DNA of 64,000 nt. It comes from an uncultured delta proteobacterium (GTDB lineage: Bacteria; Desulfobacterota; Binatia; UBA9968). The stretch is taken from the NCBI GenBank assembly GCA_963804165.1, contig CAWDPO010000003.1, positions 192,001-256,000 on the forward strand, in the 5' to 3' direction. The notes beneath the pieces were generated by a model. The model was not told where the DNA came from. It saw only the letters and a program-made list of their open reading frames with translations, and ran no database searches. Made by a program: the position numbers and the translations under genes. This document shows, one piece after another, positions 1-64,000 of this stretch. The first letter of the stretch is position 1, and each line of letters begins with the position of its first letter.

Positions 1-892
1 CCAGGTCGAATTCATCAAGCCCGCCGCTGCCGATGATTTTAACACTGCTATGCCCGCCCGCGTCGAGAATTCGCCGCACCTCCACCGCAAGTTTCGCTAA
101 ATCGCCGCTGTCGATGCGTACACCGATCAGTTGATTACCGCCTTTAGCCATTTCATCGGCGACCCGAACCGCGTTACGTGCTCCCTCGAGCGTATCGTAG
201 GTGTCGATGAGAAGTATCGCATTATTTGGGAAGCTCGCGACGTAAGCGCGAAACGCATCGATTTCGCGATCGAAGCTTGAGACGAAGGAGTGCGCCATCG
301 TGCCGACGATGGGGATGTCATATTTCTGCCCCGCCCTCACATTGCTGGTTCCGGGAAATCCGGCGAGATAACTGGCACGAGCGACTTTCATGCCCGCGTC
401 TGTGCCATGCGTGCGGCGCAACGCAAAGTCGACGACGGCGCGGCCGCCGGCGGCGTGCACGCAACGGGCCGCTTTAGTGGCGATCAAGCTCTGCAAATGA
501 ACTTGATTAATAATGAAAGTTTCAACGATCTGCGCCTGGATAATCGGCGCGGTCACTTCAATCACCGGTTCATCTTTGAAGAAGACTCGCCCTTCCGGAA
601 TCGCCCATACGGTGCCGGAGAACCGAAGGTCGGCGAGATAGTGCAAAAAGTCATCTGAGAAGAGTTTTTGAGACGCTAGATAATCGAGCGCCGAAGCATC
701 GAAGGAAAAACTTTCAAGATAGTCCAAAACGTCCTGCAGTCCCGCCGAAATGAAATAACCGCGATTGGGTGGGTAGGAACGAATAAAGAGGCTGAATGTG
801 GCCTCGCCCATTCGCTGTTCGCGAAAGTAGCTTTGCGCCATCGTCAGCTGGTAGAGATCGGTCAGGAGAGTGAGGTTCTCACCGGTGGTCAT
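1..892 (-). CDS. pncB: Nicotinate phosphoribosyltransferase (3' end outside window)
   Basis: Manual translation from ATG at 892: MTTGENLTLLTDLYQLTMAQSYF...DFALRRTHG...GTSNV...GTMAHSFV...LLIDTYDT, all NAPRTase motifs. Absent from the ORF track because the frame runs off the window edge. Confidence 0.93.
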   Translation of the reverse strand, partial: MTTGENLTLLTDLYQLTMAQSYFREQRMGEATFSLFIRSYPPNRGYFISAGLQDVLDYLESFSFDASALDYLASQKLFSDDFLHYLADLRFSGTVWAIPEGRVFFKDEPVIEVTAPIIQAQIVETFIINQVHLQSLIATKAARCVHAAGGRAVVDFALRRTHGTDAGMKVARASYLAGFPGTSNVRAGQKYDIPIVGTMAHSFVSSFDREIDAFRAYVASFPNNAILLIDTYDTLEGARNAVRVADEMAKGGNQLIGVRIDSGDLAKLAVEVRRILDAGGHSSVKIIGSGGLDEFDL

Positions 893-1045
893 GAAGCATT
901 TTTTCTCCAACTTCGCGATAGTTTAGTGAAAAGGAGTTGCCGAGTAAAGGAATCGCTTGGCGCGCTTCTCTGTTGATTTATCGGGGTCATTTTGTTAAGG
1001 ATTTGTTAGCAGCTACGCGTAATTAGCCATCCTAGGAGGGCATCG

Positions 1046-1768
1046 ATGTTTACCGAGAAGGTTGATTTGAAGGATTTCGAAAAGCAAGATCCGGAATACC
1101 AGGACTTACTGCGCCGGGTATTGGCCATCCAGGCCGATTGCGAAATCGGCGGCCCGAATCTTTATGTAAAGCACATTCTACCGTCCGCACCGACCAAGTT
1201 GGATCAGCTCATTGTCGCGCGCACCGCGGCGGAAGAAATGGATCATTTCCGAAAAATGGCCCGTTTGGCCGGTGATGTCGGGGTGGATGTTACCTACACA
1301 CTCAGCCGTCCCAATCAGGAACGCTATGTGGAAGCGTTTCGCGGCGAGATCAAGACCTGGGAAGACTATGCCGTGTTCGGATTTCTCGTCGACCGCGTCG
1401 GCCGATTTCAACTCGAGGAGTTCCTCGATTGCACTTACCTGCCGCTTGCCCGCGTCGTCGAAGATCCGGACATCATCCGGGAAGAAGAAGGGCACGTCGA
1501 CTTCGGCACCAACGCTTCCGCTGAATTCGCGGCTAAAGGCGGCGAGTCGAAGGAAAGAATTCAACGGGCGGTGGATTACTGGTACGTCAAGGGCCTCGAC
1601 ATGTTCGGCAATTCGAAGTCGTATCGTTCGGAACGTTACATGTTTTGGGGATTGAAGCGTCGCCCCAACGCGGTGGCGCGCCAGCAATATAAGGATGAGA
1701 TCGACGCACTGATTTTAAAAATGGGTCTCACGCTCCCCGATCCCAACAAGGGACGGCTGTACACGTAA
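1046..1768 (+). CDS. PaaA/PaaC-like ferritin-fold diiron protein (phenylacetyl-CoA oxygenase subunit family)
   Basis: RBS AGGAGG; QADCEIGG, ExxH motifs EEMDH and EEEGH, C-terminal YWYVKGLDMFG...RY..WGLKRRPN typical of the PaaA family. Confidence 0.8.
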   Translation: MFTEKVDLKDFEKQDPEYQDLLRRVLAIQADCEIGGPNLYVKHILPSAPTKLDQLIVARTAAEEMDHFRKMARLAGDVGVDVTYTLSRPNQERYVEAFRGEIKTWEDYAVFGFLVDRVGRFQLEEFLDCTYLPLARVVEDPDIIREEEGHVDFGTNASAEFAAKGGESKERIQRAVDYWYVKGLDMFGNSKSYRSERYMFWGLKRRPNAVARQQYKDEIDALILKMGLTLPDPNKGRLYT

Positions 1769-1782
1769 TATCGAGGAATACC

Positions 1783-1974
1783 ATGCAAACAGCACCTAAC
1801 ACTGACGCGTTGGATCAACAGTTCAAAGAATTCATCCAAGGTATAAAGAAAGCTGTAGGTACGGGCATACCGCATCTTAAGGACGATCCGAAGATCGTCG
1901 ACCAGGCGATCACGGATTGCAAGGAAATTCTCGACGTGGTCATGGAAGGAAACGTCAAGGAGTGGCTCGCGTAA
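1783..1974 (+). CDS. Small hypothetical protein (63 aa)
   Basis: GAGGA RBS; starts 14 nt after the PaaA-like gene; protein-like composition. Confidence 0.7.
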   Translation: MQTAPNTDALDQQFKEFIQGIKKAVGTGIPHLKDDPKIVDQAITDCKEILDVVMEGNVKEWLA

Positions 1975-2017
1975 GCTATTGATCATCTCGATCCGACCGG
2001 AATCTTTTATCGTTCGT

Positions 2018-2053
2018 CAAAGGCGCCTTAAAAAAGTAGGCGCCTTTGTTTAT
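2018..2053 (+). terminator. Intrinsic terminator-like hairpin
   Basis: 11-bp stem CAAAGGCGCCT/AGGCGCCTTTG followed by TTTAT. Confidence 0.65.
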
Positions 2054-2087
2054 CAGCGGTCGGCGATTTTAAGCCAGGAGAGACACG

Positions 2088-2867
2088 TTGAATATTGTCG
2101 TTTGCGGTAAAGTCATTCCCGCCAGCACCGTGACCATCGAAATCGATCCGAATACGAAACGGATGATACGCAAGGGCGTCCCGCACGAGCTCGACCCGGC
2201 GGCCGCCAGCGCCGTCGAAGAAGGATTGCGCCTCACTGAAAAACATGGTGGCGCAGTGACGCTGATCACCATGGGTACGAGCGATGCGACGATCGGCATT
2301 CGCAATGCATTGGCGATGGGCGCGGCGTCTGCCGTGCACATCTTCGACGATGCCGTGGCGGGTTCCGATACCCTCGGCACCGCGAAGCTCCTGGCCGCCG
2401 CGATCAAAAAGCAAGAATTTGATCTTGTCATCTGCGCCACCGAGAGCAGTGACAGTTATTCCGGCATCGTGCCCGGACAAATCGCTCATTTCCTCGGCGT
2501 GCCGCCGGTCACTTTCGCCAAAGAGATCGACGTCGAAGGCAACAAGATTACAATCAAACGGCAGAGCGAAACCGGCTACGACATTGTCGAGTCGACCTTG
2601 CCGGCGCTGGTCGCTTGCAGCAGCGGCATCAACGAACCGCGTTATCCACAGCTCAAAGGCATCATGGCAGCGAAGAAAAAAGAGATTAAAGTTTACAAAG
2701 CCGCCGATTTGGGTTTATCGCCGGATGAAGTCGGCGAAAAAGGTGCCCGCGAAAAGGTTCTCGCCATCGGCCGCCCGGCCAAGCGGCAAGCCGGCAAAGC
2801 CGTGACCGACGAAGGCGAAGGCGGCAAGCAGATCGCCGACTTTCTGACGGAAATCAAGGTGATCTAA
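2088..2867 (+). CDS. etfB: Electron transfer flavoprotein beta subunit
   Basis: MNIVVCGKVIP, AVEEGLRL, ALAMGA, INEPRYP.LKGIMAAKKK motifs; TTG start. Confidence 0.95.
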   Translation: MNIVVCGKVIPASTVTIEIDPNTKRMIRKGVPHELDPAAASAVEEGLRLTEKHGGAVTLITMGTSDATIGIRNALAMGAASAVHIFDDAVAGSDTLGTAKLLAAAIKKQEFDLVICATESSDSYSGIVPGQIAHFLGVPPVTFAKEIDVEGNKITIKRQSETGYDIVESTLPALVACSSGINEPRYPQLKGIMAAKKKEIKVYKAADLGLSPDEVGEKGAREKVLAIGRPAKRQAGKAVTDEGEGGKQIADFLTEIKVI

Positions 2868-2868
2868 A

Positions 2869-3837
2869 GTGGCGGACACAATCTGGGTATACGCGGAAAT
2901 CAGCGAAGACAAAGTCACCACGACTTCCCTCGAGATGCTGGCGAAAGCCAGCGAGGTCGGAAAAGCTGAAGTGATTTTGCTCGGTCCAGCGACGGACGAC
3001 ACGGTCGCAACCCTCGCCAAGCACGGTGCGAGCAAAATTTATCATTGCGCGGATGCGGTCTATAAAGATTACTTGACCTTGCCCGCCGCCGAAACCGTCG
3101 CCGGATTGATTCAAAAATATAGTCCTGCGGTCATGCTCTTTGCGTCGAGTTATGCCGGCCGTGACCTGGTCGCCAATTTAAGTGCGCGCCTCGATTGCGG
3201 CGCAATCACCGACGTCGGCGATTTTTTATTGAAAGACGGCAGCGTCGAAGCGACGATTCCCGCGCTTGGCGCGAGTTACCAGAACACGAGCACGTTGGTC
3301 AGTCAGGGAACGAAGTTGCTCGTCGTGCGGCCCAAATCTTTCGAACCGAAAATCAACGAACAGCCGCTCGCCGTCGAAGAAGTTCCCGCAGCGACGGATG
3401 AGGGTTTACGCAAAGTTCACATGAAAGAGCGCGTCGTTGTCAAGCGCGAAGGGCCCTCGCTCGAAGGCGCAAAGATCGTCATCTCCGGCGGGCGCGGGCT
3501 CAAGGGTGAAGAGCAATTTTCCATATTGAAAGAACTCGCCGATGTTCTCGGCGCCGCCGTCGGTGCCAGTCGTGCTGCAGTCGATGCCGGCTGGGTTCCC
3601 TACTCGATGCAGATCGGCCAAACCGGCAAGACAGTGAAACCCGACATCTATTTCGCCGTCGGTATTTCCGGTGCCGTGCAGCATCTCTCCGGCATGAAGA
3701 CCTCGAAATACATCATTACCATCAATAAAGATCCGGAAGCGCCGATCTTTCAATACTCCGACTTCGGCGTCGTTGGCGATCTCTTCAAAGTCGTGCCGCA
3801 GTTGATCGAAGAATTAAAGAAGCGCAAGGGCGCGTAG
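2869..3837 (+). CDS. etfA: Electron transfer flavoprotein alpha subunit
   Basis: [46 protein letters not shown] motifs. Confidence 0.96.
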
Positions 3838-3849
3838 CAAAGAGCGCAA

Positions 3850-3880
3850 TGTAGGGGTGGGTTTCAAACCCGCCCCTACA
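3850..3880. repeat. GTAG-type REP palindrome
   Basis: TGTAGGGGTGGGTTTCAAACCCGCCCCTACA between convergent genes; identical 30-mer at 24949-24978. Confidence 0.85.
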
Positions 3881-3902
3881 TGAATTCGTTGTGTGCGATG
3901 AA

Positions 3903-4872
3903 TTACCGCCTCGTCTGCTGAAAGAACCCTTCCCGTTCCAACTCTTGCACGAGCGAGGCATCGACGAAGTTGGCTGGATTGGCGCCGCTAGCTTCGCTGC
4001 CTAAACCTTTGAGCAATCCTTTGACACCTTCGAGATCGACGCCGATGGATTTTTGTAGATGCCTCTGCCCGTAGCTGCGGTAGACTTCGGCCAGTATTTC
4101 CGGATCGTCGAGGCAGACGTATTTGGCGAGGATTTTTAGCGCGGCATGTTTGTCGTTGCGAGTTTCTTGCACGGCTTCGTAATAGGCACGTAGGATACGC
4201 AGCACAGTGTCACGACTGCTTTTGATAAATGACCGCCGCGCGCTCATCGGCGAGTTGACGTAGGGAATGCCATAGTCGGCGGCGTCGACCAGCTCGCGCA
4301 GTCCCATCTTGATGCCGCGCAGGTTATTCGGCGCGGAAATCATGCCGCCGTCGACGAAGCCTTTGGCCACCGCCGCCAGCATTTCCGGCATGCCGCCGCG
4401 AATGCCCAACACCGCAAGATCTTTGTTGCGCTGCAGTCCCCACCGTTCGAGCAACAAACTCAATACTAGATCGGGTGAATCACCGAGGTTGCTCACGCCG
4501 ATCTTTTTGCCTTTGAGATCTTCGATCCGGCGGATTTCGGGTTTGGTCATCAGCGAAAAAACAGCGACATTGATGGTATTCGCAATGATCGCGAGGTCGG
4601 CGCCGCGAATTGTCGAGCGCACCACGGAAGACGGGGAGGCGCGGACAAACTGTATTTCGCCGGCGAGCATCGCCTCGATGGCGACACCACGAATGTAGGT
4701 TAACTCCACCTCGACGCCGTGCTTGTCGAAAAAGTTTCGGTCCTTAGCGACCCAGAGCGGCAGCATGGCGCCGCTGATGGAGCTGTAGGCAATGCGGAGG
4801 GGAGCGGCGTGGGCGTGCCACCGGCAATACCGCAGCGAGTGCGAGTATGGCCGATAGCGTCAACTTTAAAGC
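3903..4872 (-). CDS. ABC substrate-binding protein, SsuA/NMT1/THI5-like (frameshift near 5' end; start approximate)
   Basis: LRIAYSSISGAMLPLWVAKDRNFFDKHGVEVEL...AMLAGEIQF...DLKGKKIGV. Confidence 0.82.
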
Positions 4873-4960
4873 TCGATGGGTGGTCATCGGTTGGCGCGCT
4901 TGGGAATATTATCGGGGTGGATTCGCAAAGAGCACCCATGTCCTATCTTTTCCCCGCCTG

Positions 4961-5065
4961 GACTGTGTCGCAACTCGCACGATCATATGGGTGTCATGCT
5001 GAGCAACGCGAAGCATCTCGCATGGTGAGCTAATGACGAAGACGAGATTCTTCGCCTGCGGCTCA
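4961..5065. repeat. Left part of a REP/MITE-like palindrome interrupted by the IS110 element
   Basis: GACTGTGTCGCAA...TGTCATGCTGAG...GAAGCATCTC...GAGATTCTTCGCCTGCGGCTCA; resumes as GAATGACATTAAGACATAGTC at 6383-6403. Confidence 0.85.
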
Positions 5066-5084
5066 TCTATGAAAGCTTTGTCAA

Positions 5085-5271
5085 GGTATCTGTTAGTCAC
5101 ATATTGTTTTTTCTTCTCATGGTTTCGAATACACCAGTACTTATCGTCCGTGGCAAAGCGTACCCGATGTTATCGGACTCATCTATTCGCCGTCTAAAGC
5201 GGCAGAGAAAAATGCCACAGGGCTGTCGCAATCAGAATTCGGGTCTCAGTGGACCCATGAGCCGCGCGCGC
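5085..5271 (-). ncRNA. Putative bridge/seek RNA in the IS1111-type downstream non-coding end (boundaries approximate)
   Basis: Minus-strand RNA reads GCGGCUCA-hairpin(GGGUC/GACCC)-AUUCUGA, matching both target halves, then a second hairpin followed by AUAGAUGA, matching one donor half plus core. Confidence 0.75.
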
Positions 5272-6312
5272 TTAGCCCTGCGTGGACGACATCGGTTCGC
5301 GATAGCTTTCTCCTTTTTTCAACATCCAGAAACTCGCCTCCGCCAAGTGTCGGGCCACGGCCACAATCGCTTTGCCGTGCCCCCGTCTGGCTTTGACATT
5401 TTCATACAGCCGGGCAACGTGTCGGTACTCGCAGCGCTCGCGGTTGAGCACCGCGCTATTGGCCGCTTCGGTAAAGGCCCACTTCAGATAAAGATTCACA
5501 TCCTTTCTCACCCGCCCGTAGCGCACCTTGCCGCCACTGGAGTTCTCCCGGGGTACCAGCCCCGCGTAACTCGCCAGCTGCTCGGCTCGGCCAAAGCGCT
5601 CGATCGTACCGATCTCAGTCCAGATCACCACCGCCAACATCTCACCCACTCCTGGCTCGCTCTGCAAATAAGTCGTCTCGGCACAGGGAGCAAAGGCTTG
5701 GCGCATTTGGCCTTCAATGGTCTTGAGATTGGCCTGCACATGGTCGAGCTCGTCGAGCATCAATCGCAGCGCTTGTTGGGTGTGCGGTGGCAGCTTGGAG
5801 CAAAGCTCTTCGATGATCTGTCGGCCCCGCTTGCCAAAGGCGTCGCTGACGCCGTCGACCTTGAGCCCGTACTTCTCCAGAGTGGCGTGAATACGGTTCT
5901 TGAACTGGGTTCTCTGCTTGCTGAGCACCATGCGGGTGCGCGGCAGCTCGCGGGCATCACGAACCGCAGACGGCGCAATCCACACCGTCGGCAGGGTTCC
6001 GACTCTCTGCAAACGATTCATTCCCTTCGCATCGAGCTTGTCGCTCTTGTTCACGCTGCCGATCATCAGCTTGGCCAGTCGTGCGTTGACCAGTTGCGGC
6101 GATCCTTTCCCCGCCTCGATCTCATCGACTACCCAGTACCAGTTGCCCACGGTCTCAACCGCCACCGGGGTTCCCGGACTCCACTTGTTGGTGAAGTTCT
6201 TAATCGTTCCTCGACTATGCGCCAGTTTACACTCAAAGAGCTTCTGGCCTTGGTCATTTTCTACCCGCGCCCAGGTGTAATGCTTATGAACATCCAATGC
6301 GACGTATTCCAT
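5272..6312 (-). CDS. IS110-family DEDD recombinase/transposase
   Basis: ALDVHK, AVETVG, KSDKLDA (D-E-D-D) RuvC-like domain; PGVG and SYAGLVPRENSSGG (conserved Ser) Tnp domain; GGAGGAGG RBS. Confidence 0.96.
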   Translation of the reverse strand: MEYVALDVHKHYTWARVENDQGQKLFECKLAHSRGTIKNFTNKWSPGTPVAVETVGNWYWVVDEIEAGKGSPQLVNARLAKLMIGSVNKSDKLDAKGMNRLQRVGTLPTVWIAPSAVRDARELPRTRMVLSKQRTQFKNRIHATLEKYGLKVDGVSDAFGKRGRQIIEELCSKLPPHTQQALRLMLDELDHVQANLKTIEGQMRQAFAPCAETTYLQSEPGVGEMLAVVIWTEIGTIERFGRAEQLASYAGLVPRENSSGGKVRYGRVRKDVNLYLKWAFTEAANSAVLNRERCEYRHVARLYENVKARRGHGKAIVAVARHLAEASFWMLKKGESYREPMSSTQG

Positions 6313-6461
6313 TTGCGATTTCCTCCTCCAGCCGTCAGTCTATCTACCGACGCTGCGGATTTCATCGCTTTCATATTAATCAGAATGACATTAAGACATA
6401 GTCTCGTGACAAGGAAGGGGTTAAGACGATTTTGCGCAGAGTAGATTAATTGCTCGGGACT

Positions 6462-7208
6462 CTAAGCTGCAGCGCTGCTCGCGTCGTATTTCTGCTCTTG
6501 GACGACATAGGCCATGTAAATGCAGTCGGACATGACCCGGCGCATGTTGTTTTTCATCAGCTGGGCGTTGATGCAGGCTTCTTGCAGCTCTTTGGTGTCG
6601 GCGTATTTTTTCAGGATTTCTTTGCGGATCACGCCGTGCTCGACATCGACGTCGGCGTGCAGCTTGTAGAATGTCAAAGCGTCGTCCGGGAACCCATTTG
6701 TAGTGCTTACGAAAGGTATCGAGGTCGCGCGACATCGCTTTGGCGGTGTCGTCGCCTTCGGACACAGCGACGCCGAGCAGCCATGAAGTTTTAAATGCCG
6801 CGTTGGCGAAACTATCGACGGCGAACTTGACGCCGTAGAGCGGTTCGGAGTTTCTCACGAACTCGCGTTCCATTCCCAGACCGACGCAGACATCGAGCCA
6901 GTATTCGGGATGGGGCCCGTGTGATTTGCCGATCAGATCTTCGCCTTCCTCTTCGATGGCTTTCGGCAGCCACATGCGACGCACGTCGACGTGCGGGCAA
7001 TTATAGAGGATCGAATACTCTTTGATCGGTACTTGCTTGGTGAAGTAGTAGCGTTCCTTGGCCCAGCCTTGCAGCTGTTCTTGGTGCATTTGCCATCGCG
7101 AAAAATTGCTTCCCAAGGATGAGGCGGGCGCTGATGATCTTGGCGGTTTGCATCGAAAAAAGTCTGGATGAATTCATCGGGAGCGAGTTTGTGGTCGAGC
7201 TTGAACAT
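6462..7208 (-). CDS. PqqC/CADD/TenA-like heme-oxygenase-fold oxidase (2 frameshifts)
   Basis: Joined frames: MFKLDHKLAPDEF...HPWE...QLQGWAKERYYF...IEEEGED...HPEYWLD...AVSEG...FYKLHADVDVEHG. Confidence 0.8.
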
Positions 7209-7285
7209 AGAACTGATTCCTTTCGAGCTTGAGACGAAATGGAAAGGGCGCGGCACGCCGTGCCCCGTGAGTGACAACGCTGAGG

Positions 7286-8301
7286 TTATGCTTGCGCGTC
7301 TTCGCGATAGTGGCCGATGGCGTCCATCAAGCGGTTTATCGGTCATCACGAAGAAGATTGCCGGATCTTTGGACGTATTCTCGTGGCGGTGGAAATTCCA
7401 GAGCGGCACGACGAACGAGTCGCCCTGTTCCCATTCGTAGCGCTTGTCGCCGACGTAGCTGACGCCGCTGCCGCGCCATACATGATAGATGACCGAACTG
7501 GTATGGCGATGGCTCTTGGTTTTTTCGCCGGCGCGGAGCATGTGAATCTGGCACTCCATGGTCGGCAAGGTCGGTCCTCCGGTCATCGGGTTGGCATAGT
7601 CCAACACGATGCCGTCATAAGGATCGCCCGGCTGCTCGCCGACTTTGTTCAAGGCGCTTTCCGTGTCGGCCCATTTGTAGCAGAAGGCGGGCGGCTGGAT
7701 CGAATTCTGTTTCATCCACGCCGGGCGCAGCGCGCCGACCGTGGCGAGCGTGTAACCTTCTGGCTTGGTCACCGTTTGTTTCTTGCGCGGGTCGGGCTCG
7801 TGAAAATCGGTTTCCAACAATCTGACCAGCGGCGCGTCGAGGCCATCGAGCCACATCATCGGTCTCGCCGTGGTTTTCGTGATCGTGCCAAGTCCAGCTC
7901 GGCGTGGTGACGAAATCGCCTTCGCCGATCTCGAAGGATTCGCCCTCGACGATCAGCCGTGTGCCGTGGCCTTTCAGGATAAAGCGGATCGCGCCGGCCA
8001 TGTGGCGGTGTGACAGAGCGTTTTCGCCGGGCTTGAGCAGTTGCAGATTGAGCACCAGCGTACGCGACGTGCCATTTTTGAGCGCTGGGTTCCAGAGCTG
8101 AATGACGCGGCGAAACGAGACATCCAGGCCGACAACGTCGCCGGCTTTTTCCATGGCGGCAAAAAGGTCTTTGCCTTTCCAAAAGCAAGCGTCGAAAGAC
8201 GGCACCGGCTCGCGATAGACATCGCCCTGCTGGTTCTGCCAATAGCCTTTGAAATTCTTGCTCTGCAGTTCTTCCTCGAAAGCTTTGAGTGCTTCGGACA
8301 T
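7286..8301 (-). CDS. Gentisate 1,2-dioxygenase-like bicupin (frameshifted)
   Basis: LQLLKPGENALSHRHMAGAIRF...TPSWTWHDH...MWLDGLDAPLV...YANPMTGGPTLPTM...HRHTSS. Confidence 0.85.
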
Positions 8302-8525
8302 GGCTTGTTACCTCTCGCTACGTAACTGTGCTATCTAGCTTGAGTCTAATAGCCGTTGCAAGGCAAGGGGGAAATTGCACTGATGAAGCGATGGTGCATC
8401 GGACTCGTGAGCAGGCCAGCGACCAACACATTCGCGGCGTCACGGCTGTTGGCAACATGGCAATTCGCCATGTGTTGCGCGTTGTTGCTGCGGTCAAAGA
8501 GCGACGAGAGGCACTCGGCTCGCCC

Positions 8526-9934
8526 TTACTCGATCACCTTGACCGTAATCATGTTGGTGGTGCCGGTTTGGTGCAGCGGAAGGCCGGCGGTGATCGCGAC
8601 AAGTCGCCCCGTTTGACTAGCCCGGATTCGAGCGCTTTCTTCTGCAGCACGCGAATCATCTCATCGGTGCTTTTGAATCCGCGTGATCGGTATCGGATAA
8701 ACGCCCCAGACTAAGCAGAGCATCTTGACCGTCTGCGGCTCGGGACTGACGGCGATGATCGGTTGCTGCGGCCGATAGCGAGCAATCAATCGCGCCGTGC
8801 TGCCGGAAGTCGTCGGTATCAAAAACGCTTTGACCCGCAGGTCGCGCGCCAGAGAGATGGCGCCCACACTGATCGCCTCCGGCACGGTCTTTTCGAGGCC
8901 GGAGAAGCGCTGCCGCGGTTCCAGAATCGTTTCGGTTTCTTCGGCGACTTGCGCCATGATTTTGACGGCGTCCAAAGGATAATCGCCTGCGGCGGTTTCC
9001 TCGGAAAGCATCAGCGCGTCGGTGCCGTCCAGAATCGCGTTAGCGATATCCGTCACTTCGGCGCGGGTCGGCCGAGGATTCCAGACCATCGAGCGCAGCA
9101 TCTGGGTCGCCGTGATGACCGGTTTGCCGAGATGATTGGCTTCGCGGATCATCATTTTCTGCATGGCCGGGAATGCGCTCCTGGGCGATTTCCAGGCCCA
9201 GATCGCCGCGCGCGACCATGATGCCGTCGACGTTTTCGAGAATGCTCGTCGATATGGTCCAGCGCTTCGTGTTTTTCGATCTTGGCGATGATGGGAATCG
9301 TCGCGCCGAGCTTTTGCATTTCGCGCCGGGCGTAAAGAATATCCTGGCTGTTGCGCACGAAAGATAGCGCGATCATGTCGACTTTCTCTTCGATGCCGAA
9401 AGCCAGATCTTTTTTGTCGTCGTCGGGTCAGCGCGCGGATGTTGAGACTACTGCTGGGAAAGTGAATGCCTTTGTGCGAGCCAAGAATGCCGCCGACGAC
9501 GATGCGGCACTTGACCTCGTGCTTGCTGACCTGCAGCGCTTCGAGCTCGATTTCGCCGTCGCCGAGCAGGATCGGATCACCTTTTTTGACGCGCGCGGTG
9601 AAGCCCGGCAAAGTTCACCGATACGGCGAGCTCGGTGCCGAGAATCTTTCGAGTGGTGAGCACGAAGGGCCGGCGGGTTTGTAGTCGCACGCGGTCGCCG
9701 GCGATTGCGCCGATGCGGATTTTCGGTCCGGGCAGATCTTGCAGAATCGCCACCGGCTTATCGAGCTTGCGCTCCAGTTGGCGAATTTTTCGAATGACGC
9801 GCCGGTGAAAAGCGTAGTCGCCGTGACTGAAATTGAGCCGCGCAACATTCATACCGGCGCGGATCAAGCCTTCGAGCATTTTGTCCGATCGAACAGGCGG
9901 GTCCGATGGTGCAGACGATTTTGGTTCTGCGCAT
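8526..9934 (-). CDS. pyk: Pyruvate kinase (several frameshifts)
   Basis: MRRTKIVCTIGP, GMNVARLNFSHG, DLPGPKIR, IIAKIEK, PVITATQMLRSM, PTRAEVTDIANAILDGTDALMLSEETA. Confidence 0.93.
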
Positions 9935-10053
9935 TTTGCATAATGTACACGAGCCGGTTGCAGAATCAACGAACGAGAGAGATGAGGGATTGAGAGTATT
10001 GGCCAATGATGGACTCATGCGTCTTCGAAACCCATCACGTCCAGTTTACTTTG

Positions 10054-10965
10054 TTAAATCCCGACGCTCCGCCATCGCTTAAGCCGCGGATCGAGGAGAT
10101 CGCGCAGGGCGTCGCCGAGAAGATTGATGCCGAGCACGGTGATGAAGATGCACAGTCCGGGAAATAGCGGCAGCCACCAGGCGGTGCTGATGTAGATGCG
10201 CGCGTCGGCGAGCATGGTGCCCCAGGTGGGAATCTCGGGCGGCACGCCGACGCCGAGAAAGCTCAAGCTCGCTTCGGCGATAATCGACGACGCCATGGCG
10301 AATGTGCCGATGACTAGCGAGGTCTGGATCAGGTTAGGAATAATATGGCGCGTGATGATCTGACGGTTGCTTGCACCCAGGCATTGCGCGGCCGTGACGA
10401 AATCCGCGATGGCGCAGCGACAAAGGTTTGCCCGCGCACGACGCGGCAGTAGGGAATCCAGCGCTGCGCCACCAGCGCCAGGATCAGATTGAACAAACCC
10501 TGACCGAAAAACGCCATGATCGTGATGCCGAGCAAGAGCGGCGGAAAGGCCCAGACGACTTCGACGAGTTTTTGAATCGCGAAGTCGACTTTGCCGCCGA
10601 AGTAGCCGGAAATCGCGCCGAGCGTGATGCCAATAAAACCCGAAACGAAAACCACCGCAAAGGCGACCAGCAGCGATACGCGGGAGCCATGAATCACGCG
10701 GCTTAAGATGTCGCGTCCCAGATTGTCGGTGCCGAGCACATGCGGCGCGCCGATGCCCTGCCGGCGCCTTCATCATCGCCGTGAGCTCCTGCTTGTTGGG
10801 ATCGTGGGGCGCCACGGCCGGGCCGATGATGCCCATTAAAATAAAAATCAAAACGATCACGCCGCCGCTAAATGCTTTGACGTGCAAGCGCGGCATCAGC
10901 CGCGGCGGCAGGCGCGCGTCCTTTTCAGTAGCGGATTCGAGGGTCAACGACTGCATAAAGTCCAT
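10054..10965 (-). CDS. Peptide/nickel ABC permease DppC-like (frameshifted)
   Basis: LGTDNLGRDILSRVIHGSRVSL, EASLSFLGVG, WGTMLADAR, NLLGDALRDLLDPR. Confidence 0.9.
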   Translation of the reverse strand: MDFMQSLTLESATEKDARLPPRLMPRLHVKAFSGGVIVLIFILMGIIGPAVAPHDPNKQELTAMMKAPAGHRRAACARHRQSGTRHLKPRDSWLPRIAAGRLCGGFRFGFYWHHARRDFRLLRRQSRLRDSKTRRSRLGLSAALARHHDHGVFRSGFVQSDPGAGGAALDSLLPRRARANLCRCAIADFVTAAQCLGASNRQIITRHIIPNLIQTSLVIGTFAMASSIIAEASLSFLGVGVPPEIPTWGTMLADARIYISTAWWLPLFPGLCIFITVLGINLLGDALRDLLDPRLKRWRSVGI

Positions 10966-11927
10966 CGATAATCAGATTGATCGCTACGAATGCCAGCGTA
11001 TAGGTCATAACGATACCCGTGACTAGCGGATAGTCACGCGCGTTGAGCGCGGTGATGAGCAAGCTGCCGCTGCCGGGCCACGAAAAAACGGTTTCGACAA
11101 TGATCGAGCCGCTGAGCAGCGTGCCGAGCTCGAGGCCGACGACCGTGATCACCGGAATGAGCGCGTTGCTGGTCACGTGGCGCCACACGACGTTTTTCTC
11201 GCGCAATCCTTTGGCCCGCGCGGTTTGAATATAATCTTCGTTCAGGACTTCTAAAATCGCCGAGCGCGTGACCCGCATCAAAATGCCGAGCATGTTCACG
11301 CCGAGCGCCAGTGCCGGCAGAAAGATATGGGTCAACGCGTCCCAAACCGCCGGCCAGTTTTTCTGCATGATGCTGTCGAAAATATAAAACCCGGTCTGTT
11401 CCGGTCCGGCAATGCCATAAGTGCTGCGGCCCGAAGTCGGCAGCAGATTCAAAACGCCGGCAAGCAAGAGAATCAACATGATCGCCAGCCAGAAACTCGG
11501 CATGCTGATACCGAAGAGCCCGAAGGTGGTGCCGACATTGTCGATCCAGGAATTGGGCCTGGAGCCGGACCACACGCCCAAGCGGGATCGCCAAAAGCGT
11601 CGCGATGAGAATTGCAAAGAACGCCAGCTCGATGGTCGCCGGCAGGCGCGTTTTGATCACGTTGATCACCGGTTCGGCATATTTGAACGACTTGCCGAAA
11701 TCACCGGCAGCCGCGGATTTGAGAAATTTTAAATATTGAACGTAAAGAGGCTGATCCAAACCCCAGCGTTCTTTCGCGCGCGCGACTTCCGCGGCGTTGG
11801 TTTCCTCGCCGAGGAGAAGTAGTGTCGGATCGCCGGGCGCGGCGTGGATCAGCAGAAAAACCAGCAAGCTGATGAGCAAGAGAACCGGCACCGTGCCCAT
11901 GAGACGTTGGGCGAGGTAGCTAGTCAT
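10925..11927 (-). CDS. Peptide/nickel ABC permease DppB-like (frameshifted)
   Basis: APGDP, GLDQPLYVQY, GDFGKS, DYIQTARAKGL, IVETVFSWPG, RDYPLV, DPRIR. Confidence 0.9.
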
Positions 11928-12005
11928 GGGAAAAAACTCGTTGCGCGGCAACGTGATAGGTTCTAATTTTTGCCGTCACGGCGCGCTGCGAGCCGAGATC
12001 GAATC

Positions 12006-12081
12006 GGAGTGTTGGAGAACTGGAGTATTGGGTTTTGTCCATCACTCCATCACTCCACCATTCCATTATTCCAACACCCCA
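12006..12081. repeat. 8-nt-period tandem/inverted repeat hairpin
   Basis: GGAGTGTT GGAGAACT GGAGTATT ... TCCATCAC TCCATCAC TCCACCAT TCCATTAT TCCAACAC. Confidence 0.8.
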
Positions 12082-12087
12082 ATCCGT

Positions 12088-13612
12088 TCAGCGCTTCACC
12101 GCCATGTCGATTGCGTAGATGCGTGCATCCGGCAGCGGCTTGTAATCGACCCGCGCGTTCAGGCCCCAGAGCAGCTTGTGGCGCCACATGAAGCAAGCCG
12201 GCGCGTCCTCCGTCAGAATGCTCATCGCTTGCGATAAATATTGGCGACGCTTTTTCGGATCGAACTCCTGCTGTTCCTTGTCGAGCAGCTCGTCGAGCTT
12301 GGGACTGGAGTAACCGATGCGCGGGGTCTCGCCGCTGTGAAAATATTGGTGCAGCGCAGCGCTCGGATCCTGCACCGAACCGCGACCCATGTAATAAAAA
12401 GGTATCATGCCTTTCTGCACGCTCGCCCAAAGCGTCGCCCACTCCGGCGTGAGCAGCTTGGCGCGGAATCCGGCCGCATTGAGCATGGGAATCATCGCTT
12501 CGGTCAATTGCTTGTCCAGCGTGTAACGCCCGACCGGAGTCTGCAACTCGACGTCAACGCCGTTCGGATAGCCCGCTTGCGCGAGAAGTTTTTTTGATTT
12601 TTCCGGGTCGAAGTTCATCTTCGGCTTCAGATTGGGATCGAAACCGTATTGACCTTGGCCGATGGGGCCGTCGAGGCGGCTAGCGGAGCCTTCGAGAAGC
12701 GTGGCAATAATTTGGTCCCGATTGATCGAGTGGCAGACCGCTTGGCGCACTTCTTTTTTGTCAAAGGGCGGTTTGGGTTGCATCGCCAGAAACATGATTT
12801 CCACCGAGTCGGTCGGCGCGATGCGCAACTTGCTATTTTTCTCGACCCGTTGGCGCATGTGGGGCGGAATGAACTGGGCGATTTGAATCTCGTCATTCAA
12901 TAAAGCCGTGACGCGTTGCTCGGGCTCACGCATGATGCGGTACACGACTTCGTCCGGCGCTCGAGGATTCTTCTTGGCATCAGGATGATCGGGCCGTTTG
13001 AGGAGCACCAAGCGCTGCCCGGGAATCAGCTCTTTCAGTTGGTACGGGCCACCGCCCATCATATGTTCTCTGTCGGCGACGTCGCGGCCGTACTTGTCGA
13101 AAGCGGCTTTGCTCGTCACGATCAGCCGATCGCATAGAAATGACAGAAGTGGCGCCGTGGGTTTGTCGGTGGTGATCCTTGACTGTGAATTTGTCGACGG
13201 CCTCAGCTTTGACGACGGACGGCGCGACGGAAGCTTTCTGTTTGGACTGAGGATCGTTGATCACCCGATTTATGAGCGAATGGACGACATCCTCAGCGGT
13301 CACCGTCGTGCCGTCGTTGAATTTGTAATTCTTACTCAGATAGAAGTTCCAAGTGGTCGGGTTTTCCACTTTCCAGCGCTCGGCAAGACGGCCCTCGAAA
13401 TCACCCTTCGCATAATTGTAGGTACAGAAGGGGCCGGTGACTTCGCTAAAAATTCCATAAAGCAACGATACGCTGTCGCCATAGGGATTGTGCGTCTCGA
13501 TGGTTTCGGTAACGCCGATGGATACGCGCGTTTGTGCGCCTGATTCGACACTGTTGCACAGGAGCAAGGCAAGTGCCGCGAAAATCACCATGTAACCCCT
13601 TGAGCTTCTCAT
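12088..13612 (-). CDS. ABC substrate-binding protein family 5 (DppA/OppA-like; 1 frameshift)
   Basis: Signal peptide; LAERWKV...FNDGTTVTAEDV; GGGPY; PFDKKEVRQAV..SINRD; AQAGYPNG. Confidence 0.9.
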
Positions 13613-13815
13613 GGTCCGTATCCTCCGCAAAATTCGAGTCGATCCGGGTGATCGATGCGAAATCATTTACAGCACGGGCGCGTGTTGTCAAGACGAGATA
13701 ATGTGTCGAAGCTTGGTTGTATTCGCGGTTGACAGGAGGAAAGCTCTAGGACTAATCGTTACTCAGAGTAAGGGTAAATGCGAACGGTCGCCAATTAACT
13801 AGCGAGGACGAAGTC

Positions 13816-14967
13816 ATGGCCAAGAACGGTTACAGGATTATCGATAGCGACATGCATGTATTCGAACCCCATGATCTGTATACGCAATACATGAATCCCA
13901 AGTGGGGCGATCGAATTCCGCGCGGACAGCCGAGAAAACGGCACGGCCAGATCAAGTTTACTTTCGCGGATGGAAAGCCGATCCGTCCGTCGGGCACGCA
14001 GGTGCTCGCCGCCACCTCGCCCAGGCAGGGTCGCGATGAAAGCTCACCCGGCGAAACTGAAGTCGCGCAGCGCTACGCGAAACCGCTGGCGCGCGCTTAC
14101 GACGCGGTCTCTCAGCTCGAGGCGATGGACGGTGAAGGCGTGGACGTCGCCGTTTTATTTCGGACCTTCCCGCTTCACTGTGATGATAGTTTGGAAGCGG
14201 AATATGCCAACGATTTGTGTCGAGCGTGGAATAGTTGGATGGCGGATTTCTGCAAAGCCGATTCGAAACGGCTGCGGCCGTCCGCATTAATTACCTTGCA
14301 CGACGTCGACCTCGCTGTCGATGAAGCGCGGCGCGCAATTAAAGAACTGGGCGCGATCGGCTTGTGTCTGGTACCGGAGCCGTTGAACGGCCGGCACATT
14401 CATGACCGCTGCTTCGATCCGGTTTGGCGCGAAGCGGAAAGCTTGGGCGTGCCGATTTGCTTCCACCCGGCGGCGAGTCCCAATCAAGACCAAGCCGTGC
14501 ACCGGTTCAAGGGGCATAGTAATGAAGCCGTGCTGATCAACGCTTTTCGTAATCCCGTGGAATTGATGCTTGCCGTCGGAAGTTTTTGCGCCGGCGGTGT
14601 GCTCGAACGATTTCCCAACCTTCGCGTGGCGTTCCTCGAGGGCAATTGCAGTTGGTTGCCTTGGGCCTTGTATCGCCTCGACGAGCGCTGGGAAATGCGC
14701 AAAGGCTACTGCAACGAGCCCATGAGTTTGCGGCCGAGCGATTATTTTCTGCGCCAGTGTTTCATTTCCGTCGACGTCGAAGAAGAGCTGGTTGTCGACG
14801 TGATCCGCCGCATCGGTGACAACAACGTGGTGATCTCGACGGACTATCCGCACGCTGACTCGCACTGGCCCAATGCGGTGAATCACTTCTTGGCCGTGGA
14901 GATACCGAGCGACGCGAGGAAAAAAATTCTATGGGACAACTGCGCGCGCCTGTATGGAGTTGATTGA
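13816..14967 (+). CDS. Amidohydrolase-2 family protein
   Basis: IIDSDMHVFEP, MDGEGVDVAVLF, ICFH, LERFPNLRVAFLEG, STDYPHAD, NCARLY. Confidence 0.92.
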   Translation: MAKNGYRIIDSDMHVFEPHDLYTQYMNPKWGDRIPRGQPRKRHGQIKFTFADGKPIRPSGTQVLAATSPRQGRDESSPGETEVAQRYAKPLARAYDAVSQLEAMDGEGVDVAVLFRTFPLHCDDSLEAEYANDLCRAWNSWMADFCKADSKRLRPSALITLHDVDLAVDEARRAIKELGAIGLCLVPEPLNGRHIHDRCFDPVWREAESLGVPICFHPAASPNQDQAVHRFKGHSNEAVLINAFRNPVELMLAVGSFCAGGVLERFPNLRVAFLEGNCSWLPWALYRLDERWEMRKGYCNEPMSLRPSDYFLRQCFISVDVEEELVVDVIRRIGDNNVVISTDYPHADSHWPNAVNHFLAVEIPSDARKKILWDNCARLYGVD

Positions 14968-15000
14968 AAATACACTGCGATGACACGGCCCGCAAAGTAA

Positions 15001-15115
15001 GACTGTCTTAGAATGTCATTCTGAGGAGTATGCGACGAAGAATCTGGTTTTCTTTTTTACGAGGGTTAGGAGATGGATCGAGAAAGCAGATCCTTCGCTA
15101 GCGCTCAGGATGACA
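15001..15115. repeat. TGTCATTCTGAG-type REP-like palindrome (same family as the IS target)
   Basis: GACTGTCTTAGAA TGTCATTCTGAG...CGAAGAATCT...AGATCCTTCG...CTCAGGATGACA. Confidence 0.8.
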
Positions 15116-15273
15116 ACTAGAGAGTGCTGGCGGCATCTGTGCCCCCTGCTCAATGTTTCGAATGACCTTTGTAGGGGCAACTTCTTGTGAGTGCCATAGT
15201 CAAATTGGCATGTACCACGAAGGTCGCAAAGGGAACTTGGCGGTTAATTGATCTTTAAAGGAGCAATGACATC

Positions 15274-16212
15274 ATGGCGAATCACTTACCCTGCGGCATT
15301 GAGTTGCCACAGGTGTTTTTCGACGGTCCGGTCGACATGGATCATATCCGCAAGTTCGCGGCGCGGGCGGAGACGCTCGGCTATGACAGTCTTTGGCTGC
15401 AAGAGCGAATCGTCGGCGACTTCACGATGCTGGAGCCGGTGACGTTGCTGAGTTATGTCGCGGCCATCACGACAAAGTTGAAATTGGGCACTTCGGTCAT
15501 TCTATTGCCGCTGCGAAATCCACTGCAATTGGCGAAAGCTTATTCGACGCTCGATGTGATGAGCAACGGACGCGCGATCATGGGCGTCGGTCTCGGCGGC
15601 GGACATCTCGGTTCACATGAAGATCTCTTCGGCTACACGCGTGAAGGGCGGGTGACGCGCTTTACCGAAGCGGTGCAGATCATGAAGCTCCTCTGGACCG
15701 AACCGAAGGCGAGCTTCAAAGGCCGCTACTGGAACTTTAAAGATGTCTCGATGGAACCCAAACCGATGCAGCAGCCGCATCTGCCAATTATCTTCGGCGG
15801 CCATCACGAGAACGCGCTGCGCCGCGCGGTGAAGTATGCCGACGGCTGGATGGGTGCGGGCTCGTCGTCTTCGGGATCGTTTATCCGAGAGTCGGCGCGG
15901 CTTCGCGACATGCTCGCCGACGCCAAGCGTGACCCGGCGACGTTTCACTTCGCCAAACGGGTCTATCTCGCGGTCGATGGCGATAAGGCGCGCGCCGAAC
16001 GGCGCATCCGCGACTGGTTCGGCAAACGCTATAAAAATGCCGACCTCGGTCCAAAGGTTTCGATCTGGGGCGGCGCCGCTGAATGCACGGAGAAGATTCA
16101 AGAGATCGTCAATGCCGGCGCGCAGCAGATCGTTTTTAATCCGTTGTTCGACGAGATGGAACACTTGGAGGTCTGCGCCAAAGAGATCATGGTGGATCTC
16201 CGGGAGATTTGA
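15274..16212 (+). CDS. LLM-class flavin/F420-dependent oxidoreductase
   Basis: AETLGYDSLW, EPVTLLSYVAA.T..KLGTSV, LAKAYSTLDVMSNGR, PKPMQQPH, ADGWM. Confidence 0.9.
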   Translation: MANHLPCGIELPQVFFDGPVDMDHIRKFAARAETLGYDSLWLQERIVGDFTMLEPVTLLSYVAAITTKLKLGTSVILLPLRNPLQLAKAYSTLDVMSNGRAIMGVGLGGGHLGSHEDLFGYTREGRVTRFTEAVQIMKLLWTEPKASFKGRYWNFKDVSMEPKPMQQPHLPIIFGGHHENALRRAVKYADGWMGAGSSSSGSFIRESARLRDMLADAKRDPATFHFAKRVYLAVDGDKARAERRIRDWFGKRYKNADLGPKVSIWGGAAECTEKIQEIVNAGAQQIVFNPLFDEMEHLEVCAKEIMVDLREI

Positions 16213-16295
16213 GTTAATCGTAATGTGCCCGACAAACAAAACTTCACTAGAAATTTCCAACGTCAAATCCATGGAGATAGGAAAGGGTAGCTGTA

Positions 16296-17254
16296 ATGAC
16301 AAAATTGTTTCTCGCGTCACTGGTCTATTGTTTTCTCGCCGCGCCCGTCCACGCGGCGGACAAGATCCGGATTGGTTTTCCTGAATTCAACTCTTCGACA
16401 TTTACCCTTCCCTTGGCGCATATTAAAGGCTTCTTTAACGAAGAAGGGCTGCAAGCGGAGCTGATCAGGATTCGCTCCGCTGTGGCTTTGCCGGCGCTGA
16501 CTAGCGGCGAAATCGACTACCACACGGTGGTCGCTCCCGCCGTCAATGCGGCGTTGCGTGGCATCCCGGTCCGGGTCGTTGCTTGTTTTACTCCCGGACT
16601 TACCACTGCGATCATCGCTCGCCCCGAGATCAAGACGGTCCAGGATCTCAAAGGCAAGATCATCGGGCTCAACAGCATCGGCGGCGGACTGGAAAGCACG
16701 GTGCGCATGATGTTGAAGCACTACGGACTCGATCCCGACAAGGATGTAAAGTTTCTCGCGACGGGTGGGAGTCGAGACGCGCTTTGCCGCCCTGAAACAG
16801 GGATTGACAGTGGCGACGGCGGGCTCCACGCCGGCTGACTATCTGGGCAAGAAATTAGGCTACGTCGTGCTGGCGCGGGCTTACGATCTTTTCAGTTATC
16901 CAAACACAGGACTAGTCACCAGCGTGAAAAGTATCAAGGAAAATCCCGATCGGCTCAAGCGCGTGATCAGAGCCGGCATCAAGGCCAATCGTTACATACT
17001 GCAAAATCGCGAGGGAACGATTCAAGTCATGATGCAGTGGATGAGGATCGACAAGGACACGGCGACGGCAACCTACGACGGCTCGGTGAAATCATTCAAT
17101 GACGATGGCAGCAGTGTCCGAAGCCGGTTTGCGCATCGCCATCGACGAATCGAGAAAGCCGCGAATATCAACCCGCGAAGTGGCCTTCAGCGAAGTTGCG
17201 GATTTTTCGGTGCTGCGCGAAGCGCAGCAGGAGATGGGTATTAAAGACGAGTAG
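16296..17254 (+). CDS. ABC substrate-binding protein, SsuA/NMT1-like (frameshifted)
   Basis: Signal peptide, ADKIRIG, GFFNEEGL, ALTSGEIDY, DLKGKIIG, GLDPDKDV; paralog of 19447. Confidence 0.85.
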
Positions 17255-17265
17255 GAGGAGAACTG

Positions 17266-18376
17266 ATGCCGCTGTAGAGCAGATTAAAGCTAAGCGTGCT
17301 GGCGTCGGCCTTCGCGCCTGTGATCGCGACCGTGCGTTTCCCGGCTATACTTTGTTCGCGCCGCAAAGCGGCAGTGGCAAAGTTTACCTGATCGACATTG
17401 ACGGCAACGTGGTCCACACTTGGCAGATGCCGTATCCACCCGGCAACTCCGGCTATCTGACTGAAAGAGGCACTTTGTTTTACAATGGAAAAATCATTGA
17501 ACAGTCGGATCGCTTTATCAGCCGGCAACCCTGGAAAGGCGGCGTTGTGCTCGAAGCAGATTGGAATGGACGAGTCCTCTGGGAGGTGCGCCAACCCGAT
17601 CATCACCACGATGGTATTCGGCTTCGTAATGGCAACATGCTGCTGATTTGCTTAGCGCGGTTGCCACAGCGATCTCGTTTCTCGGGTCAAAGGCGGTCGG
17701 CCCGGCACTGAGCACAATGGCGAGATGTATGCGGACTATCTAGTCGAGATGACGACGGATGGCCGTTTGGTTTGGGACTGGCGCACGTGGGAGCACCTCG
17801 ATCCGGTGACAGACTGCATCACCGCGATGCAAGATCTACGGGAAGCGTGGACGCATGCCAACGGTCTTGCCGAGATGGCGAACGGTGATATCGTTGTGAG
17901 TTTTCGTAACATCTCGACCGTCATCATCATCGATCGGAAGACGAGTGAGATTATCTGGAAGCTCGGCGCGCCGCCGCTCTCCGGCCAGCATGCGCCGATG
18001 CCGCTCCCGAACGGCAACTTGCTGCTGTTCGACAACGGTCCGCACCGGTTAGATCATACAATGACTTTTTCGCGCATTCATCGAAGTCGATTTGGCGACT
18101 AAGCAAATCGTTTGGAAGTATCAGGAGAGGCGGGAATACGAATTTTATAGCCCGCGGATTTCCAACGCTCGGCGCTTGCCGAACGGCAACACGTTGGTCT
18201 GCGAAGGGGACTTTGGCCGCTTCTTCGAGGTCACGTCTGAAGGCGAATTGGTTTGGGAGTACGTCAACCCCTATTTCGGCGAAGGACCAACTGGACTTAA
18301 TAATCGGGTATTCCGTGCCTACCGATACAGCGAAGAGGAAATTGCCAAAGCCAAAGCGACCGCGGAGACGCAGTGA
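17266..18376 (+). CDS. Arylsulfotransferase (ASST)-like beta-propeller protein (frameshifted)
   Basis: GYTLFAP...VYLIDIDGNVVHTW, HHHDGIRLRNGN, WTHAN, QHAP..LPNGNLLLFDNG, SNARRLPNGNTLVCEG, VWEYVNP, VFRAYRY. Confidence 0.85.
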
Positions 18377-18538
18377 AAAATATTTCGCCATGCGCATTTT
18401 CCGCGGCCGCCGCCGACTATGGCTAAGTTGACCCCTACTTTGTTATCGGATACTTCTATTCGCGATAACAACAGCGGCGAGTTGTCATGCATCGCCGGAT
18501 TCGTTTCCAACAAGAATTGATCGAAGGAGTAACCCAGA

Positions 18539-19309
18539 ATGAGTTCAGATCTCGAAGACGTCAAGCGCGAAGTCGCGACCGCGAATCGCGTTCTCGCCAA
18601 CCTGGGCTTGGCGGCGGGCGTAACCGCCGCTCTCGGGCACGCCAGCATGCGCGTGCCTTCACAGCCCAGTCATTTTTTTGTCAAAGGCCGTGAGTATGAG
18701 TTCGATGCCCTGGCGATCATGGAGCCGGACGACATGGTGCTGTGCGACACCGAGGGATTTCTTATCGGTGGACGACCGGGGCTGACGCAGTGTTCCGAAG
18801 TGAAAATCCATGCCTGTATCTACAAGACGCATCCCAAGATCCAGGCTATCGTGCATGTCCACCCGCGTTACACCATCCTGATGAGCGTGCTGACGGGCTC
18901 GCTCAAAGCAATGCGTCAAGAAGGCGCGCAATTGCTGCGCCGCCCGTTGCCCATTTACCCCCACGTCAAAACCATCCAGACCGAGGCGGAGGGTATGGAG
19001 GTGGCAAATCTGTTAGGCGAAAGCCAAGCGATGCTGCTACGCGGCCACGGCGCCGTAACGACGGGAAAGAACGTCTCAGAGGCGGTGATGGGCATGGCAC
19101 AGCTGGAAGAACAGGCTCAGTTGAACTATCTCGCCTACTGCGCCGAGGGCCAGGACTACACCCATCTGAGCGATGATCTCATCGATGAAATGTCGAATCG
19201 CCCGCCGTTATTCGAACAACCACACTTCAAGGATGTCCTCAAAGGGCGCGAACCGCAGCGCGACGGCACCTGGAACTACCAGAAGCGAGCGGCATCACGG
19301 AACCCGTGA
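18539..19309 (+). CDS. Class II aldolase/adducin family protein
   Basis: LGHASMR, SEVKIHACIYK.HP, IVHVHP, LLRGHG. Confidence 0.9.
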   Translation: MSSDLEDVKREVATANRVLANLGLAAGVTAALGHASMRVPSQPSHFFVKGREYEFDALAIMEPDDMVLCDTEGFLIGGRPGLTQCSEVKIHACIYKTHPKIQAIVHVHPRYTILMSVLTGSLKAMRQEGAQLLRRPLPIYPHVKTIQTEAEGMEVANLLGESQAMLLRGHGAVTTGKNVSEAVMGMAQLEEQAQLNYLAYCAEGQDYTHLSDDLIDEMSNRPPLFEQPHFKDVLKGREPQRDGTWNYQKRAASRNP

Positions 19310-19446
19310 TGCTCCTGCGGGAGCGAATAGGTTGAAATGTGTCTTTGCTGGATTGGTTGCTGACCGATCGTAGTATTTTCAACTGAGCCAAAGATCAAAA
19401 TCCCTCATTCAAAACTGCAGAGCTCGCGGGACATGGTGAAGCGGAG

Positions 19447-20406
19447 ATGCGCATGAAAAAGATTTTCGGCGCGATAATCGCGCTGTTTTTTCTTGACGCG
19501 CCGGTTCATGCGCTGGACAAGGTCAGAATCTCCATGACCGGATTTGCCGGCCAGTTCATGACTTTCCCGTTGGCGCAAAAGAGAGGTTTTCTCAAAGAAG
19601 AAGGCATCGAGGCGGAGATCATCCGGATCTCCGCTGCGGCGGGCCGAGCGGCATTGGCGAGCGGCGACGTGGATTATTCGACTGGCATCGGCGGCACGGC
19701 CATCGGTGGAGCGTTATCCGGAGTACCGATCAAAGTGGTCGCCTGCTATGTGCCGGCGCCGGTGCTCGCGCTGGTGGCGCGGCCTGAGTTCAAATCGGTC
19801 CAGCAACTCAAAGGCAAAACGGTCGCGGTGCTGATCTTCGGCGGCGTCGCTCATTTCGCCGCGCGCGCGATAGTTAAGCACTTCGGTCTCGATCCGGAAA
19901 AGGATTTGAAATATCTCGCGGTGGGTCCGCCTGACGCGCGCTTTGCCGCGCTCAGTCAAGGCTTGGTTGACGCGGCTGTGCTCGGACCGCCGCTTGATTT
20001 CGAGGCGCGAAAGCAAGGCCACAATATTCTCGCGAGAGCCGATGAAGTCCTCATTTTCCCGGAAACGGGTTTGGTCACCGGCGTGAAGAAAATCCAAGAC
20101 AAGCCGGACGAAATCAAACGCGTTATCAGGGCCGGCATCAAGGCGAACCGTTATATTCGCGGCAATCGCGACGGAACCATTCAGTTCTTGATGGAGTGGT
20201 TGAAACTCAATCGCGAGGGCGCTACGGCGACATACGACGGGGTGGTGAAAGTTTATAACGAAGATCCTAACGTGTGCGAAAAAGGACTGCGGTTTGTCAT
20301 CGATGAGACCAAAAAGACCGTGAAGAGCAATCGTGAAATGGCATTCACCGATATTGCCGATCTCTCGATTTTCCGCGACGCTCAGCGAGAAACCGGGATA
20401 AAATAG
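19447..20406 (+). CDS. ABC substrate-binding protein, SsuA/NMT1-like
   Basis: Signal peptide, RGFLKEEGIEAE, ALASGDVDY, LKGKTVAV, GLDPEKD. Confidence 0.88.
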   Translation: MRMKKIFGAIIALFFLDAPVHALDKVRISMTGFAGQFMTFPLAQKRGFLKEEGIEAEIIRISAAAGRAALASGDVDYSTGIGGTAIGGALSGVPIKVVACYVPAPVLALVARPEFKSVQQLKGKTVAVLIFGGVAHFAARAIVKHFGLDPEKDLKYLAVGPPDARFAALSQGLVDAAVLGPPLDFEARKQGHNILARADEVLIFPETGLVTGVKKIQDKPDEIKRVIRAGIKANRYIRGNRDGTIQFLMEWLKLNREGATATYDGVVKVYNEDPNVCEKGLRFVIDETKKTVKSNREMAFTDIADLSIFRDAQRETGIK

Positions 20407-20508
20407 CCCCGCGCACGTCGCGGGAGCTTAGCGTCGGCTATTTCGTTAACCGTAAGCGCGCGAAAGTTAGAGCAGCCTGTGGCTGTGAGCGCTTCTCCCT
20501 GCATTTAG

Positions 20509-20636
20509 CAGGTTGTAAAAAAAGCCTAGGAATGCCTCGACGCGCTCAGCATGAACGGAAAAAACCGATCGTTGCACTCCCTTACCGTTCGCCGTGAGCT
20601 TAGTCGAAGGGTGAACGGAATCTTTTCAACAACCTG
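20509..20636. mobile_element. 128-bp MITE with TTAG target-site duplication
   Basis: Terminal IRs CAGGTTGTAAAAAA / TTTTCAACAACCTG flanked by TTAG at 20505-20508 and 20637-20640; internal palindrome. Confidence 0.75.
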
Positions 20637-20730
20637 TTAGTTCGGAAAGGTAAAGCGTCTGAAATGTTCCTACGTCTCTAATGCGCCCGGCATTGGGCGT
20701 CCCATCTTCACCCGAACTGTTCTGACTCTA

Positions 20731-21156
20731 CTACGCGCTACGCAGTCGCAACTTTCTGCGGCGCGCCCCCGAGCGATATTTTTTCAAACGAAGATTGGGC
20801 GACCGGCTCGACCCGCTTGGATTGCTCCAGCGATTGAGGCCGTTGCGAAGGTACTCGGGATTGAATCCCAGAGTTTCGCAGACGTTGGTGAATGAAAAGA
20901 TCCAATCTTCGGTATCTCTGGTATGGATCCATTCCTGCGCTTCCTCGAAGCATTTCCGTTGTCGGCGGGAGCATCGGCCGGGATCCTTTGCCAGGCAAGA
21001 CACTGCATCCTCGAGCAGGGCGACCATCAAGCGCCGCTCGGGATCGATAAAGTGAGTTCTCCTCAGAGTGGTATAAAACTGCTCGGGTGCCAGCATATCC
21101 GGCTCGAAGAGTTTAACCGTATCCTGGATCGACACCACATTCGTCGCCGTTTTCAT
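20731..21156 (-). CDS. Hypothetical protein with a possible C-terminal HTH-like segment and basic tail
   Basis: LFEPDMLAPEQF...PERRLMVALLEDA...EEAQEWI...WIFSFTNVCETLGFNPEYLRNGL; AGGAG RBS before ATG 21156. Confidence 0.75.
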   Translation of the reverse strand: MKTATNVVSIQDTVKLFEPDMLAPEQFYTTLRRTHFIDPERRLMVALLEDAVSCLAKDPGRCSRRQRKCFEEAQEWIHTRDTEDWIFSFTNVCETLGFNPEYLRNGLNRWSNPSGSSRSPNLRLKKYRSGARRRKLRLRSA

Positions 21157-21276
21157 GATTTCATCGCTCCTGTCATTGGAAAAGGCTTTATGCAATCAAC
21201 ATAATCACAGAATAATATATTGACAAATTCATAATTTCTTATTGTTAGATAGATAAAACCGAAGTATTATTCGGAA

Positions 21277-22176
21277 ATGGAATGGCTCAACTATCATCAC
21301 TTACTTTACTTCTGGACGGTGGTGCGGCTCGGCAGCGTGTCGCGAGCCGGCGAGGAACTGCACCTGACCCAGGCGACGGTGAGCGCGCAACTCAAGTCGC
21401 TGGAAACAGCGCTCGGCGAAAAACTTTTTCGCAAAGCCGGTCGCCATCTCACGCCTACGGAGACCGGCAAGGTGGTGTTTCGCTACGCCGATGAAATCTT
21501 TTCATTGGGCCGGGAGATGATGGGAACTCTGAAGGGCCGGCCGGAGGGTCGGCTGGCACGGCTGACGGTCGGAGTCGCCGACGTCATGCCGAAGTTAGTC
21601 GCCTATCAACTGATCGAGCCGGCGCTTCTGTTAGCCGACTCCCACCGGATCGTTTGTCGGGAAGGGACGAATAAGGAGTTGTTGTCGGCGTTGGCGGTGC
21701 ACGATATCGATGTGGTTCTCACGGATAGCCAGATCGACCCGGCGATCAACGTCAAGGCATTTTCTCATTTGCTCGGCGAGTGTGGCATGACTCTGTTCGG
21801 GACGCCAAAGCTAGCGGCCTCATGCCGCGGGAAGTTTCCCCGGTGCGTCGACGGCGCACCGTTTTTGCTTCCGACGAATAATACGGCCGTGCGCCGGTCG
21901 TTGGATCAATGGTTCGAGGCGGAAAACATTCGCCCAGTGATCGTTGCCGAGTGCGAGGACAGCGCACTGCTGCAGGTCTTTGGCCAGCGCGGCCTCGGTC
22001 TGTTTTTCGTTCCGTCGGTGATCGGCGCCGAAGTGCAGCGGCAGAGCACGGTCAAGGTGATCGGGCGCGTGAGCACGGTGCGTGAACAATTCTTTGCGAT
22101 TTCACTGGATCGAAAGCTTAAACATCCCGCCGTGCTGGCCATCTCGGAAGCAGCGCGCACGCGCTTGTTTGACTGA
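21277..22176 (+). CDS. nhaR: LysR-family transcriptional activator NhaR-like
   Basis: MEWLNYHHLLYFWTV..GSV..A.EELHLTQATVSAQL, LTVGVADVMPKLVAY, KLKHPAV. Confidence 0.85.
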   Translation: MEWLNYHHLLYFWTVVRLGSVSRAGEELHLTQATVSAQLKSLETALGEKLFRKAGRHLTPTETGKVVFRYADEIFSLGREMMGTLKGRPEGRLARLTVGVADVMPKLVAYQLIEPALLLADSHRIVCREGTNKELLSALAVHDIDVVLTDSQIDPAINVKAFSHLLGECGMTLFGTPKLAASCRGKFPRCVDGAPFLLPTNNTAVRRSLDQWFEAENIRPVIVAECEDSALLQVFGQRGLGLFFVPSVIGAEVQRQSTVKVIGRVSTVREQFFAISLDRKLKHPAVLAISEAARTRLFD

Positions 22177-22613
22177 GATAAGTAGAGCTCGTATCGCAGG
22201 ATACGCCAGGCGGCGCAAGGTGCCGTCCGAGTTGTCGGCAACTCGGTGGAGATCATTTCGCGGGGCGCAAAAAATTTAAGACAAGCGGCACGAAATCAAG
22301 AGCGTCATAGGGCAGGCTCAAGCCAATTGCTATATCCGCGCGAATTGGGACGGATGCAGTTCTTGATGCAATGGTTGATGCTGAATGCGAGAAGCCTAAT
22401 CCTGAGGGGAGGCACAGAGAAAATTGTGACGTCAATGCATCTTAGGTTTGGGTTTTTGATGGCGCAATGATTGTGAAATCTGTTAGGGAGTGGTGGGTAG
22501 CAAAGAGGAAGGGCTCGGAATATGCTCGGCGCTGTGTTCATCAACGTAGCCGAGCCGGCTTCGCTTGAGCGATCGTGTTTTGCATTTTCCTTTTGGCCAA
22601 GGAAGGAGGGGCT

Positions 22614-23699
22614 ATGCGGGTTAGGAGTCAAAGTTATTGGGTTGGCCTATTCTTATTCCTGTCGTTGCTCTGTGTCGCCCTCGTCCGCGCTCAGACGGAA
22701 GAAAAGCTCCTCGACGACATCAACAAGCTCTCCGACGCCGAGCGCCAAGCTCGGTTGGTCAACGGTGCGAAAAAGGAAGGCGTGGTGACCTGGTATGTCG
22801 CGATGAACCGCGCCTATGCACAGGATCTGATCAACGCCTTTGAAGCGCAATATCCATTCCTGAAAGTCAATGTCTTAACGGGTGGCGGCGGCGCGCTGCT
22901 CAACAAGGTTCTCACTGAATACCGGGCGCGCTCCTATTTGTACGATGTTTTCAATACCCGCAGCATGACAATCAACACGTTGAAAAAATCCGCCGCGATC
23001 ATGCGTTATAAGACTCCGTACCGGACTCAGTTGCGCGAGAGCTTCTATGACAAAGAGGGTTTTCTCAACGGTATTTTCGCTACGCCTTTGGTTTTCATCT
23101 ATAACTCAAAAATGGTGACCCGCCAGGAAGCCCCGAGTTCGATAGAAGACCTGGCGAACCCGAAGTGGTCCGGCAAGATGGCGGTCGACGATGAATCTTT
23201 CGACTGGTTGGCCGCGATGCTCGATTATTACGGGGAGGCGAAAGGGATCGAGCTCGCGGGAAAAATAGGCCAGCAATCTCTCCAGGTTCGACGCGGGCCT
23301 ACTCTGATCACACAACTGGTCGCCGCTGGCGAGTTCCACCTCGAGATCGACGGCCACCACCAGGAAGCCATCGCTAAAAAGAAGGCCGGAGCGCCGCTCG
23401 ATTATAACTTTCCTCAACCGTATGTGCCGGTGAAATCCTTGGTGCCGATCTACATGGCTGCTCGCCCGCCCCATCCACATGCCGGCGCGCTGCTAGCTGA
23501 CTTTCTGATTTCCAAGAGAGGGCAAGATATCATGTACGGACACGGACGTTGGATGGGACACAAGAGCATTAGCGGTAAAGGGCCCGATGACATCGGCGAT
23601 CGCAAAGTAATGATACCGTCCCCGGAAAAATGGGGCGACCGTTATCAAGAACTGATCAACCTTTACAATAAATTGTTGCTGCGAAAATCAGGCTCCTAG
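22614..23699 (+). CDS. ABC substrate-binding protein, Fe(III)/AfuA-like extracellular solute-binding family
   Basis: Signal peptide, GAKKEGVVTWY, YPFLKV, YNSKMV, DLANPKWSGK, LVAAGEF, PPHPHAGALLADF. Confidence 0.88.
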   Translation: MRVRSQSYWVGLFLFLSLLCVALVRAQTEEKLLDDINKLSDAERQARLVNGAKKEGVVTWYVAMNRAYAQDLINAFEAQYPFLKVNVLTGGGGALLNKVLTEYRARSYLYDVFNTRSMTINTLKKSAAIMRYKTPYRTQLRESFYDKEGFLNGIFATPLVFIYNSKMVTRQEAPSSIEDLANPKWSGKMAVDDESFDWLAAMLDYYGEAKGIELAGKIGQQSLQVRRGPTLITQLVAAGEFHLEIDGHHQEAIAKKKAGAPLDYNFPQPYVPVKSLVPIYMAARPPHPHAGALLADFLISKRGQDIMYGHGRWMGHKSISGKGPDDIGDRKVMIPSPEKWGDRYQELINLYNKLLLRKSGS

Positions 23700-23883
23700 G
23701 AGAAACAAGCTGTCGGCAAACGGAGGCGCGATGGGCAAAATTGATCTCAAACGCGTATCTCCTATCGATTGTTTCACGAGCGTACGACCAGCCGAAAAAT
23801 CTTGGAAACTCTTCAGCTGTGTTATAAAGTCACTGAACATTTCTTGGATCCAAAGACGGTAAATTGTAATCGAGGAGGAACGC

Positions 23884-24918
23884 ATGGAAGTCAAGTCAGT
23901 GAAAGAGCGACACACCGAGCTGACGATGCACAGCGTAAAGTTCGCCAAAGACGAGCAAGGGCGGCGCAAAGGACAGGAAATCCTTTTCAAGTGGCCGGAT
24001 ATCGAAAAACAACTGGGCGAGCATAAGCATATCTACGTCGTCGACGCGCGCCTGGGCTCGAACAATCACACGCACCGACTGTGGTACGACGTGATCCCGC
24101 CGCACACGGAAGAAGGACAGGACTGGCGCACGCTCGGTCATCGTCACACCGTCGAAGCGATCATCTATTTCTTGAAGGGACATGGCCACAGCATCATTGA
24201 CGGCGAGCGTTACGACTGGGGACCGGGGGATTTGCTGAGCGTGCCGATGTTTTCATGGCACCGCCACATCAACGACGGCGATGAACCCGTGCTGCGCATT
24301 GCATCGACGACGGGGCCGCTGTCCCTGGCATTGGGTCAAGCGGTTTATGAAGATGAGCGTTATCCTGAGTTTTGGATTTACGCTCAGGAAGGCGAGGACG
24401 CGCGCAAAACGTTGATCCCGGGAGGGGGCGGGAAGCTCGATAACGGAAAAACTCCCGGCAATCGCACAGCCGAATTGTACGCGGAGCAGGTGGCCTTTGC
24501 GATGCACGAGGAGCAGCTTCGTCGTAAGAGCAAAGTGCTGGTGAAACAAAAGGACCTCGTGTTCGAGCCGACGGCGATGGGCAAACTCGCGTATGTGGTC
24601 GATCCGCGCATCGGTTTCCACAGCAAGGCCCTCGGCGTGGTCATGGCGGAAATTCCGGCAGGCAAACGCTCCGGCGCGCATCGTCATCTCTACGACGAGA
24701 TCAATCTCATCGTCGGCGGCAAGGGCAAGGTAATCGTCGAAGACAAGGAATTCGATTTCGACACGCTCGACGTGTTGTCCATCCCGGTGTTCCAGTGGCA
24801 TCAATACTTCAATACGGGCAGCGAGCCACTGCGGATTCTCGGAATCAACACGCGGTTAGCCATGGACAATTTGGGTTTATCTCTGACTCACCAGGGCGAG
24901 CACGCGGATTACGTTTGA
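23884..24918 (+). CDS. Bicupin protein
   Basis: GHRHTVEA...GHGHSIIDGERYDWGPGD...WHRH and SGAHRHLYDE...WHQYFN. Confidence 0.88.
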   Translation: MEVKSVKERHTELTMHSVKFAKDEQGRRKGQEILFKWPDIEKQLGEHKHIYVVDARLGSNNHTHRLWYDVIPPHTEEGQDWRTLGHRHTVEAIIYFLKGHGHSIIDGERYDWGPGDLLSVPMFSWHRHINDGDEPVLRIASTTGPLSLALGQAVYEDERYPEFWIYAQEGEDARKTLIPGGGGKLDNGKTPGNRTAELYAEQVAFAMHEEQLRRKSKVLVKQKDLVFEPTAMGKLAYVVDPRIGFHSKALGVVMAEIPAGKRSGAHRHLYDEINLIVGGKGKVIVEDKEFDFDTLDVLSIPVFQWHQYFNTGSEPLRILGINTRLAMDNLGLSLTHQGEHADYV

Positions 24919-24948
24919 ACATCGGCGTCTGGGCGGGACTAACAAGGA

Positions 24949-24978
24949 TGTAGGGGTGGGTTTCAAACCCGCCCCTAC
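24949..24978. repeat. GTAG-type REP palindrome
   Basis: Identical to 3850-3879. Confidence 0.85.
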
Positions 24979-25014
24979 GCGCACAGACGCTCAGGCGCCA
25001 AGCGAGGAGGCGTC

Positions 25015-26007
25015 ATGACACGAGTCATTTCACTGCTCCTGTGCTCTTTAATCGTTTCGTTGTCTTCCGTCTTTGGTGCAGATCTCGATCAAGCGAAAAA
25101 AGAAGGCGAGGTGGTGCTTTACACAACCATGGTCATTTCCGACTTTCAGGTTTTTCATAAAGCTCTCGTCAAAAAATATCCTTTCTTGAAAGTGAACCAC
25201 GTCCGACTTGGCGCCTCCACGCTGGTGTCGCGCGCCATCGCCGAATTTCGCGCCGGCAAGCATTTGACCGACGTCTACGGCGTCGCCCCGGATTCGCTGA
25301 ACTATATGCGCGAGCAGGGCATCCTGGCGCCGTATACCAGCCCCGAGGCGAAATTCATTCATAAAGGCTTCATGGATCCGAAAGGGTTTTGGTCGGGAAT
25401 TACCACCGATGTGCTCGTTACCGGTGTGAACACGTCGCAGCTCAGCGTCAAAAGGGCGCCGCAGGGTTATGCCGATTATCTAAAGCCGGATTTCAAAGCC
25501 AAGATGGCATTTCACATCGGCACGAATAATCCATTGATCGGCATGAGCGAAATGCAGGGTGAAGAGAAGGCGTTGACTTACATGCGCAGCTTCGCCAAGC
25601 AGGGGCTGATTCAACATAACGGTTACACGAAAATCAGCCAGCTCCTCGCCGCCGGGGAATTTCCGATCGTCGCCTTCATGCAAGTCACCAAGCTCGAGAA
25701 GATTCGCGAGCGCAGCGGGCCGGTGGACTGGATCCCGCTTGATCCTTCTTTCGCGACAGTGTCCTCCGTCGCAGTTTCGAAGCATGCGCCGCACGCTAAC
25801 GCGGCGAGATTGCTCGTCGATTTTTATCTCTCGGAAGAAGGGCAGAAGGCGCTGCGCGAGATCGATAAAATTCCATTACGTCGCGGCGTCGACGCCGACT
25901 CCAAGCGCGTCGCCGAGCTGATCGAGCAAACACCCCATGTGATCAAATACGAAGGCGACCCGGGAAAACAAATCAAGCAGTTCAATGAAATATTCTTAGG
26001 GCGGTAG
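25015..26007 (+). CDS. ABC substrate-binding protein, Fe(III)/AfuA-like
   Basis: AKKEGEVVLYT, KYPFLKV, LLAAGEF, APHANAARLLVDFYLSEEGQ. Confidence 0.88.
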   Translation: MTRVISLLLCSLIVSLSSVFGADLDQAKKEGEVVLYTTMVISDFQVFHKALVKKYPFLKVNHVRLGASTLVSRAIAEFRAGKHLTDVYGVAPDSLNYMREQGILAPYTSPEAKFIHKGFMDPKGFWSGITTDVLVTGVNTSQLSVKRAPQGYADYLKPDFKAKMAFHIGTNNPLIGMSEMQGEEKALTYMRSFAKQGLIQHNGYTKISQLLAAGEFPIVAFMQVTKLEKIRERSGPVDWIPLDPSFATVSSVAVSKHAPHANAARLLVDFYLSEEGQKALREIDKIPLRRGVDADSKRVAELIEQTPHVIKYEGDPGKQIKQFNEIFLGR

Positions 26008-26021
26008 CACCACTTGCACTC

Positions 26022-26685
26022 ATGAACGTGTTATTCGATCTCGACGGTACTCTGACCGATCCAAAGGAAGGTATCATCGCGTGTTTTCGCTATGCGTTTG
26101 ATTCGCTCGGCGTAAGTCCCCCGCCTGCGACGGAACTCGAGCGATTGATCGGACCACCACTAATGGAAAGCTTCTCCAATCTGCTCGGTCCCGGAGGCAA
26201 AGATCGGGTCGAACAAGCCGTAGCGGCTTTACCGTGAACGGTTCGCGGAAACGGGACTGTTCGAAAACAGCGTCTATCCAGGTATCGTCGACGCTCTGGC
26301 CGAGCTGTGCGACCATGGCGTGCGGCTATTCGTGGCGACGTCGAAGCCGCGTGCGTTTGCCGAGCGTATCGTTGAATATTTTGGGCTGGCCCAATTCTTC
26401 CGAGCCGTGTACGGCAGCGAGTTGAATGGCGTCAACGCGGACAAGAAAGATTTGCTCGCCTATTTGCTCAGGGCGGAATCGTTGTCGCCGGCAATTACCG
26501 TCATGGTCGGTGATAGGGCGCATGACGTATTGGGCGCGCGGGCCAATCGCCTCTTTTCAGTCGGGGTGCTTTGGGGCTATGGATCAACAGAGGAACTTGT
26601 GTCGGCCGGAGCCGATGCGCTATGCGAAGCGCCGAGAGCACTTGGTGACGCGCTCTCTCTTGTCGATCGCGCGACGGTTTGCTAG
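26022..26685 (+). CDS. HAD-family hydrolase (phosphoglycolate phosphatase/5'-nucleotidase-like; 1 frameshift)
   Basis: LFDLDGTLTD, IGPPL, VATSKP, MVGDRAHDV, GVLWGYGS. Confidence 0.88.
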
Positions 26686-26718
26686 TGGTGGCTGAATCGC
26701 CGCCGTCTTACCGAGTGA

Positions 26719-27876
26719 ATGATGGATATTAAATACGGATTGTTCAGTTGTGATTCTCATGCGCAACTCGACCGCGATGCGTGGACCAAGCGGTTGTCAA
26801 AGGAAAAGTGGGGCGAGCGGATTCCCCAGATCGTCGAAGTAAGCGAGAACGGCCAAACCGTCGACCGCTGGATAGTCAACGGCAAGGTGCGTAGCGAGTG
26901 GGTGTGCAATTGTCCCGCGGCGATGGAAGGCGGCGTCCAGCGCGGCTACTATCCGCGCCGTTGGGACGAAGTGCCGAGAATCGTATTACGATCCGGCCGA
27001 ACGATTGAAAGCTTTGGACGCGGACCGCGTCGACGGCGAAGTGCTTATATCCGAATACGCCGGTTTCAAATTTCGGTTTTTTTCAGGCCGACGCCGAATT
27101 CGAGCTGGCGTGCGTGCAAGCGCACAATGACGCCCTGGCGGAGTGGCGCGAGGCGAGCGACCGTTACGTTCCCATTGCGATCATTCCCTATATGAGCGAG
27201 ATCGACGTTGTCGTCGCTGAAGTGGAACGAAGCCGTAAAGCGCGGCCATCGCGGCGTCGTGATGCTCGCCGAGCCGGCGTTCACCAAAAAGGGCCTCAAG
27301 CGCATGAACGATCCTTTCTGGGAGCCGCTTTGGGCTTGCTGCCAGGACCTAGGGATACCGATGCATTGGCACGGCTCGGCGGGTTTGACCGAGCAACTAT
27401 CATTGCCTAAATGGGATGGATTCAGCAAAAGAGAATATCACACGGTATCGACCGCGCGGCTATGCGCGACACCGGCGCAGCTGATTCCCAATTTGATTTT
27501 CTCCGGCATCCTCGACCGTTATCCGCGGCTCAACTGGGCTTGCGCCGAAACCGGTTTCGGATGGGTGAGCTACGTGCTTGAGGCGTGCGATCACGAGTGG
27601 GAACAGCGGCGGCTGTGGCAGGAAGGTGTTCGCACGAAACCCAGCGAGGTATTCCGCCGCCAGATCTATGTCGACTTCTGGTACGAAAAAGCGGGCATCG
27701 AACTGCGCGAGCTGGTCGGCGTCGACAACATCATGTGGGAGTCGGATTATCCGCACATCGCCGCGACCTATCCGAGATCGTGGAAATTTGTCGAAGAATC
27801 GCTTGTCGGCGTGCCGGAAGAGGAGCGAAAAAAGATGTGTTATGGTAATGCGCTAAGACTTTACGGGTTAGCTTGA
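26719..27876 (+). CDS. Amidohydrolase-2 family protein (frameshifted)
   Basis: SCDSHAQ, IPMHWH, LDRYPRL..ACAETG, IMWESDYPH, NALRLY. Confidence 0.88.
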
Positions 27877-27903
27877 GGCTCCGGCGAGCAAATTTTGATT
27901 GTC

Positions 27904-27971
27904 TGTCACCCTGAACGAAGTGAAGGATCTCGGCCGAGTGCGAGATTCTTAGGCTTTCCCTCAGAATGACA
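27904..27971. repeat. TGTCA..CTGA-type REP-like palindrome
   Basis: TGTCACCCTGAACGAAGTGAAGGATCTC...GAGATTCTT...CTCAGAATGACA. Confidence 0.8.
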
Positions 27972-27993
27972 TCTTGGGGATACCAGAACGAAG

Positions 27994-29132
27994 ATGGCGA
28001 ATATTTTCATCAGCGTCGACGAGCACGTGCAGGAACATCCCGAGCTTTGGACGAAGCGGCTGTCGCGCGCGAGATGGGGAGACAGGATCCCGCATATTGA
28101 GAAAAATCTCCAGCTGGCGCAGAGCAATGGGTCGTTGACGGGCGGCAGATCGCCTTGGATGGCGTTGCGGACTGCGGCGCAGTGATGGCGGACAGGACGA
28201 AGAATCCGCAGGATTGGTCGGAGGTGCCGGCCGCTGTGTATGACCCGAAGAAGCGATTGAAAGCGATGGACAGATGCCGGAGATAGATTATGCCGTGCTT
28301 GTATCCGACTGTTGCCGGATCAGGCGGACAAACCTTTGGGAGAATCGAAGATCCGGAATTGGAGCTTGGCGTGCGTGCAAGCGTACAACGACTGGCTGAT
28401 CGAAGAATGGGTAAGCATGAGCGACCGTTTCATCCCGCAATGCATAACGCCACTGTTTCCGATCGATGCCGCGGTGAAGGAAATTCGACGCGTCGATCGA
28501 AAAACGGCCACGGGGCGTGATCTATCCATCGATGCCGATGGAACTGCGCGACGTGCCGCATATCAACGATTCCGACCTACGATCCGCTTGTGGGCGGCTT
28601 GCCAGGAGTTGGGCGTGCCGATTTGTTTTCACGCCGGGGCCTCTGCGGCAATTCAAATTCCCGCGTACGAAGGATATTCGCCGGCGATTGCCGCCGCGTC
28701 TCCAGGCGATCACCCGGCCCGCGAGCACGGTGTCCGTCTTGGTAAATCTTCTGATTTCAAAAATTCTTATGCGATTTCCAAGTCTCAAAGTCGTGTTGGC
28801 CGAGAGCGGGCTCGGCTGGGGCGCGTATCTTTTGGAATACACGGATTTCCAAGCGACGGGCGATCAATTGCCGCAAAACGGTTACGATCTGATGCCGTCG
28901 GAGATGTTCCGGCGAAACTGTTACTTAGTCGGTTGGTACGACCAGGCGAGCTTACGGGTGAGGAGTTACATCGGCAGCGAAAACATTCTTTGGTCGACAC
29001 AGTTTCCGCTGGCGACATCGACTTGGCCTGAATACCCAAAAGGCTCTTTCCAAGAGCTTCGAAGGTATTGATGAGATCGACCGGAAAAAGATACTTTGGC
29101 AGAACGCGGCGAAGCTGTATAAGATTAGCTAA
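27994..29132 (+). CDS. Amidohydrolase-2 family protein (many frameshifts)
   Basis: ISVDEHVQE, YNDWL, VPICFH, RFPSLKVVLAESG, ILWSTQFP, NAAKLY. Confidence 0.8.
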
Positions 29133-29187
29133 CCGAGTGAGAGGAGAAATTTTGATCTTCGACATTGTATCAGAGCTCTTCGGGTCA

Positions 29188-29318
29188 GGGAGTGTGTCAA
29201 ATTTGTCGGGAACCCTTCGACGAGGCCAGGGCGAACGGGTAAGTACTTGGTATCGCAATCGGCCAAAACCGTTCGTGGAGAGGCCCTCGAACCATGAGCG
29301 CTATTGCGACGATGTCTC
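29188..29318. repeat. Composite palindromic repeat (outer IR plus CTTCGAC...GAACGG inner hairpin)
   Basis: GAGTGTGTCAAAT...CCCTTCGACGAGGCCAGGGCGAACGG...CCGTTCGTGGAGAGGCCCTCGAA...ATTGCGACGATGTCTC. Confidence 0.65.
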
Positions 29319-29411
29319 TCGAGCTGGGAGGAAAGATAATCGGATCGAGGGATTTCCACTGAAATAATCATTCAGCAGAAACTGTAAAACATCGAAAGGA
29401 AGGTTGGGTCC

Positions 29412-30503
29412 ATGGCTAACACGATCTCGACAGCGGAAGAAGAGGTAAAGGAACGGCTCGGCTACAAGTCGCCGTACGAGCAGTGGAAGGAGTCGGAAGG
29501 GTTGCAGACCTATCGCGGCTTAGCGATCAAGAATTTGTATGACCTTGAACTCAGTCCGTGGAAATCAAGTGGCGACGGCTTAGCGGCGTTTCTGAATTTG
29601 GAAGGCACCGGCGGATTCAATGACTCGTACGTCGCTGAGATCCCGCCGGGCAAGTCGCTCAAGGCACACCGTCACCTGTTCGAAGAGACCATCTATATTC
29701 TCAAAGGTCAGGGCGCTACGTCGGTGTGGATCGATCCGAGCAAAAAGGAAACCTTCGAATGGCAAGAGGGAAGTTATTTTTCGATTCCGATGAATGCGTG
29801 GCACGAACACCACAACGCCTCCGGATTGGATGCCGCGCGCTACATCGCCATGACCAGCGCGCCACGGGTGATCGATACGTTCAACAATTATGAATTTGTC
29901 TTCGAAAATCCGTTCCTCTTTCGCGACCGGTACAATGCCGAGGAGGGCTATTTCAAGCAAAAGGCGCCGGCGCAGCAGTGGTCGACCAACTTCGTCGCCG
30001 ACGTGCGCGTGTGCGAAACCTACTCCGGCGGCTTCGACCGCGGCGGCGGCGCGAAGAGCACGGTCTTTCGCATGGTCAACCAGACCGTCAAGTCGCATGT
30101 CTCGCTATGGGGCGTCGGCGCATACAAAAAAGCGCATCGCCACGGCCCCGGTATTCACGTCTTGATCATCAGAGGGACGGGTTATTCGATCATGTGGCAA
30201 GAAGGCAAGCCGATGGAACGAGTCGAGTGGGGGCCCGGCAGCGTATTTGTGCCGCCGGAAATGTGGTTTCACCAACATTTTAACGGCAGCGCCGAGCCGG
30301 TTTTTTTTCTCGCCATAGGCTGGGGCAGTGACAAGCCCAAGGCGGGCGGGAAAGCGTACGTCTACAAGAGCGTGAAAGAAGGCGGCGACCAGATCGAGTA
30401 CGAGGACGAAGATCCGAAGATTCACGCCGAATTCGAAGTCGCCATGAAAAGGGTCGGCGCGCGGTGCAAGATGGACTATCATCCACACTGTACGATGAAG
30501 TGA
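29412..30503 (+). CDS. Bicupin protein
   Basis: AEIPPG.SLKAHRHLFEE..YILKGQG, WHEHHN; YKKAHRHGPG, WFHQHFN. Confidence 0.88.
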   Translation: MANTISTAEEEVKERLGYKSPYEQWKESEGLQTYRGLAIKNLYDLELSPWKSSGDGLAAFLNLEGTGGFNDSYVAEIPPGKSLKAHRHLFEETIYILKGQGATSVWIDPSKKETFEWQEGSYFSIPMNAWHEHHNASGLDAARYIAMTSAPRVIDTFNNYEFVFENPFLFRDRYNAEEGYFKQKAPAQQWSTNFVADVRVCETYSGGFDRGGGAKSTVFRMVNQTVKSHVSLWGVGAYKKAHRHGPGIHVLIIRGTGYSIMWQEGKPMERVEWGPGSVFVPPEMWFHQHFNGSAEPVFFLAIGWGSDKPKAGGKAYVYKSVKEGGDQIEYEDEDPKIHAEFEVAMKRVGARCKMDYHPHCTMK

Positions 30504-30531
30504 TTGTTGGTCGACGAATCGAAGATCGAGG

Positions 30532-31624
30532 ATGAAAATGGCGACTAGAAAATTCCTGACGAGCGCGGTCGCGGTGTTGTATCATTACTTGTGCGATGTT
30601 CTCAACCGCGCCGTGCGCGTCGATCGAAGCGCTCTTACAACGAGATCAACAAGCTGCCGGCGCAGCAGCGCCAGAAGCGGCTCGAAGACGGCGCACGCAA
30701 AGAGGGCGAATTTAAGTTTTATGGCATCTCCGCCGCCACTTTGCTTGAGCGCCTACACGGCCGGATTCATGAAAAAGTATCCGTTCATCAAAGCCGAATT
30801 CTGGCGCGGCAGCGGCAACAAATTGGTGTTTCGCACGCTCACCGAGCATCGCACCGGCCAGTTGGATACGGATGCGGTTTTGGTGGGCACTGAAAACGTC
30901 ATGACGCTCAAGCGCTCGGGCATTTGGACGCGCTATCATTCGCCGGAATCGCAGAATTTCGGGAAAGAATATACCGACAAGGACGGGTACTGGCACGCAG
31001 ACAGTTTGGGCATGTCGACGATCGCGTACAATACCAAGCTGGTAAAGAAGGAGGAGGCGCCCAAGGGATACGACGATCTCTTCGATCCGAAGTGGAAAGG
31101 CAGTCTTTCCATCGATATGGAGCCCGAGCGCGCGTTGATGGGCTGGTTGACCGCTTGGGGGGAACAAAAGACCCGAGCTTTCGTCGGGGGCTTGATCAAA
31201 AATGGGGCTATCGTGCGCCGCGGCCATACTTTACAGGCGCAACTTTTGTGTGCCGGCGAGTTCAAAGTTGGCGTGGAGCTTTATCCCGATGGGATGTTGC
31301 GGATGAAACAGGACGGTTGCCCGGCGGCGATCGTTTTTCCGAACCCGACGCCGGCGCATATCAGCGGCGCCATTGGCATCTACACCAATACGCCGCACCC
31401 CCACGCTGCTGCCCTGTTCCTCGATTTCATGAAATCGGCAGAGGGCGCAAAAATTCTTGCTGCAACCGGGCGGGTCTCCGGACGAAAGGGTGTCAGATCG
31501 GTCTACGACGAGCTGTCCAATCTTGGAGGAACGAGGAATACCGCTCTTTATAGTCGGACCAGACCAATCCGAGCAAATCGCCAAACCGATGGAAAAAATC
31601 ATGAAAGAGATGTTGGTCCCGTAA
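30532..31624 (+). CDS. ABC substrate-binding protein, Fe(III)/AfuA-like (frameshifted)
   Basis: GARKEG, KYPFIK, AYNTKLV, DLFDPKWKG, LLCAGEF, PHPHAAALFLDF. Confidence 0.85.
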
Positions 31625-31745
31625 GCGGCGCTCGCCAATCGCGTCAAGATGCGGAGCGCGACAATCTTGCTGACGATTTCTGTCTGTCAAAATTTTAGTT
31701 GCAGATAGAGTACATCTGCACCAGCTGTAAGGAGGATCGCGCGTA

Positions 31746-32913
31746 ATGTCTCGTCAATACCGGCATTTTTCAGCCGATAGTCACTTCGAATCCCTGCCGG
31801 AAACTTGGACACACCGGGTGCCGGCGAAATATCGCGACCGCGCGCCGCGGCGCATCAAACTTGCTGACGGTCGCGACGCCATCATCGACGAAGGCCAGCC
31901 GCTGGAATATCGCGGCACGAATCTGTTCGCGGGAAAACCCCTCGAAGAGTTTAATCCAGTTCATCTGAATTTCGAAAAATCGGTGGGCGCCGGCTCGCCG
32001 CAGCAGACGGTTAAAAGAACAAGACGCCGACGGCATCGATGGCGAGCTATTGTTCGCCAGCGAAGCGCGCAACACGAAAATCAAAGACAAGGATGCTTTT
32101 CTCGCGATCATTCGCGCGTTCAACGATTACTTCATCGAGGAGTATTGCGCGGTTGATCCCGATCGATTGATCGGCGTCGCGGTGATGCCGGATATCGGTG
32201 CCGACGAAAATATCGCCGAGATGAAACGGTGCAAGGAGAAGGGATTCAAAGCCGTCCGGCTTGCACACGTTTCCGAGCGGCAAGAGCACGCCGACCCCGG
32301 AAGACGACAAATTTTATGCCGCGCGCGTTGGACCTGGACATGCCAATCACAATCCATACATCGTTTCCGCGGCGCACCGATGAACGCGATGTTTTTCTCA
32401 TGAAGTATCCGAAGGATCCGCAGGGCGAAGACCGGCCGTTCGACTTTCTCCAGCGCCTGGCGCGCCAGGGGATTTATCACTGCGGCGCGGTGGAAGCGAC
32501 GCAGTTGATTTTCACAGGCGTGTTCGATCGGTTTCCGAAGCTGGAGATTTTCTGGGCGGAGAACAACATCGGCTGGATTCCGTACTTTTACCAGCAGATG
32601 GATCAGACTTATAAGGTCAACTGCCACTGGGCGGAAAAGCTCTTGGGCTTGCCGAAACTGAAAAAACTCCCGAGCGAATACCTGCGCGAGCACGCGCACT
32701 GGGGCGTCTTCGACGACCCGATCGGGATTCAGCTGCGCCACATGGTCGGTGTCGAAAAGATCATGTGGTCGACCGACTTCCCGCACATCGTCACGCGCTG
32801 GCCGAAATCATTGGAATTGGTCGAAGAACAGTTCGCCGGCGTACCGGAGAGATGAAAAAAGGGCGATGGTCGCGGGGAACGCCGTGAAGTTTTTTCATTT
32901 GGACGCGGCGTGA
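31746..32913 (+). CDS. Amidohydrolase-2 family protein (frameshifted)
   Basis: FSADSHFE, RAFNDY, PDRLIG, FDRFPKL..FWAE, IMWSTDFPH, GNAVKFF. Confidence 0.88.
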
Positions 32914-32955
32914 CAAGGGAGACGAATTCGGAATTTTTACCGCAAAGAACGCAAA

Positions 32956-32977
32956 GTAGGGCACGACACGCCGTGCC
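32956..32977. repeat. GTAG-type REP half-site
   Basis: GTAGGGCACGACACGCCGTGCC; related hairpin GGGCGCGGCACGCCGTGCCCC at about 7246-7266. Confidence 0.6.
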
Positions 32978-33010
32978 ACGGTCGGGTGCACAGAGTAGGC
33001 AGCCTCTGAG

Positions 33011-33388
33011 GTGATTATGATCGCGTTCGATGTATTTCTTAACGGAAATAAAGTTTGCAGAGCCGGTGTCAGGGATCTCGGCGTCTTGACCACCGTGCTC
33101 ACCTGGGTAAGACGTGAAGGACGAAATACGGAAACCAGAGAACCGGGAATCATCGAAGAGGAACTTACGCTAAATGTCGGTGGCCTAATAAGTTCGAAGA
33201 ATGAGCACGTCCGCTGGTCCGATGATAAGCTAGCGGTTGGTGACGAGGTACGTGTTCGCGTAATCAATCTAGAATCGGTTGACCCTCCGCGCGATCGAAG
33301 AACGGAAGATCCGGCAGAAGATTTAAAACGTCAAGAGAAATATGTGGAGCAAATGGCCAAGCGTTTCGGCTGGACAATTCAAAAGTAG
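33011..33388 (+). CDS. Hypothetical protein (125 aa)
   Basis: Clean ORF with GAGG RBS, MIAFDVFLNGNKVCRAGV; no family recognised. Confidence 0.7.
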   Translation: MIMIAFDVFLNGNKVCRAGVRDLGVLTTVLTWVRREGRNTETREPGIIEEELTLNVGGLISSKNEHVRWSDDKLAVGDEVRVRVINLESVDPPRDRRTEDPAEDLKRQEKYVEQMAKRFGWTIQK

Positions 33389-33389
33389 C

Positions 33390-33477
33390 GTAGGATGGGT
33401 TGAGCGAAGCGATACCCATTGTCATTTCAACATGAACAAACGGTGGGTTCGTCGCGGTGCTCCTTAACCCACCCTAC
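33390..33477. repeat. REP doublet (REPIN-like)
   Basis: GTAGGATGGGTTGAGCGAAGCGATACCCAT ... inverted GGTGGGTT...AACCCACCCTAC. Confidence 0.8.
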
Positions 33478-33487
33478 GAATGCTCCG

Positions 33488-34615
33488 TCATCCCAGCGGC
33501 ACCTGCAAGTTATACAGCCGCGCAGCGTTCTCACCCAAGATTCGATTCTGAGTGTCGTTTGAAAATCCCGCGTTGCGGATGCGCGAGACGGTTTCGGGCC
33601 ATTTGCTGTCGCCATGCGGATAATCGGAGGCGTACATGATGCATTTGTTGCCGACGGTGTTGATCACGGCGGGTAGCATGATTTCCCCCGGCTCGCAGGA
33701 AACCACTAAGCGCCCTTCGGCGAAAAGCTCGCTCGGTTTGATGCGGCTCTTGGGCAGCTTGCGGTTTAACACTCCATCGTACATGCGCGGGTTCTTTTCG
33801 CCGCGCTCGTGCATCTCGTCCATTCTTTCGACCCAATAGGGGAGCCAGCCGCAACCGGTTTCGAGGAGGCCGAAGCGAATCTTTGGAAAAAGATCGACGA
33901 TCCCGCCACCGACGAGAGAAACCATCGCGGTAGTTAGCGTGAGGGGCATGGACACTGCTTTGGCGCCCCAGAAATGATCGAACAATTCCTGGCCGACGGT
34001 GGGATACATTCCCGTGACGGTGTGCACTCCGACGCCGACGTCGAGTTGTTCCACTGTTTCCCAGAATGGATAGAGCTCGGGATGATCGAGGGTGCGCGCG
34101 CCGATGGTTCCCGTGACCATGACGCCGACCGCGCCTTGGGACCTAACTGCGTGTTTCAATTCTTCCGCCGCCGACTTTGGATCTTGCAGAGCGACGATCG
34201 CAGCGAAGCGCAACCGTCCGCCGCTTTGGGCGCAGCGCTCGGAGATCCACGTGTTGTACGCGCGGGCGATTGCCGTGGCGAGTCCCCCGTGCTCGAGACT
34301 ATTTATCGACATCAAGACATTCGGATAGATCACCTGAAGATCGATGCCTTCGAGATCGAGATCGGCCAAGCGGCCGGGGACGTTGCTGAGATCGAGATCC
34401 TTGACCGAGAGCGTCGGAGTCGAATTGGCGATGCTACCCGGCGTGCCGGGGCCCCAGCCGAAGGGCTTGGTGACCAAGCGACCTTCGATCAAGTAAAAGC
34501 CGCGGCCGTCGTCGAAGGTGACGAAGCGGGGACGGTTCCGATAGAATTCTTTGTCCAGATAGTTGTCGAAAACTTCCTGAGGAATTTGTGTGTGCCCGTC
34601 GGCATCGATGATCAT
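33488..34615 (-). CDS. Amidohydrolase-2 family protein
   Basis: MIIDADGH, DLEGIDLQVIYP, RAYNTW, FPKIRFGLLETG, ASDYPHGD, ENAARLY. Confidence 0.92.
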   Translation of the reverse strand: MIIDADGHTQIPQEVFDNYLDKEFYRNRPRFVTFDDGRGFYLIEGRLVTKPFGWGPGTPGSIANSTPTLSVKDLDLSNVPGRLADLDLEGIDLQVIYPNVLMSINSLEHGGLATAIARAYNTWISERCAQSGGRLRFAAIVALQDPKSAAEELKHAVRSQGAVGVMVTGTIGARTLDHPELYPFWETVEQLDVGVGVHTVTGMYPTVGQELFDHFWGAKAVSMPLTLTTAMVSLVGGGIVDLFPKIRFGLLETGCGWLPYWVERMDEMHERGEKNPRMYDGVLNRKLPKSRIKPSELFAEGRLVVSCEPGEIMLPAVINTVGNKCIMYASDYPHGDSKWPETVSRIRNAGFSNDTQNRILGENAARLYNLQVPLG

Positions 34616-34635
34616 AAAACCTCCTCGGTTTCGTG

Positions 34636-35676
34636 TTAACGTTTCAGCTCCTGTTGCACCGCCCGAATCAGATTCCAGTCGACGAAATCCTTCGGCGCAA
34701 AAGTGGATTGGCTAATTTTCGCGTCCTGCTGCGCGCGTTTGATTGCCGCGTTGATAATTTCATCCGACCCTTCGCCCTTGAAATTGTAAGTGGCGATCGC
34801 CGCATCGTACGCTAATTGAGAGGTCTCTCGGTCGAGATTCCATTCTTTCTGGATCAACGCGACCGCAACGTTCGGATGATCCACCGCGTATTGAAGCCCG
34901 CGCACAAGAGCGCGCAGCATGCGGCGAATCTGATTGGGATTGTCGCGCAACTTCGCGCGGCGCGTTACTAGACCGTTTTCCACGAAGCCCGGAAGTATCT
35001 CCGGACCCGAGACCAGTCGATGGAAGCCTTTTTGAACCGCCATGGAATCGTAAGGCGGTGACAATGTGCTCGCCGCAACTGCGCCGGAGAAAAGCGCAGT
35101 CAATCCTTGCGTGACGTCGATGGTTGAAATCAACTTCACGTCCTTGTCCGCATCCAGCCCCAGGTACTTCACCATCGCCACCGTCGCGTGATAATGGCTG
35201 CCGCGGGAGCCGCCATGACCGATAATACCGCCACGAAGACCTTTCGCATCTTTGATGTCCCGTCTGCTGACTAGATACAGGAGCGACTTGTCGGTCGATA
35301 CATATAGGGCAACCAGGGACGCGCCGCCGACTGCTGCGCCCAATCCGGAGTTAAAGGCCGTGATGTAATCGAGATCGCCTGAGACCAGAGCCGCGATGGC
35401 CGTGCTCGTCTTGGTCGTAATCGGCTTGAAATCAAAGCCTTCGCTCTCGAAAATCCCATGGCGCTGAGCGAGATAGATCGGCAGATTGAGCACATGCTTG
35501 GCCGATAGACCGAGAGTGACGGGTTCAAGCTTGCGCGTGGGACCGGGTTTTTCTTGAGCCAGGATGTGAGACGATTGCAGCAGCAAGAATAAAGAGGCGC
35601 AAAGGACGAAAGAGATTGTTGTTGGGTACGGCAGATGGCTTGGCGCGGCCCCAAAACATTTCATGCTTCGGATCAT
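34636..35676 (-). CDS. ABC substrate-binding protein, SsuA/NMT1-like
   Basis: LPIYLAQRHGIFESEG, AALVSGDLDY, GLDADKDV, SPPY. Confidence 0.85.
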   Translation of the reverse strand: MIRSMKCFGAAPSHLPYPTTISFVLCASLFLLLQSSHILAQEKPGPTRKLEPVTLGLSAKHVLNLPIYLAQRHGIFESEGFDFKPITTKTSTAIAALVSGDLDYITAFNSGLGAAVGGASLVALYVSTDKSLLYLVSRRDIKDAKGLRGGIIGHGGSRGSHYHATVAMVKYLGLDADKDVKLISTIDVTQGLTALFSGAVAASTLSPPYDSMAVQKGFHRLVSGPEILPGFVENGLVTRRAKLRDNPNQIRRMLRALVRGLQYAVDHPNVAVALIQKEWNLDRETSQLAYDAAIATYNFKGEGSDEIINAAIKRAQQDAKISQSTFAPKDFVDWNLIRAVQQELKR

Positions 35677-35715
35677 AGTTCCGACTCCGGTCGATGCGCA
35701 AGAGTGTGTTCCTTG

Positions 35716-35743
35716 TTGACTACTTGAGTTACACGGTTATGAT
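35716..35743 (+). promoter_or_regulatory. Sigma70-like promoter
   Basis: TTGACT-N16-TATGAT about 30 nt upstream of the 35773 gene. Confidence 0.5.
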
Positions 35744-35772
35744 TCGTCGAATAATTCGATTGGAGCCAAATT

Positions 35773-36732
35773 TTGAAAAGTATTCTTTATAGCTTGTTGA
35801 TTTGGTCGGTGCTAGCCACCTACGCCGAAGCGCGCAAGGTGACCGTCGGTGTGCCCGTGCTCGATGTTACCCAAAGCGCTTTGTACGTCGCCCGCGATCG
35901 CGGCTACTTTCAGAAGGAAGGTTTGGACGTCGAACTCATTCTCATGCGAGGCGGTGTGGCAAACCAAGCGCTAATTGCGGGTAACGTCGAATTCACCACA
36001 GTCCCTACGGCCGGGCTCCAGGCGGCGCTGCAAGGCGCGCCACTCAAGGTCGTGCTCAGCACGTTTCATAAGCCGATGTTCTGGCTGTACTCGCGGCCGG
36101 AAATCCGCAACGTCAAGGACTTGCATAGCAAGAAAGTCGCGGTATCGAGTCTCGGAGCGGCAGGGGATTCCGCCTTGCGCGAGCTGATCAAGAAAAACGG
36201 CATGGATGAAAACCGCGACGTGGCGATTCTCGCCATTGGCACCACGGCGACACGATTGGGCGCGCTCACCAGCGGCGTGGTGGACGCGGCAATGATGACA
36301 TTTCCCCATAATATCACTGCCGCCGATTCGGGTTTTCGCGAGCTGGTATCGTTCATCGCATCGGACATCATTCAGCTTCAGGGAGCCATCGTGACCCGCG
36401 AAGGATTGCTCGGCTCCGAGCCCGGAGTCGTAGAAAAATTTCTCCGCGCGACGATCAAGGGAATCATCTACTATTCGACTAATCGGAGCGGCGCCATCCC
36501 GATTCTTGCGCGAAACACGCAATCGCAAGAGACCCTCGCTGCTAAAGTCTACGACCTGGTCAAGCCGGCGCTGACGCCGGAAGGAATTTTAAACGACGAT
36601 TTGCAAAAACGCGTCATGGCGCCGCTGCTCGATCGCATCAACAAACGCGACGTCGCTTCAAGCAGATTCTTCGACTTTACACTTGCCCGCAAGTTGAATA
36701 GCGAGATCAAAGCGGAAGGGTGGAAACCCTAA
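35773..36732 (+). CDS. ABC substrate-binding protein, SsuA/NMT1-like
   Basis: Signal peptide, YVARDRGYFQKEGLDVEL, ALIAGNVEF, KKVAVSSLG. Confidence 0.88.
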   Translation: MKSILYSLLIWSVLATYAEARKVTVGVPVLDVTQSALYVARDRGYFQKEGLDVELILMRGGVANQALIAGNVEFTTVPTAGLQAALQGAPLKVVLSTFHKPMFWLYSRPEIRNVKDLHSKKVAVSSLGAAGDSALRELIKKNGMDENRDVAILAIGTTATRLGALTSGVVDAAMMTFPHNITAADSGFRELVSFIASDIIQLQGAIVTREGLLGSEPGVVEKFLRATIKGIIYYSTNRSGAIPILARNTQSQETLAAKVYDLVKPALTPEGILNDDLQKRVMAPLLDRINKRDVASSRFFDFTLARKLNSEIKAEGWKP

Positions 36733-36831
36733 ATTTAAAGTTCCAATCGTTCAAACCGTCCGAGGAACGGATTTCTGCCGGAGTTGGAGACACAGGGGTG
36801 AGCGGCTCCGCGATGCGAGCGGCGCTCAAAA

Positions 36832-36862
36832 TGTCATTCTGAGGCGGAGCCGAAGAATCTGC
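36832..36862. repeat. TGTCATTCTGAG-type REP half copy
   Basis: TGTCATTCTGAGGCGGAGCCGAAGAATCTG. Confidence 0.7.
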
Positions 36863-36917
36863 TTTCGTAATCTCTTTGAATCGTGGTGCTTCGCCAGGCC
36901 GAGCCGTGCTACCAAGC

Positions 36918-38198
36918 TCACCGAATCGCCGCGAGTTTGTTCTTCCAGTGAGTCTGCCAATCGGTCCCATCTGTGATGACTTCCGAAATCACCATCAGAT
37001 CGGGAAAGCTATTTTTTTCTTGACTTCGAATCACGTGCAGCGCTTCGCCTCCTGCCTCGACCTCGCGAATTGCCCGCAACACTTGACGGCGCGCGGCGAT
37101 GATCGCTCGGTCGCTCGGCCCGAGGAATTCACGCGTGCGATCGACGATCGGTCCGCTGCCCTCAACGATGGCGGTGTCCTGCACGTTGAAGATGCGTCCC
37201 ATACCTGAAAAGCTCCACGTCTTCATCGACTCGCGATCCTGCAGGTAGCGGTTCGCCTTGTTGCGTGTGGGCCGGTAGTCCTGCCCTAACTCGTCGAGGA
37301 TTTCCTGGTTTCTTTGAATGTCTTTTTCTTCCATCGGCGCGCTCCGTCGAAAGACGATATCGTAACGCCAGTGGTGCGTGTCGTCGATCGGCACATGCCA
37401 ATAAAGATTATAGCCGTCGCCTGACATGGGACCGGGGATGGTGGCTTTGTTGGGGATGATGAAATTCGTCACACGGAAGAAAGTCCGATTCTTCTCGGTA
37501 GTGCGCGTCGAAAGGATGCGTACGCCGTAGTCGGTCTCTTCAGCGTCGATGTGCGGCGCCATGTCGGCTTCGTAGAGCGCGAGGGGGAGTTTGCCGTCGC
37601 TGCCTTTGACGGGTCGTTTCAAGTTCTCTGGCACATTGGCTTGGCGGTGCAGGTAAGAGACGTGACTGGGATCGAGGTTGCCTTCGTTGGCCTGAAAGTA
37701 GTTGCACTCGTGGAAGATTTTAGTCACGAGCACATGGCCGGGTGGCGCGAGAAACGGTTCGTACGCCGGAAAGAGCGGCGGCTCGCCCGGTCCCATGTAC
37801 GCGAAGATAGTCCCCGCCCGTTCTTCGCATGGATATGCCGGGTGATGAACTTTCTCGCAAAACCTTTTTTCTGGAGGTTCGCACGGCTGTTCGAGGCAGT
37901 TGCCGTGCCGATCATAAAGCCAGCCGTGATAAAGACATCGTAAGCCGCCGTTCTCCACGCGCCCATAACTCAGGTCAGCGCGGCGGTGCGAGCAGTGCAG
38001 TCCAATCAATCCGAGTTGACCCTGATCGTCGCGAAACAGAACCAGATCCTCGTCCATGATTTTGATCGGTAGCGGCGCGCCGTTCCCGGGCAGCTCTTCC
38101 GCGAGCGCAACGGGTTGCCAGTATTGACGCAGTAAATTTCCGCCTGGCGTGCCCGGTCCGGTCCGGGTTATTAGATCGTTTTCTTCTTGTGAGAGCAT
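36918..38198 (-). CDS. Rieske non-heme iron oxygenase alpha subunit (phthalate 4,5-dioxygenase/LigX-like)
   Basis: MLSQEENDLITRTGPGTP, CSHR...CLYHGW Rieske motif, EGNLDPSHVSYLH iron site. Confidence 0.92.
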   Translation of the reverse strand: MLSQEENDLITRTGPGTPGGNLLRQYWQPVALAEELPGNGAPLPIKIMDEDLVLFRDDQGQLGLIGLHCSHRRADLSYGRVENGGLRCLYHGWLYDRHGNCLEQPCEPPEKRFCEKVHHPAYPCEERAGTIFAYMGPGEPPLFPAYEPFLAPPGHVLVTKIFHECNYFQANEGNLDPSHVSYLHRQANVPENLKRPVKGSDGKLPLALYEADMAPHIDAEETDYGVRILSTRTTEKNRTFFRVTNFIIPNKATIPGPMSGDGYNLYWHVPIDDTHHWRYDIVFRRSAPMEEKDIQRNQEILDELGQDYRPTRNKANRYLQDRESMKTWSFSGMGRIFNVQDTAIVEGSGPIVDRTREFLGPSDRAIIAARRQVLRAIREVEAGGEALHVIRSQEKNSFPDLMVISEVITDGTDWQTHWKNKLAAIR

Positions 38199-38202
38199 CG
38201 CG

Positions 38203-38237
38203 GAATTTTGGATTTTAGATTTTCGATTTTGGATTGC
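38203..38237. repeat. 7-nt tandem repeat
   Basis: GAATTTT GGATTTT AGATTTT CGATTTT GGATTGC immediately upstream of the Rieske start codon. Confidence 0.75.
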
Positions 38238-38410
38238 AGCTTATTTTTAGCACTGATAGTCCGAATTCAGCAACCCAGGTGGCTTACTTGTCGTGATTGA
38301 CTTCTTGCATGAGCATTTCTTTTGTCCATTCCAACCTTGACCTGGGTCGAGGGGCTGTGTTTATCTAACCACACTTAGTTATTAGAGCGAAATTCTTTTG
38401 GAGGTAGATC

Positions 38411-39136
38411 ATGCCGAGCTCCTGGCAAAGCGGGAACGTTGATGGCAGCAATATGCCGCTCTATCTGAGTGTCCCGGAAAGCGGAGGGCCAGTGCCGGGC
38501 ATCGTCGTGGTTCACGGACAATCGGGACTGGAAAATTTCATCAAAGACGCGACGCACATGCTGGCACTTCAAGGTTACGCCGCGGTGGCGCCCAACCTTT
38601 ATCACCGCGATGGTGCTGACTGCAAAGACGACAATCCGACACGCAAAGCGCGCTTGCGCGATCCGTCGATCATCAAGGATATTGAAGGCGCGATCGGCTT
38701 CTTAAAGAACCATTCCAGAGTCGACAGGGGAAAGCTAGGCATCGTCGGTTTTTGCATGGGCGGGCGGCTGGTTTATCTCATGTCCGCTGCGAGCAAAGAT
38801 TTGAAAGCCGGCGTGATGTTCTACGGCAGCGGCACGATGGTGCCGTTCGGTGAAGGTCCCACGCCGTTCGACCGCACAAGCGAGATTCACTGCCCGATCC
38901 AGGGGCATTTCGGCGCGGAAGACAAGAATCCGTCGCCGGAAGATATGCGCAAGCTCGACGCGGAGCTTACGAAATTCGGTAAAATTCACGAGTTCCATTC
39001 CTATGGCGGCGCGGCACACGCTTTTGTGAATACGGGTTCATCGAACTACCGGCCGCATGCAGCGGCTTTGTCCTGGCCGAAGGCGATGGAGTTTTTTAGC
39101 CGGCATCTAATAAATCCTGGTGCAGGATCTCGTTAG
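38411..39136 (+). CDS. Dienelactone hydrolase family protein
   Basis: GFCMGG nucleophile, FGAED, YGGAAHAF. Confidence 0.92.
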   Translation: MPSSWQSGNVDGSNMPLYLSVPESGGPVPGIVVVHGQSGLENFIKDATHMLALQGYAAVAPNLYHRDGADCKDDNPTRKARLRDPSIIKDIEGAIGFLKNHSRVDRGKLGIVGFCMGGRLVYLMSAASKDLKAGVMFYGSGTMVPFGEGPTPFDRTSEIHCPIQGHFGAEDKNPSPEDMRKLDAELTKFGKIHEFHSYGGAAHAFVNTGSSNYRPHAAALSWPKAMEFFSRHLINPGAGSR

Positions 39137-39233
39137 CGTCCTGTGTTTGAGATATCTCAAGCAATCCGGCAGCGACCTATGGCAATACGCCATTCCCTTG
39201 ACGCGCCGTGTTTCTGAGCTGAAATTGCCACAC

Positions 39234-40295
39234 ATGCGCTACGGAATATTCAATCTGCCGTCATTAAGTGCGGCGGATCGAGCCAATGGAGCTGATCGTC
39301 TGCACACGATGGTCGAGCAGGCGACGTACGGAGAAGAATTGGGCTTCGATTCGGTCTGGCTTGCCGAACATCATTTCCACTCTTTTGGCGGTACGCTATC
39401 AAGTCCTCCAGTGATCGGCGCGGCAATTGCGCAGCGAACCAGGAAAATTCGTATCGGCACCGCCGTAACTCTGCTGCCGTATCATAATCCGCTGCGGCTC
39501 GCCGAGGATTACGCGACGCTCGATTGCTTGAGCCGCGGGCCGCCTCGAGTTCGGCATCGGTCACGGCTTTATAAAATGGGAGTCGCTCACTTTCGGAACG
39601 CCGCTCGAGGAGCTGCGCGAGCGCTTCAAAGAAAATTTAGAAATCATTCTCAGAGCGTGGAACGAGCCTAAGTTCAGCCATAAGGGTCGTTTTTACCAGT
39701 ACGAAAATGTTGAGCTCTTGCCGCGGCCGGTGCAGCAACCCTATCCCAGCGTCTGGATGGGAGCGACGTCGACCATTAGAGTCGTTTGAGTTTGCCGGTC
39801 GCAGCGGTTTTCATTTGATGCTCATTCCCTTTCTGCACGAGATCGACGAGTTAGGTACAATGGTCGAAGCTTACATAGAAGGCTCGGCAGGCGGCAGGGC
39901 ATGATCCCGCGACTGCGCGTGTGATCGCGATGTATCACATCTACGTCGGCGAGAATTCCGCGGAAGCGCGCGCCACCGCCGAGCCGGCGTTGGCGGCTTA
40001 TCACGCGGCAGCGGCAGAAGCGCGCAATCTAACTCAAGGCATACCCGAGCCGGAATCTTACCGCACTCATGACGAACATCGCGCCAAGATGCGCAAGCTC
40101 ACCTTTAACGATTTAGTTGATCAGAACCGCGTGCTCGTTGGAGATGCAGCGGCGGTGCGCGAAAAAGTCGCGCATGTGCGCGAGCGTCTACACCTGACGG
40201 ACCTGGCGGGAAACTTTGCCCTGGGAAGCCTGTCCGACCCCCTCACCCGCGCCACGCTAAAGCGCTTTATGGAACAAGTTGCGCCTAAGACTTGA
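39234..40295 (+). CDS. LLM-class flavin-dependent oxidoreductase (frameshifted)
   Basis: EELGFDSVWLAEHHF, IRIGTAVTLLPYHNPLRLAEDYATLD.LSRG. Confidence 0.88.
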
Positions 40296-40607
40296 GTTTA
40301 GTGCGGCTCAAAAATTTTTGTCGGGACATGTTCGCGATTTTACCGCTGGCAAGGTGGTACGGTCCAATGCCTAGTCCCACACGGTACAAAGCAACCCCTT
40401 CCTACCGATACAGCTCCGAGGAGATCACGAGAGCTAAAGATCGATCACGTCAACTTTGATATTTAGTACGAGTGGCAGTTGGCGCACTTCCTCTCAAATA
40501 CCTAAATGTTAAGCGGCTCCATCTAGTGACTGCACTCTCCGAAGGCCATTCATAAAGGCCGCCCACCGCCTGATCGGACCATAACAGCCCGTCTCTCTCG
40601 AATCACC

Positions 40608-40643
40608 GTAGAAATTTCACTACTGGGGTAGAGAAAAAACTAC
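40608..40643. promoter_or_regulatory. Tandem palindromic boxes GTAG-N8-CTAC (candidate enhancer/UAS)
   Basis: GTAGAAATTTCACTAC (40608-40623) and GTAGAGAAAAAACTAC (40628-40643), 20-bp period. Confidence 0.55.
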
Positions 40644-40742
40644 CTTTTGTTTGTTTACTTGCTTGTATTGAGGTTCCTCGGTCGTAGAGATTTTTCCGTT
40701 CACTTAACGCTTTACGCTCGTTGAGTCTCGTACCCCCGATTC

Positions 40743-40758
40743 TGGCACACCGCTTGAT
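40743..40758 (+). promoter_or_regulatory. Candidate sigma54 (-24/-12) promoter
   Basis: TGGCAC-N5-TTGAT versus consensus TGGCAC-N5-TTGCW, about 70 nt upstream of the rhodanese gene. Confidence 0.55.
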
Positions 40759-40826
40759 TACTCAAACTGAGGCATATTTCGAGGTAAAGGAAAAACGGAC
40801 CCATAATCGATCAAGGAGGACCAAAG

Positions 40827-41600
40827 ATGAGAACCAAGCTTTCCCAAACAGTACTTGTTCTGGTGCTGAGCGTATTCGTGACTCGCGCCAATGCCGAGTC
40901 GCCTGCGATCTACGAAACCACTTTGATGGAATCCGGCCAAAAGACCCCGGAAGTGTCCACCAACGAGCTCCGTAAGACTCTTGCAGAGAAGAGTGCAACG
41001 GTTTTCGATGCTCGTCCGTTCATGGAATATGCCGTTAGCCATATTCCAGGCGCAGTCAACGTCTCTGCAAAGCAGGGAGTGCCGATATCTCAGTACGTGT
41101 CTGACGTCGCGGAGGTTAGGCGCCTCGTTGGAAACAACAAAGCCGCGCCTATAGTGCTCTACTGCAACGGAGCCTTTTGCGGCAAAAGCAAACGACTCTC
41201 GGAGGAATTGTTGGAGGCAGGCTACACGAACGTTCGGCGATATCAGCTGGGCATTCCCGTGTGGCGTGCGCTCGTCGGTGTTACCGAAATCCAGCTTGCG
41301 GGCCTGCTCTATGTCTTCAAGGATGACAAGACCGCGGTCTTTTTTGACGCTCGCAGCCCAGAGGAGTTTAAGGCCGGGACCATTTCGGGAGCGAAAAGCC
41401 TTCAACTCGCCGATGTAAAGAAGGCGAAGGACGATGGCCGCTTGCCAATGGAGGACCACAACACGCGCATTATCGTGTTTGGCAGGGATGGCACTCAAGC
41501 CCGTGCAGTGACCGAGGCCATCGCCAAGGAAGCGTTTCACAACGTCTCCTTCTTCGGAGGCACCTTCAGTGAGCTGTGGCCGAAGGTGGCCAGCAAATAA
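40827..41600 (+). CDS. Exported tandem rhodanese-domain protein
   Basis: Signal peptide, DARP..EY..SHIPGA, VLYCNGAFCGKS; second domain DARS.EEF..GTISGA lacks the active-site Cys. Confidence 0.88.
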   Translation: MRTKLSQTVLVLVLSVFVTRANAESPAIYETTLMESGQKTPEVSTNELRKTLAEKSATVFDARPFMEYAVSHIPGAVNVSAKQGVPISQYVSDVAEVRRLVGNNKAAPIVLYCNGAFCGKSKRLSEELLEAGYTNVRRYQLGIPVWRALVGVTEIQLAGLLYVFKDDKTAVFFDARSPEEFKAGTISGAKSLQLADVKKAKDDGRLPMEDHNTRIIVFGRDGTQARAVTEAIAKEAFHNVSFFGGTFSELWPKVASK

Positions 41601-41638
41601 GGACTTCACAAAATACCGCCGGAACGGAGGTGAGAAAA

Positions 41639-41869
41639 ATGAAATGGATGAAGCTGGTGCTACCAGTTCTATTTGTGGCCGCGACTTTAGGACTTAGCGC
41701 CACACCTTACGTGCAGGCATGTTCAGTGGAGGAAGAGGAGGAGACGCAGACAAGGTTCGAGAGCGATGCCGCTCGGCTTACTCCAGAACAGATGGAGGCT
41801 TTAGAAGAACGCGACGATCACTTGCCCGCCATCCCTAGCAAGCCGTACGTCCGTGATCTTGTGTCATAG
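41639..41869 (+). CDS. Small secreted acidic hypothetical protein (76 aa)
   Basis: GGAGG RBS; MKWMKLVLPVLFVAATLGLSA signal-like N-terminus; CSVEEEEE. Confidence 0.6.
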   Translation: MKWMKLVLPVLFVAATLGLSATPYVQACSVEEEEETQTRFESDAARLTPEQMEALEERDDHLPAIPSKPYVRDLVS

Positions 41870-41961
41870 AGTTGGTCTGCGATTTCTCGAGGCGCTTGCG
41901 CCAAGGTCTGAGCTAAACAATATTCATCTGGCCCAAAGGAAATCAAAGAAGGAGAACAGAC

Positions 41962-43319
41962 ATGCGAAGAAATAATGAATTGAAACTGTGGCTGTTTTTA
42001 TTGTGCACCTTCGTGCTCGGGTTACAACCCGCCCACGCCGACGTGGTAACCGACTGCGCCGACGTGGTTCTAAGCGGTGAGGTTGACGAGACCCTGGCGT
42101 GGAATCAGGTGATGCTCGATGCGATCGTCGCGGGCAACCTCGGCAATCCGCAGACGATACGTATGGCGGCGACCGTGAACACCGCGATGTTCGACGCCCG
42201 AAACGGCGTCAGCCGGAAATACACGCCCATCTTCGTGACGCAGACGGCGCCGCCGGCAACCCATTGCCGCGCGGCGGTGGTGCAGGCCGCCTATGTCGCC
42301 TTGAAATCTTTCTATCCGGCGCAGCTGAGCCGGTTCGACAACCAGCGCGCCTTGTCTCTCGCCGCGTTCGCCGGCGTCGACCCGGCGAACATCCAGCGTG
42401 GCATCGCTTGGGGCGAGAACGTCGCGAACCAAGTCTGGGCGTGGCGTGCGGCCGACGGCTTCAGCAACCCGGTGCCCCCTTTCACCGGTGCCGGCGCGGT
42501 CGTCGGCCAGTGGGAGTCCGCGACGGGTACCAGCATGTCGCCGGGCAACATCCCCTTCACCGCGCCGTTCGTGCTGACAAGCAACACCCAGTTCCAGTCG
42601 GCCTTTGTACGGCCATGGGCGGCCCTCGACAGCGCGGCATATGCCGCGAGCTTCAACGAGGTCGCGACGCTGGGCGCGAAGACCGGCTCGCGCCGGACCT
42701 TGGACCAAACTCACATCGCGTTTTTCTTCAACGGCTACGCCACCAACGACTACGTCGAGGCGGCGATTCAGCTCGTCAAGGCTCACCGCACCAGCCGCGG
42801 CGAGAACTCCCGCATCTTCGCGCTGCTCACCATCGCGATGCACGACACGTCGGTGATCGTGTTCCGCGCCAAGCGCGACTTCGGCATGAATCCCGCGGAC
42901 GTGACCTGGCGTCCGATCAAGGCCATTGCACAGGCGGATCTCGACGGTAACTCGAACACCGCCCCGATCTCCGGCTGGGTTCCGCTCATCGCGACACCGA
43001 ATCACCCCGAGTATGCGGCCTCGCATCCGGGATCGCACGGCGCCGGCCCGCGCGTACTCCAGCACTTCTTCGGCGACGTAAACACCTTCGAGCTACACCC
43101 CGCGTTCAACTCCGTCTTCCCGGGACCTCCGGAGGGTGGAGTCCAGCCGCGGCGCTATACGCGCATCTCGGACATGGCGCAGGAAGGTATCGACGCACGC
43201 ACCTACGGCGGCATGCACTTCCGCGGCGCGAGCGAGGCGACCCGGCTTTGGGCGCTCAGATCGCCGACTATGTCCTGAAGAACTATCTGCGACCGGTCGA
43301 TCAGTCGGCCAGCAAATGA
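41962..43319 (+). CDS. Secreted vanadium haloperoxidase/PAP2-superfamily protein (frameshift near 3' end)
   Basis: K...WRP, TPNHPEYAASH, ARTYGGMHFR motifs; signal peptide. Confidence 0.85.
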
Positions 43320-43368
43320 GAACGTCCTGAGGCTCCTCGGTTTCGGTAGTCATAAACCAGGAGGTTTT

Positions 43369-45165
43369 ATGAGACTGGTTGCTAGCATACTTTTCCTTTC
43401 TCTCTTTCTTGCCGGTCAATCCTGGGCTCAGGCCGGCCGGGGGATGACGATCTTCGCTGATGCGATTTTCTACAACGGGAAAGTCCTTACCGTAGATGAG
43501 CGCTTCTCGGTGGCCCAGGCCTTTGCGGTCCGCGAGGGGAAAATCATGGCGGTGGGGAGCGACCGCGAGATCCTCGATCTCGCAGGGCCCAAGAGCCAGA
43601 GAGTAGATCTCAAGGGAAAAACCGTTCTTCCCGGATTTATCGATACCCATGCTCATCTTTTCATCTATGCGGTGGAAAACTGGTCCTCCGACCTGGAATC
43701 CCTTGAGCCTCAGCTCAAAGAGTTTCGCCAGCGCGAGTTGAGAGTCGGTTCCGTCGAGGAAGGGTCGGCTACTTTAAAAAAGATCGCAGATCAAAGTCCG
43801 CCGGACAAGATAATCAATATTAGAATCCAGCCGGTCTCGGTGGCCGAGGAGTTTGGCCGCAAGAACTGGCTCGAGGAGATGGATGAAATCGCACCGAGTA
43901 ACCCGATGCTCGTGCGGCTTCGCGGCGGTGACTGGAGGGCCAACAGTTTGGTCTTCAAGATGTTTACCGACTACTTTGGCGAGCTGCCGGAGGACATCCC
44001 TACCGACGCCAACAAAAAACCGACCGGCCAAATTAATAACGTGGTCGTGTCGGTGCTTACCGGAGAAATCGTCGTGCAGAAGCCCCAGACTCTGGCTGTA
44101 GTCTACAAAAAAGAACTCCAGGCATGGGCAGCGCACGGCGTGACCACCTGGTCGTCTTTTTTGCCCACGGCTAAGGTCATGAGCGGTTTTGTTCTCCTGG
44201 ACCGGGCCGGCGAGATGCCGATCCGCTTTGCCTACTCCCACCAGATGGGAAGCGCGGGTTTTCCTCAAGCGGCAGGGTTCTACGAACGACTGGGAAATAT
44301 CGCTGGGCATGGGACCGATTATCTTTGGACCATTGGGGTCGCCCTTTCCCCGTTGGACGGCAGCTACCCCGAACACTGCACGAGCATCCAGGCTGCGGAG
44401 CGGGTAAAGTCGCGCGAAAAGTGCGAGGCCCACGCTCAATATAGAATCATGCGCGCGGCCGTTCGAGCCGGCCTCAGGAGTCCCGGCACCCACGCTTATG
44501 GCGAGGGATCGGTGGATAAATTCCTGGACATCATTGAAACAGCCAGTGCTGAGGCGGGTCTTTCGCTGGAAGAGATCCGTTCCAAGAATCACGTCATTGA
44601 CCATTGTGGAATGAGTCCACGACCCGATCAGATCGAACGGGCAAAAAAGTTTAACGTGATCTGGAGCTGCGCTCCGAGATACATCGAGATCGCCGAACAT
44701 ATTTCGAAAGAGTATGGAGAAAGGTACGCTCACGAGTGGAACGCGCCGATTCAGACTATTCTGCGAGCCGGTGGAAGAGTCGTGGGCGAGACGGATGACG
44801 GCGGACTGCACAGGAGACAGGGTGGCATTTTCGCTCACATAAAATATGCCGTGACGCGAAAGGACTCCAAGGGTATAGTCTGGGGGCCCAAAGAAGCCGT
44901 GGACAAAGAGACCGCCCTTAAGATCTTTACTCGGTGGGCAGCAGAGTATGTTATGCGCGAAAAGGCGCTGGGTTCTCTGGAGCCGGGGAAATGGGCTGAT
45001 TTTATGCTTATCGACAAGGACTACTTAGCGATGCCTGACCAGGAGCTTTCCATGATCAATGTCCTGATGACCGTTGTAGGCGGGAAACCTGTTTACACCG
45101 AGCCTGGGTTCGCCAAGGCTGAGGGTTTGGAGGCTGTGGGGCTTAAGTGGCGTAGCAACCCGTGA
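43369..45165 (+). CDS. Secreted amidohydrolase-3 (YtcJ-like) protein
   Basis: NGKVLTVD, DLKGKTVLPGFIDTHAH, HAYG, IDH, GSLEPGKWADF, MTVVGGKPVY. Confidence 0.88.
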   Translation: MRLVASILFLSLFLAGQSWAQAGRGMTIFADAIFYNGKVLTVDERFSVAQAFAVREGKIMAVGSDREILDLAGPKSQRVDLKGKTVLPGFIDTHAHLFIYAVENWSSDLESLEPQLKEFRQRELRVGSVEEGSATLKKIADQSPPDKIINIRIQPVSVAEEFGRKNWLEEMDEIAPSNPMLVRLRGGDWRANSLVFKMFTDYFGELPEDIPTDANKKPTGQINNVVVSVLTGEIVVQKPQTLAVVYKKELQAWAAHGVTTWSSFLPTAKVMSGFVLLDRAGEMPIRFAYSHQMGSAGFPQAAGFYERLGNIAGHGTDYLWTIGVALSPLDGSYPEHCTSIQAAERVKSREKCEAHAQYRIMRAAVRAGLRSPGTHAYGEGSVDKFLDIIETASAEAGLSLEEIRSKNHVIDHCGMSPRPDQIERAKKFNVIWSCAPRYIEIAEHISKEYGERYAHEWNAPIQTILRAGGRVVGETDDGGLHRRQGGIFAHIKYAVTRKDSKGIVWGPKEAVDKETALKIFTRWAAEYVMREKALGSLEPGKWADFMLIDKDYLAMPDQELSMINVLMTVVGGKPVYTEPGFAKAEGLEAVGLKWRSNP

Positions 45166-45303
45166 AGATCGGCAAGGGCGTAGTTTATCCTTTAATCAAA
45201 CGCCGTAAAAGTCATGTAGGGTGAGGCGGGAAGATAAGCAGGAGATAGTGCGCAGCTCTTTCCGAATAGTCCGGGGCGGGACCTGAACGGGACACAAAGA
45301 CAC

Positions 45304-46299
45304 ATGCTAGGAAGCTTGAAAATTGTCCTTATCGCTCTCACTGTTGTTGGCCTCGCGGCGCTCTCATCAGAGGCTCAGCAGAGGGGAAAAGTCTACCGAC
45401 TCGGCTTTTTGGCTTTCGGGTCGCCTCCGTCCGAGCCTGTTCCGACTGAATATCCTTTCGAGGCGTTTCGCCACAAACTGCACGAGCTTCGTTATATTGA
45501 AGGACAAAATCTTGTCATTGAACGGCGGTACGCACGGGGCAAACTGGAAATGTTACCTGTTTTCGCCGCCGAATTGGTCCAACATAGAGTTGACGTCATC
45601 GTAACTTCGGGCGCTTCTGCTGTCCACGCCGCCCAAAAGGCAACGCTAACCATCCCGATCGTCATGGCAGGTGCGCCGGATCCCGTTGCATTCGGGTTGG
45701 TCGTCAGCCTCGCGCGGCCGGGCGCCAACGTAGCCGGATTGTCCGATTCAGCAGGACGGGAGATCGAAGGCAAGCGTTTGGAGCTACTGAAGGAGAGCTT
45801 CCCACGGATCGCGCGCGTCGCGGTGATCCTGGATTCTGCCAGTCGAGTAGATGTCACACCTGTAAAAGAAGCAGCCCAAGTATTGGGGCTTAAACTACTG
45901 CTCTCACCCGAGACCGCAACTCCCGAAGAGTTTCACAGCTCGTTTGCTTTACTGAAGCGGGAGGGAGCCCAAGCGCTTTTTGCGCCAGAGACACCGATCA
46001 ACGTCCGTCACCGAGTGCTTATCGTAGAGCTTGCGGCGAAGTACCAGTTGCCGGCGATGTATGGATCGAGAGAGTTCGTGGAAGGTGGAGGCCTCATGTC
46101 TTATGGGCCGAACTTCTCTGACATTTTCCGACGGGCGGCTGTATACGTTGATCGGATCCTGAAAGGTGCAAAGCCAGCGGATCTGCCCGTAGAGCAACCG
46201 ATAAAATTCGAGCTATTGATTAATCTTAAAACTGCCGAGGCGCTCAGACTGAAGATTCCAGGGGAGGTGCTAATGCAAGCTGATAAGGTAATAAAATGA
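45304..46299 (+). CDS. ABC_sub_bind family substrate-binding protein
   Basis: YRLGFL, YIEGQNLVIE, DPVAFGLVVSLARPG.N, GGLMSYG, YVDRILKGAKPADLPVEQPIKFEL.INLKTA. Confidence 0.92.
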   Translation: MLGSLKIVLIALTVVGLAALSSEAQQRGKVYRLGFLAFGSPPSEPVPTEYPFEAFRHKLHELRYIEGQNLVIERRYARGKLEMLPVFAAELVQHRVDVIVTSGASAVHAAQKATLTIPIVMAGAPDPVAFGLVVSLARPGANVAGLSDSAGREIEGKRLELLKESFPRIARVAVILDSASRVDVTPVKEAAQVLGLKLLLSPETATPEEFHSSFALLKREGAQALFAPETPINVRHRVLIVELAAKYQLPAMYGSREFVEGGGLMSYGPNFSDIFRRAAVYVDRILKGAKPADLPVEQPIKFELLINLKTAEALRLKIPGEVLMQADKVIK

Positions 46300-46419
46300 T
46301 AGCGATCAGTGATCAGTGGTCAGGAAAAATACCGGGAGAAACTCACGAGAAAAACAATCATTATCTGGCTACTGGAGGCTGTCGCGTGATTCTTTGGCTT
46401 TGCGTTTGCTTCAAAGATT

Positions 46420-46557
46420 ATGAATATGGAGCTTAAGAGTTTAAACTACATCTGCAATCTCATCAAGGTGCCGGCTCCCAAAACTGATGTCGACGGTGTA
46501 TTTAAAACTGCAAAACAGCAGATTGCGGAAGAAGAAATCGTAGTCGCAGACCCCTAA
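46420..46557 (+). CDS. Possible 45-aa ORF or gene remnant
   Basis: MNMELKSLNYICNLIKVPAPKTDVDGVFKTAKQQIAEEEIVVADP; no clear RBS. Confidence 0.25.
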   Translation: MNMELKSLNYICNLIKVPAPKTDVDGVFKTAKQQIAEEEIVVADP

Positions 46558-46612
46558 TGGTCCGACCGCAAAAGCGGGTCTTAAAGCTGGTGATCAGGAG
46601 CCCGGAGAACCC

Positions 46613-47116
46613 ATGAGTAGAAAGATCCTTCAGCTTCTTATCATTACGGCCGTTCTGGGTTCAGGACGTCTGGCCCTCGGGCAGCAGGCGATTTTTCTCG
46701 TCCGGCATACCGAACAAGATGGGCTACCTTCGGTTGTCGATGACCCTGCTCTCACTGAGGTCGGGCATCGGCGCGCTCAAGCGTTGGCCCAGGTGTTGAA
46801 AGACGCGGGCATCAATGTGATTTATACTACCGAACGCAGGCGGTCGATACAGACCGCAGAGCCCATTTCGAAGTCACTGAATATTGAGAGCAAGCGGCTG
46901 CCGTCGCGAGATCCCGACGGGCTCATCGGTCGACTCCGCACCCAACATCTCAACGACCGTGTCTTGGTTGTCAGCCATTCTCTGACCCTTCCCCGTTTGC
47001 TCAAAGCCCTGGGATACCCCATAGATATCACGATTGCATCGAAAGAATACGATAATCTCTTCGTGATCGTACCAAAGAGCGATGGCAGCCCTTTAGTCTT
47101 ACGCTTGCGCTATTAG
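46613..47116 (+). CDS. Secreted histidine phosphatase (phosphoglycerate mutase/SixA-like)
   Basis: IFLVRHTE, LTEVGHRRA, RSIQTAEP, VLVVSHS. Confidence 0.85.
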   Translation: MSRKILQLLIITAVLGSGRLALGQQAIFLVRHTEQDGLPSVVDDPALTEVGHRRAQALAQVLKDAGINVIYTTERRRSIQTAEPISKSLNIESKRLPSRDPDGLIGRLRTQHLNDRVLVVSHSLTLPRLLKALGYPIDITIASKEYDNLFVIVPKSDGSPLVLRLRY

Positions 47117-47176
47117 TGTTGGCTCGCTTTACTCTCTAATCAGGCTGGTACACAGTATCGTCCATTACCGGAGAGG

Positions 47177-49143
47177 ATGAAAAAAGGAGGGTTAAGGCAA
47201 TCCGCGGCGCACAAAGATTACTGGCGCTGCCGCTTCTTTCGGCTCTTTGGAAGCCGCAGGCGGGGAAGGCTTGTTCGCCATTACTTTCTGATTTCAGTCC
47301 TGCTTATCAGCGGTGGGCTGATCGCGAGCGGGCTCCTGGAGGTTTACTTCCGCTATCGAGAGAGCCGAGAGCAGCTAGATCTCTTTAATCAAGAGGTCGC
47401 AGCGGGAGCTGCTTTCAAAATAGAGCGCTTTGTTCAAGAGATCGAAACCTTGATGAAAGCAGCAACGAAAAACCGCGATATTGTTCTCAAAGGGCTTTCG
47501 CAAGAATACAGATTTGAACTAAGGAGACTCTTTCTCGTGGCCCCTGCGATCACCGATGCAGTGGCGGTTGATGCGGCGGGGATAGTACATGCTCGATTCT
47601 CGCGCTTGCGGACTGCGTTTTCAAAAGTCGATGCGGACCTTGCGAACTCACCTGCCTTTCTCCAAGGCAGGCAAGGTCGATCCTATTTTGGTCCGGTTTA
47701 TTTGGTGCGGGGCTCTGAACCTCACATGACTATAGCCGTTCCGATTGAGCCCTTTGCGGGCAACGTCATCGGTGTCCTCGTGGCTCGGGTGAACCTTAAG
47801 TACATTAACGAAGTCGTTTCCGACATTAAAGTCGGAAAAGCCGGCTACGCCTATGCTGTGACCCACTCCGGCGACCTCATTGCCCACCCCGATGTCAGTC
47901 TGGTCTTGCAAGCGCGCAATGTAGCCCAGCTTTCTCATGTGAAAGCAGCTTTTCAGTCTTCCGCGAATGCTGCCAAGCCGAGCGCGACAGTGACTCATAA
48001 CTTTCAAGGGCTGAAGGTCCTCAGCTCTTATGCTTTAATACCGGGCTTGAATTGGGCCGTCTTCATTGAACTTCCTGTGCAAGAGGCCTACGCACAGATC
48101 TACGCATCGATCTTCCGGACCTCCACTCTTCTTCTGCTAGGGCTTGGCATGGCTCTTTTGGCGAGCCTCTTCGTGGCCAGGCGCGTAGTCCACCCGCTGG
48201 AGACGCTGAGAAAAGGCGTTGAACGAATCGGTGGAGGCGATATGAGCTTGCGCCTCGATTTAAAGACGGGAGACGAGATCGAAATTCTCGCAGAAGAGTT
48301 CAACAAAATGGCACGAATCTTCGCCAGGCGTACGCCGGCTTGGAGCGAAAGGTTGCGGAGAGGACCCAGGAGCTTGCTGTTGCCAACGAAAGGCTCAAGG
48401 AACTGGATCGATTGAAATCGGACTTCGTGTCTAATGTCTCGCATGAACTAAGAACGCCACTGACGGCGATCAAAGGTGCCGTGGATCTGATACTTCGCGA
48501 GGTGCCGGGACCTCTCAATGAAAAACAATTCCACTATCTCATTCGCGTGAGGTCGAATACCCAGCATTTAGCCGGGCTGATCAACGATCTGCTTGATCTG
48601 TCGAAGATCGAGGAGGGGAAAATCGAGTTTCAATCTACGCGCGTCTCTCTCGGAGGGCTCGTGCATGAAGTCGTGGAAACTCTGCGGCCTGTGGCGGCGG
48701 AGAAGACGATTGAGATTGAGCTGACAGTTCCGGAGACTTCCATGCTCGTCTGGGCTGACCGAGACAAAATCACACAGGTGTTGATGAATCTCATCGGCAA
48801 TGCAATCAAGTTTACCCAAGCTGAAGGCAGGGTCACGGTCTCCATCGCACGAAACGGCAACGAGATGGTTCAAGTCTCCGTCAGTGATACAGGTCTGGGG
48901 ATTCCCCAAGAGGAGAGTCAGAAGATTTTTCACAAATTCTATCAGGTCGCCGAGGGTAGCGGGACAAAACCCAAAGGCACGGGCCTCGGTCTTGCCATCT
49001 CCAAGGCGCTTGTGGAGTTGCACTGCGGAAAGATCTGGGTTGAATCCCAGGTGGGGCGTGGAAGCACTTTCTGTTTTACGCTGCCGGTATCAGCAGCGGG
49101 AAAGCCGGGATCCCTGGCGAATGCGGATGTAGAGGTCTGCTAA
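47177..49143 (+). CDS. Sensor histidine kinase, Cache + HAMP + HisKA + HATPase (1 frameshift)
   Basis: Two TM segments, YFGPVY...G.AY.V...GDLIAHPD Cache, TGDEIEILAEEFN HAMP, SHELRTPL, NLIGNAIKF, GTGLGL. Confidence 0.9.
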
Positions 49144-49149
49144 TCTCAG

Positions 49150-50502
49150 ATGAAAACTCCCAGCGGAACCATACTTGTCGCTGATGACGACGTCGATATT
49201 CGCGACATTCTAAAGGATACGCTCAACAGCCTCGGTGCCACGATTGTTACCGCAGCCAATGGCCAGGAGTGTTTAGAACGTGTAGAGGTGGAGACTCCGG
49301 ACTTTATTCTGCTCGATATCGAAATGCCGATTAAAAGCGGTCTCCAAGTACTGCAGGAATTACGGCAGGGCGGAAATGATACCACGGTGATTATGATAAC
49401 CGCTTATGGCACGATCGAGCGCGCCGTACAAGCGATGAAGCAAGGCGCGTATGATTTCATCACCAAGCCGTTCGATCTCGATCATATTGTACTCACCGTC
49501 GAAAAGGCGCTGGAGCGCGAGAGACTAAAGAGAGGCCTGGAACAATTTGTCGTAGAGGTAGGCGAACGCTATCGCTTAGTCGATGGCGAGAGTACGAAGA
49601 TGCGAGAGGCTATCGACACCGCCAAAAAAGCCGCGACGAGCAGATCGACGGTGCTGCTGCTCGGTGAAAGCGGCACCGGGAAAGAGGTCTTTGCCCGGGC
49701 GATTCATAACTGGAGTGAAAGAAAGCGGGAGCCTTTCGTTGCCATCAATTGCGTCGGTCTCTCTAGGGAACTCCTCGAAAGCGAGCTCTTTGGCCATGAA
49801 AAGGGCGCGTTCACGGGAGCGCATCAACTCAAGAAGGGCAAGATGGAGTTGGCCCACGGTGGCACCCTGTTTCTCGACGAAGTCGGAGATATATCGGCGG
49901 AGCTGCAAACCAAACTGTTGAGATTCCTCCAGGAGCGGGAATTCGAACGCGTAGGAGGGACGCGGCCAATTCCAGTCGATGTTCGCGTGATTGCGGCGAC
50001 CAACCGCGATCTATCGAGCGCCTTGAAAGAGGGACGCTTTCGCGAGGATCTCTTTTATCGTCTTAACGTTATAGCCATTGAGCTGCCGCCGTTGAAACAC
50101 AGGAAGGAAGACATCCCGGTCCTCGCGCAATACTTCCTGCGTCGTTTTGCTTCAGAAACTAAAAAGAACTTTTCCGATTTTGCCAAAGACGCGGAAGCAA
50201 GGCTGCTCGCGTACGACTGGCCGGGCAACGTCCGCGAGTTGGCGAATGTCATCGAGCGCGCCGTGGTGCTCGGCCAGGGCCCTCTGGTTACGGTCGACGA
50301 TCTGCCGCCCCCAATCGGATCTGTGGAAACGGCGGCTTCATCTGACGGTCTGTCGTACCGTGGTGCTCTCGATATTGCGAGAGCGGAGGTTATTAGACGC
50401 GCCCTCGCTTCGACGCAAGGTAATCGGGCCGCCGCTGCTCGAAAACTCGGTTTGCATAAGACACACCTGCTGAATTTGATGAAGACGCTGAGAATTGAAT
50501 AG
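49150..50502 (+). CDS. Sigma54-dependent response regulator (NtrC/AtoC family)
   Basis: Receiver domain, GESGTGKE, ESELFGHEKGAFTGA, LFLDE, FREDLFYRLNV, WPGNVREL, Fis-type HTH. Confidence 0.95.
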   Translation: MKTPSGTILVADDDVDIRDILKDTLNSLGATIVTAANGQECLERVEVETPDFILLDIEMPIKSGLQVLQELRQGGNDTTVIMITAYGTIERAVQAMKQGAYDFITKPFDLDHIVLTVEKALERERLKRGLEQFVVEVGERYRLVDGESTKMREAIDTAKKAATSRSTVLLLGESGTGKEVFARAIHNWSERKREPFVAINCVGLSRELLESELFGHEKGAFTGAHQLKKGKMELAHGGTLFLDEVGDISAELQTKLLRFLQEREFERVGGTRPIPVDVRVIAATNRDLSSALKEGRFREDLFYRLNVIAIELPPLKHRKEDIPVLAQYFLRRFASETKKNFSDFAKDAEARLLAYDWPGNVRELANVIERAVVLGQGPLVTVDDLPPPIGSVETAASSDGLSYRGALDIARAEVIRRALASTQGNRAAAARKLGLHKTHLLNLMKTLRIE

Positions 50503-50525
50503 ACTAAGAGTGTTACGTCCCAATG

Positions 50526-50599
50526 GGTCCAACCTTCCAATCGTTCCAGCGGTTCATGCTCTCTGACTCGCTCAACACGTTCAAAAACGGTTTGAGCGG
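50526..50599. repeat. 9-nt-period degenerate tandem repeat
   Basis: CTTCCAATC GTTCCAGCG GTTCATGCT ... CGTTCAAAAACGGTTTGAGCGG. Confidence 0.55.
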
Positions 50600-50604
50600 T
50601 AGCC

Positions 50605-51006
50605 CTAGTCCCAGACGGTACGAACCAAACCGGAGTGGTGGATTCTTTTATCGCCCGTGATGAGCGGTGAGCCCGCGACTCTGGCCTGCGCGATGATCAG
50701 ACGGTCATACGGATCCCTGACGGTTGTAAATGTTGCCGCTTCGAGAAGCAGGTCGGTGTCGTTGACGCCCAAATCAAAATTGTCGGCCTGTCGTATTGAG
50801 ACCACGAAGTCGCGGAATGGTAGAGGAAGGCGAATTTTGCCAATCTCTGAAAGGAGCATCACTTCTTCCAGGACGGTAAATGGCACTATCATGGTCTCCC
50901 GCCCACGTTTTACCGCGTCAAAAACACTTAAGGCTCTGCGGCCAAGGCGAGTCCTTCGACCCGTGACATGATAAACGAAGGGATGGGTATCCGTGACGAA
51001 CGTCAT
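50605..51006 (-). CDS. vapC: PIN-domain (VapC-like) toxin
   Basis: VTDTH, VLEEV, RDPYDRLIIAQA, LITGD. Confidence 0.9.
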   Translation of the reverse strand: MTFVTDTHPFVYHVTGRRTRLGRRALSVFDAVKRGRETMIVPFTVLEEVMLLSEIGKIRLPLPFRDFVVSIRQADNFDLGVNDTDLLLEAATFTTVRDPYDRLIIAQARVAGSPLITGDKRIHHSGLVRTVWD

Positions 51007-51302
51007 GGAAACTTCTTAACGACGGCTTCGATCCGTGACTTGCGCAGCTCGCGTATTGCTTCGTCGATGTCGCCAACGGCTGTAGCGATCCCTTCAAGAT
51101 TGATGATCCTTTTCCCGCCGACATCTTTTAAATACCTCGACGTGCCTGAGAGTTGCCGATATTTCTCGATGCCGATAATGACCGCCAGCGGTTTTTGCCG
51201 TTTAGAGACGACGTAAGTGTCTCCACTTTCGGCGACCCGATCGACTATTTCGCTGAGCTTCGACCGAGCCTGCACGAATGTCATGACTTTCTCTTTCCCC
51301 AT
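51003..51302 (-). CDS. Phd/YefM-family antitoxin
   Basis: QARSKLSEIVDRV...VVSKRQKPLAVII; ATGA overlap with the toxin. Confidence 0.9.
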   Translation of the reverse strand: MGKEKVMTFVQARSKLSEIVDRVAESGDTYVVSKRQKPLAVIIGIEKYRQLSGTSRYLKDVGGKRIINLEGIATAVGDIDEAIRELRKSRIEAVVKKFP

Positions 51303-51313
51303 GATTATCTCCT

Positions 51314-51323
51314 TGTGTACACA
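51314..51323. promoter_or_regulatory. Candidate antitoxin operator palindrome
   Basis: TGTGTACACA next to the antitoxin RBS; a TGTACA core is known from yefM-yoeB operators. Confidence 0.55.
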
Positions 51324-51461
51324 TTAAATGACACCAGGGCATGAATTGCGTCAATTTGGCTGAAAAGCCGTTGATCATGTTCCGACCGGTCGCTGGGCGT
51401 TCCGTTCAGCAGACCGCCGGCTTGACGCGTTCCTTACAGTTAAGAGAGGATTCGAAATTAG

Positions 51462-51510
51462 GGTAACGGCTTGAACGATTTGAACGTTAGAAACGACCAA
51501 ATCGTTCAAG
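51462..51510. repeat. 9-nt-period degenerate tandem repeat, inverted relative to 50526
   Basis: GGTAACGGC TTGAACGAT TTGAACGTT AGAAACGAC CAAATCGTTCAAG. Confidence 0.6.
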
Positions 51511-51538
51511 CGCGATGCGTTGCGCGATAGACCGGAAG

Positions 51539-52378
51539 CTATTTAACCGGGTCCGGTACTCCGGGCGGTTTGGTCTTGGCGTCGTAGTATTCTTGGGAAA
51601 ATTCCGGTTTGCGTCTTTCTGAAAACGCCGCGGAACCTTCGTCGTAGTCTTTGCTCTGGCGCAGGTGAGCATAGAACTCGCGGTGAATCTCGAAGGCTTT
51701 TTCCCAGCCCTGGATGCCGTAGAGAAGTTTGTCTTCGATGAATTCCATCGTGTGTTGGGCGATCAGGCGGCCGTTGCGGTTGATCGTCGTCGCAAGCTCG
51801 ACGCAATCGTCGATAAGCTTGTCGGGCTCGCAGATCTTCTGCACCAGTCCCAGGCGAAAAGCAGTTTCGGCATCGATCATCTGGCCAGTTAGAGCAAGCC
51901 AGTACGCCCAGCCGGTCGGCAACTGGCAAATGTAGTGCGGCCAGGCGGCCATGTGCGACCAGCGGACTTCGGAGCAGCCGAACTTCGAGGCGGGAACGCA
52001 ATAGCGAATGTGGCACGCCAATGACAAGCTAAATCCACCGCCGACGGCGTAGCCGTTGATCGCGCCGATGATGGGTTTGTGCATTTCCAGCATGCGCGTG
52101 TTGGAATACGGCCGGGGCCCGGAGCGCGGCCCTTTCATTTCGCCTTTGGCGAAAGCGAGATTTTCTTTCAAGTCGCCGCCGACGCAGAAGGCGTCCGCGC
52201 TGCCGGTCAGAATGATCGACCAGACATCATCGTCATCCTTGGCTTTGTGCCAGGCCTCGTCGAGCGCCCAGTACAGATCGCGGCTGATGGCGTTCTTTTT
52301 CTCCGGACGGTTGAGACGAATAATCGCGATATGTGGATCGCGCTTCTCGTATACGCACAGGGGTTGCGGTTCTGACAT
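51539..52378 (-). CDS. Enoyl-CoA hydratase/isomerase (crotonase) family protein
   Basis: LNRPEKKNAI, AFCVGGDLK, KPIIGAINGYAVGGG, EGSAAFSERRKPEF. Confidence 0.93.
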   Translation of the reverse strand: MSEPQPLCVYEKRDPHIAIIRLNRPEKKNAISRDLYWALDEAWHKAKDDDDVWSIILTGSADAFCVGGDLKENLAFAKGEMKGPRSGPRPYSNTRMLEMHKPIIGAINGYAVGGGFSLSLACHIRYCVPASKFGCSEVRWSHMAAWPHYICQLPTGWAYWLALTGQMIDAETAFRLGLVQKICEPDKLIDDCVELATTINRNGRLIAQHTMEFIEDKLLYGIQGWEKAFEIHREFYAHLRQSKDYDEGSAAFSERRKPEFSQEYYDAKTKPPGVPDPVK

Positions 52379-52394
52379 GGGTTCCTCCTTTGTT

Positions 52395-52479
52395 TAGTTG
52401 CCAGTTGTTAGTTGACAGTTCCAGGACAAAAGCCAAGAATCAATTGCAGTTCGCTTGCTGACAACTGATCACTGGCAAC
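52395..52479. repeat. 7-nt-period tandem/inverted repeat hairpin
   Basis: TAGTTGC CAGTTGT TAGTTGA CAGTTCC ... CTGACAA CTGATCA CTGGCAA. Confidence 0.7.
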
Positions 52480-52486
52480 GTCGCCG

Positions 52487-53695
52487 CTAATACAAAACTT
52501 TCTCTTCATCTAATTTCTTTATTTCAGCGTCGTTAAGACCGAGCAGATTTCTCGCGATCTCGTGCGTATGCTCGCCCATCAGCGGCGCAACGCCGCGCAC
52601 TTTGCCGGGTGTCTCCGACAAGCGCATGGGAACGTTTTCGGTCACCACGTCGCCGGCTTCGGGCTCGGTCAGATTGACCAGATAGCCCGTCGCGGCGTAC
52701 TGCTTGTCGCGTTTGAACTGATCCTCGACATCCTGCACGACGGCGGCGCAAATGCCGATCCCTTGCAGCGTCTCCATGACTTCGTACGGATCATGCTGCG
52801 CCGTCCAGGTGGTGATCCATTTATCCAATTCGTCTCTATGGCGCACGCGCTGCAAGTGAGTGGCGAATTTTGGATCGCGCTTCAAGCCCGACTTTTCGAG
52901 GAGCCTGACCAATCGCTCCCACTCGTCCTCGTGATAAACAGAGATGACGCACCAGCGATCGTCGCCTTGGCACCGGTACGGTCCGTAGGGGGCGGCGATC
53001 AAACTGCGGTTACCCTCGGGTTTCGGCTCGCGCTTGTTGACGGTGTATTCGAGATATTTCGGGCCGAGAATCGACGCGCCGATTTCCTGCTGCGCGCTGT
53101 CGATCCACTGACCGCAGCCGATTTTTTTCCGTTGAATCAACGCGCACACGACGCCGAACGCCCCGGTGACGCCGCCCATAAAATCGGGATGCTGCGTACG
53201 CGGCTCGGCGGTCGCCGTCGTCGCGTCCGGATAGTTCCACAGATAGGTCGTGGCCATTGTATTACCGACGTTGGGTCCATAGGTGAGATCGGCCGCGTGC
53301 GGGCCCGTGCAGCCCATGCCCTTAACGCGGATCAAAATGATATTCGGGTTGATCTTTTTTAAGTCCGGCCAGTCGAGGCCCCATTTTTCGAGAATGCCTA
53401 AACCGAAATTTTCCACCAGCACGTCGGATTTCTTCGCCAGCTCTCTGACCAGCTCGCGGCCTTTGGGCGTCTGCATGTTGACGGTGAAAGATTTCTTGCC
53501 GCGCTGGAGCTTCATGAAGTCAGGTTTCTTGTTCCACAATTTCGGGTCTTCGCCGCGATGGCCGTCGCCGCGCAGGCGCGTCTCGCAGCGGATTACTTCG
53601 GCGCCGAATTCACCGAGCACGCGGGCGACGGTGGGCCCGGCAGCGCCGGTGGTGAGTTCGATGACGCGTATTCCTTCAAGGGGAAACTTGCTCAT
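52487..53695 (-). CDS. Class III (CaiB/BaiF) CoA-transferase with catalytic Asp
   Basis: PLEGIRVIEL, AGP, GAEVIRCE, RGKKS, DVLVENF, QHPDFMGG. Confidence 0.92.
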   Translation of the reverse strand: MSKFPLEGIRVIELTTGAAGPTVARVLGEFGAEVIRCETRLRGDGHRGEDPKLWNKKPDFMKLQRGKKSFTVNMQTPKGRELVRELAKKSDVLVENFGLGILEKWGLDWPDLKKINPNIILIRVKGMGCTGPHAADLTYGPNVGNTMATTYLWNYPDATTATAEPRTQHPDFMGGVTGAFGVVCALIQRKKIGCGQWIDSAQQEIGASILGPKYLEYTVNKREPKPEGNRSLIAAPYGPYRCQGDDRWCVISVYHEDEWERLVRLLEKSGLKRDPKFATHLQRVRHRDELDKWITTWTAQHDPYEVMETLQGIGICAAVVQDVEDQFKRDKQYAATGYLVNLTEPEAGDVVTENVPMRLSETPGKVRGVAPLMGEHTHEIARNLLGLNDAEIKKLDEEKVLY

Positions 53696-53710
53696 AGTGT
53701 TCTTTCCGGT

Positions 53711-53795
53711 TGGAGTAATCGAGTACTGGAGTATCGGAGTACTGGGTTTTTTCGAATTGCCCAACACTCCATTATTCCAATAGTCCATTATTCCA
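53711..53795. repeat. 8-nt-period tandem/inverted repeat hairpin
   Basis: TGGAGTAA TCGAGTAC TGGAGTAT CGGAGTAC ... CCCAACAC TCCATTAT TCCAATAG TCCATTAT; same family as 12006. Confidence 0.8.
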
Positions 53796-53803
53796 ATTTA
53801 TCT

Positions 53804-55015
53804 TCAGATCACTCCTTCGGCGCTGAGCGCGATGAGATCGTCGTTGCTCATGCACAAGTCGCCGGCGTAGATTTCCTGGTTATGTTCGCCGAGTAGCGGG
53901 GCCGGTCGGTAGATGCTGCCCGGTGTTTCCATTAGGCGCGGCACGACGCCGAATTGTTTATATTTGCCGATCACCGGATGCTCCATATCGACGAAAAGCT
54001 CACGCGCCTTGGTCTGTTCCATCTCGATGAATTCCCCGGCGGTGTTGATCGGCGTGACGGCAATGCGGCGCTTCTGTCCTTCTTCGTAAAGCTCTTCTTT
54101 CGTATAGCGGCTACAAAATTCCGCGATGGCTCCCACCACGATGTCCGGGTGCTGCCGCCGATAGGACATCTTTTCGAACTCCGGCCCGGAGATCGACGCT
54201 GGACGTCCCATCCAGTCGACTAGCCGACGCCATTGCTCGATCGGGATTATAAAGATGCGCGCGTAACCGTTTTTTGTCGCATAAGGATCATAGAGATCTG
54301 TCTCTTCGCCTTTGCGCGAGGCGCGCGCCGGCTTTGCGCCGGTGTAACCATAGTTCGGTATAAAATAACCGGCGATATGACCGGCGCACTCGTGCATCGA
54401 TACATCGATGTATTGACCATTGCCGCCTTCGAGTCTGTGGTAGAGCGCGACCGCGATTCCAAAGGCGCCGTAGGTCGACGCCATGCCGTAAGCGATTTCT
54501 CCGGGCGGTTGCAGCGGCGGCTCGCCGGGCTCGCCCGCTAAATAGAGTAAATTACCAAGCGCTATGCCGGCCATGTCGTTGGCTTTGTAATCACGCCATG
54601 GGCCGGTCTGGCCGAAAGGCGTGAGCGCCGCATAGACGAGAGCGCGATTCTGCTCGCGCAATGTTTGGTAACCTATTCCCAACTCATCCATGCGTCCGGG
54701 ACGCGCGGTTTCGATAACGACGTCGGCCTTCTTGGCGAGCTCGAGAAGCACCGCGCGGCCGTCGGGCTTTTCCACGTCCAGTGTGATGCTGCGCTTGTTG
54801 GTATTGAAATGGAGGAAGTAGAGGCTTTTTTCCGGATGCGGCGTGTCGTCTTTAAAAGGCGGAATCCGCCGCGACTCATCGCCGGCAGGCGGCTCGATCT
54901 TGATCACATCGGCGCCCATGTCGGCCAAGAGCTTTGTGCAATGAAGTCCGAGCGGCCCCGCGAGATCGAGCACACGATAGTCAGACAATGGGCCGGTTCT
55001 GGTAAATCTATCCAT
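53804..55015 (-). CDS. Class III CoA-transferase partner subunit
   Basis: PLSDYRVLDL, LLADMGADVIKIEPP.GD, NTNKRSITLD, TPFGQTGPW, APLLGEHN. Confidence 0.92.
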   Translation of the reverse strand: MDRFTRTGPLSDYRVLDLAGPLGLHCTKLLADMGADVIKIEPPAGDESRRIPPFKDDTPHPEKSLYFLHFNTNKRSITLDVEKPDGRAVLLELAKKADVVIETARPGRMDELGIGYQTLREQNRALVYAALTPFGQTGPWRDYKANDMAGIALGNLLYLAGEPGEPPLQPPGEIAYGMASTYGAFGIAVALYHRLEGGNGQYIDVSMHECAGHIAGYFIPNYGYTGAKPARASRKGEETDLYDPYATKNGYARIFIIPIEQWRRLVDWMGRPASISGPEFEKMSYRRQHPDIVVGAIAEFCSRYTKEELYEEGQKRRIAVTPINTAGEFIEMEQTKARELFVDMEHPVIGKYKQFGVVPRLMETPGSIYRPAPLLGEHNQEIYAGDLCMSNDDLIALSAEGVI

Positions 55016-55313
55016 GAAATTCCTCGGAGAATGTGGCGAACTGTATTCGTCCGCGATTCTTACTTGGAGGTGGCGAGAGTGTCAAGGCGGCGGCAAGCAA
55101 AGTTTCTAGTTTTAAATTTGTAATTGCTACCAGGCGCAAAGCACGAACTCGCCATCGGAAACGGTATCTGCGATGCTGGCTTTTCGATTTACAAGCGGCG
55201 GCGACCTTAGTATGTATCGGGTGAATGAAAGCTCCGCGCAGCGGGGCGGCGCAATATTTTCGCGCGCATCGATGACGGCGTGCCGATTTCATGCTTGGAC
55301 TGTAAGGGTTTTC

Positions 55314-56375
55314 ATGGCGAGACCAAAGCTCAGAGCGGGCGCGGCGATAGGTATTTTGTACAGTGCGCTGGCGTTCTCGTTCGGAAACGAAATCATTCTC
55401 GCGCAATCGTCATTTTTTGAAGGCAAAACCGTTCGGATCGTCGTCGGATATCCGGCCGGTACGACGCACGACACCTGGGCGCGGCTCGCCGGTCAGTACA
55501 TGAAGAAATATATTCCGGGGAATCCTGATTTTCTCGTCCAGTCGATGACGGGTGCCGGCTCGATGGTTGCGGCCAATTATGTTTACGGCGTCGCTAAACC
55601 CGATGGGCTGACCCTCGCTACGTTCAACGCCGCGCTTTATTTCGAACAGCTCATCGGGCGCAAGGAAGTGCAATTCGACTGGTCGAGGATGGCCTGGATC
55701 GGCAGCTCGACGCCCGCGACACGGCTGTTTTATATCCGCGCCGATAGCCCACTTGCGACGATCGCCGAACTGCGAAAAGCTTCCGACCCGCCCAAGTGCG
55801 GCACCACGGGGCGTGGCACGACGGGTTACATTTTGCCGAAGCTTTTTGAGGAATCGCTTGGACTCAAGCTGGTAGTTGTAAGCGGCTATCCCGGCGGGGG
55901 CGAGGTCGATCTGGCGATCGAAAAGGGCGAAATTCAGTGCAACTCCACGTCGCTCTCCGTCTACTTCGGCCGCGAGCCCTTCGATAGCTGGCGCAAGAAA
56001 AATTTTGTGCGCGTGCTGATCCAGACCGGCCGCGCTCGCGATCCGCGCCTGCCGAACGTGCCGACGATTTACGAGCTGATGGACGAATACAAAACGCCGG
56101 AGGCGAGCCGACGGCTGACGGCGGCGTTCCTTGACGCGGGGCGCTTCGGCTCATGGCCCATCGTCGCGCCGCCAGGAGTTTCCACCGAGCGAGCGAAGAT
56201 CCTGCGCGACGCTTTTGCGAAGGCAGCGAGCGATCCAACTTTCATTGCTGAGGCGAATAAAAAACAACTGGAGGTCGAGCCGATCCGGGGCGAGGACCTC
56301 GCGGTTTTGGCCAAAGAAGTCATGGCGCAACCGCCGGAAGTGATCGCGAGGCTGAAAGAATTGCTAGGACAATGA
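55314..56375 (+). CDS. TctC/Bug tripartite tricarboxylate transporter substrate-binding protein
   Basis: FEGKTVRIVVGYPAG, GAGSMVAANYVY.VAKPDGLT, GYPGG, LPNVPT. Confidence 0.9.
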   Translation: MARPKLRAGAAIGILYSALAFSFGNEIILAQSSFFEGKTVRIVVGYPAGTTHDTWARLAGQYMKKYIPGNPDFLVQSMTGAGSMVAANYVYGVAKPDGLTLATFNAALYFEQLIGRKEVQFDWSRMAWIGSSTPATRLFYIRADSPLATIAELRKASDPPKCGTTGRGTTGYILPKLFEESLGLKLVVVSGYPGGGEVDLAIEKGEIQCNSTSLSVYFGREPFDSWRKKNFVRVLIQTGRARDPRLPNVPTIYELMDEYKTPEASRRLTAAFLDAGRFGSWPIVAPPGVSTERAKILRDAFAKAASDPTFIAEANKKQLEVEPIRGEDLAVLAKEVMAQPPEVIARLKELLGQ

Positions 56376-56448
56376 ATAACGACCGTGGTCTGGCAGCGAC
56401 AAGCGATGGCGCGCGCAGTGGCGAAATAAGACACGGGGAGAAATTTCG

Positions 56449-57453
56449 TTGATGACGTTGTGGAAAAGCGCGCGAGGCGTTGTCCTCGGTCTCGGGATAA
56501 CGGCCGCGCTGTTGATCTCGGCACGGGCTCTGGCCGCCGACAAAGTCCGCATGGCGTACGTAAGCCCGAGCGTGTCGCTGTCGTTGCCCTGGGTGGCCAG
56601 GGAAACTGGGATTCTCGCCAAGCATGATTTAGTCGCCGAGGTTCTTCTTATCACGGGCAGTCCGAGATTGGTTCAATCCCTCATCGCTGGCGACGTCGAT
56701 GTCGCCTTCGCCGGCATCACCGCGATAACCCGCGCGCGGGTGCGCGGCGCCGACGTCGCGATTCTCGGCGCCTCGGCCAATGTTTCAAGCCAAAAGCTCA
56801 TGGTCGGCCGAAATTCGAAAGCACGCCGTGTCGAAGATTTGAAAGGGGCGATCATCGGCGTGTCGCAGTACGGTTCGGAAGCGGACACCTTCACACGCAA
56901 TGCGCTGGCGCTGGCTGGACTGAAGCCGGACAAGGACGTGACGATTCTTCAGCTCGGCGGTCATCCGCAGGTCGCCGCCGCGATGGTCGCGGGCAAACTC
57001 GACGTCGGCGCGCTGGCCGGTCTCGCCGCGTTGACTGCGGAAAAAGCCGGCGCGAGGCTTCTTGCCAGCGCCTCCGAATTAAAAATTCTTTCGCCTTCGG
57101 GCACCTTTGCCGCGACTCGCGGATTTATCCAGCGCAGACGCGGCGTGGTCGATCGGCTGATGCGTTCCTTCGTCGAGGTAATTCACTTTTTAAAGACAAA
57201 TCGCACCGGCTCAATCACGCTGCTGCAGAAATATTTCGGCGGCTTGAGCGCCGAAGAGGCGAGTTATCTTTACCAGGAGCAGATCGATTTGATGGAAGTT
57301 CTGCCCGCGCCCAACGAGAAAGCGCTGCAGGCGGTGCTCGATCGCGAAATCGATCCGAAGGCAAAGAGTTTTTCTACGGCAGACTTCGTCGACGCGAGCT
57401 TTTTTAGAGAAATTGAAAAGGGCGGTATGATCGAGCAATTGTATCGGAGGTAA
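56449..57453 (+). CDS. ABC substrate-binding protein, SsuA/NMT1-like
   Basis: ADKVRMAY, LPWVARETG, LIAGDVD, DLKGAIIGVSQYGS, GLKPDKDV. Confidence 0.88.
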   Translation: MMTLWKSARGVVLGLGITAALLISARALAADKVRMAYVSPSVSLSLPWVARETGILAKHDLVAEVLLITGSPRLVQSLIAGDVDVAFAGITAITRARVRGADVAILGASANVSSQKLMVGRNSKARRVEDLKGAIIGVSQYGSEADTFTRNALALAGLKPDKDVTILQLGGHPQVAAAMVAGKLDVGALAGLAALTAEKAGARLLASASELKILSPSGTFAATRGFIQRRRGVVDRLMRSFVEVIHFLKTNRTGSITLLQKYFGGLSAEEASYLYQEQIDLMEVLPAPNEKALQAVLDREIDPKAKSFSTADFVDASFFREIEKGGMIEQLYRR

Positions 57454-57487
57454 ATAGGATAGGTTCTTAACAAGAAAGGAGACAACC

Positions 57488-57853
57488 ATGGCACGTATCA
57501 GACATATAGCATTACTCACGAAGGATACCGAGAAACTTGCGGCGTTTTACAAGACATCCTTCGGTCTCAATGAGGTCGCGCGCAGCGGCGAAGCGAGCGA
57601 ACATGGCCGGGCAATTTATCTCTCCGACGGACACATCAATCTCGCCGTTCTCCCGGCGCGTAATCGTCGCGAGGGAATTTACCATTTCGGCATGGAAGTG
57701 GAGGATGTGAAGACAGCCGCGCAAACGGCACTCGCCGCCGGCGCCACCGGGGGCACCGCCGAGCTCCCCCGGGACGGACGCTTCGCCGAAACTTTTGTCC
57801 TCGATCCGGTGGGGACGCGCGTCGATCTGTCTCTGGGATGGAAGGTGTCCTAG
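57488..57853 (+). CDS. VOC/glyoxalase family protein
   Basis: IRHIAL.T.D.EKLAAFYK, LSDGHINLA, GIYHFGMEVED, DPVG. Confidence 0.9.
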   Translation: MARIRHIALLTKDTEKLAAFYKTSFGLNEVARSGEASEHGRAIYLSDGHINLAVLPARNRREGIYHFGMEVEDVKTAAQTALAAGATGGTAELPRDGRFAETFVLDPVGTRVDLSLGWKVS

Positions 57854-57891
57854 CGCCTTCCGCTCGAGAGTGGAGCAATTGAAAATCTATT

Positions 57892-57935
57892 GAGTCGGGC
57901 AGCTAAATCGGCCGCCCGACTCGTCAGTTTTATTA
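57892..57935 (+). terminator. Terminator-like hairpin
   Basis: GAGTCGGGC/GCCCGACTC stem followed by a T-rich tract. Confidence 0.5.
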
Positions 57936-57975
57936 TTAAATCCGAGCGGCGGCGCGGAGTCGTCGTCTCCAGAGT

Positions 57976-58283
57976 CTAATTGACGGCAAAGCAGGGGAAC
58001 AAGCCGTTGCGGCCTGAGCCGTGCAGAGTTTCTTGGCTGCGTTCGCTGCCTTCTTCGCGTTGCTCGTGCAGTTGCGGCAGATCACGTCTTCGCTACAGTG
58101 AGCACCCCCCCTGTCCGGCTGGGAATCGGTCAAAATATCGCGCGTATCAGGTTTGTCCCGCGGCCGATTTATCGGCGAGCCTTTTTCGTTCAGCGCCGTT
58201 TCCTTGCTGAGTTTATTGTCGGCGCTATGGAGATTGTTAACATCGCGCGCGATGACGAGACCTTTGGCGTTCTGCCACGGGCC
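57976..58283 (-). pseudogene. Remnant of a bacterial endostatin/C-type lectin-like protein
   Basis: Minus-strand pieces GPWQNAKGLVIARDVNNLH...ALNEKG...DILTDSQPD...CRNCTSN...SQETL..SGRNGLFPCFAVN*; no start, apparent internal deletion. Confidence 0.6.
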
Positions 58284-58321
58284 AGGCTAATTTTTTAGGC
58301 TGGCATAATCTTTTTTGATCC

Positions 58322-59122
58322 CTATTGCGCCATGACGAGGCGGAGCCCAACCAGACCGAGGGCGGCAGCTAGGCTGCGAATAATCCAGTCGCCATGGATG
58401 TGCCGCGACAGTCTTGCGGCGATCTGCGCGCCGAGGATGGCGCCGATCGAAAGCGCAACGGCGCGACGCACTCCGTGATGGAATAGACCGGCGGCGACGT
58501 GAGTCGCAGTCCCCGTAAAGGCGGTGAGGGTCAAAACAAACAGCGACGTGGCGGTGGCGATATGGATCGGGAAGCGCAGCAGGTAAATCAGCGCGGGGAC
58601 GTAGAGAAAGCCACCGCCGATACCCAAAAAGCTCGACACGAAACCGAAGACCGTGCTCAAGCCCGCGCCAATGAGCAATGTGGGAAAAGTTAGGTTTCGT
58701 CCCATGTTAGTTTCGAGATCCAGTTGCGCGATTGCCGCCGTACTTTTCTTGCGGGGACTGAAGACCAAAAAGATCGCTACAGCAACCAAGAGCAGACCAA
58801 AGACGAGATTGAAGTGCACCCGGCTTATGGCCGTAGTCGCAAGCGCGCCGGCAACTGCTCCGGGCATTGTCGCGATCGCGAAAATCACTCCCCATTTAAA
58901 ATCGATCCGGCTGGATCGCGCGTACACCAGGGTTCCTGAGAGGGCGTTAAAGAAAACCACGGCCAGGGAAATGCTCGTGATCGTTTCCGGGGCTTCGTCG
59001 GGATAGATCAACAGCAATGCGGGAGCGAGAACGAAACCGCCGCCGGCGCCGATTAACGTGCCGTAGCCGCCGGCAAGAAAACCGAGTGGGATGAGCCAAA
59101 GAAGATGGAGATACTGATCCAT
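58322..59122 (-). CDS. Sulfite exporter TauE/SafE family membrane protein
   Basis: GTLIGAGGGF, SFLGIGGGFLYVPAL, ATATSL; multiple TM segments. Confidence 0.9.
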   Translation of the reverse strand: MDQYLHLLWLIPLGFLAGGYGTLIGAGGGFVLAPALLLIYPDEAPETITSISLAVVFFNALSGTLVYARSSRIDFKWGVIFAIATMPGAVAGALATTAISRVHFNLVFGLLLVAVAIFLVFSPRKKSTAAIAQLDLETNMGRNLTFPTLLIGAGLSTVFGFVSSFLGIGGGFLYVPALIYLLRFPIHIATATSLFVLTLTAFTGTATHVAAGLFHHGVRRAVALSIGAILGAQIAARLSRHIHGDWIIRSLAAALGLVGLRLVMAQ

Positions 59123-59791
59123 CGGAAGCTTTTATATTGCGGTTGACGTTCATTCAACACTTGGATCCCGCGCCGGCACGGAAATGGTGCGGGCCTTTGG
59201 TCGATTCGCGATAATCGATTCGAGAGAGCTGCGCGGGATTGGCAAATATCCACGTCTTAAGAACGACGGTGCTAATTTGTGCATCGAGCTAAACTGCCGT
59301 GTTATGATACGTGAGACAGGGCGTGACAGAGTCGGGCGAAGCGCGTCAGACTCGCATATCACCAATGCCCCGGTACCGGCATCATACTTAGTTGCCCAGG
59401 TGTTTCGCGGCGTGCTGCGTGGACTTTACGTTCGTGGGCTCACGAAAGTCTTCGCGGGTTGATTGGGTCAACCTCAGTGGGTGCTTCTCGACCGTTTGTT
59501 TTTGCCGCGCTGGGTATAGACTGGACTGAACAAATCTGTTTCATGTAGAGGAGTAGGGTTCGGTGGCGGGGAAGTAGCGGCGATCATCGTGAAGCCGCGT
59601 TCCAGATTGGATGTCCTTGCTGGTAGTCGGAACAGGATATCGGATTGACGACGGCCGCGCGCCGCTGCCGGCAGTTTTTCACTAAAAAGCTCATCGGCGA
59701 TTCGCTGAGATTTACGGCGCTTCGCTATTCTTGAATATCGACACGAGACGATTGCCGCTAGCAGTCGTCAATCGAGGAAAGGATCCATGCC

Positions 59792-61075
59792 ATGGAATAC
59801 GATACCGCCTTTCGGCCCTACCTGGCCAAGCGCATCGAACAGATCGAGTCAGCGGACATCGTCGTCGGTATCCCTTGCTACAATAACGACGCTACGATAG
59901 TACACGTTATCAAGCAGGTCAGCCGCGGCCTTGCCAAGCATTACAAATCGGCGCGCTCGGTCATCTTGATCTCCGACGGCGGCTCCACTGACGATACCCG
60001 CGAGGTTGCTCGCGAGGAAGAGATCATGCCATGGCAGGAGAAGATCGTTTTCGTCTATCGCGGTTTGGCCGGCAAAGGCACCGCGCTGCGGGCAATCTTC
60101 GAAGCGGCGGATAAGCTCGGCGCGAGCGCCTGCGTGGTGGTAGACGCGGACTTGCGGAGCATCACCCCGGACTGGATTCGATATCTCCTGGAGCCGGTAC
60201 TGGAAAAAAACTTCGACTACGTCGCGCCGATGTATTCGCGCTACAAATGGGACGGTACGATCACCAACAACGTAGCGTACAATTTAACGCGATCGCTTTA
60301 CGGCAAGCGCATCCGCCAGCCGATCGGCGGCGACTTCGGGCTGTCGAAAAATACCATCCGCTCCTATCTCACGCAAAACGTTTGGATGACGGATGTCGCC
60401 CGTTTCGGCATCGATATCTGGATGACCACCCAGGCCATCGCGAGCGGCTGCCGGGTCTGCCAAGCCAATCTCGGCGTGAAAGTTCACGATCCGAAAGATC
60501 CCGGCGTGGCTCTCGGCCCGATGTTCCGCCAGGTCGTTTGGACGCTTTTTACGCTGATGGAACAGCATGCTCCGGTGTGGAAGGACGTTCGTGGGAGCGA
60601 GCCGATCGAAAGTTTCGGTTCAACGGAATCTCCCGAGCCCGAGCCCATCAACGTCAACCAGGAGTTGTTGATCCAGAATTTCAAGTTGGCGTTTCAACAT
60701 TTTGGCGCGCTCTGGAAAGATCTGCTGAGCTCGTCTTCCTATGGTGTGGTGCAAAAGCTCGCCGCTTCAGAGCGCAAGAATTTTTTCCTCGACGCCACTT
60801 CCTGGGCGCACATTCTTTACGAGATCGCCGCGATCTTTCATCACTGGCCTAAGGACCGCGCCAAGCTGGTCGATCTGATGAGCCCCCTTTACGAGGCCCG
60901 GGTCGCTTCCTTTATAAATGAAACCGCCGAGATGACCACCGCGGAGTCCGAACAGGTCGTCGAACGGCAGGCGGAAGTTTTCGAGCAAGAGAAATCCTAT
61001 CTGCTCAATCGCTGGGAGACCGATGACAGCGGTCCCAAACCGAAGAGCTTGTTGCAAAAGGTGATCGGTGGTTGA
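59792..61075 (+). CDS. Glycosyltransferase, glucosylglycerate/mannosylglycerate synthase-like
   Basis: IVVGIPCYNN, DGGSTDDT, GKGTAL, VDADL, RYKWDGTITN, RQPIGGDF, FGIDIWMT. Confidence 0.82.
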   Translation: MEYDTAFRPYLAKRIEQIESADIVVGIPCYNNDATIVHVIKQVSRGLAKHYKSARSVILISDGGSTDDTREVAREEEIMPWQEKIVFVYRGLAGKGTALRAIFEAADKLGASACVVVDADLRSITPDWIRYLLEPVLEKNFDYVAPMYSRYKWDGTITNNVAYNLTRSLYGKRIRQPIGGDFGLSKNTIRSYLTQNVWMTDVARFGIDIWMTTQAIASGCRVCQANLGVKVHDPKDPGVALGPMFRQVVWTLFTLMEQHAPVWKDVRGSEPIESFGSTESPEPEPINVNQELLIQNFKLAFQHFGALWKDLLSSSSYGVVQKLAASERKNFFLDATSWAHILYEIAAIFHHWPKDRAKLVDLMSPLYEARVASFINETAEMTTAESEQVVERQAEVFEQEKSYLLNRWETDDSGPKPKSLLQKVIGG

Positions 61076-61108
61076 TATGAGCGAAATCGACTCGGAGCTC
61101 TCATTCTC

Positions 61109-62950
61109 ATGCAGTGCGATAAAATTCTTCTGCCTGTGGTGGTCCCTTCTGAGACCCGCGGCAACATAGAGCTGGCCGTCCGGCTTTTGCCGGCACAAGG
61201 CAAGCTCGTGGCGTTGAAAGTCATTCGCGTGCCTGAGGCGACGTCGCTGAGCGAGGGCGCGGCAGAGGCCGTCGATTCCCGCGCGACCCTCGACGAGACC
61301 CACGCCATCCTGCCGGACCCTCGGGTCGAACTGAAAACTCTCGTGCGGGTTTCCCATCATCTGTCCGAGGGCATTAGCGAGAGCGTCGCTACGGAAAATG
61401 CCGACTTGTTGATATTGCCCTGGAAAGGCAGCGCGAGCTCCGATGCCGCCCTGTTCGGCCGCACCATCGACCGCTTGGTCGAAACTCCTCCTTGTAACTT
61501 GCTGGTCGCCCGCGTCGGGGAGTTGGCGAATTGCAAAAAAATCCTGCTCGCGGTACGCGGCGGGCCCTACGCGGAATTTGCCCTGCAGATCGCGGATCGG
61601 CTCGCGCATTCCTTCTCCGGTGAAATTACCGTGCTGCACTGCGAACAGCATTTTGCGTCAGCGGAATTCAGCGAGTCTCTCTACGGAGACTTTATCCGCG
61701 GGCTGCGATTCAAACCCAATGTGAAACGGTTGGTGACGGTCGAGGGAAATCCTCAGGAAATCATCCTGCAAGAGGCGCAAAGACATGACCTCGTGATCAC
61801 CGGAGCGACCGCGGGAGCCGAACCCCATTCGTTCGTTCTCGGTCCGATCGTGGAACAGTTGGCGCGTTCCACCGACAAGCCGCTGCTGGTTGTAAAAACG
61901 CCGCAACCCTTCGAAAGCTGGGAACGACAGCGCCGTTGGCTTCAACCCAAGGCGCTGTCGGAACGGGTGGACCAGTGGTTTGCGGAGAATACTTTTCACC
62001 GCCAGGAGTTCGGCGATCTGGCGAAGCTCGTCGACCTCAAAAACAAACAGCACCTCACGATCAGCCTCGGATTGCCGGCCCTCAACGAAGCAGAAACCAT
62101 CGGCAACATCGCCCGCACCATCAAGCACAAGCTCTTCGACGAATACCCGCTGCTGGATGAAATCGTGCTGATTGATTCGGGCTCAAGCGACGACACGGTC
62201 AAGATCGCGGAGGATATCGGCATCGCCGTCTACGTGCACAAGGACATCCTGCCGCAGCACGGCACCTTTCGCGGCAAAGGCGAGGCATTATGGAAGAGTC
62301 TTTTCGTTTTGAAGGGAGATATCATCGCCTGGGTCGACACCGACATTCGCAATTTCTATCCCGGTTTCGTTTACGGCCTGCTGGGCCCATTGTTGCGCGA
62401 GCCGGAGATTCAGTACGTCAAAGGTTTTTACCGCCGTCCGATCAAGATGGAAGGCAAGCTGATTTCCGAAGGCGGTGGGCGGGTGACCGAGCTGACGATC
62501 CGGCCGCTATTCAATCTTTTTTTTCCGGAGCTGTCGGGCATGATTCAACCTCTAGCCGGAGAATACGCCGGCCGCCGAACAGCGCTCGAACGGGTGCCGT
62601 TTTTCAGCGGCTACGGCGTGGAGACGGGATTGCTGATCGATCTATTCAATGAAATTGGCCTGAACGCGATCGCCCAGGTGGACCTCGAAGAACGCGTCCA
62701 TCGTAACCAGCCCCTCGCATCGCTTAGCCAAATGTCGTTCGCGATCATCCAGGTAGTGATGCAACGCTTGCAAGAAAAAAACCGCATTCAAATGATGGAC
62801 GAAGTCAATCGTTCGATGAAACTGATCAAGCCCCAGGAAAAGAGTTACGCACTGGACCTCAAGCCGATCCAGGACCGGGAGCGTCCGCCGATGATCACCC
62901 TGCCCGAGTACCGGGCCCAACGAGCCGCGTGCCGTGACGGGAAATGCTGA
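61109..62950 (+). CDS. gpgS: Glucosyl-3-phosphoglycerate synthase fused to two N-terminal universal-stress-protein domains
   Basis: USP-like ADLLILPW.G...FGRTIDRLV..PCNLLV and HDLVITGA...LGPIVEQL...KPLLVV; GpgS LPALNEAETIG, DSGSSD, GKGEALW, DTD, GGRVTEL, QPLAGEYA. Confidence 0.85.
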   Translation: MQCDKILLPVVVPSETRGNIELAVRLLPAQGKLVALKVIRVPEATSLSEGAAEAVDSRATLDETHAILPDPRVELKTLVRVSHHLSEGISESVATENADLLILPWKGSASSDAALFGRTIDRLVETPPCNLLVARVGELANCKKILLAVRGGPYAEFALQIADRLAHSFSGEITVLHCEQHFASAEFSESLYGDFIRGLRFKPNVKRLVTVEGNPQEIILQEAQRHDLVITGATAGAEPHSFVLGPIVEQLARSTDKPLLVVKTPQPFESWERQRRWLQPKALSERVDQWFAENTFHRQEFGDLAKLVDLKNKQHLTISLGLPALNEAETIGNIARTIKHKLFDEYPLLDEIVLIDSGSSDDTVKIAEDIGIAVYVHKDILPQHGTFRGKGEALWKSLFVLKGDIIAWVDTDIRNFYPGFVYGLLGPLLREPEIQYVKGFYRRPIKMEGKLISEGGGRVTELTIRPLFNLFFPELSGMIQPLAGEYAGRRTALERVPFFSGYGVETGLLIDLFNEIGLNAIAQVDLEERVHRNQPLASLSQMSFAIIQVVMQRLQEKNRIQMMDEVNRSMKLIKPQEKSYALDLKPIQDRERPPMITLPEYRAQRAACRDGKC

Positions 62951-63784
62951 AACTATCGAAATCAAGTCAGCTGATCATCATCACCGACGTGGACGGCACG
63001 CTCATCGACCAACGAACGTACAGCTACGAATTGAGCCTGCCCGCCGTGCGCCGGCTCCAGGCCAACCGGATTCCGATCATTCTATGCTCGACCAAAACGA
63101 GCGCCGAGATCCTTCTGCTGTGGCACGAGTTGGAGCTCGATGACCCCTTCATTTGCGAAAATGGCGGCGCGATCTACATGCCGCGCGACTACCTTAAAGT
63201 GGCTTTGTTTGGCCTAAAGGCCGACGGTCCGTTCGAAGTGCTTGAGTTGGGCACCGATGTTGATCGCTTGCGCCACGCGCTGGCGGATGCGGCGCGCGCA
63301 TGCGGTGTCGTCTTGCGATCTTTTGGACAGATGGAGATAGAGGAAATTGCTGCACTGACCGGCCTTTCGTTGGATCAAGCGGCGCGCGCGTTGCAGCGCC
63401 GCTACGACGAGCCTTTCCTGGTTCAGTCCGGCGACACCGAAAAAATGGCGGCGATCCTGCGCGCAAAAAATTTGACCATCACCAAGGGCGACCGCTTTTA
63501 TCACCTGAGCGGCGGCCATAGTAAGCGCGACGCAGTGGAAACGTCTGCTTAAACTATCATCGCGATCAATATGGCCACGCGATTTCGATCTGCCTGGGAA
63601 ATTCGGCAAACGATGCACCGATGTTGTCGGCGGTGGACCGGCCTATTTTAGTCAGAAATCCCGACGGGAGTTGGGACGGTACGGTCACCGAGGCCATCCC
63701 GAATATCGAGCGGACGAGTCGGGGTTCGGGCCGGAGGGATGGAGAGAGGCCATCGACGGGATTCTGGACGAAGCGACGCCATGA
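62944..63784 (+). CDS. Mannosyl/glucosyl-3-phosphoglycerate phosphatase (HAD IIB; frameshifted)
   Basis: ITDVDGTL, CSTKTSAE, PFICENGG, RRYDEPF, KGDRFYHL, LGNSANDAPML. Confidence 0.85.
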
Positions 63785-64000
63785 ACTTGAAAGCGAGTTG
63801 CCGTTGGGGGGGTGCGCGATGGAGAACGATCCTCATTCTATTCATCGTTTTAATCATCGCGCCACTCGCGGAGGCGCAAACGCAACTGCGATTCGTCACC
63901 TGGAAATCGGAAGCGGAGCGGGTTTGGGAGCAGATCATCGCGCGATTTCGAAGCTAGACACCCCGGAGTCAAAGTTGTTCAGGAGGTCGGGCCTCATTCG
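63781..64000 (+). CDS. Sugar-type ABC substrate-binding protein (5' fragment, frameshifted)
   Basis: ATGA overlap with the phosphatase; signal peptide; LRFVTWK...IIARFEA.HPGVKVVQEVGPHS. Confidence 0.7.

Follow-up and report, generated by a model that had tools for sequence, protein, structure and literature searches.

A probable RNA-guided insertion sequence of the IS1111 group, with predicted target guides that covary with insertion sites and a candidate dinucleotide core

The 64,000-nucleotide stretch of DNA analyzed here (the window) very probably carries an intact, unnamed insertion sequence that belongs to the IS1111 group of the IS110 family and by analogy would be RNA guided. Judged from aligned sequences, its relatives hold both a conserved RNA fold and covariation between the guides of that RNA and the insertion targets. 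Because elements of this kind have been well known since 2024, this one adds little by itself. Taken with its relatives, it gives sequence-only support for the IS621 rules (a dinucleotide core and handshake bases) in an IS1111-type lineage of uncultured soil bacteria. One possibly lost guide also bears on how IS1111 elements recognize their ends, and compact, diverse orthologues are of practical interest as recombinase tools.

Structure and classification of the element

The insertion sequence occupies positions 5066 to 6382 on the minus strand (1,317 bp, including one junction TCA), and its ends are shared by six copies in the same genome at 97 to 100% identity (subfamily A), one of them cut by a contig end. 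At the left junction the sequence reads GCGGC (5058 to 5062)-TCA (5063 to 5065)-TCTAT (5066 to 5070); at the right junction it reads ATTAA (6375 to 6379)-TCA (6380 to 6382)-GAAT (6383 to 6386). Two 9-bp subterminal inverted repeats, TATGAAAGC at 5068 to 5076 (the end downstream of the transposase gene) and GCTTTCATA at 6367 to 6375 (the upstream end), are set in from the junction bases, within the 7- to 17-bp range that section 12 of PMC11208160 gives for IS1111 elements. An earlier note on this DNA, made by reading the sequence, had drawn the same boundaries of TCA and 9-bp subterminal repeats, and its coordinates agreed with ours on re-reading. The target that it had reconstructed, GCGGC-TCA-GAAT, occurs without interruption at two other places in the genome, each time with one TCA. 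Since both of these copies are identical to the reconstructed target and contain one TGA each (in transposase orientation), insertion duplicates nothing.

The sole long reading frame of the element lies on the minus strand at 5272 to 6312 (stop codon, 5272 to 5274) and is intact. It encodes a transposase/recombinase of 346 amino acids with Pfam matches to DEDD_Tnp_IS110 (PF01548, the RuvC-like N-terminal domain; E = 4.9e-13) and Transposase_20 (PF02371, C-terminal; E = 2.3e-21), and it scores 233.6 bits against the NCBIfam model NF033542, "IS110 family RNA-guided transposase," for which the cutoff is 140. Its length falls within the 330 to 350 amino acids given for the IS1111 group in section 6 of PMC11187229, and residues 251 to 260, GLVPRENSSG, form the GL-P----S(t)G motif of that group. 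The solved relatives are only IS621 and ISCro4, which align mainly over the C-terminal domain (E = 3.6e-12). Noncoding sequence extends for 206 nt downstream of the gene (5066 to 5271), compared with 67 nt upstream (6313 to 6379). Every IS1111-group sequence characteristic that we tested for was present. As far as we can tell, the element has no name; a plasmid collection searched for a named close relative gave best matches only ~32% identical in protein. The supplementary tables of two 2024 papers, with predicted bridge RNAs and targets of ISfinder entries, may already hold relatives.

Genomic copies and the target repeat

The same genome contains a sister type, subfamily B, with four copies ~82% identical to subfamily A at the DNA level, as well as a deleted derivative of the element in C22. 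Copies of both subfamilies have the same ends and occupy the same position of one hairpin repeat family, such that insertion is site specific in all 10 full copies. In transposase orientation, A sites read GTCATTC-TGA-GCC...GAAGAAT and B sites read GTCATGC-TGA-GCA...GAAGCAT. A total of 123 uninterrupted copies of the hairpin repeat were found in the genome, and the variable base is compensated by its partner in the other arm (T/A in 46, C/G in 59, G/C in 17, and mismatched in 1). Around the window element, one target-repeat half lies at 5044 to 5062 (minus strand), downstream of the element in transposase orientation, where it would pair with the first of two target guides (guide 1). The other half, GAATGACA, lies at 6383 to 6390 (minus strand), and its first four bases would pair with the second (guide 2). 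The repeats occur as inverted doublets. An intact neighboring repeat of the G/C variant at 4993 to 5016 (plus strand; a pattern match, with 0 expected in 100 shuffles) is inverted relative to the interrupted one, making a REPIN-like doublet.

A conserved candidate bridge RNA

Relatives were fetched from public genome contigs (21 loci with protein and 80 with protein alignment). They are 48 to 92% identical and all come from uncultured members of Binatia, Nitrospirota, Chloroflexota, Rokubacteria, Acidobacteriota, and similar groups, and their 3′ noncoding regions have a common scaffold. With a first set of anchor motifs, 57 of 108 sequences carried the anchors and 51 did not; both ends could be identified via the inverted repeat in 42 of the 57, of which 35 were unique, giving 27 distinct guide pairs. 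Many of the 51 anchorless sequences carry a variant anchor, UGAAUGCG. With a wider anchor that took in such variants, 25 of the 108 were still without one and 23 more were without one identifiable end; these were left out, being contig ends, diverged repeats, or regex artifacts, and 35 pairs were used.

RNAalifold, applied to an alignment of 27 sequences with different guides, placed two stems (P1 and P2), a guide loop, and two hairpins (P3 and P4), to which a third hairpin (P5) was added by eye. On the window element this predicts a bridge (seek) RNA core of ~120 nt at 5163 to 5282 on the minus strand, the first stem of which overlaps the last codons and the stop of the transposase gene. The putative target-binding module (5216 to 5282) is closed by P1 (5282 to 5274 with 5224 to 5216), with compensatory changes in 8 of 9 pairs, and by P2 (5270 to 5267 with 5230 to 5227), an invariant 4-bp stem, which together enclose the guide loop. 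Between the two target guides stands the inner hairpin P3 (UGGGUC/GACCCG; 5240 to 5257, minus strand), which differs in a compensatory manner between subfamilies A and B. The candidate donor module contains hairpin P4 (UGCCG/CGGCG; 5188 to 5204, minus strand), taken from the alignment fold, and is followed by P5 (CCGAU/AUCGG; 5164 to 5176, minus strand), for which 73% of cells are paired in a part of the alignment that is imperfect.

Across the 27 sequences, 92.8% of cells were paired, compared with 34 to 41% when partners were slid, and compensatory changes were found in 19 of 28 pairs. None of 500 shuffles reached the observed value on any of five fold measures. Folding the sequence of this element singly, a check that the earlier note had suggested, returned the same layout as the alignment (z-score of −2.2). 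No Rfam 15 family matched in a permissive search of positions 4500 to 7000 or in a search of the whole window at gathering scores.

Target guides and their covariation with insertion sites

Within the predicted loop, guide 1 (the 5′ arm, CGCGGCUCA; 5258 to 5266, minus strand) has the same sense as plus-strand GCGGC-T-CA and so would pair with the opposite strand there. Guide 2 (the 3′ arm, AUUC plus the UG core; 5231 to 5239, minus strand) has AU after it, a match to the donor and not to the target, as would be expected of handshake bases. The guide strings given in the earlier note, GCGGCUCA at 5265 to 5258 and AUUCUGA at 5238 to 5232, lie exactly where they had been placed. The further claim that the loop has the layout of a bridge or seek RNA also stood, in that the two arms match opposite target strands and overlap at the core, and the stems covary. 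When the first 130 nt of the RNA were shuffled by mononucleotide, a full match arose by chance in 17 of 5,000 shuffles for guide 1 and in 23 of 5,000 for guide 2.

Covariation between guide and target, the test by which the earlier note proposed to check its reading, was positive in 27 to 35 guide lineages, with no permutation reaching the observed score. Among the 27 pairs, guide 1 matched its own target at a mean of 5.33 of 7 positions and the targets of others at 3.27 of 7, and guide 2 matched at 3.78 of 4 versus 1.13 of 4 (0 of 20,000 permutations each). The wider anchor gave 5.20 of 7 versus 3.36 of 7 for guide 1 and 3.77 of 4 versus 1.12 of 4 for guide 2 among 35 pairs (0 of 10,000 permutations each). 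These permutations were run on unique guide pairs and take no account of shared ancestry. In a close clade of 11, guide 1 matched at 57 of 77 positions and guide 2 at 43 of 44.

The two subfamilies of this genome offer the most direct comparison. Subfamily B (AAUGCUGA) differs from subfamily A (AAUUCUGA) by a single base of guide 2, U to G (AUUC to AUGC), and the sites are split in the same way: all four B copies are in ATGC, and all A copies are in ATTC. The A/B pair would thus represent natural retargeting by one guide base between two variants of one repeat and makes a ready-made pair for a test of specificity. Guide 1 is tolerant away from the core, matching at 3 to 6 of 7 variable positions in A copies and at 4 to 5 of 7 at the four B sites. 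By our own count, 8 of the 17 uninterrupted G/C-type repeats would suit guide 1 of subfamily B better near the core. A GAAU segment that precedes the donor arm was considered as a guide for ATTC, but the sister type has the same segment although its site is ATGC, and the reading was therefore rejected.

A dinucleotide core flanked by handshake-like bases

The proposal that the element has a 3-nt TCA core was not supported by comparison with its relatives: TCA is common to donor and target here, but the core of the family is the dinucleotide CA. The element's own base beside the dinucleotide is constant, while the target base, in transposase orientation, is A in 26, G in 5, C in 2, and T in 2 of 35 guide lineages and so differs from the donor base in 9 of the 35; guide 1 follows the target base at this position. 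In one relative, L058, the dinucleotide itself is altered, TG being replaced by CG at each junction and in each 3′ arm of the RNA, whereas its relative L052 has TG throughout (compared by eye). Together, the nine lineages that differ beside CA and the altered dinucleotide of L058 argue for a core of two bases.

On this comparison of sequences, the core is CA on the window plus strand (TG in transposase orientation), a dinucleotide as in IS621 but not the same one, CT. At the left junction it would be CA at 5064 to 5065, beside the target base T5063, and at the right junction CA at 6381 to 6382, beside T6380, the element's own base. By analogy, the T of TCA sits at the position equivalent to position 7 of IS621, which is a handshake position. 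In IS621, each 3′ guide is followed by two bases, termed "handshake guides," that pair with the partner DNA once the strands have been exchanged (PMC11208158; PMC13626964).

The bases in question follow the same pattern in this family. In the target loop, the AU after UG equals the first two bases of the donor in all 51 elements for which that end was found; when variant AA anchors are included, 31 of 35 lineages show this agreement, with either AU or AA. In the donor arm, the AG after UG equals the target's AG in the window element, and across 31 distinct RNAs the donor loop agrees with the target at 40 of the 62 positions of this dinucleotide (0 of 20,000 permutations). The T beside the core and its neighbor thus appear to behave like the handshake positions of IS621. 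Since each loop matches the partner DNA at these bases (target loop to donor, donor loop to target), the exchange would gain two base pairs, raising the handshake pairs from two to four, and by the logic of IS621 this would favor insertion.

It is nevertheless worth considering that the core is truly TCA, longer than that of IS621, with exchange requiring identity at all three bases. TCA is found at both junctions of the 10 full A and B copies, except where the flank itself differs; the 26 lineages with A at the target position beside the dinucleotide have T there on the plus strand; and guide 2 always has the matching A. We consider a 3-nt core unlikely, however, given that the nine divergent lineages insert where the target base differs from the constant donor base and carry a guide 1 that follows the target, that L058 changes the dinucleotide in the junctions and the RNA alike, and that the donor-arm base just past the core varies with the target, which is how handshake guides behave in IS621. 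The reading that we prefer therefore remains a core of two bases, CA.

Donor recognition and the fourth guide

The predicted 3′ donor arm, AAUAGA plus the UG core (5178 to 5187, minus strand), is followed by the handshake-like AG. The donor guide string AUAGAUGA, previously noted at 5186 to 5179, is present as placed, and in the shuffling test described above a full match of the donor arm arose by chance in 4 of 5,000 shuffles. Across the family, the four bases that separate the inverted repeat from the core are the same as the 3′ donor arm in 30 of 30 distinct cases, comprising five tetramers, compared with a match of 31% for noncognate pairs. Two of the 35 elements in the donor-arm comparison were left unparsed, namely L065 and B_C17, the donor arm of which contains an extra base.

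The position of the 5′ donor arm, AUUUUUCUC (5205 to 5213, minus strand), corresponds by homology to the donor guide of distant relatives, yet it is not complementary to the element's own end. That the guide for this other donor arm was "not evident" had already been noted, and a search through the downstream noncoding region bore this out, with nothing above chance: the expected fourth guide, AUUAAUCA, found a best match of 5 of 8 there, a value reached by 1,998 of 2,000 shuffles. Here, 3 of 6 positions of the 5′ donor arm agree with the element end, against a noncognate mean of 2.93; the family value, 3.67, is weakly positive. In distant relatives, the arm ends in CA and matches the element end at 4 to 5 of 6 positions, while the clade of the window element has a conserved ..UUCUC-U and matches at 3 to 4 of 6. 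Other partners for the arm, sought by eye in the RNA, the target half-sites, and the inverted repeat, gave none that covaried among A, B, and L015 to L028.

One of the four guides, that of the 5′ donor arm, thus appears from these sequences to be degenerate in the window clade. According to section 12 of PMC11208160, the donor-binding bases of many IS1111 orthologues are found in a multiloop instead of a simple internal loop, and the donor part of the RNA here has a multiloop topology. It is possible, if less likely than not, that the bridge RNA of this clade lost one donor-arm guide and became a three-guide RNA, with that end recognized by the protein via the 9-bp subterminal repeat. If true, donor recognition would be divided between RNA and protein, and the long subterminal repeats of IS1111-type elements would also be explained.

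Expression, mobility, and a model for insertion

An outward-facing TTGACA at 5079 to 5084 (minus strand) would become a −35 box only once the ends are joined in a circle, which would place it 17 nt from TAATAT at 6373 to 6378 (minus strand), the candidate −10 box of a circle-junction promoter. No sigma-70-like site was found on the minus strand of the integrated copy. This arrangement agrees with the junction promoters known from IS621, ISEc11, and others.

Following what is described for IS621 and ISEc11, we propose that the element excises as a circle, the joined ends of which would create the strong promoter TTGACA-17 nt-TAATAT. This promoter would drive the transposase gene and the ~120-nt bridge (seek) RNA on the same transcript, with the RNA beginning at the last codons of the gene. 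In the target loop, the 5′ arm would pair with one strand of GCGGC-T-CA, and the 3′ arm, AUUC-UG, with the other strand of CA-GAAT, while the second RNA module would read the element's own end through AUAGA-UG. Recombination at the common CA dinucleotide would then leave the element in the 5′ arm of a REPIN-like hairpin repeat with no duplication. We infer from the family that the RNA is produced, is bound by the protein, and guides the reaction.

The element or close relatives were present in public runs from soil and other metagenomes, of which four were compared as contigs only. Three RNA-library runs contained five contig pieces, 90 to 99% alike, that cover parts of the transposase gene or flanks and none of positions 5163 to 5282; these are neutral on expression. 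Neither a circle junction nor an empty site was seen in the contigs of the public runs compared. A joint from 5023 to 6380 with 8 other letters between was tried as an empty site and set aside, since it appears to be a different repeat doublet.

The lack of circle junctions and empty sites in these runs would fit a copy that is a dead relic, immobile and with guides that merely record a past specificity. Some copies are indeed damaged: extra bases stand in the 3′ part of one B copy, a base is missing before the start codon of one A copy, and the derivative on C22 is deleted. However, the reading frame of the window copy is intact, all functional motifs are present, and five copies at different sites are 99.6 to 100% identical over 1.3 kb, which implies recent movement, making a relic quite improbable. 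A protein that itself recognizes the hairpin repeat and so chooses the target, with the short noncoding matches as remnants or coincidence, might suit the confinement of all sites to one structured repeat family, the often imperfect guide 1, and the absence of RNA-library contig pieces on the bridge RNA region, but it is very hard to credit when the matches run in opposite senses on two arms of a loop with covarying stems and follow unrelated targets in 27 to 35 lineages, when A and B recombinases split between repeat variants exactly as the single guide difference predicts, and when the RNA of other IS1111 members was essential and programmable by experiment, as reported in PMC11187229.

Comparison with known systems

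Among characterized elements, the closest counterparts include ISEc11, ISPa11, ISKpn4, and ISPst6 (Siddiquee et al. 2024; PMC11187229), which as described there share with this element the long noncoding region 3′ of the gene, the subterminal inverted repeats, the transposase of 330 to 350 amino acids, and the GL-P----S(t)G motif. The seekRNA of these IS1111 elements likewise has two short segments that match opposite target strands and overlap at the crossover, with the top-strand match located 5′ of the bottom-strand match. Repetitive palindromes are the target of ISPa11 as well, although the repeat targeted here is a different one.

ISPpu9 and ISPpu10 of Pseudomonas putida are similar in inserting site specifically into REP sequences at an invariant dinucleotide, which is AG in their case, and circles are known for them (PMC12288879). 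In contrast to the element here, they belong to the IS110 group, with the RNA upstream and with no subterminal repeats. ISPpu9 additionally differs in having its own strong promoter and accessory small RNAs.

In comparison, IS621 and ISCro4 (Durrant et al. 2024, PMC11208160; Hiraizumi et al. 2024, PMC11208158; PMC13626964) share with this element the same two protein domains, a target loop in which a hairpin stands between a long 5′ guide and a short 3′ guide of 4 nt, guides that both span the core dinucleotide, handshake-like bases after the 3′ guides, a circle-junction promoter (here predicted), and insertion into repetitive palindromes. The differences from these two elements are in the inverted repeats (9 bp here and 2 to 3 bp in theirs), the core (CA and CT, respectively), the donor part, which here is not a simple internal loop and has no recognizable 5′ donor guide, and the protein, for which similarity is limited to the C-terminal domain at the E value given above. 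The RNA also lies 3′ of the gene here and 5′ of it in IS621 and ISCro4, and the order of the guides relative to the gene is reversed. Read on the window plus strand, the geometry of the guides is nonetheless that of IS621, the 5′ arm having the sense of the left target plus core and the 3′ arm complementing the core plus right target. Unlike in IS621, the gene and the RNA are encoded for transcription from the other strand, which fits the reversed order of IS1111 relative to IS110 elements described in PMC11187229.

Variation in core and guide among relatives

Compared with the related locus L052, the element at L058 (~2229-2420, together with the upstream junction) has its core dinucleotide, read in transposase orientation, changed from TG to CG. 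The change is consistent throughout: CG stands at each junction and in the 3' arm of both the target loop and the donor module of the predicted RNA, and L058 represents a naturally occurring case of core reprogramming. In one subgroup of relatives, UGAA replaces UGAU after guide 2, the 3' arm of the target loop. The donor end starts with AA in the Acidobacteriota members (L085, L080, L090, L097, L099, and L107), matching the bases after guide 2, and with AT in those from Pirellulales and Sedimentisphaerales (L049, L056, L063, and L064), which therefore mismatch those bases.

A subfamily A derivative in the window's genome (C22:28900-29698; L011/L012) consists of two element pieces joined with the loss of ~230 bp, and its site is flanked by AAAT, not GAAT. 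A truncated copy on an uncultured deltaproteobacterium contig (L032, about 1501-2200) retains the final 87 codons along with the target loop and then passes into a copy of the 5' part of the element in inverted orientation; this structure suggests rearrangement between two copies. The most divergent A copy, also in the window's genome (A_C30; C30:69025-70351, 96.6%), carries substitutions that disrupt the inner hairpin and the donor-module hairpin P4, one side of its site is unlike the usual repeat, and it may be a decaying copy.

The hairpin repeat used as insertion site

Copies of the hairpin repeat that serves as insertion site lie at 4993-5016, 15015-15043, 15090-15114, and 36833-36858 in the window, and the family, of the form GTCATNCTGA...GAAGN'AT, extends genome-wide. 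N' compensates for N in 122 of the genome's 123 uninterrupted copies. An Rfam search returned no family matching the repeat. On Nitrospirota contigs, too, related elements (L017, L018, L020, L027, and L028) are inserted into this repeat, which is therefore not confined to one phylum. The genome also contains 18 matches to Y1_Tnp (PF01797), possible RAYT-type mobilisers. Inverted doublets, with their two members ~20 to 45 bp apart, are frequent among the repeats, and in this pairing they resemble REPINs.
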